DNA of 32,000 nt, taken from Gemmata obscuriglobus (GTDB taxonomy: Bacteria; Planctomycetota; Planctomycetia; Gemmatales; Gemmataceae). Both the position numbers and the translations under genes were made by a program. The DNA is taken from positions 7,080,001 to 7,112,000 of the forward strand of contig NZ_CP042911.1 in NCBI RefSeq assembly GCF_008065095.1, written 5' to 3'. Below the pieces are notes generated by a model. The model searched no databases and was not told the DNA's origin. It saw nothing but the letters and a program-made list of their open reading frames with translations. Shown in pieces: positions 1-32,000 of this stretch. Numbering within the stretch: the first letter of the stretch is position 1; each line of letters begins with the position of its first letter.

Positions 1-1275
1 AAGATGCTCTACGACAACGCCCTGCTCGCTTCGGCGCTGGCCGAGGCGTACCAGCGGACGGGGGACCCGTTCTTCCAGCAGATCGGCCGTGAGACGCTCG
101 ACTACGTTGTGCGGGAAATGTGGGCGGAGGGCGGCGCCTTCTTCTCCACCCAGGACGCCGACAGCGAGGGCGAAGAGGGCAAGTTCTACGTCTGGTCGCT
201 GGACGAGTTGCGCGCGGTGTTGGGGGCCGAGGACGCGGAGTTCGCGTGCAAGGTGTGGGGGGCCACCCGGGGCGGCAACTTCGAGGGGCGCAACATCCTG
301 TTCCGCACCCTCTCCGACGCCGACGAGGGCAAAGCGCACGGCACGAGCGAGGAGGCGTTCCGGGCGCGGCTCCGGGCGGTCAAGGACACGCTCTACGCGG
401 CGCGGGCGAAACGGGTGTGGCCCGGGCGCGACGAGAAGATCCTGACCGCGTGGAACGGCCTCATGATCGCCGCGTTCGCGCAGTTCGGGATGGCGACCGG
501 CGGCGAGGACGCCGCGTGCGCGGCGGTCGCGGCCGATCACATCCTCCGGACCATGCGCACCGCGGACGGGCGACTGTACCGCACCGCCGGGGTGGGGCAG
601 CCGCCGAAGCTGAGCGGCTACCTGGAAGATTACGCGTTCCTCGCGGACGCGCTCGTGACGCTGTACGAAGCAACGTTTGAGGTGAAGTGGCTCCGCGCCG
701 CCCTCGAACTGGCGGAGGCGCTACTCAAGCACTTCGCGGACCCGAACGGCCCCGGCTTCTTCTTCACCGCGGACGACCACGAGGAGCTGATCGCCCGCAC
801 CAAGGACCTGCACGACGGCTCGACGCCGAGCGGCAACGCGGTGGCCGTAACGGTCCTGCTGCGTTTGGCCGCGCTGACCGGGCGGCGGGACCTCGCCGAA
901 CCGGCCGAGCGCACCCTCCGCGGGTACCGCGAGACGATGGCGGAGCACCCGGCCGCGAGCGGGCAGATGCTCATCGCGCTCGACTTCCACCTCGGCCCGG
1001 TTCAGCAGGTGGCGATCGTCGGCCCGGAGCACGACCAAGCAACGCGGCGCGCGATCGAAGCGGTCCGGGCGACATTCGGGCCGCGCCGGGTGGTCGCGTT
1101 CCACGACCCGGCGTCCGGGGCGCCGCCGGCAGAACTCGCGACGCTATTCGAAGGCAAGGAGGCGCTGGACGGTGCGGTCACGGTTTACGTCTGCGAGAAC
1201 TTCGCGTGCCGCGCCCCACTGACCGGCGCCGAAGCGATAGAGTCGGGGTTCCGCGCGGCAAACCGAACCAAATAA
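1..1275 (+). CDS. Thioredoxin-domain/DUF255 (YyaL-like) protein, C-terminal (alpha/alpha)6-barrel portion. The 5' end is cut by the window edge.
   Basis: The frame is open from nt 1 (aag before the first ATG). Family-typical stretches are present: LYDNALLA..AY..TGD, EGGAFFSTQDADSEGEEGKFYVW, LEDYAFLADAL, GFFFTADDHEELIARTKDLHDGSTPSGNAV and VYVCENFAC. Stop is TAA at 1273-1275. Confidence 0.8.
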   Translation, partial: KMLYDNALLASALAEAYQRTGDPFFQQIGRETLDYVVREMWAEGGAFFSTQDADSEGEEGKFYVWSLDELRAVLGAEDAEFACKVWGATRGGNFEGRNILFRTLSDADEGKAHGTSEEAFRARLRAVKDTLYAARAKRVWPGRDEKILTAWNGLMIAAFAQFGMATGGEDAACAAVAADHILRTMRTADGRLYRTAGVGQPPKLSGYLEDYAFLADALVTLYEATFEVKWLRAALELAEALLKHFADPNGPGFFFTADDHEELIARTKDLHDGSTPSGNAVAVTVLLRLAALTGRRDLAEPAERTLRGYRETMAEHPAASGQMLIALDFHLGPVQQVAIVGPEHDQATRRAIEAVRATFGPRRVVAFHDPASGAPPAELATLFEGKEALDGAVTVYVCENFACRAPLTGAEAIESGFRAANRTK

Positions 1276-1451
1276 TTGTGCGCGAACCGAATTGCTACTT
1301 GCACCGGGCGCACAGGGCGGGTAGAGTCCAAGAAGAATGCGTGACGTGAGTCGGCCCGCTCCCACAGACACGCCAGCTCCCGCCACACATTTTTTGCTCT
1401 CCACCCCATCACCGGGGTGAGCACCTTATCATCTGCGTTTTGAGGTCGGTG

Positions 1452-2486
1452 ATGCTCTCCTTCTCTCCCCCGAAATCCCGCCGCGTGCGGGGTTTCACGC
1501 TTATTGAATTGTTGGTCGTGATCGCGATTATTGCGATCCTGATCGGGCTCCTGCTGCCCGCCGTCCAGAAGGTGCGCGAGGCTGCCGCGCGCATGAAGTG
1601 CTCAAACAACCTGAAGCAACTCGGGCTGGCGATGCACGGCTACCACGACGTGGGACAGAAGTTCCCGCGGAACTACCGCCAGGTCGGCGGTAACGCCTGG
1701 GAGGCCACCAGCGCCAACGTCGAAATCCTCCCGTTCGTCGAACAGGACCCGCTGTTCAAGCTGTTCGAAGCGAACCGCACCAACTGGGGCTGGACCTACA
1801 ACACCGGGATGAACACCAAGCTGTCGGTGTTCCTGTGCCCGTCGTCGCCGGCCGCGCCGGCCCGCGGCAGCAACCCGAGCGGCTGGGACGGCCCGGGCGG
1901 CAACTACGGCTGGTCCACCGGCAGCTCGGTCGAAACCGTGTGGGGCGGCTCCCGGTTCAACGGCATCGTCTCGTACCAGAACGACACCAAGATGGGGGAC
2001 GTGACCGACGGCCTGTCGAACACGCTGCTGGCGTCCGAACTGCTGTCCGGCTCGAACGCCAGCGGCAACGCCGGCAAGTACCCGTACGACGTGTTCTACA
2101 CGAACAACGGCCTGTTCAACTCGGTCGTGAACAAGAACTTCCCGACCCAGGCGGAAGTGGACGCGATCGGTCAGGCCGCCCGGACCTCGCCGAGCGGGAT
2201 GCGGTCCAACAACGGCACCATGTGGGCGTGGTACTCGGCCGGTCAGTCCACGCTCAACACCGCGGTCCCGCCGAACTGGGCGTACCCGACGGCCGGCGGC
2301 GACTGCTGCCCGGGCGGCGCGCACGACTGGGGCTTCGGCCTGATCCCGCCGCGCAGCATGCACACCGGCGGCGTCAACGCGGTGCTCGGCGACGGCTCGG
2401 TGCGGTTCATCTCGAACAGCATTGCCCTGACCACCTTCCAACTGCTCGGCAACCGCTCGGACGGTCAGCCGGTGCCCAACTACTAA
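1452..2486 (+). CDS. DUF1559 domain protein with a prepilin-type N-terminal cleavage/methylation motif (planctomycete pseudopilin-like family).
   Basis: ATG at 1452 is preceded by GAGG (1442-1445). The N-terminus [54 protein letters not shown] and the C-terminal [19 protein letters not shown] are typical of DUF1559 proteins. The in-frame TTG at 1440 is an alternative start. Confidence 0.9.
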
Positions 2487-2500
2487 GGAAGGAGCGGCAC

Positions 2501-2848
2501 GTGACGAAGTACTGGCGTACAGCGGCGTTCGCGCTCCTGGTGGGGGCACTCGCGGCCCCGGGCTGCGGCCCGCCCGGGCGGACGAAGGAAGAGACGATCG
2601 AGGTTAAAGAGAACTCCGGGCTGGAGCAGGCCAAGCAGGTTCTAAACAACTATGCGAAGGGCCAGGCGCTCGGCAGCGAAGTGACCTCGTTCGACAACAT
2701 CGTGGCGCGGGTGCGTGAAACCGACGCGGCCCGGGCCGATGTCCTGCAAAAAGGCTTCGCGGACCTCCAGAAGCCGAAGGCCGACACCAAGGCCAAGGCG
2801 AAAGAGATCCTGAAGGCCCTTGAGCCGAAAATGACCGGCGGGAGCTGA
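2501..2848 (+). CDS. Small putative lipoprotein (115 aa) immediately downstream of the DUF1559 gene.
   Basis: GTG at 2501 lies 14 nt after the DUF1559 stop and is preceded by AAGGAAGGAG (2485-2494). A signal peptide ends in LVGALAAPGC, followed by a charged helical Lys/Ala-rich body. It lies in frame inside the longer artefactual ORF 1835..2848. Confidence 0.6.
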   Translation: MTKYWRTAAFALLVGALAAPGCGPPGRTKEETIEVKENSGLEQAKQVLNNYAKGQALGSEVTSFDNIVARVRETDAARADVLQKGFADLQKPKADTKAKAKEILKALEPKMTGGS

Positions 2849-2866
2849 TCGCTCCAATCCGGTCAA

Positions 2867-2911
2867 CGAGCGAGCCGCGTCTGCCACACAAGGGCAGGCA
2901 CGGCTCGCTCG
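2867..2911 (+). terminator. Imperfect GC-rich hairpin downstream of the lipoprotein gene, in a convergent gene gap.
   Basis: cgagcgagcc (2867-2876) pairs with ggctcgctcg (2902-2911), and an inner ctgcc/ggcag pair adds to the stem. There is no clear U-tract. Confidence 0.35.
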
Positions 2912-3160
2912 CGTTAGCGGCCAATATCATCTCGACACGGCAACGCCCCCAGCCGGCGCGGCACGCTCGGGCTACTGAAACGTGTTCTGGGACAGCGACA
3001 GCACACCGGTATATGCCCCGGCCGAACACCACGGCGTTTCACACAGGGCCACACGTTCCACAACGCCACCACGGCGCGGCCTCGTGCTGCGGAGTGAAGC
3101 CACCGACTGCGATCACGCTTGCATACGCCAGAGCAGAATTGCATTCGCCCGCGGCTGCGG

Positions 3161-4000
3161 TCAATCTGCGGATCGGCCCGGGGCGAGGAAAAGTGAGCCG
3201 GGGTGGGTGGTGCCGCCAAGAGAAGAGTCGGCCGGCCGGCGCGACTTGGTGAACGACCACCAGTCGTCCGGCAGAAGGCCCGTCAGGCGGCGGTACGCGG
3301 TGCCGAGCCAGTCCGGCAGCACGCGCGACAGGACCGACTGCCGCGTTTCGCCGACGTAAATCTGATCGTCGGCCTGCAACAGCACGTTGGTTCGCGGATC
3401 GCCATCGACCAGCACCGCGGCGACGTTCACCCGGAACACCTGCGGGCGCGCCGCCGCGGCCACGTTCGGCCGGATCACGTACACCTGGTTCAGCTTCGAT
3501 CCGGGCGGCAGCCCGCCGACCCGCTTCAGGAAGTCGAGCACCGGCTCCGGCCCCTGGTACGGAACCACCCGTGCGCGACCGCGGATCGGGCCGTACACCA
3601 CGACCCGCGCGCTGCGGGCGGCCGCGAGGGTAACGGTCACGCGCTCGGTCGGGCAGTCGGCGAGCGCGGCGAGGTCGGTGCGAATCTCGTCGAGGGTGCG
3701 CCCGTCGGCGCTCACGCTGCCGGGGCGCGGGAGCGGGAGCCGCCCGTCCACATCGACAACCGCGACCGCGTCCCAATCAGGGTGATCGGTGAACGTGACC
3801 GACACAACATCGGGGCACGCGACCCGGTATTCGGCAGAAGGCGCGGGGCGCTCGGCCGCGCCCTGCGGGTCCGGCGGCGCCGGGCAGGTGCGGCGCAGGA
3901 ACCGCGTGTCCCCACAGCCCGCACAGGCGGCGAGCAGTGCGAGCGCGGCGGCCGCGTGAAGGCGGCCGCGCCGACCGAATGTCGCGGTGCGAAATTCCAC
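3161..4000 (-). CDS. Polysaccharide export protein (Wza-like, Poly_export plus SLBB domains), probable lipoprotein.
   Basis: YRVACPDVVSVTF....VVDVDGRLPLPRPGSVSADGRTLDEIRTDLAAL....VTVTLAAARSARVVVYGPIRGRARV..YQGPEPVLDFLKRVGGLPP...VYVIRP......LLQADDQIYVGE matches the export-protein pattern. GTG at 4000 gives the N-terminus VEFRTATFGRRGRLHAAAALALLAACAGC (signal peptide plus lipobox Cys). The longer ORF running to 4180 adds only Arg/Cys-rich sequence. Confidence 0.8.
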   Translation of the reverse strand: MEFRTATFGRRGRLHAAAALALLAACAGCGDTRFLRRTCPAPPDPQGAAERPAPSAEYRVACPDVVSVTFTDHPDWDAVAVVDVDGRLPLPRPGSVSADGRTLDEIRTDLAALADCPTERVTVTLAAARSARVVVYGPIRGRARVVPYQGPEPVLDFLKRVGGLPPGSKLNQVYVIRPNVAAAARPQVFRVNVAAVLVDGDPRTNVLLQADDQIYVGETRQSVLSRVLPDWLGTAYRRLTGLLPDDWWSFTKSRRPADSSLGGTTHPGSLFLAPGRSAD

Positions 4001-4345
4001 ACATCCGTTATCGGCAGCCCGACCCGTGCCGCTTGACGCAAACACGGCTCGCGTGCGCGCCTTGCAAACAGGGCTTCGACCGCAGGCGCGCCTCGCCCTA
4101 CAAAATGCAGGGCGGGACGAGTCGGCGCCCGCGACGCGGTTCCGTGTGCGGCACCGGCAGTGCGGCTTCACAGCGCACAAGGAGAGACGACGTGAGTACC
4201 GGGGACGCTCTGTTTCGCGCGATCCGGAGCCCTCTGTAACAGAAGACTCGGATCACCGGCCGCACACATCGCGATACGGTCAGGAAACCAAGTAGTTTAC
4301 AGCGGTCTGGAGCTGGGGCGGGTTCTGCCGCATGACGGGTTCGCG

Positions 4346-4552
4346 CTACGGCCCTGGCACCTCGGACCATTCCGATGGGCCGGAGTTGGTGGCAACGAAC
4401 TTCTGCCACATCCGCCCGGTTCTGGTGTCCAGTAGTAGGCAGCTACTGTCCGCTCGGACCATTTGGTAGCGCCCGCCGGACAGCAAAGCATGCAGAAGGG
4501 CAGCAACAACGATACACGCCCCAAGTATTCCAGCCGCTCTTGCGCTCATCAA
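4346..4552 (-). CDS. Small hypothetical membrane-anchored protein (68 aa).
   Basis: The ATGATG start is preceded by AGAGGG. There is one N-terminal TM helix (AAGILGACIVVAALLHALL) followed by a short soluble segment. No family was recognised. Confidence 0.45.
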   Translation of the reverse strand: MMSARAAGILGACIVVAALLHALLSGGRYQMVRADSSCLLLDTRTGRMWQKFVATNSGPSEWSEVPGP

Positions 4553-4641
4553 ACCCTCTTTTGCCGAGCATCACGCTCACGACCCGAACGCAACACCCGC
4601 GGTCAACACGGACGGACATCCGGCGAGCGATGGGAAACGAG

Positions 4642-5025
4642 TCACGTGGCCGGGCCCAGTGCCGCGCCCGGTTCGACAAAAGAGGTCGCTGCGGGCGGGA
4701 ACGCGCGGGCGAACAGGAGGCGGGTCAGGGCCTCTACCTCGGACAGTTCCCGCTCCGTGCCCTCGTCCCGCCGGCCACCCTCGATCGATCGCCACGCCTC
4801 GTACCGCACCCGCAGGTGGGTTAGGGCGTAGTGTAGGGCGCCGACGAGATGCCGAGGCCATGCTGGTGCGCTCGCCCACTCGTCGGTCACCGCGTGCAAC
4901 AGACGGCGATACTCGCTGACCCAACTAGAGGGAAACCGGCCTGACTCGACAAGTGCCGGAGACGGGTCAGGCGGCCCGAAGACGTGCCGCGTTAGGGCAT
5001 CGGCGGCACCTACACCTTGGGTCAT
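4642..5025 (-). CDS. Hypothetical protein (127 aa).
   Basis: ATG at 5025 is preceded by GGAGG about 10 nt upstream. The sequence is protein-like (WVSEYRRLLHAVTDEWA...LVGALHYALTHLRVRYEAW). No family was recognised. Confidence 0.45.
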   Translation of the reverse strand: MTQGVGAADALTRHVFGPPDPSPALVESGRFPSSWVSEYRRLLHAVTDEWASAPAWPRHLVGALHYALTHLRVRYEAWRSIEGGRRDEGTERELSEVEALTRLLFARAFPPAATSFVEPGAALGPAT

Positions 5026-5148
5026 CACTCTTTGAAGCCTCCGTCGCCGAACGTCTCGCTCCCCTGCCCGGTCAGGATCGCACCCGGCCTCCACTGGGTG
5101 TAGCGAGCCGCGTGAGACAAATCAGCATGCCCGGCGGCTCAAACGCGA

Positions 5149-6096
5149 CTACGCCGGCTGCTTTTCGGGGTGCAGGTAAATGAAGCTCTTCCCGAGCCGC
5201 CCACCGTAGTTGCCCGCCGAGATCGTGAGCAGGTCGGGCACGTCCTTCGCCGCGGCGATCGCGGCCTGCGTCGCCTTCGCAATGGTCGGCAGGTCGGCTC
5301 CGTTAATGATGATCTCCTGCACACTCGCGACCCCTTCTGGCAGGCGCGACGCGACACCCTCTTTCCCGCGCAGGGTGGGGCAGTACTCGGCGTAAGTGCT
5401 GGCGATCGAGAACTTGTACTTGCTCCCGGCCTTGCTGCCGCTCGACGCGACCCCGCCCGGGAACGGCAGAATCACCCCCGGGACCTCGCTCGCGGCCGCC
5501 GCGGCCTTCGTTGCGGCGTCGAGCGCGGCGTCGGCGGTCGCACCGAAGAACCACAGGTTTCCGCCCATCAGCCCGTCGGCGAACCCGCAGCGCCGCTCGA
5601 TCACGAACTCGCCGCTGAGGATCGGCACCACCCAGCACCGCCGCCCGTGCCGCTCCGCGGTGAACTGGTGCCCGTCGCCGAAGTACGCGACCTTGCGGCC
5701 CAGCGGAAACCACTTCGCGCCGGGCTTCGGCGGCTGCTGGCTCGCGAACCAACTTCCGTCCGCCGGCAATACGTTAAACGCGGCGGTGGTGGGGCAGGTC
5801 ATCACGTTCTGTGCCACCCGCACGAGCACCGATCGCTCCAGTCGCGACTCACGGTCCTTATGGAAGCGGGGGACGTGGAACTGGACGATCGCCCCGGGCC
5901 GCCGGTCCGGCGTTTCGGACGCCTCGACGTAGCGATCGAGCCCCGCTTCGCAGTCGCAAAGAATGGTGCTGCTGGCGTTACCCGTCGCGGCACTTACGGC
6001 GTGATCGAGCCAGTACCGGTCGCGAGCCGTAACGAGGACGCTCGCGTAAATGCTCCGAAAGGCTTCGGCGTAAGTGTCGTCCACGGTCGCGGGCAT
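5149..6096 (-). CDS. ftr: Formylmethanofuran:tetrahydromethanopterin N-formyltransferase (Ftr / FhcD).
   Basis: The full-length architecture resembles archaeal and methylotroph Ftr. Matching stretches are DTYAEAFRSIYASVLVTA, ETPDRRPGAIVQFH, YFGDGHQ, RCWVVPILSGEFVIE, GGNLWFFG, PFPGGVASSGSKAGSKY, STYAEYCPTL, VQEIIINGADL and ISAGNYGGRLGK. ATG at 6096 has GGAG upstream. Confidence 0.9.
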   Translation of the reverse strand: MPATVDDTYAEAFRSIYASVLVTARDRYWLDHAVSAATGNASSTILCDCEAGLDRYVEASETPDRRPGAIVQFHVPRFHKDRESRLERSVLVRVAQNVMTCPTTAAFNVLPADGSWFASQQPPKPGAKWFPLGRKVAYFGDGHQFTAERHGRRCWVVPILSGEFVIERRCGFADGLMGGNLWFFGATADAALDAATKAAAAASEVPGVILPFPGGVASSGSKAGSKYKFSIASTYAEYCPTLRGKEGVASRLPEGVASVQEIIINGADLPTIAKATQAAIAAAKDVPDLLTISAGNYGGRLGKSFIYLHPEKQPA

Positions 6097-6123
6097 GCGG
6101 CGGCTCCGGAAGTAGTTTCACTT

Positions 6124-6153
6124 ATTGTGAACGATGATGGTGACGTGGGTCAA
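6124..6153 (-). promoter_or_regulatory. Candidate sigma-70-type promoter for ftr (TTGACC, 18-nt spacer, CACAAT), overlapped by a small palindrome.
   Basis: On the minus strand TTGACC sits at 6153-6148 and CACAAT at 6129-6124. The inverted repeat GTTCAC-AATAA-GTGAA(A) (plus-strand 6115-6132) overlaps the -10 element. The call rests on sequence pattern only. Confidence 0.3.
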
Positions 6154-6323
6154 CCAGGATGCAAAATCAAGCCGAAAGCCCAATTAGAAAGCACCAAGTG
6201 ACCGCAGATGCACACAGTTAATGCACCCAATCCGGTATCGCTAGCAGCCGCGAAAAATATCGAGCACCGGATTTACTTGGAAATGAAGTAGTTGCGACAT
6301 CCTCATGCAGCCGCAGTCAGTTT

Positions 6324-6339
6324 TGGCACGCGACTCGCA
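6324..6339 (+). promoter_or_regulatory. Sigma-54 (-24/-12)-like element TGGCACG-cgac-TCGCA.
   Basis: It matches the consensus TGGCACG-N4-TTGCA at all positions but one, with correct GG/GC spacing. It lies in the 322-nt intergenic region. No plus-strand CDS follows, only the hairpin at 6368-6418. Confidence 0.35.
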
Positions 6340-6357
6340 TTAGAATAAATCGGCGAG

Positions 6358-6418
6358 AGCCAAAAACAACCGCACGGCTAACTGGTAGAGGGAGAGGCTG
6401 CCAGTTAGTCGTGCGGTT
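6358..6418 (-). terminator. Intrinsic terminator of the HMA-MauE gene; the hairpin could work in both directions.
   Basis: An 18-bp stem joins aaccgcacggctaactgg (6368-6385) and ccagttagtcgtgcggtt (6401-6418), with one G:U position and a 15-nt loop. It starts directly after the TAG stop (6419-6421). On the minus strand it is followed by GTTTTTGG. Confidence 0.6.
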
Positions 6419-7144
6419 CTAGTTGTACAGCAGCCAGAACAGCATCGCGACCGCCATCCCGACCATCAGCACGTCTTCGACCAGCGTCACCGCGGACATC
6501 GGCAAGTTAAACACGGTTCCCAGGCAGGCACAGCGGATCTTGCGCCGCGCCGCGAGCGCCTTGACCACCCCCACCGTGCTGACACCCATCACCACAAGTG
6601 TCACGACATTCGTGGCGAGCGGGGCGAAGTGCCCGAGGTATGCAACGCCCAACCCTAACTCGATGAACGGGTAGACGTAACCGTAGCCGTACCATTTCGC
6701 AGCGACCACGTCGTAGCCGGCGTAGGCATCCGCAAACGCCCGCAGATTGAGCAGCTTGAAGAACGAGAACACCAGGAAGAAACCCGCCATGAACCGGCCC
6801 ATCGCGCGCATCGGGTCGAATGTCCCCGCGGCCAGCTCCGTTACTCCAACCCCGACCAACAGGTAGGAGAGGATCAGCAGCAGCGGAAAGTACGATGTCG
6901 GCTTCTCGGGGGGCGGCGCCGGTTGGGCAGCGGTCACCTCACCGAGAACGTGATACCCCGCGGGTCGCAGAAGCGCGCCGAGTCGCTCCGCGGTGACACC
7001 GTCGCCCTCGACGGTCAGCACCGTTTGCGGGCCGGACGTGTCGGCGTCCCATTTACGAACGTCCGGGGCGGCATCCAGTAGCGGGCGCACCTTCGCCACG
7101 CACGCCCCGCAATGAAGATCGGTTGTGTATCGTTGAACGACCAT
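6419..7144 (-). CDS. Heavy-metal-associated (HMA) domain fused to a MauE/DoxX-type redox-associated membrane domain.
   Basis: The N-terminal HMA fold carries a CxxC motif (TTDLHCGACVAKV). A Pro-rich linker follows, then about 5 TM helices and the motif RKIRCACLGTVFNLP, which resembles the MauE CGC(F/L)G motif. Confidence 0.85.
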   Translation of the reverse strand: MVVQRYTTDLHCGACVAKVRPLLDAAPDVRKWDADTSGPQTVLTVEGDGVTAERLGALLRPAGYHVLGEVTAAQPAPPPEKPTSYFPLLLILSYLLVGVGVTELAAGTFDPMRAMGRFMAGFFLVFSFFKLLNLRAFADAYAGYDVVAAKWYGYGYVYPFIELGLGVAYLGHFAPLATNVVTLVVMGVSTVGVVKALAARRKIRCACLGTVFNLPMSAVTLVEDVLMVGMAVAMLFWLLYN

Positions 7145-7319
7145 CGGTGAACCTCCGAGTGGACAAATCCGTCCTATTTGATGCTACCGGCTGGCGACGG
7201 GGTTCCAAACTCGGGCGCCACAAAGATTTCGCGGCGCCTGTTGAAGTTGCTCCCTTGAATTCGTTCCCGAGTTCCGGCTCACCTTCACCGCCGCGTTGTG
7301 GCGCGGTTAAAATGCCCTC

Positions 7320-8141
7320 ATGAAACTCTCAGCCGCTCTTGAGGCACTTTCCGTTGATCCGAGTGCCGAGACCGACCTGGCCCGAATCGCCCTTCTCATC
7401 GCGCGCGACGCTTACAGCGGCATGAACCCGCGCGCGTACCTACGCCGGATCGAACGGCTCGCAGAGCAGTTGCGCCCGCGCCTGAAAGGGTCGCTAGCGG
7501 CCCGCACCGCGGAACTGTCCACCTTCCTGTTCGAGGAGTGCGGGTTCGCGGGTAACACCGAGGACTACTACGACCCGCGGAACAGCTACCTCAACAAGGT
7601 GCTCGACCGCCAGGTGGGCTTGCCCATCGCGCTGTCGGTGCTGGCGATGGAAGTGGGCCGGCGCGCGGGGCTGGACGTGGTCGGCGTGGGGCTGCCCGGC
7701 CACTTCATCGTCAAAGCCGTGGAGGGCAACGAAGAGGTGCTGCTCGACCCGTTCAACGGCGGACAGTTCCTCGACATCGAAGGGTGCGAGGCGCTCGTGG
7801 GGGGCGTGACCGGACGGCCGTTCGAAGCGACCCCCGAGGCGCTGGCGGCGACGCCGCCGGGAGCGATCGTGGCGCGGATGCTTCAGAACCTGAAGACCGC
7901 GTACCTCGCGGAGCGAGATTACCGCCGCGGCGCCCGGGTCACCCGCCGGCTCACGCAACTGGTCCCCGCGGACGCGAGCCAGCAGCGCGACCTGGGGGTG
8001 CTGCTCGTGCAGGCGGAGCAGTTCGGCCGCGCGGTGGACCCGCTCCGGGCGTACCTCCGTGCCGAACCCGGGGCCGAGGACGCCGCGGACGTGCGGAAGT
8101 TCCTCTACCGCGCCCTGAACGAAGTCGCCCGGTGGAACTGA
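7320..8141 (+). CDS. SirB1-like protein (transglutaminase-like N-terminal region plus C-terminal TPR-like region; UPF0162 type).
   Basis: FLFEECGFAGNTEDYYDPRNSYLNKVLDRQVGLPIALSVLAMEVGRRAGLDVVGVGLPGHFIVK....LLDPFNGG matches the conserved core of the family. It is followed by TPR-like helices. Confidence 0.85.
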   Translation: MKLSAALEALSVDPSAETDLARIALLIARDAYSGMNPRAYLRRIERLAEQLRPRLKGSLAARTAELSTFLFEECGFAGNTEDYYDPRNSYLNKVLDRQVGLPIALSVLAMEVGRRAGLDVVGVGLPGHFIVKAVEGNEEVLLDPFNGGQFLDIEGCEALVGGVTGRPFEATPEALAATPPGAIVARMLQNLKTAYLAERDYRRGARVTRRLTQLVPADASQQRDLGVLLVQAEQFGRAVDPLRAYLRAEPGAEDAADVRKFLYRALNEVARWN

Positions 8142-8194
8142 TGCCTTCCGAACGGTTCCCGCCCCGCACCCGAACGGTGCGCCCGACGGTACGG

Positions 8195-10912
8195 TCAATC
8201 GAACTGCACACCGCCGGCCGCGCGCCGGCTGCGCTCCGCCGCTTCGCGGTACGCTTCCGGTGACGTGAAGACGCCCGGCCAGGGCCGCCCCGCCAGTTGA
8301 CGGAACAGTCGGTTCGCGACCACGTGCTGGCCGGCCCGCGCGGCCATCTGGGCGTACACCGTCTTCGCGTACCGGCACGCCGGGTCCGCCTGGGTCCACG
8401 TCTGGAGCGGCTGCTCCATCTGCTGCCAGATCAGCGGGTTATCGAGCCGGCCGCGGTAAAGGGTCGTCAGGAGGCTCGCATCTACCTCGGACGCAAGGAG
8501 CCCGAATCCCCCCTCCCAGCGACCGAAGTCGTACGCGATCGACCGAACCGCGAAAAGGGCTTGACCGCCGTCGTTCCCGTCCGCCGTCAAGGTCCGGTAC
8601 CGGGCGAACCACCGCACCGCCTCGTAGTTGTCGGGGTCCGCGGCCGCGGCCCGCACGAACCATCGCTCCGCGACGGACCGCGGCTCACGCAGCCCGGTGG
8701 CGACGGCGAGCATCCGGGTCGGTGCCTCGGGCCGCTCCGGCGCCAGCCGCCACGCCCGTTCCAGCAAGGCGCTCGCTTCCCGCAGCCGCGGCGCATCGGC
8801 GCGGCGCGGGCCAGCGGTTTCGGCCCACCCCGCGGTGATGAGCCCCGCCGCGGACACGACCAGCGCGCCGTATGCGTCGCCCCCGGCCGCCAGCGCGGCG
8901 CTCAACCGCTCGCCGTCCGCCGCCCGGCCCGCGGGGAGCGCGACAAGAAGCCGGTCGGCGGCGCGCAGCAACTCTTGTCGGGCGGTCGGGTCCGGGTCCG
9001 CCGCGGCGCTGGTGAACAGCGGCCACAGGTCCGCGAACTGCTCCGCGCTGCCGCCGGCCGTGCGGTCCGTCGCGCTCAGCGCCGCCGGGAGCCGCACCGC
9101 AACCGGGTAGCGACTCGCCGCGAGCCGCGCCGCGGCCTTCCGGAGTTTGTCGCCGTCCGCTGCGCCGAGGCCGGTTGCGGCACCGAACCGGGCGTGAAGG
9201 GTGGCAACGAGCGGGTCGTCACACCCGGCCGCGACAGCGCGTTCGAGCGCCTCCCAGGCGGCGTCCGCGACACCCCCGGACAGGAAGCCGGGCGCCTCGG
9301 CGTCGGCCACCGCGTTCAGCGCCGCGAGCGCCTCGGCGCGCCCCGGGCCGTCGGCCGGGTAAGCCGTGTTGAACGAGTCGCGGTACGTCCGCGCGAACCA
9401 CCCCCGTCGGGCCGCGCGCGCGGCCGCCCGGCGTGCCGGTTCGCCGAGCTTCATGTAGCCCGGATAGGGCGCGGCACCGACGCCCACCGCGGCCCACTGG
9501 ATCATCCCCCGGCTCCGTGCCGCCGCGGCCGCGTACTCGCTCGGCCCCGCGAACACGCCGGGCCGGGGACGGTCTTTGAGCGCGTCGAACAGCGGGACCG
9601 CGATCTCGTACCGCTCGGCGTCGGTCGCGAGCCGCGCGTACAAGGTGCGGGCGTGCCAGTCGGCGGGCCGCGCCGCGAGCCAGGCGTCGAAGAACGTTTG
9701 CACCTCCGCCCACCCGTCCGCCGTGGTGAGGAAGTTCGGGCGGTGCCGGCGAGCGACATCGAACGCGACGGCCGCCGCGGCCGGGACGCCCGCGTCCCAG
9801 GCGCCGCGCTCGCGGCACGACCGCGCCACAGCCAGAGCATCCGGAACGGCGCCGCCGCGGTCCGGGCCGACGGCGTCCACCAGCGCGGCCCAGGCGCGCG
9901 GGTTGTCGGGGTCCGCCTCAATGGCTCGGGCGAACCACCGCCGAGCCTCGTCGGCGCCCAGGCCGAGCCCGGCCGTGACCGCGATGAGTTCGGTCGGGGC
10001 GGCCGGGCACGCGGGCTCCAGTTCCCACGCCCGCTGGAACGCGGTGCGGGCACGTTCCAGTGCGGCCCGCGCCACCGGGCCGGTCCCCGCGCGCCCCGCC
10101 CGCGCCGCGTCAAACCCGTCGAGGGTGAGGCGGACGTGTTCGCGGGCACCCGCTGCGGCCAGGGCCGCCGTAGCGCGTTTGTAGTTCTCCTCTGGCGTTC
10201 CGCACACGGGGGCGTCGCGGCCGACCAATTCGCGAACCGCCGCGAGCAGCAGCGCTTCGGCAACCGGGCTCGGGTCACGTGCGGCCTCGGCGAACGCCAC
10301 CCAGAACGTGTCGCGGGCCTGGCCGGCGGCCGCCACCCGTTCGGCCGGGGGCCGCTCCAGCAGGTCCGCACTGCGGTCCATCGCGTCGAGGTGCGCCTCT
10401 AAACGGTAGACCGCCGGGTACTTCGTCCGGCCGAGCGCCTCGGCGAACCGGAAGCCCGACTCGCCGGGCGTGTCCGTACCCGCCTCCACGTCCACGCGCC
10501 ACTCGGCGAACGTTACGAACGGGTCCTTGCACCCGTCGATGACCGCCCGCCGGAGGGCCTCGCGGCAGTGGGCCACGAGCGCGTCCGGCGGGTGCGGGTG
10601 CGCCAGGAACAGGGCGTAGTCCTCGACGGCCCACAGCACGGTGTCGTGGATCCGGACCGGGCCGTCGAACGCGGCCTCGAACGCCGGCACGAGCGCGGCG
10701 CGGGCGGCGGCGTACTTCGCCGCACGGTGCGGCGGCAGGCTGTTCGGGTCGATGGGCGAGGGCAGGCGCAGGCGGTCCGGGACCGGCGCCCGGGCGACCG
10801 GCGCGGGGGACCGGAACAGGCCGAGGAAGTGGCCCACAAGGGCGAACGTGCCGAGGCCGCACACGACCACGACCGCGGCGTAGGTCCACGGCGGAAGGCG
10901 AGACGAAGCCAT
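8195..10912 (-). CDS. Large membrane-anchored hypothetical protein (905 aa) built from two tandem ~430-aa modules.
   Basis: An N-terminal TM anchor is present (YAAVVVVCGLGTFALVGHFLGLF). The internal duplication shows as GCKDPFV (aa 127) vs GCDDPLV (aa 563), RRWFARAIEADPDNPRAW (aa 324) vs ERWFVRAAAADPDNYEAV (aa 749), and RPRPGVFAGPSEYAAAAARSR vs RPWPGVFTSPEAYREAAERSR. GGAG lies before the ATG at 10912, only 32 nt after the upstream gene. Confidence 0.8.
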   Translation of the reverse strand: MASSRLPPWTYAAVVVVCGLGTFALVGHFLGLFRSPAPVARAPVPDRLRLPSPIDPNSLPPHRAAKYAAARAALVPAFEAAFDGPVRIHDTVLWAVEDYALFLAHPHPPDALVAHCREALRRAVIDGCKDPFVTFAEWRVDVEAGTDTPGESGFRFAEALGRTKYPAVYRLEAHLDAMDRSADLLERPPAERVAAAGQARDTFWVAFAEAARDPSPVAEALLLAAVRELVGRDAPVCGTPEENYKRATAALAAAGAREHVRLTLDGFDAARAGRAGTGPVARAALERARTAFQRAWELEPACPAAPTELIAVTAGLGLGADEARRWFARAIEADPDNPRAWAALVDAVGPDRGGAVPDALAVARSCRERGAWDAGVPAAAAVAFDVARRHRPNFLTTADGWAEVQTFFDAWLAARPADWHARTLYARLATDAERYEIAVPLFDALKDRPRPGVFAGPSEYAAAAARSRGMIQWAAVGVGAAPYPGYMKLGEPARRAAARAARRGWFARTYRDSFNTAYPADGPGRAEALAALNAVADAEAPGFLSGGVADAAWEALERAVAAGCDDPLVATLHARFGAATGLGAADGDKLRKAAARLAASRYPVAVRLPAALSATDRTAGGSAEQFADLWPLFTSAAADPDPTARQELLRAADRLLVALPAGRAADGERLSAALAAGGDAYGALVVSAAGLITAGWAETAGPRRADAPRLREASALLERAWRLAPERPEAPTRMLAVATGLREPRSVAERWFVRAAAADPDNYEAVRWFARYRTLTADGNDGGQALFAVRSIAYDFGRWEGGFGLLASEVDASLLTTLYRGRLDNPLIWQQMEQPLQTWTQADPACRYAKTVYAQMAARAGQHVVANRLFRQLAGRPWPGVFTSPEAYREAAERSRRAAGGVQFD

Positions 10913-10944
10913 TAACGCTCCGGTCGGTCAATAGAGAGAGGTGA

Positions 10945-12750
10945 TCACCCGCCCGGTAAGCGGCCCGTCCGCGCCCAGGTGCGGTAGAGCGCGAGGGCGG
11001 CCGGCGAGCGGAAGCCGCCGCCGCTGAAGTCGTCGCCCACGGCGTTCAGCTCCCGGACCGCCACCCCGTGCTGCCCGGCGAGGCACGCGGCGCGGGCGTG
11101 GCCGCCCCGCACCCAGAGCAGCTCGGGGCGCTCCCGCCGGACCACGGTGTACCCCGTGTCCAGCACCCGCCACACCAGCGGTTGGGAGTACTGCGGCCGC
11201 GCCTGCGCGGCGGCGGCGGCGTGGACCGGCTCGGGCACCGGCATGTTCGCGATCAGGTTCGACACCGCGGCGAGCGGCAGCAGCCCGCTCGCGTTGCGGG
11301 TGCGGACGCACTGCCACGCGAACCCGAGGTACTCTTCCTGCGACCCCTGCCACTTTGGGTGCAAGGACTCCATCTTGGTCGCGCACGCCTGGGCGTTGTC
11401 CGGGTCGGCCCGCATGGCCCGCTCGAACCACCGCTCCATTTCGTCGCGGGAGTGGCTGCGGCCCATGCACACGGTCAGCATGCTGGTGGCGGCGTGCGGC
11501 TGGTTCGGGTCCCGCTCGTGGGCGGCGGTCAGCGCCTCCTCGGCCTCGGCCAGGCGCTCGGAGAACTGCCGCCAGCCGTCGGGGGTGACGGTGTTGGCGT
11601 ACCCGTAGCCCCGCGCGTCCCACGCGTACCGGATCAGGAAGGCGCCGCGCACCGCCAGCCGCGTCGCCTCGGGGGCGCCGCCCTTCTTGAGGCACGCGGC
11701 GATCTCCTCGTGGGCCTTCTGGCGGCTCCGACCCGCGCTCATCGACTGCCGCTCCCGCAGGGTGACGAGTTCGATGACGTTGTCCTGGTTGACCGGGTCC
11801 GGGTCGGCGCTGACTTTGGTCAGCAGTTCCCAGAACCGCTTGTCCCAGGTCGCGATCTCGTCCGCCGGCGCGCGGTGCTCGTGGAGTTGGGCGAGCAGGT
11901 TGTGAACCGCGTGGATCTTGCGCGCGTCGGCGTACCGGCTGTCCCACACCAACTGGGTCACGCGGCGGGCCTCGGCCAGCACCCGATCGGGGGGCACGGC
12001 GCCGGCGGCCCGCTGCGCTTGAAGGTGGAAGTACTGCACCAGCGGGTCGTCGCACCCGTCGGCGACGGCCGCGGCCAGCGCGGCGGCGCTCGGCGCGTCT
12101 TCAGGGCTGTGTGAGGCGAACGGGGAGCGGGTCGCCATTTCCTTCGCGCGCAGCCCGAGCGCGGTCCGGGCCTTCGCGGCCCACGGCGCGTCGGCCCGGC
12201 CGACGCGGCCGAAGGCCAGTTCGGTCGTGCCCCGGCACCACTCCAGGTGGGCGGTCCGGAGCGCCTTGGCGCGGGCCTCGTCCTGCGGGATCGCCGGCCC
12301 CTCTGCGGCGTACCGATCGAGTTCGGCCACCGCCGCCGCCGCAACCGGGTCGGCCGGGCGGAACGGGTCCGCGTCGTCGGCCGCGGGGGCGATCGCCGGC
12401 GCCTGGGGGGGTGGCGGCGGGGCCGGAGTGCCGACCGGCGGGGCCGGCTTCTGCGGCAGCGGCGCTACCACGACCGGCCCGACCGCCCCCGGATCCGGCT
12501 CCCGGTTCAGCGACCGCACCAGCACGAGCGCCCCGGCCGCCGCGGCCCCGAGGGCGGCGGTGCCGAGCCCGACGAAAAGCAGCGTGCGGAACGGGGAGCG
12601 GGCGGCCGGCGCGTCGGTGTCGTCGTCTTCATCCCGGTCGTCGGGCGCCGAGAAAATGTGCTCGCACCGCGGACACTCGATCGCTTCGGCGCCGGGCGGC
12701 TGGACGAGGCGGACATCGCACTCGGGGCACCGGATCTTGCGTGTCGGCAT
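10945..12750 (-). CDS. Zinc-ribbon / TM / Pro-rich linker protein (601 aa) carrying one copy of the module found twice in the downstream gene.
   Basis: The N-terminus is CPECDVRLV...CPRCEHIF (a CxxC...CxxC ribbon). A TM helix (LLFVGLGTAALGAAAAGALVLV) and a Pro/Ala linker follow. The module then shows GCDDPLVQYF, SRYADA, ADPDPVNQ and ERWFERAMRADPDNAQAC. Confidence 0.8.
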   Translation of the reverse strand: MPTRKIRCPECDVRLVQPPGAEAIECPRCEHIFSAPDDRDEDDDTDAPAARSPFRTLLFVGLGTAALGAAAAGALVLVRSLNREPDPGAVGPVVVAPLPQKPAPPVGTPAPPPPPQAPAIAPAADDADPFRPADPVAAAAVAELDRYAAEGPAIPQDEARAKALRTAHLEWCRGTTELAFGRVGRADAPWAAKARTALGLRAKEMATRSPFASHSPEDAPSAAALAAAVADGCDDPLVQYFHLQAQRAAGAVPPDRVLAEARRVTQLVWDSRYADARKIHAVHNLLAQLHEHRAPADEIATWDKRFWELLTKVSADPDPVNQDNVIELVTLRERQSMSAGRSRQKAHEEIAACLKKGGAPEATRLAVRGAFLIRYAWDARGYGYANTVTPDGWRQFSERLAEAEEALTAAHERDPNQPHAATSMLTVCMGRSHSRDEMERWFERAMRADPDNAQACATKMESLHPKWQGSQEEYLGFAWQCVRTRNASGLLPLAAVSNLIANMPVPEPVHAAAAAQARPQYSQPLVWRVLDTGYTVVRRERPELLWVRGGHARAACLAGQHGVAVRELNAVGDDFSGGGFRSPAALALYRTWARTGRLPGG

Positions 12751-12987
12751 GGGCGTCTGGGGGTGGAACAGTCGGACCGGCCGTCGGAGGAGTTATCGTG
12801 CCGGTCGGTCCAGCCGGCGTCAAGTGAAATCGGCGAACGGTCACCTGCGCGCCCGTCGGAGCGGGCCTTTCGTCACGGCCTGCGGCCCCGCGGGTTCAGC
12901 CGCACGGGCAACGAGAACGGGCCGGGTCGGCAGCGCCAACCCGGCCCTCATTTACTCCCGCCGGTTACGCCTGTTGTGGCTTCTGCC

Positions 12988-13057
12988 TTTGTGGCACAGA
13001 CATTCCTGTCTGTGCGGCTCTTAGACCCAGCACAGACAGGAATGTCTGTGCCACAAA
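12988..13057. repeat. Perfect 28-bp inverted repeat with a 14-nt loop (REP-like palindromic element); likely terminator/insulator between the PQQ dehydrogenase gene and the 601-aa gene.
   Basis: tttgtggcacagacattcctgtctgtgc (12988-13015) is the exact reverse complement of gcacagacaggaatgtctgtgccacaaa (13030-13057). Each arm is also self-complementary (gcacagaca-NNNN-tgtctgtgc). Confidence 0.85.
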
Positions 13058-13112
13058 TTAGGCACAATTGGTCAACGTCATTCGTTCGCAAGCACGACCG
13101 CGAACGTGCGGC

Positions 13113-15176
13113 CTACTTCGTGAACCGGTAGATCCCCTTACCGGTGTTCGTGACGGTCAGGAAGTAGATCTCGCCGTTCTCGTCCTCGCCGAACGACACC
13201 ACCGGCCGCTGCGGGTCCTTGATCGGGCGGTTCGCGGTCACCCGCTTCGCCCCCTCGTCGTACTTGAGCGCCCACAGCCGCGACGTGACGTAGTCCGCGT
13301 ACAGGTAGTGGCCGTCGAGTTCCGGGAGCGCCTTGCCGCGGTACACCCCGCCGCCGGTGATCGACTTGCCCACGTCGTGGTGGTACTCCCAGATCGGGTC
13401 GATCATCCCCTTGTTCTCGCGCACGCCCTTCGGCCCGAACGGGTGGAACGACTCGCGCAGGTTCCAGCCGTAGTTCCCGCCCCTCTCGATGATGTTGATC
13501 TCTTCGTACAGGTTCTGGCCCACCTCGCCGGCCCACAGCCGGCCGGTCTTGCGGTCGAAGCTCATGCGCCAGATGTTGCGGACCCCGTACGCCCAGATCT
13601 CGGGCCGCGTGTCGTTCTTCCCGACGAACGGGTTGTCCTTCGGCACCGCGTAGTTCTTGCCGTCGGCCTTCTGGTCCACGTCGAGCCGCAGGATCTTGCC
13701 GTAGAGCGTGTTCAGGTTCTGGCCGTTCTCCTGCGGGTCGCCGCCCATCCCGCCGTCGCCGTGGATCACGTACAGGAACCCGTCCGGGCCGAAGCAGATG
13801 GTGCCGCCGTCGTGGTTCCAGAACAGCTTGTTCTCGTAACGGATGATCTGCTCTTCGGACGCCGGGTCGAGCTTGGTCGGGTCGGTCTTGCTGAGCCGGA
13901 ACCGCGACACCACGTTGACCTTGTTCTCCTTCTTCGGCGTGTAGAAGATGAAGATCTCGCCCTTCTCCTTGAACTTCGGGTGGAACGCGAGGCCCAGCAG
14001 CCCTTCCTCGTTCGTGTTGTCGTTGTACTTCACGCGGTCCCGGATATCGAGCACCACCTTGGTCTCGGTGGCCTTCTGGTCGTTGGCGAACGTGTACACG
14101 ACGCCCTGTTGTGTGGCGACGAACACGCGGTTGGAGCCGTCCCCAGCGTGCGTGAGCACGAGGGGGCGCAGGGGCACCACCTTGCCCGTAGCGCCCTCTG
14201 CGTCCCACCCCTCCCACTTGAGGTCCGGGAACGCGACCTCGGTCTTCAGCGGGAGCGGGCTGAAATCGACCTCGGCGCCCGGCACCTGGGCCGCAACCGA
14301 GCTCACCGTGCCCGCGGTCGCGTCCGCCACCAGGACGTTCGCCCCGCTCGCGTCGAGGCACAGATCATTGGCGGACTTGAGCCCCCCGACGACCGGCACC
14401 GGCTTCTCGCCGGGCCGCGGGATCACGAACAGCTTGCCCGACGCCCCGCCGGACACGAACAGCCGGCCGTAGTAGTCCCAGGCGAGACCGTTCGCGCCGT
14501 CGATGCCCTCGGCGACCAGGTCGCTGGTGCGGTCGGCGAGTTTGACGCGGTAGACCTTGCCCGTGCCGGCGTCGGTGAAGAGCACGTGCGACGCGCCGTC
14601 CATTGCCACGCCGCCGGGCGTGTGCAGGCCCTTCAGTTTGGTGCCGTCCACGAGGACATCGACCGTGCCCGGCCCCCGCCCCCCTTGGCCCGGCCCCTTC
14701 GGCGCCGCGGGCGGGGCAATGCGGTACAGCGCGCCGCCAGTCCCCTTGTCGCCGGCGTCGGTCACGAACACCGTGCCGCTCTCGGGGTCCGCGACCACAT
14801 CGGCGAGCGCCTTCGCCGCGGCCGGGAACTTGTCCGCGGGCACATACACCTCGGCCTTCGGGTCCTTCCCGAAGACGTTGATGCGGAGCAGCCCGGCCTT
14901 ATCGACGACGTAGAGCCAGTTGCGGAACAGCGCGAGCCCCTTCGGGTCGTTGAGCCCGGTCACGAAGGGGGTCGCTTTGCCGTCTTTGATAACGGCAACG
15001 GAGCCGTCGCCGTCCTTGCCGGTTTCACCGGCGAGCGACACGAACACGCGCCCGTCCTGGGCCGCCGCAACGGACTGCGGGTTGGTTAAGCCACTGGCGA
15101 GCGGCTTGGGCGGCTCCGCCGCCCGGGCGCCGGCCGGGGCTCCCAGGAGAAGCAACAAAGAGAGGTACCGCGTCAT
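13113..15176 (-). CDS. Secreted PQQ-dependent sugar (glucose/sorbosone) dehydrogenase with an extra N-terminal NHL/SMP-30-like beta-propeller.
   Basis: The C-terminal half reads GLLGLAFHPKF, FWNHDGGTICFGPDGFLYVIHGDGG, DPQENGQNLNTLYGKILRLDVD, PEIWAYGVRNIWRMSFD and GGNYGWN. The N-terminal ~330 aa carries repeated propeller-blade motifs (PQSVA..DGRVFVS, PKGLAL, VFVTDAG, PGGVAMD, LFVSGG). ATG at 15176 yields the signal peptide MTRYLSLLLLLGAPAGARA; the ORF extension to 15266 was rejected. Confidence 0.9.
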   Translation of the reverse strand: MTRYLSLLLLLGAPAGARAAEPPKPLASGLTNPQSVAAAQDGRVFVSLAGETGKDGDGSVAVIKDGKATPFVTGLNDPKGLALFRNWLYVVDKAGLLRINVFGKDPKAEVYVPADKFPAAAKALADVVADPESGTVFVTDAGDKGTGGALYRIAPPAAPKGPGQGGRGPGTVDVLVDGTKLKGLHTPGGVAMDGASHVLFTDAGTGKVYRVKLADRTSDLVAEGIDGANGLAWDYYGRLFVSGGASGKLFVIPRPGEKPVPVVGGLKSANDLCLDASGANVLVADATAGTVSSVAAQVPGAEVDFSPLPLKTEVAFPDLKWEGWDAEGATGKVVPLRPLVLTHAGDGSNRVFVATQQGVVYTFANDQKATETKVVLDIRDRVKYNDNTNEEGLLGLAFHPKFKEKGEIFIFYTPKKENKVNVVSRFRLSKTDPTKLDPASEEQIIRYENKLFWNHDGGTICFGPDGFLYVIHGDGGMGGDPQENGQNLNTLYGKILRLDVDQKADGKNYAVPKDNPFVGKNDTRPEIWAYGVRNIWRMSFDRKTGRLWAGEVGQNLYEEINIIERGGNYGWNLRESFHPFGPKGVRENKGMIDPIWEYHHDVGKSITGGGVYRGKALPELDGHYLYADYVTSRLWALKYDEGAKRVTANRPIKDPQRPVVSFGEDENGEIYFLTVTNTGKGIYRFTK

Positions 15177-15490
15177 GGCGTCAATGATCCTCACGCGTGC
15201 GGAAGGTGCCGGGATAGTCTGCCGCACCGCCCCGCGAAGGACAAGGGGGGAGGCAGTGGGATGCACGGGGGTATGATCGGAGCGACGTACCGAACCGGCG
15301 GTCCATCCGTGACGCCGATCACAGCCGAAACTTACTGAAATTTAATTAATCAAACGAAATTATTAAATATATTGACCGTATTCCTCCGTATCCGCGTTGT
15401 TTTAGAATGCATGGCGGAATGAAGCACGCTCGGGGACGCTGCCAGCCGGGGCGAGGGCAATGTGGCACCCAATCGCGATGGGCGGGCGAA

Positions 15491-15581
15491 GACAGTTTTT
15501 GACAGGATCGACAGGATGAACAGGATGAAGACAGACCGATTTTAAATCCTGTTTATCCTGTCGATCCTGTCAAAAACTGTC
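15491..15581. repeat. 36-bp inverted repeat (1 mismatch) with a 19-nt loop, built from ACAGGAT-type subrepeats; REP-like element and probable terminator downstream of the ferredoxin gene.
   Basis: gacagtttttgacaggatcgacaggatgaacaggat (15491-15526) pairs with atcctgtttatcctgtcgatcctgtcaaaaactgtc (15546-15581). Confidence 0.85.
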
Positions 15582-15828
15582 TCCATACACGAGGCTCGCG
15601 TGGGCCGAAACGAAGTCACGACCAGCCGCCCATTCCGCCACCGTTTCTTAAGACTAACTGGTCATCATTTCCTGGCTCCGAGAGTTTGCGCTGGCGCCTG
15701 TTCACCCTGCTGGCGGGTACAGAGCGTGGTGGGCAGCGATTCGAGAACATTGGGAGCGGCTCTGCGGAGCCGGCGCGGCGTCCGAATCCCACGAGCGAAC
15801 ACAACCGCCCCCGACGCATGTGGCGGCG

Positions 15829-16107
15829 TCAGCGTCTCTCTCTTTCTGTCACGCGCGCCCCGAGTGGCTTCAGCGCCTTCACGCGGTCGGCGTTGAGCGG
15901 TACGAAGTCCGACCACTTCGCGGGCACATCCCCATCCAGGAAAATCGCCTCGACCGGGCACTCGGGGGCACACGCCCCGCAATCGATGCAGTCGTCCGGG
16001 TCGATGTAGAGCTGGCGCTCGTCGCCGTAAAAGCACTCCATCGGGCACACCACCACGCAGTCCGTGTACCTGCACCCCACGCACGGGGCCGTCACCACGT
16101 GAGCCAT
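15829..16107 (-). CDS. fdxA: 7Fe ferredoxin (3Fe-4S plus 4Fe-4S, FdxA type).
   Basis: MAHVVTAPCVGCRYTDCVVVCPMECFYGDERQLYIDPDDCIDCGACAPECPVEAIF shows the classical CxxCxxxDCxxxCP ... CxxCxxCxxxCP cysteine pattern. GAGGTG lies 6 nt before the ATG at 16107. Confidence 0.9.
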   Translation of the reverse strand: MAHVVTAPCVGCRYTDCVVVCPMECFYGDERQLYIDPDDCIDCGACAPECPVEAIFLDGDVPAKWSDFVPLNADRVKALKPLGARVTERERR

Positions 16108-16148
16108 CGTCGCACCTCGAAAACGGTTGCCGGGACCGCGCGACGCAA

Positions 16149-16166
16149 TTGCAGCCCGCGTGCCGC
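16149..16166 (-). promoter_or_regulatory. Sigma-54 (-24/-12)-like promoter about 45 nt upstream of the ferredoxin start codon.
   Basis: The minus strand reads GCGGCACG-cggg-CTGCAA. GGCACG and TGCA are conserved, with the canonical 12-nt spacing between the first G of the -24 GG and the G of the -12 GC. The predicted TSS near 16140 gives a ~33-nt leader containing the RBS. Confidence 0.4.
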
Positions 16167-16942
16167 ACGAAAAGTGCTTGAAAAGCCCTGTTCCGGAACG
16201 GAACGACCGACCGGATTTGGTCGGGTGACGAAATGCGGTCGGACGGCGGAAGGAAATCCGGTCGCGAGTGCCGCGGTGCCATCAGTCGGATGTGGGACTG
16301 TACGCCGGCCCGCCCGTACCGGACGTACACGGACCCCAGCCGCTTCGAGCCGCTGCGGTACTGATCGACCGCAGCGCGGAGGCGCGCCGAGGTCGCACCC
16401 GCCGTCGGGTGTCGCGCATCGGGCTGACGACGACCACGGTGAGTTCGGGTACTGGCTTTGCTCGTGGCGCAGGCCCTTCGGTCTGGGCCACGAGCAAAGC
16501 ACCCGCGAGGCTGGTGCGGTCCCTCCCACCTCGCCTCTGCTGTAACGGGGGTTACAGCACGGCACCGGTAGCACCTGATGGGGCGCGGACTGGACATTCG
16601 CTGCCGTCCGACTGGTGAATCGCTACCGGTTCGCTGGGTGGTCGCTACCCGCGAATCACGCCCTCAAAACCCGCAGGAGCCTCCCGAATGAACGAGCACC
16701 GGTTCCAGTGGCATCCGAATCAAACGACGCAATATGCGAACACAGAGCCACTTGCAACGAACACGGCCCACACGTGCGGTTTCTCCCCGCGAATAAACGC
16801 GGGCGCCAAACACCCAACCGGGTGTCGCTCAAACTTCCAAAAGTGCCGCGAAAGGGGAAATGCCGTGGGGCAATACCGGGTGTGCCGACCGTTCGGCGTG
16901 GTCGCGATCCAGCGAGCGGGGTGGGACGTTCCCGCGCCGACG

Positions 16943-17866
16943 CTACTGCCAGTCGGCGTCGCGTGTGATGCCGTGTTTGCGCATCTTGCCGTAGAGTGTG
17001 GTGGGCTTCAGCCCGAGACGGTGAGCCGCCCCGCCGGGGCCGTACACGCGACCGCCGGCCGCCCGCAGGGCCGCCACGATGCGCGCCTTTTCCTGCTCGG
17101 CCCAGGTGCGCGCCGTTTCGACCGGAGGCGCCCCGAGCCACGCGGGATCGACAACCAGTTCGTCCCCTTCGCTCACGATCACCGCGCGTTCGATGACGTT
17201 CTGAAGCTCGCGCGCGTTCCCGGGCCAGTCGTACGCGGCCAGCGTGCGCAGCGTCGAAGCGGAGACGGTGTTCGCCGGCTTGTTGTGCCGGGTCGCGAAA
17301 TGTTGGAGGAAGTGCGCGGCGAGGGCCGGTATGTCGTCCCGGCGGTCGCGGAGCGCGGGGAGTTGGATCGGGAACACGTTCAGCCGGTAGAACAGGTCGG
17401 CGCGAAAGGTGCGTTCGCGAACACCGGCGGTGAGGTCGCAGTTGGTGGCCGCGATCAGGCGCACGTCCACCGGAACCGGCTTGCACCCGCCGAGCAACTG
17501 AACCACCCGCTCCTGAAGGGTACGAAGCAGCGCGACCTGCGCGTCGGCCGTCAGTTCGCCGACTTCGTCCAGGAAGAGCGTGCCGCCGTTCGCCTGCTCG
17601 AACCGGCCGGCGTGCCGGCGCGCGGCACCGGTGAAGGCGCCGGCCTCGAAGCCGAACAGTTCGGCGACCACCAGCGATTGCGGCAGCGCGCCGCAGTTGA
17701 CTGGTACGAACGCCTCTCGCGCCCGCGGGCTCTGCGCGTGCAGCGACCGGGCGACGAGTTCCTTGCCGGTCCCGGTTTCGCCCAGGATGAGGACGGTCGC
17801 GTCGGTTCCGGCCACCTGCTGGATGGCCTTGCGCACGCCCGGAAGGGCGCCGATGAGGGGTGTCAT
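16943..17866 (-). CDS. Sigma-54-dependent transcriptional activator (bEBP) made only of an AAA+ domain and a Fis-type HTH, with no N-terminal sensory domain.
   Basis: Walker A GETGTGKE, the GAFTGA loop (FGFEAGAFTGA), Walker B GGTLFLDEVGEL, RLIAATN, FRADLFYRLNVF, YDWPGNARELQNVIERA and the C-terminal HTH AAHRLGLKPTTLYGKMRKHGI are all present. ATG at 17866 overlaps the upstream stop. The in-frame extension to 18202 is Arg-rich and overlaps the DUF1653 CDS. Confidence 0.9.
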   Translation of the reverse strand: MTPLIGALPGVRKAIQQVAGTDATVLILGETGTGKELVARSLHAQSPRAREAFVPVNCGALPQSLVVAELFGFEAGAFTGAARRHAGRFEQANGGTLFLDEVGELTADAQVALLRTLQERVVQLLGGCKPVPVDVRLIAATNCDLTAGVRERTFRADLFYRLNVFPIQLPALRDRRDDIPALAAHFLQHFATRHNKPANTVSASTLRTLAAYDWPGNARELQNVIERAVIVSEGDELVVDPAWLGAPPVETARTWAEQEKARIVAALRAAGGRVYGPGGAAHRLGLKPTTLYGKMRKHGITRDADWQ

Positions 17867-18087
17867 GACGGCCCAACGTATGCGAACCGCGGGACCGGTT
17901 CGCCGCTCACGGTGACGGTTTCGAGGAACATCGCGAGCGGGCGCACCCACAGCCCGGTGTCGTTGTACAGCGGCCGGTACACCACCAGCGGCTCCTCCGT
18001 CTCGCTGTGCCGGGCGACGCCGACCACCTCGTACTCGCCGCCCTTGTAGTGACGGTACCGTCCCGGTCGCGGTTCGTGACTCGACAT
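17863..18087 (-). CDS. DUF1653 domain protein (74 aa).
   Basis: GRYRHYKGGEYEVVGVARHSETEEPLVVYRPLYNDTGLWVRPLAMF is the characteristic DUF1653 core. Its TGA (17865-17863) overlaps the ATG (17866-17864) of the activator gene. Confidence 0.8.
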   Translation of the reverse strand: MSSHEPRPGRYRHYKGGEYEVVGVARHSETEEPLVVYRPLYNDTGLWVRPLAMFLETVTVSGEPVPRFAYVGPS

Positions 18088-18203
18088 TGTGTCTTTCCCT
18101 GGGACCGCTGCGGTCCCGACGCCTGCTCCACGCGGAGGTGCGCTGCGATGAGCCGATCACCCGCGGGTGCCCGAACCGACCGTGATCCCGCGGGGCGAGC
18201 AAC

Positions 18204-18749
18204 TCAGTTCTTCGGCTTCACGGTGTGTGGCGCCGGGGCCACGGGCAGCGCCGGCTTCTTCGGCTCTTCGGGCTTTTTCGCGGGCTGTTCGACCTTCTTC
18301 GTCTCGTCCGGCTTCTTGACGGGGGTCTCGGTCTTCTTCGTCTCGTCCGGCTTCTTGGCAGTCGGTTCGGGCGACTTCTTCGGTGCGGCGGTGGCGGCCT
18401 TCAGGTTCTTGCGCACCGCTTCGATGGTCTCGTGCAGGAGGAACGCTTTGCGGTCCGCGCTCGCTTCTTTGTCCGCCGCCTCCAGCCCGGCGTCGATGAG
18501 CTTTTGCGCCTCGGGGCGGTGGCCGATCAGCGGGCGGACGGTCGCCAGCGCGCCCTGGTACACGCGGTACGTGCCGACGAAGTCCTTGCTCTCGTTGTAC
18601 AGGTCCGCGCCCCGGTTGTGCACGTCCCGGAGCGTGTCGATCACGAGCCGGTCGAAGGCGGTCGCGTCGGGCAGCTTCGGCTCGTCCGCGGTGCCGCGCA
18701 GCCCCAGCAGCGCCACGAGGGCGAGTGCCGCGAGTCCTCGGGTGGTCAT
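18204..18749 (-). CDS. Secreted hypothetical protein with a helical N-domain and a Lys/Pro/Glu-rich repetitive C-terminal tail.
   Basis: ATG at 18749 has GAGGT 8 nt upstream. The signal peptide is MTTRGLAALALVALLGLRGTA. The tail reads KKPDETKKTETPV/KKPDETKKVEQPA..KKPEEPKKP. An exact 25-nt DNA direct repeat occurs at 18294-18318 and 18333-18357. Confidence 0.65.
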   Translation of the reverse strand: MTTRGLAALALVALLGLRGTADEPKLPDATAFDRLVIDTLRDVHNRGADLYNESKDFVGTYRVYQGALATVRPLIGHRPEAQKLIDAGLEAADKEASADRKAFLLHETIEAVRKNLKAATAAPKKSPEPTAKKPDETKKTETPVKKPDETKKVEQPAKKPEEPKKPALPVAPAPHTVKPKN

Positions 18750-18889
18750 GTGGTGTACCTCAGTTTCGTCTTCCGTGTCGAAGTTCCGTGCCATCATGAC
18801 GCGCCGGGGTCGGGGTTGCAACGCGACTCGGGTTCCGCGTACCATCGGTGCGAGTGCCCCCACACACCGTCCCGCACGGAAGCGGACCC

Positions 18890-19750
18890 GTGGCCGACAA
18901 ACTGACACAACAAGTCCTCGACGCCCTGACCCGCGCCGCGGCCGAACCGACCGGCCTCCCGCTCTACGCGGGCAAGGCCGACCTGGGCCTGTTCCCGAAC
19001 GTCGCGGGCGCGAAGCCGGCCGCGCAGAAGTGCCTCGCCGAAGACCTCGTGCGGGTGGTCGGGGCGGACCCGAAGAGCAAAACGCCCCGCGACCTCTACG
19101 GCCTCACCGACAAGGGGTGGGAGTACCTGCTGGCGGCGGTGAACCCGAAGCAGGTGCTGGAGGACTTCGTGCGCGTGCTCGAGGCGCGCCAGGGCGAGGT
19201 CACCGATCTGCTCGCCACGGCCCGCCGCATGGCCGACAGCCTCCAGGGGCTCCGGGACGCCGTGTCGCGCGTGCTGCCGGCGGTCACGGCGGTGCGGGTG
19301 CGCGAAGCGCTCCCCTCGGTCGCCGCCCCGAGGGTCGAAGAGCCGGTGAGCGAGTTCGTGCCTTCGACACACGCTGGGGTTCCGGAGGCGCCGGCCCTGA
19401 GCCCGTTCCTGCTCCGGGGCGGGGTCGAGGAGGGACTGCTCCCCGCGCCCGCACTCGCGCCGGCGGTGCTCGCGCACCTCGCCGAGCACACCGGCCCCAC
19501 GGACTGCCCCCTGCCGGAACTGTTCCGCGCCCTCGCGCAGACCGCCGCGCTCACCATCGGCGAGTTCCACGACTGCCTGCGGGAGCTGCACTCCGAGGGA
19601 CGGGTCTCCCTGCCGCAGTGGACCGGCCCGCTGTACGCCCTGCCGGAGCCGCAGTACGCCTTGCTCATCGGCCACGGCATCGCGTACTACGCCTCGCTCC
19701 GCGAAGCCGGGGTCCGGGAGATCACCGGCTCGGCCCTGTACGGTTCCTGA
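18890..19750 (+). CDS. Hypothetical protein (~287 aa) with two winged-helix-like regions separated by a coiled/Pro-Ala linker; first gene of an operon with the AAA+ protein.
   Basis: The frame is coding-like throughout. The N-terminal region reads KCLAEDLVRVVG..PRDLYGLTDKGWEYLL and the C-terminal region LPELFRALAQTAALTIGEFHDCLRELHSEGRVSL. The start is uncertain (GTG at 18848, 18854 or 18890). The stop lies 49 nt before the next ATG. Confidence 0.6.
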   Translation: MADKLTQQVLDALTRAAAEPTGLPLYAGKADLGLFPNVAGAKPAAQKCLAEDLVRVVGADPKSKTPRDLYGLTDKGWEYLLAAVNPKQVLEDFVRVLEARQGEVTDLLATARRMADSLQGLRDAVSRVLPAVTAVRVREALPSVAAPRVEEPVSEFVPSTHAGVPEAPALSPFLLRGGVEEGLLPAPALAPAVLAHLAEHTGPTDCPLPELFRALAQTAALTIGEFHDCLRELHSEGRVSLPQWTGPLYALPEPQYALLIGHGIAYYASLREAGVREITGSALYGS

Positions 19751-19799
19751 CCCCTGCCCCTCGCCTGGTCGCCGACGCTCGAACAAGGAGGTTCATCTG

Positions 19800-22406
19800 A
19801 TGACCGCTACCGCCATCGCGCCCGAGCCGATCGCCTTGACCGGGCGCACCCGCGACGTGCTCAAGCGGGCCGGGAACCCGTTCCGCAACTACTTCGCCCG
19901 CAACCCCGACGACGAGGTGTGCGCGCGGTACCACGTGCCGGAGCTGTTCGCCGCCGAGCGCGACCTGCTCCACGCCATCATCGACCTGTACCGGTACGAC
20001 CCGCAGACCCACAGCGAGGTGGTGCCCATCCTGGGGAACAAGGGCGCCGGCAAGACGCACCTGCTGCACAGCATCAAGCACGGCACCAGCGGGCAGTGGC
20101 AGTTACTGGTCACCCCCGGCGTGTACCAGCGCGACTCGGACTTCCTCGAGTACCTGCTGTTCCAGATCATCGACACGCTGCTCGGGGGCGGGAAGCAGAA
20201 GGGCGTCCGCCCGCTCGAGTACATCAGCGACCAGCTCGTGCGGCGGCAGCTCGGCGTCGCGCTGCGCGAGCTGAGCGACGAGGAGAAGGTGGAGCTGTTC
20301 CCGCCGCCGGGGCTGGGCCGCTGGGCGCGGCGCCTGGGGATGGGCACGCAGCAGGCCCGCGAGCGGGCCGAATGGCTCGCCGAGAACCTGAGCGGGTACT
20401 CCAACTTCGCCCGGGTGCCCACGCCGGTGCTCCAGGCCCTCAGCGAGGCCGGGCTGACCGCGCAAAAGGCGTTCGACCTCGTGAGCGCCTACGTCCAGAA
20501 GAACGAGGCGCACAACACCGCCGGGCTGATGCGCCGGCACATCTTCCAGGGGTTCGCGAAGGCCGCCCTGCTCCGCGACGAGAGCGACCTCGCCAGCTTC
20601 CTCACGTTCGGGTTCGCGGAACTCGAGTTCCACGTCCGCCCGACGCGCCAGGACCTCGTGCTCGCGCTGTTCAAGGTGCTGACGGAGGTGTTCCGCAGTC
20701 TGAAGACGCCGGTCGTGGTCGCGTTCGACCAGCTCGAGGACCTGCTGCTCGCCCGCCGCACCGACGACGCCCACAAGACCGCCGAGGCGTTCTTCGCCGG
20801 CATCGTGCAGGTGATGCACCAGATCGACGGCCTGTGCTTCCTGATCTTCGCCGAGCGCGGGCTGTGGAACCGGTTCGTGCCCTCGCTGGACGGGTACATT
20901 CAGGACCGGCTCAACAACCCGGTCCACGTGCCGAAGCACGGCACCGTGAAGGCCATCCGCCTCGAAGCGCCGCCGAGCGACCTCGTCCGCCGGGTGGTCG
21001 AGGCGCGCCTCCGGCCGTGCCTCGCCGAGCTGCCGAACGGCGAACCGGTGCCCGAGATCTTCCCGTTCGCCGACGAGCAGATACTCCGCATCGCGCGCAC
21101 CGAACCGACCCTGCGCGACATGCTCCAGCAGTTCCGCCACCTGTTCGACCACGTCGTGTACGGCCCGGACGACCTGACCGCCGAGCGCCGCCCCGCCCCC
21201 GCGCCGGTCGAGGCGCCGGCGCCGGCCCCCGCCGCCCGCCCGGCCCCGTCCGGGTTCGTGGAGTTGCCGGCGGCGCGGTTCGACGTGTCAGCCGAACTCG
21301 CGCCCGCGCCGGCCCTGGTGGCCCCGACCGAGCCGACGCTCGACGACTGGCCGGTGCCGGTGGACCACGCGAGCCGGCTCGCGGCGCTGCTCGGGCACGA
21401 TGAGGGCGAAGCCCCCGAGAAGGTCGAGTTCACCTTCAAGCAGGTGGACGTGATCGAGGCGCCGGCCACCGCCCCGTTGATGCTAGCCCCGGCGCCGGTG
21501 GACGTGCCCCTCGCAGTTGCGGTTGAGGAGCAGGAGCGCGTCGAGGAGCAAGCGCGAGCGGGAGAAGTCAGCGTCCCGAACGCCCCAACGGCCGAGCCGG
21601 TGAGCGAACCCGTAGCGGTGTTCACCCACGAGCCCGTGAGCGAATCCCCGCCGGCGCCAGAGTTGATCGAGAGTGCGCCCAGCCCGCTCGAAGCAATTGC
21701 CGCCCCGGAGGTGCCGGCCGCCCAGAGCTTTCCGGCGGAAGTACCGGCAGACGTACCGGCCCCCGCTGTGGTGAAGCTGACCGCCGCCGCGCTCGTCGAG
21801 CTGTGGGAGCAGGAGCAGCGGGCCGCGCGGCGGAAGCTCGAGCCGGAAGGGGCTCTCACGGGCGCCACGCGCGAGCTTCAGGCCGGCCTGGGCGCGTTCC
21901 TGAGCACCTGCCACGAGCACGGCGTGAAGGTCGGGCCGTGGCGCTTGCAGCACGTCGTCGACGAGTGGTCGTACGGCGAGCACCCGACCTACGGCGTGGT
22001 CACGATCGCGCACTGGGCCTGCAAGGACGGGCAGCCCTGGCGCATGGGGCTGGGGCTGTTCCTGGCCCGCGGCGCCGGAAAGCCGAAGGACCTTGAGGTG
22101 AAGCTCGGCGTGCTCGAGACCGAGCCCGCGATGGTGGACCTGTTGGTGCTGCTGCGACCGGAAGACGACATCGCGACCACGGGCAAGAGCAAGACGCTGC
22201 TGAACGACGCAGAGCGGCGCGGCAAGCACACGCGGCTGGAGCCGGTGTCGCTGGACGGGTTCGCGCAGATGTACGCGTTCCCGCGGTGGCTCGCGGTGGT
22301 ACGCGAGTCGCTGCCCGAGGGCGCCCCGCTGCCGAACCTCGCGGACGTGATCCAGGAAAAGTGCGAGAAACTGCTCGAGCAGGTGTGCATGCCGGTTCAG
22401 GGCTGA
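19800..22406 (+). CDS. Large AAA+/P-loop NTPase (868 aa) of unknown function, with an insertion between Walker A and B, a long disordered Pro/Ala/Glu linker and an unknown C-terminal domain.
   Basis: A strong RBS AAGGAGG (19785-19791) precedes the ATG at 19800. Walker A is ILGNKGAGKTHLLHSI (nt ~20034-20057) and Walker B is PVVVAFDQLEDLL (nt ~20712-20741). CFLIFAERG is sensor-1-like, and AIRLEAPPSDLVRRVVEARL is lid-like. Low-complexity sequence spans aa ~460-660, and a globular C-terminal region spans aa ~661-868. Confidence 0.85.
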   Translation: MTATAIAPEPIALTGRTRDVLKRAGNPFRNYFARNPDDEVCARYHVPELFAAERDLLHAIIDLYRYDPQTHSEVVPILGNKGAGKTHLLHSIKHGTSGQWQLLVTPGVYQRDSDFLEYLLFQIIDTLLGGGKQKGVRPLEYISDQLVRRQLGVALRELSDEEKVELFPPPGLGRWARRLGMGTQQARERAEWLAENLSGYSNFARVPTPVLQALSEAGLTAQKAFDLVSAYVQKNEAHNTAGLMRRHIFQGFAKAALLRDESDLASFLTFGFAELEFHVRPTRQDLVLALFKVLTEVFRSLKTPVVVAFDQLEDLLLARRTDDAHKTAEAFFAGIVQVMHQIDGLCFLIFAERGLWNRFVPSLDGYIQDRLNNPVHVPKHGTVKAIRLEAPPSDLVRRVVEARLRPCLAELPNGEPVPEIFPFADEQILRIARTEPTLRDMLQQFRHLFDHVVYGPDDLTAERRPAPAPVEAPAPAPAARPAPSGFVELPAARFDVSAELAPAPALVAPTEPTLDDWPVPVDHASRLAALLGHDEGEAPEKVEFTFKQVDVIEAPATAPLMLAPAPVDVPLAVAVEEQERVEEQARAGEVSVPNAPTAEPVSEPVAVFTHEPVSESPPAPELIESAPSPLEAIAAPEVPAAQSFPAEVPADVPAPAVVKLTAAALVELWEQEQRAARRKLEPEGALTGATRELQAGLGAFLSTCHEHGVKVGPWRLQHVVDEWSYGEHPTYGVVTIAHWACKDGQPWRMGLGLFLARGAGKPKDLEVKLGVLETEPAMVDLLVLLRPEDDIATTGKSKTLLNDAERRGKHTRLEPVSLDGFAQMYAFPRWLAVVRESLPEGAPLPNLADVIQEKCEKLLEQVCMPVQG

Positions 22407-22414
22407 TTCGCCGG

Positions 22415-22443
22415 CGCCCGCGTGCCAAGGTGGCACGCGGGCG
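22415..22443 (+). terminator. GC-rich hairpin 9 nt after the stop of the AAA+ gene.
   Basis: cccgcgtgcca (22417-22427) and tggcacgcggg (22431-22441) form a perfect palindrome that extends to 13 bp. CTTTTC follows a few nt downstream. Confidence 0.5.
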
Positions 22444-22508
22444 TGCTCGCTTTTCGTCCCGGTTTCGCTAACTCATCATCGGAATCGCCCGTCCCCCGCA
22501 CGGCCCCG

Positions 22509-23822
22509 ATGACTTACGACGAAGCCCTGGCCTTCTGGTACGGACGCATCAACTACGAGGTGCGGTCCGCCGGGCCGCTGGACCTCAAGTTGGAGCGGAT
22601 GCGCGCGCTCCTGCGGCGTCTCGGCGACCCGCAGGACCGGCTGCGCCTCGTTCACGTCACCGGGACAAAGGGCAAGGGCTCCACGTGCGCGATGCTCGAG
22701 TCGGTGTTGCGTACGGCGGGCTACCGTGCGGGGCTGTTCACGTCCCCGCATTTGGCCCACATCGAAGAGCGGATGCAGGTCGACCGCGTGCCCATTTCCC
22801 ACGGGGAACTGGCTGCGTGCATGGAGGAGGTGGCCCCCGCGGTTCGCGCGATGGAGACCGACCCCCGGTTCCCGTCACCGACGTTCTTCGAGATCGGGAC
22901 GGCGCTGGGGTTCTTGCACTTCGTGCGACGCCGCTGCGACATCGCGCTGATCGAAGTGGGGCTCGGCGGGCGGTTCGACAGTACTAACGTGTGCCAACCG
23001 CTTGTGTCGGTGATCACGAACGTCGGACCGGACCACATGGCCCAGCTCGGCACCACGCTCGAAGCGATCGCGTTCCAGAAAGCGGGAATCATCAAGCGCC
23101 GGGTGCCGGTGGTGAGCGGCGTGACCCAGGACGGGCCACGCGCCGTGATTCGCCAAGTGGCGGCCGAGTTGAGTGCTCCAATATGGGAAGTGGGTGTGAA
23201 GCCCTGTTCTCCAATCCCTTCCTTCAAAAGGGAAGAACTTCATGTCGCGGAGGAGGTCGGGGTGAGAGCCGCTCCCATTGGCCTACTCGGTGCGCACCAG
23301 CGTGCGAATGCGGCGGTGGCGACGGCAGTACTCGATCGGCTCCGAACGGCCGGGATGCACATTCCGGCGGCGGCCGTCGCGCGCGGGCTGGGCGAGGTAA
23401 AATGGCCGGCACGCGTCGAGGTGGTGCGCGAACGCCCGACCACAATTCTCGACACCGCGCACAACGTGCCGAGCGCAGAGGCACTCGTGACCACGCTGCG
23501 CGAGGCGTTCCCGAACGCGGGCACGAAGCGTGTGGTGTTTGCGGTGTCGTCGGACAAGCAGTTTGCTGAGATACTTCGCGTTCTTGCGAGCTACTTCGAC
23601 CATTTCTACTTCACAAAGTACAGCAACAACCCGCGAGGCGTGCCGACCGAAGCGCTCGCCACCGCACTCGCCGCGGTCGCGCCGGGTAAACCGTTCACGC
23701 TTCATGCGACCGCACCGAAGGCTTGGAACGCGGCCGTTTCCACCGTAACTGATACGGACTTGGTGTGCGTAACCGGCAGCGTGTTCCTGGCCGGCGAACT
23801 GCGCCCGCTGATGGCGTCGTGA
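22509..23822 (+). CDS. folC: Bifunctional folylpolyglutamate synthase / dihydrofolate synthase.
   Basis: MTYDEALAFWYGRINYE, the P-loop VHVTGTKGKGST, LFTSPHL, IEVGLGGRFDSTNV, ITNVGPDHM and GSVFLAGE are family-typical. ATG at 22509 was chosen; the ORF extension from 22422 runs through the terminator hairpin. Confidence 0.9.
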   Translation: MTYDEALAFWYGRINYEVRSAGPLDLKLERMRALLRRLGDPQDRLRLVHVTGTKGKGSTCAMLESVLRTAGYRAGLFTSPHLAHIEERMQVDRVPISHGELAACMEEVAPAVRAMETDPRFPSPTFFEIGTALGFLHFVRRRCDIALIEVGLGGRFDSTNVCQPLVSVITNVGPDHMAQLGTTLEAIAFQKAGIIKRRVPVVSGVTQDGPRAVIRQVAAELSAPIWEVGVKPCSPIPSFKREELHVAEEVGVRAAPIGLLGAHQRANAAVATAVLDRLRTAGMHIPAAAVARGLGEVKWPARVEVVRERPTTILDTAHNVPSAEALVTTLREAFPNAGTKRVVFAVSSDKQFAEILRVLASYFDHFYFTKYSNNPRGVPTEALATALAAVAPGKPFTLHATAPKAWNAAVSTVTDTDLVCVTGSVFLAGELRPLMAS

Positions 23823-23890
23823 GCCACGAACACATTTCCGGCCCGTGCCCGCAACTTGTTCCGATAGAAGTGGTAGAATGGCCCGTGCCT

Positions 23891-23920
23891 TCCCGCCCGG
23901 GTCCGCGGACCCGGGCGGGA
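23891..23920 (+). terminator. Perfect GC-rich palindrome downstream of folC.
   Basis: cccgcccgggtccg / cggacccgggcggg (23892-23919) is a 28-nt perfect palindrome about 70 nt after the folC stop. There is no U-tract, so its function is uncertain. Confidence 0.35.
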
Positions 23921-23958
23921 GTGACGCATGCGGCCCCGTAGTGTGGTTAAACGCCTTC

Positions 23959-25764
23959 ATGAAGTTGCTCACCTCGGTGTTCACTCTGAACGGGCGGGTA
24001 CTGCCGGCCGGAACCTGGTTCACGGTCGCAGTGTGCGCATTCGTCATCGGGTTAGAGATCGCCGGGCGGTACGCCGCATCCGACTTGCACGACGGCGCCG
24101 CAGCCCTGGCGCTCGTCGGGGTCGGACTGACGGTCGCGGTGCGGCACCGGCGCGAGCCGCTTCCGTGGGTCGCACGGCTGGCCGCGCTGGGCCGGCGGGC
24201 GGCCGGATCAACCTCGTGGCTCCGGTACGACCACGGCATCGATCTGCGCGGTGTACCCCCGCTCCCGCGACGCACCCCACCGGTGGTCTTCGTGCTTGCC
24301 TTGGTGCTGTTCACGTGGGGAGGACTAGCGGCGGGGGCGTGGGCGGTGTTTCCCGCCGGCTGGCGCGCGGTCGGGATCTACTCGTCGTACACGTTGTATC
24401 TGGCCCTGCTGCTGGTGCTCTGGGGCACGCTCTTGACGGTCGCGTGCGTGGGCCTGTTTGTGCCCATTGCCGCGCTGGATAAGTGGCTCCGACGGTGGCT
24501 CGGGGACACTGACAGACGGGGAGCCGAACTGGCGGCAGTTGTCGGGTACGCGGTGGGCGTAGCGCTCGTCGCCTGGGAGTTCCCGCCGGCCCCGGTGCTG
24601 CTGCTGTGCCTCGTTGTGGCGGTAAGTGCTTGGGCCGCGTACGTGCCGCGCGGCCGCGACGGCGCCGCGCTGCTCTGGCGCGGCTCGGCCGACAAGCCGG
24701 TGTGTGCGGTGCCGCTGCGTCGGGTGCTCGCGACGGTGATCGGGCTGACCGCGCTGCTCGCGTTCGCCGTACTGCTCACCGCGTGCGGCGGGCGACTGTT
24801 CGCTCCCCCACGGGCCGACGACACGATGCCGTTCACCGCGCTTCTCGGAACCGTTGCGGCGTGGTTCCTGCCCGGGTTACTGTGTGTCGTGGTGGTGAAA
24901 CTGAACGGCGCGCGCCGGGGCGACCCGGCGCGCCGCACGCCGCCGACGCTGCACATCGCCGGCGCACATGCGGGTGACGTCCGCTCGGCCGCGCGCATCG
25001 CCCGCCGGTGGGGGTGGGCCGTTCGCACCGCTCCCCAAGCAAGGGAACCGAACCACGTCGGGGTCGAGGTTGTTGAGGAAGCGCGGTCCGAGGCGACCGA
25101 GTTCAATCCGGTCTGGCCCCTTAAAGTGAGCCTCGCCGACCTGCAACTCCGGGCGGTGAAAGAGCGGTTGGAGCGCCGTGACGAGATCAAGGTGCGGCGG
25201 CAACTGTTCCGCGGGCTCCAGAAACTGTTTAAGCGGGCCAGCGTGTTCAAGGGACCGGCGGGCGGCGGGTTCTGGCTCGCCCCCCACTGGTGGTTCGTCG
25301 AGGGCGTCGGCCGGGAGGACGCGGATTCCGCCAGCGAGGAGTCCCCGCCGATGGTCGGCCCGGCCTACAGCCGCGTGCTGCCCAGGCGCGCCCGGCAGCA
25401 CGCGCACGCCGTGCTCCGGGCGACCCAAGTGGACATGATCTTCATTGAAGACGGGGTGACGTTCCGCAACCTGGAGCGCGCGCTGCGCGTGCTAACCGAA
25501 CTGTATGACGTTCACGGCGGGACGCGCCGCGCCGAAGAGATGCACTTCCGCGGGGTACCGAAGGTGCGGGCCATGATCCACGAATACGAGCCCGGTAACC
25601 CGTTCCGCTCGGACCTGTACCCCGAGCCGAAGTTCGACGACCTGTCCCGGGTTCGGGTGCTGCACATTTTCCGGGATCGCGGGGCCAGCGAGGAACTGAC
25701 CGACCAGCCGTTCGACTTCTCGTGGACCCCGGCCCCCGCACCGGTCGGCAGTGCGGGTTGGTGA
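23959..25764 (+). CDS. Polytopic membrane protein (~8 TM helices) with a ~270-aa C-terminal cytoplasmic domain of unknown function.
   Basis: Multiple hydrophobic helices are visible (WFTVAVCAFVIGLEI, VVFVLALVLFTWGGLAAGAWAV, LYLALLLVLWGTLLTVACVGLFV, etc.). The soluble C-terminus contains HWWFVEG and VDMIFIEDGVTFRNLERALRVLTELYDVHGG. ATG at 23959 was preferred because the earlier in-frame ATG at 23878 overlaps a TAGAAT box and would place the 23892-23919 palindrome in the coding sequence. Confidence 0.7.
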   Translation: MKLLTSVFTLNGRVLPAGTWFTVAVCAFVIGLEIAGRYAASDLHDGAAALALVGVGLTVAVRHRREPLPWVARLAALGRRAAGSTSWLRYDHGIDLRGVPPLPRRTPPVVFVLALVLFTWGGLAAGAWAVFPAGWRAVGIYSSYTLYLALLLVLWGTLLTVACVGLFVPIAALDKWLRRWLGDTDRRGAELAAVVGYAVGVALVAWEFPPAPVLLLCLVVAVSAWAAYVPRGRDGAALLWRGSADKPVCAVPLRRVLATVIGLTALLAFAVLLTACGGRLFAPPRADDTMPFTALLGTVAAWFLPGLLCVVVVKLNGARRGDPARRTPPTLHIAGAHAGDVRSAARIARRWGWAVRTAPQAREPNHVGVEVVEEARSEATEFNPVWPLKVSLADLQLRAVKERLERRDEIKVRRQLFRGLQKLFKRASVFKGPAGGGFWLAPHWWFVEGVGREDADSASEESPPMVGPAYSRVLPRRARQHAHAVLRATQVDMIFIEDGVTFRNLERALRVLTELYDVHGGTRRAEEMHFRGVPKVRAMIHEYEPGNPFRSDLYPEPKFDDLSRVRVLHIFRDRGASEELTDQPFDFSWTPAPAPVGSAGW

Positions 25765-25845
25765 GGCGGAAACGAAACCGCTGTCCACGCGCCTTGGCGT
25801 GGGTTACAGTAGGGCTTGTATCTCCTCTGTACTTCGTGCCGCCCC

Positions 25846-27171
25846 ATGACCTCACCGCACTCCGTACCCGGGCCGAGTCGGGCCACGGAAATCGCTCGCC
25901 TGGAGCTCGCCCGGCTCGCTCCGAGTGAGCCGCTCGACGCCGTGTTTCGCCGCGCGTGCGAGCTGTGTGCCGACGCACTCACGGTCGAGCGCGTCGGCGT
26001 GTGGCTGTTCATCGACAACGGGGGCGCGCTCCGCTGCGCGAACCTGTTCGAGCGGTCCAAGAAGGAGCACTCCGCCGGAACCATGCTCCGGGTCGCGGAC
26101 TTCCCCGCGTACTTCACGTCCATTTCCATTCGCAAGGCCGTCCCCGCCGAGGTCGCGGGCACGGAGCCGTGGACCGCGGAACTGGCCGCGCGTTACCTGC
26201 GCCCGCTCGGCATCGGCTCGATCCTCGACGCCGGCATCTTCGTGGACGGCGAACTAGTAGGGGTGCTGTGCCACGAACACGTCGGCCTGCCCCGCGAGTG
26301 GACCACCGAGGCGCGGGACTTCGTCGGCTCGATGGCGGACCTGCTCGCCTTGCGGATTCAGTCGGCCGAGGTGCGCGAACTGCGGGCCGCGTTCCTCACC
26401 CAAGACGAGCGCTCCGTGGCGCACGAGAAGGCAGCGGCCCTGGAGCAGCTTGCCGCCGGCGTGGCTCACGACTTCCGCAACCTGCTGACCGTGTTCCTCG
26501 GATACGGCGGCCTGCTTGCGCGTCGCGACGATTTACCTCACGACGCACGAAAGCAGGCAAAGGACATCGTCACCGCGGCCGAACAGGGCACCGCACTGGC
26601 GAAGGGCCTGCTGGAGTTCGCGCACCCGCAGACCGCGCCCCCGGCGGTACTCGATTTGGGCGCCGTTGCCGCCGAGTTCATGCCTGTACTTAAGGCCGCG
26701 ATCGGCTCGAAATACAAGATCCAGTACACGCAGCCGGACGAACTCGGGCAGGTGTTCATTGAAAAGGGGCAGTTCACGCGTCTGCTGCTGAACCTTGCGG
26801 TTAACGCGAGTGAGGCGATGCCCGCCGGCGGCCTCGTCGCGATCCGGCTGGCGCCGGTGAAGCTGACCGGCAACCCGAGCTACCTGGGCCGGTTCGTGCT
26901 GCTCGAGGTGACCGACACCGGAAGCGGGATCGATGCGGAAACCCAGCGCCGCATGTTCGATCCGTACTTCACCACCAAGTCGAAGGGAACGGGGCTGGGG
27001 TTGGCGATCGTGCGTCGGATCGTGGACCGGGTGGGCGGGCTGATCCGTGTGGAGAGTTCCGAGAGTAAGGGAACCACGTTCCGCGTGTTCTTCCCGCGGG
27101 TCGGCGCCAGCACCGGCGGCACAGCCCTGTTCCCGATCCTGCCCCCACAGCCCGGCGCGGAGCCCGCGTAA
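25846..27171 (+). CDS. Cytoplasmic GAF-domain sensor histidine kinase.
   Basis: The GAF-like region spans LDAVFRRACELCADAL...GVLCHEHVG..REWT..ARDFVGSMADLLALRI. The H-box is LAAGVAHDFRNLLTV, the N-box NLAVNASEAM, G1 DTGSGID and G2 GTGLGLAIV. ATG at 25846 was chosen over the TTG at 25816. Confidence 0.9.
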   Translation: MTSPHSVPGPSRATEIARLELARLAPSEPLDAVFRRACELCADALTVERVGVWLFIDNGGALRCANLFERSKKEHSAGTMLRVADFPAYFTSISIRKAVPAEVAGTEPWTAELAARYLRPLGIGSILDAGIFVDGELVGVLCHEHVGLPREWTTEARDFVGSMADLLALRIQSAEVRELRAAFLTQDERSVAHEKAAALEQLAAGVAHDFRNLLTVFLGYGGLLARRDDLPHDARKQAKDIVTAAEQGTALAKGLLEFAHPQTAPPAVLDLGAVAAEFMPVLKAAIGSKYKIQYTQPDELGQVFIEKGQFTRLLLNLAVNASEAMPAGGLVAIRLAPVKLTGNPSYLGRFVLLEVTDTGSGIDAETQRRMFDPYFTTKSKGTGLGLAIVRRIVDRVGGLIRVESSESKGTTFRVFFPRVGASTGGTALFPILPPQPGAEPA

Positions 27172-27230
27172 TATCGGCAAACAAGAACCGGAGCCCGCCG
27201 GTCCGTGGGCTCAGCACGCGCCAACCGCTC

Positions 27231-28466
27231 TCAGTTCACCCGGCGGTCGAAATCGGGGATCTGTGTAAACGCCACCCGCGACGGTGCCGCGTCCCGCATC
27301 CCGAACATCGCGCCCAGGTACACCACGCTCGCGCCGAATTCGGCGTTCACCTCGTCCAGCGCGGCCGAAATATTGCCACCCTGGTGGTCCTCATCGAAGA
27401 GTGATGGGGTTGCGCTCCGGGCCGGAACCAGGTCGCTCAGTACCACCCCCACCTTGAACGGCGCGCCCCCGCGCGGTCGCCCCGCCCACAACTTCGCGAC
27501 CACCGCGACCAGCGCCGGCGTGTCCTGGCACCGGGGCACGCGGGCGCTCTCGTCCCACCGCACGCGCGCGCTCCGGTCCGCACCCAGGAACCGCACTCCG
27601 ACCGACACCGACCCGCACCAGTAGCCGATCTTCCGCAACCGCGCCGCGGCCTTGTGGACCAGTCGCATTAGCACCCCGTACGCCTTCTCGTCCGTGCGCA
27701 GGTTCGGTGGGAGTACGTGTGAGTGGCTCACCGTTTGGCGCCGGGTCGGAGTCTCGGGTACCTCGTCTCCGTGCAACAGCCCGTGCCAGCGCTCGCCGAT
27801 CACTTTGCTGCCCCATACGTCACTCAACGCTTTTGCGGACGCCGCACAGAACTGGGCCACCGTACAGATCCCGCACAGCCTCAGCCGCCGCTCCATCCGC
27901 GGCCCCACTCCCGGAAAGTCGTTCAGTTGTAGCCGGTGGAGCGCGTGCGGCAGGTCGGCGTCGGTGAGAGGGGTCAGCCCGTTCGGCTTTTGCATGTCGG
28001 CGGCCACCTTCGCCAGCAGCACGTTGGGACCGATCCCGATCGAGCACGTCATGCACTCACCGGCCAGATCGTGAATCGCGCGTTTGACCTGCTCTGCGAG
28101 CGCCCGCGCCCGCGCCGGCTCTCGGTCGCTACCGGTCAACTTGCAGGACATCTCGTCGATCGAGCGCACGCTGTCGATCGGGAGGACGCTCCGCACGGCC
28201 GCGAGGATGCGGTTGTGCATGGTGACGTATCGCTTGTGCCCCGTCGAAACGAGTATGATCCCCGGGCACAGCTTGCGGGCCTCCCACACCGGTGTGCCGG
28301 TTTTCACCCCGAACGCTTTCGCTTCGTAACTGGCCGCGATACACGCGGTCGTTTCTGCCCGGGTCGGGATGACGGCAATCGGCTTCCCGCGCAGGTCCGG
28401 GTCGTGCTGCTGCTCGACGGACGCGAAGAACGAGTTCATGTCGATGAAGAGGTACCGGAGCGGCAT
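27231..28466 (-). CDS. Y-family DNA polymerase (DinB/UmuC-like translesion polymerase).
   Basis: YLFIDMNSFFASVEQ (catalytic Asp), AASYEAKAFGVKTGTP, SIDEMSCKLTG (catalytic D-E), CSIGIGPNVLLAKVAADMQKPNG, FPGVGPRMERRL and the C-terminal LDEVNAEFG are present. ATG at 28466 has GGAGA upstream; the GTG at 28487 is an alternative start. Confidence 0.9.
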   Translation of the reverse strand: MPLRYLFIDMNSFFASVEQQHDPDLRGKPIAVIPTRAETTACIAASYEAKAFGVKTGTPVWEARKLCPGIILVSTGHKRYVTMHNRILAAVRSVLPIDSVRSIDEMSCKLTGSDREPARARALAEQVKRAIHDLAGECMTCSIGIGPNVLLAKVAADMQKPNGLTPLTDADLPHALHRLQLNDFPGVGPRMERRLRLCGICTVAQFCAASAKALSDVWGSKVIGERWHGLLHGDEVPETPTRRQTVSHSHVLPPNLRTDEKAYGVLMRLVHKAAARLRKIGYWCGSVSVGVRFLGADRSARVRWDESARVPRCQDTPALVAVVAKLWAGRPRGGAPFKVGVVLSDLVPARSATPSLFDEDHQGGNISAALDEVNAEFGASVVYLGAMFGMRDAAPSRVAFTQIPDFDRRVN

Positions 28467-28683
28467 CGCGCGGTCTCCACGGTTCACCCGTTCACCATGG
28501 ACGGGACAGTGTAAATATGTGCGCTAAAATTTCCGGGGGTGCAAGTCGAGGGTCAGGAGTTTCGGAGCGAAATGTGTTTGCCGGGCCTTGCACAACCGGC
28601 AGCCTGTCGCGGCTCGACTTGCATTCGGCAGGCGCGAGACGAAAATACGCGATGTTCCCTCCCTATTCAAACAAGAGACCGCC

Positions 28684-29985
28684 GTGTTCATCCCCCGCGT
28701 CCAACTCGTGCGTCAGACCGCCCCGCAACCGTCCGTCGCCGACGTCGCCCAGACGACGCGCGAGCTGTGGCTCAACTCGAAGACCGCCAAACGTATTCGC
28801 CCCGGTATGAAGGTGGCCGTCGCGTGCGGCAGCCGCGGCATCAACAACTACCTGGCGATCGCAAAGGCGACCGTTGACGCCCTGAAGGAACTGGGCGCGC
28901 AACCGTTCGTGGTGGCGGCGATGGGGTCACACGGCGGGGCCACGTCCGCGGGCCAGCGTGAGCTGCTCGCGAGCTACCGCATCGACGAACAGCACCTCGG
29001 CGTGCCGGTCGTGACCGACATGGACGCGGAGAACATCGGGGCCAACTCCTGGGGCCAAGCGGTATGGTGGGACAAGAACGCGCTGAAGGCCGACGCGGTG
29101 GTGACGGTGTCGCGGGTGAAGCCGCACACGGACTTCCGCGGCACGTTCGAGAGCGGCATCCTGAAGATGCTGGTGATCGGGCTCGGGAAGCGGCACGGCG
29201 CGGACCAGGTTCACAGCTTCGGCACCCGCGGCCTGCGCGACATGATCCCGGAGTCCGGGCGGGTGATCATGGAGAAGACGCCGTTCGTCGGCGGTTTGGC
29301 GATCATTGAGAACGCCAAAGAGGAAACCGCGCGGCTCGAAGTCGTGGACCGTGACGACCTCTGGGCGCGCGAACCCGAGTTGCTCATAGAAGCCCGCGGC
29401 CTGATGGGCCGGCTCCCGTTCCCGGGCGCCGACGTGCTCATCATCGGCGAGTGCGGCAAGAACTATTCGGGCGCCGGGATGGACCCGAACGTGGTCGGGC
29501 GGATGCTGATCGAGGCCACCCCCGAGGCCGAGACGAACGACCCGCGCATCGTGCGCATCGGGGTGCTGGACGTATCCGCAGAGAGCCACGGCAACGCGAC
29601 CGGAATCGGGATCGCGGACCTTACGACCAACCGCGCGCTGGCGGGCATCGACCCGGGTCCGTTCCGCATGAACAACCTCACCGCGCGCTCGCTGTGGCGG
29701 AGCAAGCTGCCGATCGGGTTCGACACCGACCGCGAGGTGATCGGCCACTGCGTCGAGACGTGCTGGCAGCCGGAACTGGAGAAGGTGAAGCTCTGCGTGA
29801 TCCCGAACACATTGGAAGTGGTCGAGATGTGGCTGTCGGAGCCGCTGCTGGCGGACGTGCGGGGTGTCCCGCACCTGGAGTTCGTAGGCGATCTGGTAGA
29901 ACTGCCGTTCGACGCGAACGGGAACCTCATGCAAGAGAAGCTGTTCCCGCACAGCGTCCGCGGGCGCCGGGTGAAAGGCCACTGA
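28684..29985 (+). CDS. LarA-like (lactate racemase N-terminal domain / DUF2088-type) protein.
   Basis: The layout resembles LarA: VAVACGSRGI, VVAAMGSHGGATSAGQRELL (cf. LarA ATGFHRPST) and ADAVVTVSRVKPHTDFRGTFESGILKMLVIGLGKRHGADQVH (cf. the LarA SHFFAGFSGGRK region). The start is uncertain (GTG at 28684 or TTG at 28588). Confidence 0.6.
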   Translation: MFIPRVQLVRQTAPQPSVADVAQTTRELWLNSKTAKRIRPGMKVAVACGSRGINNYLAIAKATVDALKELGAQPFVVAAMGSHGGATSAGQRELLASYRIDEQHLGVPVVTDMDAENIGANSWGQAVWWDKNALKADAVVTVSRVKPHTDFRGTFESGILKMLVIGLGKRHGADQVHSFGTRGLRDMIPESGRVIMEKTPFVGGLAIIENAKEETARLEVVDRDDLWAREPELLIEARGLMGRLPFPGADVLIIGECGKNYSGAGMDPNVVGRMLIEATPEAETNDPRIVRIGVLDVSAESHGNATGIGIADLTTNRALAGIDPGPFRMNNLTARSLWRSKLPIGFDTDREVIGHCVETCWQPELEKVKLCVIPNTLEVVEMWLSEPLLADVRGVPHLEFVGDLVELPFDANGNLMQEKLFPHSVRGRRVKGH

Positions 29986-30025
29986 AAGAAGAGGCACTGG
30001 CCACAAAAAGCACAAGCCACAAACA

Positions 30026-30158
30026 GAAGAGATTGGCCACAAAAAAGCACAAAAAGCACAAAAGGGAACCAAAACCAGAAGCAAAAGAGTTGTGTTGATA
30101 TCAATCTCTTGTTTTGCTCTTTGGTTTCCTTTTGTGCTTTTTTGTGGCCAATCTCTTC
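30026..30158. repeat. Large imperfect A-rich/T-rich inverted repeat filling the convergent gap between the LarA-like gene and xylA; probable bidirectional terminator / REP-like element.
   Basis: gaagagattggccacaaaaaagcac (30026-30050) is the exact reverse complement of gtgcttttttgtggccaatctcttc (30134-30158). The inner arms pair imperfectly around ttgatatcaa (30095-30104). An extra direct copy of ggccacaaaaagcacaa occurs at 29999-30016. Confidence 0.8.
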
Positions 30159-30162
30159 GGCT

Positions 30163-31476
30163 TTACTTGAGGTAGCGATTAATGATGTTCTCGATCAGCT
30201 CCTGGCGGCCGGACACGTTGGGCTCCGCCTCGCCCTTCTTTAGCATGTAGGCTTCCAGTTCTTCGAACTTCACCTTGCCGGCCTCAATGTCCGCGCCCAC
30301 GCCCGAGTCCCAGCTCGCGTACCGCTTCTTCACCATGTCCTTCAGAACACCGTCCTTCCGCATCGCGGCGGCGATCTTCAGGCCATGGGCGAACGCGTCC
30401 ATCCCGCCGATGTGCGCGTGGAACAGGTCGATCGGCTCGAAGCTGTCGCGCCGCACCTTCGCGTCGAAGTTCATCCCGCCCGACCCGATCCCCCCCTGGT
30501 TCAGCACGATCAGCATCACCTGCGCGGTCAGGTACAGGTCCGTCGGGAACTGGTCCGTGTCCCACCCGAGCAGCGGGTCGCCGCGGTTGGCGTCGATGCT
30601 CCCGAGCATCCCGTTGATGCTCGCGTACTCCAGTTCATGCCCCATTGTGTGCTTGGCCAGCGTCGCGTGGTTCGTCTCGACGTTGAACTTGAACTCCTTC
30701 TCCAGGCCGTAGCTGCGGAGGAACGCGAGCGAGTTGGCGCAGTCGAAGTCGTACTGGTGCGAGGTCGGCTCGTGCGGCTTCGGCTCGATCAGGAACGCGC
30801 CCGTGAACCCGATCTTCTTCTTGTACTCCACCGCCATGTGGAAGAACTTCGCGAGGTGGTCCAGCTCGCGCTTGAGGTCGGTGTTCCAGAGGGTCATGTA
30901 CCCCTCGCGCCCGCCCCAGAACACGTAGTTCTCGCCGCCCAGCTCCTTGGTCGCTTCAAGCGCCTTCTTCACCTGCGCGGCGGAGTACGCGAACACGTCC
31001 GCGTTGCAACTGGTGCTGGCGCCGTGGACGAACCGCTTGTTGCTGAACAGGTTCGCGGTGCCCCACAGCAGCTTGATGCCGGTGCGGGCCTGCGCCTCCT
31101 TCAGCTTCGCCACCACCGAGTCGAGGATCTTGTTCGTCTCGGCGAGGTTCGCGCCTTCCGGCGCGATGTCGCGGTCGTGCCAGCAGTAGTACGGCACGCC
31201 GAGCTTCTCCATGAACTCGAACGCCACGTCCACCCGCTTGAGCGCCATCGCGGGGCTGTCGGTGCCGTCCTCCCACGGCCGGATCGCGCACCCGGGGCCG
31301 AACGGGTCGGAGCCGGTGCCGCGGAACGTGTGCCAGTAGCACACCGCGAACCGCAGGTGGTCCTTCATCGACTTGCCCTCGACGAGCTCGTCGGGGTTGT
31401 AGTGCCGGTACGCCAGCGGGTTGGTGCTGTCCGGGCCTTCGTACTTGATCTTCGGCACGTCCGGGAAGAACGACAT
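30163..31476 (-). CDS. xylA: Xylose isomerase.
   Basis: The full-length match to the XylA pattern includes [91 protein letters not shown] and [11 protein letters not shown] at 31476 was chosen; the ORF extension to 31722 is Arg/Gly-rich. Confidence 0.95.
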
Positions 31477-31600
31477 GGATGCCGCCTGTCGGTGAGAGGA
31501 TTTGGGGTCGTGAAGTGAGCGTAGCGGTTCGCGCCGCGCGCGGGTAGGATGTCGTGCGGCGGCTTTCCTGGTTATCCCATTTCTTGATGGGGAAAGTGCC

Positions 31601-32000
31601 GTGTCTGAGCCCGTTGAGTTTCCCGTTCCGGCCGACGACCTCCGGTTCCTCGAACGCGCGGCGCGGGAGCGGTCGCCACCGCCCCCGGTCGGCCGCGACC
31701 CACCGCGGGTGTCGTACCTCACCGCCGCCTCGATGCAGACGCTCTACGGGTACGTGTGGAGGTGGCGCCGGCTGCGGGGGCGCGAGTTGCGGCGGTGGGA
31801 ACCGCCGACCGGGTTCGCGAACGTCGTGTGCGTGGGTGTGGCCTCCGTGTCGCTCGCCGTCGAACTGATTTACTTCATCGTGTGCCGGCCCGATTTGGGG
31901 AACCGGCAGATTCGGGCGAGGCTCGTCACACCGCGCGACGTGCAGCGGATCGTGTACCTGCGGATCGGGACCGCCCGCGGGCTCCTGAACCGCGTCCGAA
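31601..32000 (+). CDS. Possible hypothetical membrane protein, 3' end cut by the window edge.
   Basis: The frame is open from 31547 to the window end and is not in the ORF track because it has no stop. GTG at 31601 is the first start codon. Third-position G/C is high. The translation is [23 protein letters not shown]...[24 protein letters not shown] (one TM helix). It runs divergently from xylA. Confidence 0.35.

Follow-up and report, generated by a model that had tools for sequence, protein, structure and literature searches.

Two adjacent genes in a 32,000-nt stretch of Gemmata obscuriglobus DNA (the window) encode an atypical P-loop protein and a small partner, and raise the question of which system the pair belongs to and what its products do together. 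The earlier note had described a nucleotide switch with an effector-like C-terminal domain and a putative nucleic-acid-binding partner, in the manner of STAND/ORC-like conflict or regulatory systems, comparing them to BrxC/PglY-type ATPases, and had recognised no known system. Both genes are real, to judge from the many homologues retrieved (more than 1286 for the large protein, 801 for the small one) and from low dN/dS values in the folded domains. Searches of Pfam, NCBIfam, PADLOC, PDB, plasmid and phage collections placed neither protein in a described family, PADLOC returning P-loop-only matches (E>=2e-4), and the large protein has no confident place in a characterised housekeeping family. 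On this evidence the pair falls outside the described families and defence systems, as the earlier note had surmised.

Layout and expression signals of the gene pair

The small gene (18890..19750, + strand, 286 aa) starts with GTG, and its product is 100% identical to G. obscuriglobus GobsT_59760. The large gene (19800..22406, + strand, 868 aa) encodes an AAA+ ATPase followed by a disordered linker and a C-terminal domain. The two ORFs are co-directional and separated by 49 nt, and the Shine-Dalgarno sequence AAGGAGG (19785..19791, + strand) is found 8 nt 5' of the ATG of the ATPase gene, in keeping with the two-gene operon originally proposed; of the 80 orthologous loci, at least 61 carry a GGAGG-type motif ahead of this ATG. 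The small ORF, ending at 19750, has two possible starts, GTG 18848 and GTG 18890. The latter (MADK...) was chosen because all orthologues start there, and because of a conserved promoter-like element 3' of GTG 18848.

Alignment of the upstream regions of 15 orthologous loci revealed several conserved stretches. The motif CATCATGAC (18792..18800, + strand), containing the palindrome TCATGA, is kept even in loci featuring a different divergent neighbour gene. The promoter-like element GGGGTTGCAAC-N17-TACCAT (18812..18845, + strand), which occurs once in the window, is made up by a -35-like TTGCAA (18816-18821), an 18-nt spacer and a -10-like TACCAT (18840-18845). A simple sigma-70 scan did not call this element; 16 orthologous loci have the exact pattern GGGGTTGCAAC-N17-TANCAT 5' of their small gene. 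Overlapping the -35 sequence is the palindrome GTTGCAAC, a candidate operator. The leader motif CGCACGGAAGCGGA (18873..18886, + strand; one exact copy in the window) ends 3 nt before the GTG start, and is nearly invariant in nucleotides in 14 of the 15 aligned loci. At the other end, a strong hairpin resembling an intrinsic terminator (14-bp stem including 11 G-C pairs), with a T-run behind it, begins 8 nt past the stop codon of the ATPase gene (22414..22454, + strand).

The pair is flanked by genes for a sigma-54 activator, FolC, a histidine kinase and DinB, and by an ORF that by eye we take to be DUF1653-like. PglZ/PglX or other defence partners were not found at the locus, and the reported absence of flanking defence genes holds.

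Domains of the ATPase

The AF2 model of the large protein (pLDDT 82.1, pTM 0.77) contains an AAA+ module at residues 51-457 (19950..21170, + strand), supported by predicted secondary structure elements, which follow the AAA+ order, by invariant residues and by Pfam profiles. It is preceded by a conserved peptide (residues 17-50; 19848..19949, + strand; pLDDT about 82-93), invariant in Gemmatales, which includes the family-invariant N26-P27-F28. The Walker A (residues 79-86; 20034-20057, + strand), lying within GNKGAGKTHLLHSI (residues 79-92), and the Walker B VVVAFDQLED (residues 305-314; 20712-20741, + strand), NACHT-like and of the D-x-x-E form, had both been spotted before; their residues G79, G82, G84, K85, D310 and E313 are invariant in 70 family members sharing 24-97% identity, as are P27, F28, R245, R370, P422, R439 and W669. 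In the model E352 resides on strand 4, the invariant R370 precedes strand 5, at its base, and a lid bundle (residues 393-454) bears R403 and R439. K85 and D310 are 225 residues apart, and a 185-aa insert made up entirely of helices (residues 115-300; 20142..20699, + strand; pLDDT mostly >90), with conserved E236, R245 and E296, is located between strands 2 and 3, which bears out the long helical stretch noticed between the Walker motifs.

Matches to profiles of known ATPase families are all below curated thresholds. Among 42 distant members, AAA_16 was hit by all 42, AAA_22 by 35, NACHT by 16 and ORC-CDC6-like by 7. Together with the insert after strand 2, the AAA_16 matches uphold the ORC/STAND flavour that had been perceived; sequence and model both assign the large protein to the AAA+ ATPases, in their AAA_16/ORC-Cdc6/STAND branch, and show its insert to be unusually long.

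The ORC/Cdc6 clade is recognised by three hallmarks: strand 2 is followed by an insert, strand 5 has an arginine at its base, and the module closes with a helical bundle (PMC12839542). The ATPase shares all three with members of this clade (archaeal Orc1/Cdc6; BREX BrxC and BrxD), along with the P-loop AAA+ core, an association with winged-helix domains, and a fold match to Aeropyrum ORC2. In contrast, its insert is a 185-aa helical domain rather than a short helix-extension-helix, the AF2 model shows no cis winged helix behind the lid bundle, and the protein continues into a disordered linker of 200 aa and a C-domain resembling restriction endonucleases. BrxC is, moreover, a protein of 1200-1300 aa, against 868 aa here, and the PglZ/PglX/BrxA/BrxB partners are missing. 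STAND NTPases (NACHT/AAA_16, e.g. MalT-type regulators, Avs) resemble the ATPase in the AAA_16 and NACHT matches, in the nucleotide-switch logic and in the extended D-x-x-[DE] Walker B, which is typical of NACHT NTPases; they differ in having a winged helix past the helical bundle and sensor repeats, and neither the former nor TPR, WD40 or LRR repeats are found in the model of the large protein. KAP family P-loop NTPases likewise have their two Walker motifs separated by a large insertion, and gave one weak Pfam and one weak PDB match. Yet KAP inserts carry transmembrane helices, whereas the insert here is soluble, with no hydrophobic segment.

Residues 458-660 (21171..21779, + strand) form a linker rich in Pro, Ala and Glu (21% Ala, 18% Pro, 12% Glu), predicted to be disordered (pLDDT <50 over most of its length). 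Orthologues have linkers of 84-249 aa, mean identity to the window protein is 32%, and dN/dS is 0.27-0.71. The linker is short in distant paralogues (~680-700 aa total). Residues 661-868 (21780..22403, + strand) fold into a globular domain of topology a-a-b-b-b-a-b-a-b-a-a (AF2 pLDDT >90). Spacer and domain correspond to the two ~200-aa regions of the earlier note. Foldseek matched the domain to Rpb5 homologues (probability 0.93 and 0.84; the matched part is presumably their endonuclease-like N-domain), EcoT38I (0.85) and MUS81-EME1 (0.51), with low TM-scores (<=0.35). The confident model has the a-b-b-b-a-b core of the PD-(D/E)xK fold, but the catalytic residues were not found, strands 2 and 3 lacking a conserved acidic residue or lysine; D764 and K768, the only candidates conserved, lie on the following helix. 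Residues conserved across the whole family are limited to W669, W714, G732, D764, K768, S797 and W830. The domain is therefore probably non-catalytic, as far as sequence and model tell, and the label "effector-like" given to it was not borne out.

The winged-helix-like partner

The small protein comprises a MarR/PadR-like winged helix (residues ~1-85), a long helix (86-135), a variable linker (136-190) and a conserved winged-helix-like C-terminal domain (191-270) with invariant G224, F226, H227, D228 and R231; the domains have dN/dS values of 0-0.26, the linker of 0.34-0.93. Searched against PDB, the profile of the small protein matched the MarR-family entry 3f3x (E=1e-4) and, more weakly, the PadR-family protein AphA and other PadR-like entries. 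The Pfam PadR profile stayed sub-threshold (E>=0.057, 3 of 25 members), and some database entries are automatically named PadR. The N-terminal ~115 residues align with MarR/PadR regulators over the recognition helix, the wing and the following helix; unlike these regulators, the protein has an added linker, a further conserved domain (~80 aa), and an obligate pairing with the ATPase gene. Of the two winged-helix regions initially claimed, the N-terminal one is supported by the 3f3x match and the weaker PadR-like ones; the C-terminal one is only suggested, by its sequence pattern and by sub-threshold MCM4_WHD matches. The most conserved residues of the C-terminal domain lie in the would-be recognition helix, a pattern no less compatible with a protein-protein contact than with binding to DNA. 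The protein is acidic (pI 5.3; N-domain pI 6.3). Both this and a winged helix deduced from one E=1e-4 match and sub-threshold Pfam scores count against a DNA reading.

The pair might form a protein-remodelling or assembly AAA+ machine serving a membrane or envelope process and not directed at DNA, with the winged-helix-like domains as protein adaptors. The acidity of the small protein would fit, as would the invariance of the "recognition helix" residues over 27-100% identity, which suggests a fixed protein interface. Foldseek matches of the ATPase are all AAA+ proteins, the top ones being not initiators but the classical-clade remodellers Trip13, Cdc48, Pex1/6 and NSF. These matches are weak, however (best E=0.016, TM-score <=0.28), and profiles favour AAA_16, NACHT and ORC-CDC6-like; the insert follows strand 2, as in the initiator clade, the partner resembles MarR/PadR DNA-binding proteins in its N-terminal domain, and neither protein of the pair (type I, see below) has a transmembrane segment or signal peptide. 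We regard a remodelling machine as rather unlikely.

Alternatively, the pair may act as a replication- or repair-associated loader, in which an ORC/Cdc6-like ATPase receives its winged helix in trans, marks or remodels specific chromosomal sites, and recognises DNA structure through the nuclease-like C-domain. The combination of ORC/Cdc6 hallmarks, no cis winged helix and a partner supplying such domains points this way, as do the Aeropyrum ORC2 match of the ATPase (Foldseek probability 0.77), the weak MCM4_WHD matches, the restriction-endonuclease-like topology, and a DinB-type polymerase gene near both the window operon and one operon of the type II family described below. But the similarity scores are all sub-threshold, the catalytic motif of the C-domain is missing, DinB is nearby in these two loci only, and the syntenic loci examined show no consistent linkage to a helicase, polymerase or recombinase gene. 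A loader role seems very improbable.

Distribution, relatives and proposed role

Relatives were found in 214 species-level genomes, and synteny was monitored in the best 80 loci, each of which can be assigned to Gemmatales. In 80/80 the small gene immediately precedes the large one in the same orientation, and the flanks change. Mean identity to the window protein is 87% in the N-domain and 83% in the C-domain (29 orthologues), and dN/dS is 0.02-0.08 for both folded domains of the ATPase. Purifying selection on the folded domains is extreme, whereas the linkers of both proteins vary freely. Presence and synteny suggest that the pair behaves like a core component in Gemmatales. The earlier note had set "core and invariant with a known role" against its own proposal; core and invariant describe the pair, a known role does not.

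These loci (type I) are monophyletic, with a mean within-clade distance of 0.15, vs. 0.79 for a second set of loci (type II). The latter encode distant paralogues (24-30% identity) and were detected in Gemmataceae, planctomycete-like contigs and Candidatus Entotheonella, including a second copy in a genome already bearing type I. All distant loci with available upstream DNA have a homologue of the small protein (hhalign 99.7%) directly upstream, usually with a 17-nt overlap. A third gene, coding for a small membrane-anchored protein, follows in 10/10 type II loci with visible downstream DNA, and is missing in the type I pair. Some type II loci adjoin transposases and ThiF/UQ_con genes, a resolvase, McrBC with a DUF3427 helicase, or a toxin-antitoxin pair; half lie amid housekeeping genes. 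Descent of the type I pair from the more divergent, faster-evolving three-gene type II family is the best reading of these data, and the membrane protein and mobile or defence-type neighbours of type II hint at a different ancestral biology.

The membrane-anchored subunit lends further weight to a remodelling machine, which it would anchor or to which it would be a substrate; Gemmatales would have lost this anchor, or have the long linker in its place. The same protein, found in 10/10 visible type II loci and of a kind common among abortive-infection effectors, could also belong to an anti-phage or conflict system: the ATPase would be a STAND-like sensor, the effector role would fall to the C-domain or to the membrane protein of type II, and the winged-helix protein would serve as regulator or foreign-DNA sensor, type I being a widely fixed variant. 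AAA_16/NACHT-like NTPases are frequent in defence systems, and the extreme divergence of type II, its occurrence beside type I and in another phylum-level lineage (Entotheonella), and the neighbours listed above are consistent with such a system. Type I does not conform to it. Its 80/80 synteny, single slow monophyletic clade, very strong purifying selection and ordinary, changing flanks set it apart from STAND defence genes, being core and outside variable islands; it has no defence or membrane partner, the PADLOC matches are P-loop-only, and the family is missing from plasmid, phage and IMG/VR collections. The lack of nuclease catalytic residues and the type II loci amid housekeeping genes argue in the same direction. 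The conflict-system framing was accordingly set aside, and appears quite improbable.

We tentatively favour, at somewhat less than even confidence, a vertically inherited Gemmatales housekeeping operon encoding a two-subunit nucleotide-switch complex, most likely acting on DNA. No structural homologue that would tie the complex to DNA was found. Weak Foldseek matches of the ATPase, topped by classical-clade remodellers, and the membrane protein and mobile or defence-type neighbours of type II are observations that count against the operon as so described. In the proposed complex, the small protein would dimerise via its long helix, bind DNA through its N-terminal winged helix and dock onto the ATPase through its C-terminal domain; the C-domain of the ATPase, without catalytic activity, would pack back onto the ATPase and serve in binding or assembly. 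The palindrome GTTGCAAC, overlapping the -35 of the operon's own promoter, may be an autoregulatory site. ATP binding and hydrolysis would drive oligomerisation or a conformational switch controlling the action of the complex on DNA, the output of which may be transcriptional control, or chromosome/nucleoid handling.

Organization of the operon and its flanks

The small gene (18890-19750, + strand), which starts with GTG and encodes the 286-aa winged-helix-like partner, is separated by 49 nt from the large gene (19800-22406, + strand), which starts with ATG, encodes the 868-aa AAA+ ATPase and is preceded by AAGGAGG at 19785-19791. The small protein is 100% identical in sequence to GobsT_59760, and the closest of the fetched loci, that of G. 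algarum, shows 96-97% identity; judged by sequence, the source of the window is Gemmata obscuriglobus or a near-identical strain. A mechanical ORF list offers an alternative GTG for the small gene at 18848. We take 18890 as the real start, because all orthologues begin there in the alignment, with MADK or VADK, and a conserved promoter-like element lies between both GTG candidates. A 14-bp G+C-rich hairpin followed by a T-run (22414-22454) is found 8 nt past the stop codon of the large gene. ORF layout, promoter-like element and terminator-like hairpin together mark the pair as a predicted self-contained transcription unit.

Three conserved features emerge from the alignment of the upstream regions of 15 orthologous loci, namely the motif CATCATGAC (18792-18800), the promoter-like element GGGGTTGCAAC-N17-TA(C/G)CAT (18812-18845), and the leader motif CGCACGGAAGCGGA (18873-18886), located 3 nt before the GTG. 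In the promoter-like element an 18-nt spacer separates a -35-like TTGCAA from a -10-like TACCAT; the exact pattern occurs 5' of the small gene in 16 fetched loci. The -35 is overlapped by a conserved 8-bp palindrome, GTTGCAAC, which we infer to be a candidate operator for the winged-helix protein. The palindrome is visible only in the alignment, as no inverted repeats of 8 nt or more were found by the repeat tool in 18700-18920. A GGAGG-type ribosome-binding site lies 5' of the ATPase gene in at least 61 of the 80 fetched loci. A hairpin sequestering this site looked plausible by eye (GAAC...GTTC, TAGC...GCTA, GTTCCC...GGGAAC) and was rejected: RNAalifold predicts zero pairs in the region, and folding does not differ from that obtained with shuffled flanks (MFE -6.7 vs. 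-7.2; SD bases paired 3.3 vs. 3.5; p>0.1). Neither Rfam families nor tRNAs were found within the window.

The divergent gene upstream of the operon (18204-18752, - strand) encodes a protein of 182 aa whose N-terminus is signal-peptide-like and whose tail is a Lys/Pro/Glu-rich repeat (KKPDETKK...); it has no Pfam match. By tblastn, 31 of the 80 loci retain this gene upstream of the operon, which makes it the commonest flank of all. The longest ORF of the sigma-54 activator (16943-18202, - strand) overlaps a 74-aa DUF1653-like ORF (17863-18087, - strand), 100% identical in G. algarum. The true start of the activator is probably internal, because the long ORF enters the Sigma54_activat domain only at residue 123. 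Downstream of the pair resides a FolC gene with Mur ligase domains. The GTG of the mechanical FolC ORF (22422-23822) falls inside the terminator hairpin of the operon, so that FolC must start past it, probably at an internal ATG (MTYDEALAFWYG..., ~22506). FolC is followed by a 639-aa ORF (23845-25764, + strand) which lacks a Pfam match and features several hydrophobic stretches. A few Gemmatales loci (L004, L006, L050 and L056) retain it behind FolC, at 59-79% identity over ~610 aa, and its predicted product is another conserved protein without an assigned role.

Domains of the large and small proteins

A first AF2 model of the large protein, built on 30 close orthologues, had a pLDDT of 52, and its Foldseek matches were meaningless. 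The model was rescued by widening the alignment to 70 sequences, including relatives at 24-30% identity, and the second model is a confident one (pLDDT 82.1, pTM 0.77). In it, strand 1 (residues 73-79) runs into Walker A, strand 2 (102-104) is followed by an all-helical insert (115-300), and strand 3 (305-309) leads to Walker B, with D310 and E313; E352 is placed at the end of strand 4 (345-352), R370 immediately ahead of strand 5 (375-383), and R403 and R439 in a helical bundle (393-454). The Walker A residues and the Walker B acidic residues (G79, G82, G84, K85, D310, E313) are invariant in 70 members, and E352, R370, R403, R439, the N26-P27-F28 triplet and residues E236, R245 and E296 of the insert are invariant or nearly so in the alignment of the whole family.

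A recent survey (PMC12839542) recognises the ORC/Cdc6 clade by an insertion behind strand 2, an arginine located at the base of strand 5 and a bundle of helices at the C-terminal side. In the modelled large protein helices are inserted between strands 2 and 3, and this insert greatly exceeds the canonical (initiator-specific, HEH) one in size; the invariant R370, before strand 5, and R439, within the bundle, lie at positions that would fit the ORC/Cdc6 arginines. In contrast, the winged helix which follows the bundle in ORC/Cdc6 and STAND proteins appears to be missing, the predicted lid ending at ~457 and giving way to a disordered linker. Nor does the model contain the C-terminal sensor repeats expected, along with the winged helix, after the NTPase/helical domain of STAND (NACHT/NB-ARC) proteins, and the NACHT matches of distant members are sub-threshold. 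KAP P-loop NTPases carry transmembrane helices inside the insert between Walker A and Walker B, whereas no 19-aa segment of the large protein reaches a Kyte-Doolittle score of 1.6.

Searches of Pfam, NCBIfam, PHROGs, PADLOC and PDB sequences with both proteins yielded P-loop-level or sub-threshold matches only, and the proposal of the earlier note that the module is undescribed stands. The window protein matches AAA_16 with E=1e-3 (20.1 bits, cut-off 32.6), Bac_DnaA with 12.8 bits, and a Sll1717-type P-loop over 47 residues (E=1e-4); further sub-threshold or P-loop-only matches are DnaA, Hda and mad8. Among 42 distant members, Pfam detects AAA_16 in all 42 (best E=7e-10), AAA_22 in 35, NACHT in 16 and ORC-CDC6-like in 7 (best E=3e-4). 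Foldseek matches of the ATPase part in PDB are weak (best E=0.016) and all are AAA+ proteins (Trip13, Cdc48, NSF, Aeropyrum ORC2). That the pair works as a replication or repair loader, as the ORC2 match might hint, is the least probable of the functions considered here; the window protein does not reach a significant match to the curated ORC/Cdc6 family models. No paper on either gene was found by locus tag and topic, and the pair is best filed as an undescribed AAA_16-type family of novel architecture with an obligate partner. By analogy, it would be most like an ORC/Cdc6- or STAND-type switch provided with a winged-helix partner.

The linker of the large protein (residues 458-660) is rich in Ala, Pro, Glu and Val, is predicted to be disordered, and varies in length from 84 to 249 aa among orthologues. 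The C-terminal domain (661-868) is confidently predicted to fold in the order a-a-b-b-b-a-b-a-b-a-a. Its Foldseek neighbours are two Rpb5 homologues (probability 0.93 in PDB, 0.84 in BFVD), EcoT38I (0.85) and MUS81-EME1 (0.51); presumably, the Rpb5 matches span the endonuclease-like N-domain of Rpb5. These neighbours and the a-b-b-b-a-b core, a topology shared with PD-(D/E)xK nucleases, suggest a restriction-endonuclease-like fold, but TM-scores are 0.35 or less. The domain is read as a non-catalytic module, because the strands on which PD-(D/E)xK catalytic residues were sought (733-741, 747-753) are devoid of conserved acidic or lysine positions; family-wide conservation is confined to W669, W714, G732, D764, K768, S797 and W830. 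The high pTM, attained despite 200 disordered residues, suggests that the C-domain is packed against the ATPase in the model.

The small protein is made up of residues 1-85, a long helix (86-135), a variable linker (136-190) and a conserved C-terminal domain (191-270) with invariant G224, F226, H227, D228 and R231. A profile including distant homologues matches in PDB the MarR-family structure 3f3x (E=1.1e-4) over recognition helix, wing and following helix; PadR-family structures are matched more weakly (AphA, E=0.05), and the Pfam PadR and MCM4_WHD matches are sub-threshold. Two winged helices had been claimed for this protein: the N-terminal one is reasonably borne out by the 3f3x match, the C-terminal one by pattern only. 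The F-H-D residues superficially resemble the MHD motif of STAND winged helices. In Apaf-1 and NLR structures the MHD motif comes after the wing, whereas FHD sits in the helix before it; the resemblance was discarded, and no STAND structure was matched in the PDB profile search.

A conserved core pair of Gemmatales

More than 1286 homologues of the large protein were found in a set of 5.8 billion proteins, the best 120 all at 66-97% identity, and relatives are encoded by 214 genomes in a scan of one genome per GTDB species. The best 80 of the 214 loci are labelled Gemmata, Frigoriglobus, Fimbriiglobus, Limnoglobus, Urbifossiella or Gemmataceae/Gemmatales, bar a few evidently mislabelled MAGs. 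This two-gene form is referred to as type I. Type I pairs are carried by MAG contigs labelled Singulisphaera, Isosphaera, Alcaligenaceae or Bacteroidales (L006, L023, L030, L042, L047, L069, L080); their large genes share 66-78% identity with Gemmata, and a wrong label or contamination by Gemmataceae contigs is the probable explanation for these bins.

The small gene is found directly upstream of the large one, on the same strand, in 80/80 of the best loci, and the synteny of the pair in relatives is thus confirmed. FolC lies downstream in about half of these loci, and the upstream neighbours found in the window (sigma-54 activator, DUF1653-like gene, secreted protein) are retained in some only. 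The ATPase domain shows a mean identity to the window protein of 87% (dN/dS 0.02-0.08), the C-domain of 83% (0.04-0.05) and the linker of 32% (0.27-0.71); dN/dS in the linker of the small protein is 0.34-0.93. The neighbouring FolC is less conserved, being 52-76% identical in other species and 93% in G. algarum. Synteny, high domain identity and low dN/dS are the signature of a vertically inherited core gene pair rather than of a defence island.

Ordinary genes flank the type I pairs, and nothing was found in plasmids and phages (tblastn) or in IMG/VR (pattern scan); a mobile-element origin of the pair was rejected on the empty searches. BrxC of BREX systems is a protein of 1200-1300 aa with a wHTH, alpha+beta, wHTH triad, an architecture different from that of the large protein; PglZ and methyltransferase neighbours are absent from the window as well as from the 80 orthologous loci, and PADLOC returned no Brx match. 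Among the anti-phage systems described in PADLOC-DB v2, only P-loop-only matches were obtained, at E>=2e-4 (mad8, PDC-S01, Avs2). The pair is outside BREX, PADLOC systems, KAP NTPases and the canonical STAND and ORC families, because the defining features tested for each are lacking. The earlier note had suggested a STAND/ORC-like conflict or regulatory system, with BrxC/PglY-type ATPases for comparison. Core-gene signature, ordinary flanks and empty plasmid, phage and IMG/VR searches fit a conflict system poorly at the window locus, and we regard it as very unlikely; it would better suit the distant relatives described below.

Three-gene relatives and possible roles

An exhaustive profile search of 1.84 billion cluster representatives detected 453 proteins at E<=1e-3, and the family is therefore narrow. 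Some 45 of these proteins are full-length (670-750 aa) and 24-30% identical; they have the same N- and C-domains but a short linker, and are referred to as type II. Eleven distinct type II loci were fetched; a profile-based word-index search with distant members returned 7 proteins and a metagenome scan 7 loci, and type II is thinly sampled. Wherever upstream DNA is present, the gene directly upstream encodes a small-protein homologue (hhalign probability 99.7%, 27-36% identity), the overlap being usually 17 nt. A third gene, which overlaps the large gene by 4-11 nt or starts up to ~170 nt downstream, occurs in 10/10 type II loci with visible downstream DNA, as at L081 5753-6400, L082 10061-10747, L084 10212-10943, L086 10256-10975, L089 7719-8447, L090 11112-11705, L091 11063-11803, L101 9105-9827 and L102 8306-9043. 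The N-terminal part of its product (197-246 aa) is soluble, and one to three hydrophobic segments lie towards the C-terminus in each of the seven copies that were analysed (L081-L091). For the copies that were scanned, Pfam returned nothing significant (a weak DUF5989 match, E=0.058) and PADLOC nothing at all. Such a subunit would suit a membrane-linked protein-remodelling machine, a role that we find unlikely for the pair. Homologues of the third gene are absent from the window and the 80 Gemmatales loci.

Some type II loci lie among housekeeping neighbours (IF3 and ThrRS, Dus and DprA, HSP90, peptidases), others near transposases with ThiF/UQ_con, a resolvase, McrBC with a DUF3427 helicase, or a toxin-antitoxin pair. 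One is from Candidatus Entotheonella, the neighbouring ETF-alpha being in the 90%-identity cluster of ETSY2_18550; others feature planctomycete-typical PSCyt/PSD1/DUF1501 neighbours. Next to the Entotheonella copy, in the stretch L082 1-8000, are a ThiF (E1-like) gene and two transposase genes (IS91/Y2 and DDE type); past the transposases, still further upstream, comes a UQ_con (E2-like) gene. ThiF and UQ_con look like a bacterial ubiquitin-like conjugation cluster. The Gemmataceae genome LR594584.1 hosts both a type I (L022, 3.61 Mb) and a type II locus (L090, 3.14 Mb), 0.47 Mb apart and 26% identical, which are presumably not redundant. A DinB/ImpB-type translesion polymerase gene resides ~5 kb from the operon in the window (27231-28487, - strand), and another, in a different genome, ~0.6 kb upstream of the type II operon (L090 6302-7516); with two cases only, the proximity may be a coincidence. 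In a crude, midpoint-rooted neighbour-joining tree type I is monophyletic; its stem is long, its internal branches are short (mean distance 0.15), and its sister is a two-gene relative at 40% identity. The type II branches among which it is nested are very long (mean 0.79).

Anatomy, ATPase class, obligate pairing and core status in Gemmatales are established by the data above. The mechanism of the pair we infer as follows, preferring this reading tentatively and short of calling it probable. The small protein would be a dimeric adaptor sitting on DNA, its C-terminal domain would hold the ATPase, and the latter would be an ATP-dependent switch or oligomer controlling a DNA transaction, in a housekeeping role. 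Points against this reading are the acidity of the small protein, the modest evidence for a winged helix and the lack of a strong structural neighbour. A further reading is decidedly unlikely: a mobile, three-gene, membrane-linked module would have been domesticated into a split ORC/Cdc6-like machine, essential in Gemmatales and now a lineage-specific chromosome or nucleoid factor. The ancestral module would have lost the membrane subunit and gained the long disordered linker, the winged helix normally found in cis after the ATPase would be supplied in trans by the small protein, and ATP turnover would gate the joining of DNA-bound adaptor and ATPase.

Interest in Gemmata and related organisms stems from an unusual cell biology, with condensed nucleoids, budding without FtsZ and endomembranes; to our knowledge, most of their lineage-specific core genes are without an assigned function. 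The pair is among the most constrained genes of the window (ATPase domain 87% vs. mostly 52-76% for FolC), yet is outside every described family. A slow core clade and fast, patchy three-gene paralogues, found together in at least one genome, make it a candidate domesticated accessory module. The pair is lineage-defining in a group of unusual cell biology, and its relation to the fast-evolving paralogues is instructive; if it is a DNA-associated ATP switch, it would offer a tractable entry into planctomycete-specific chromosome biology or regulation.
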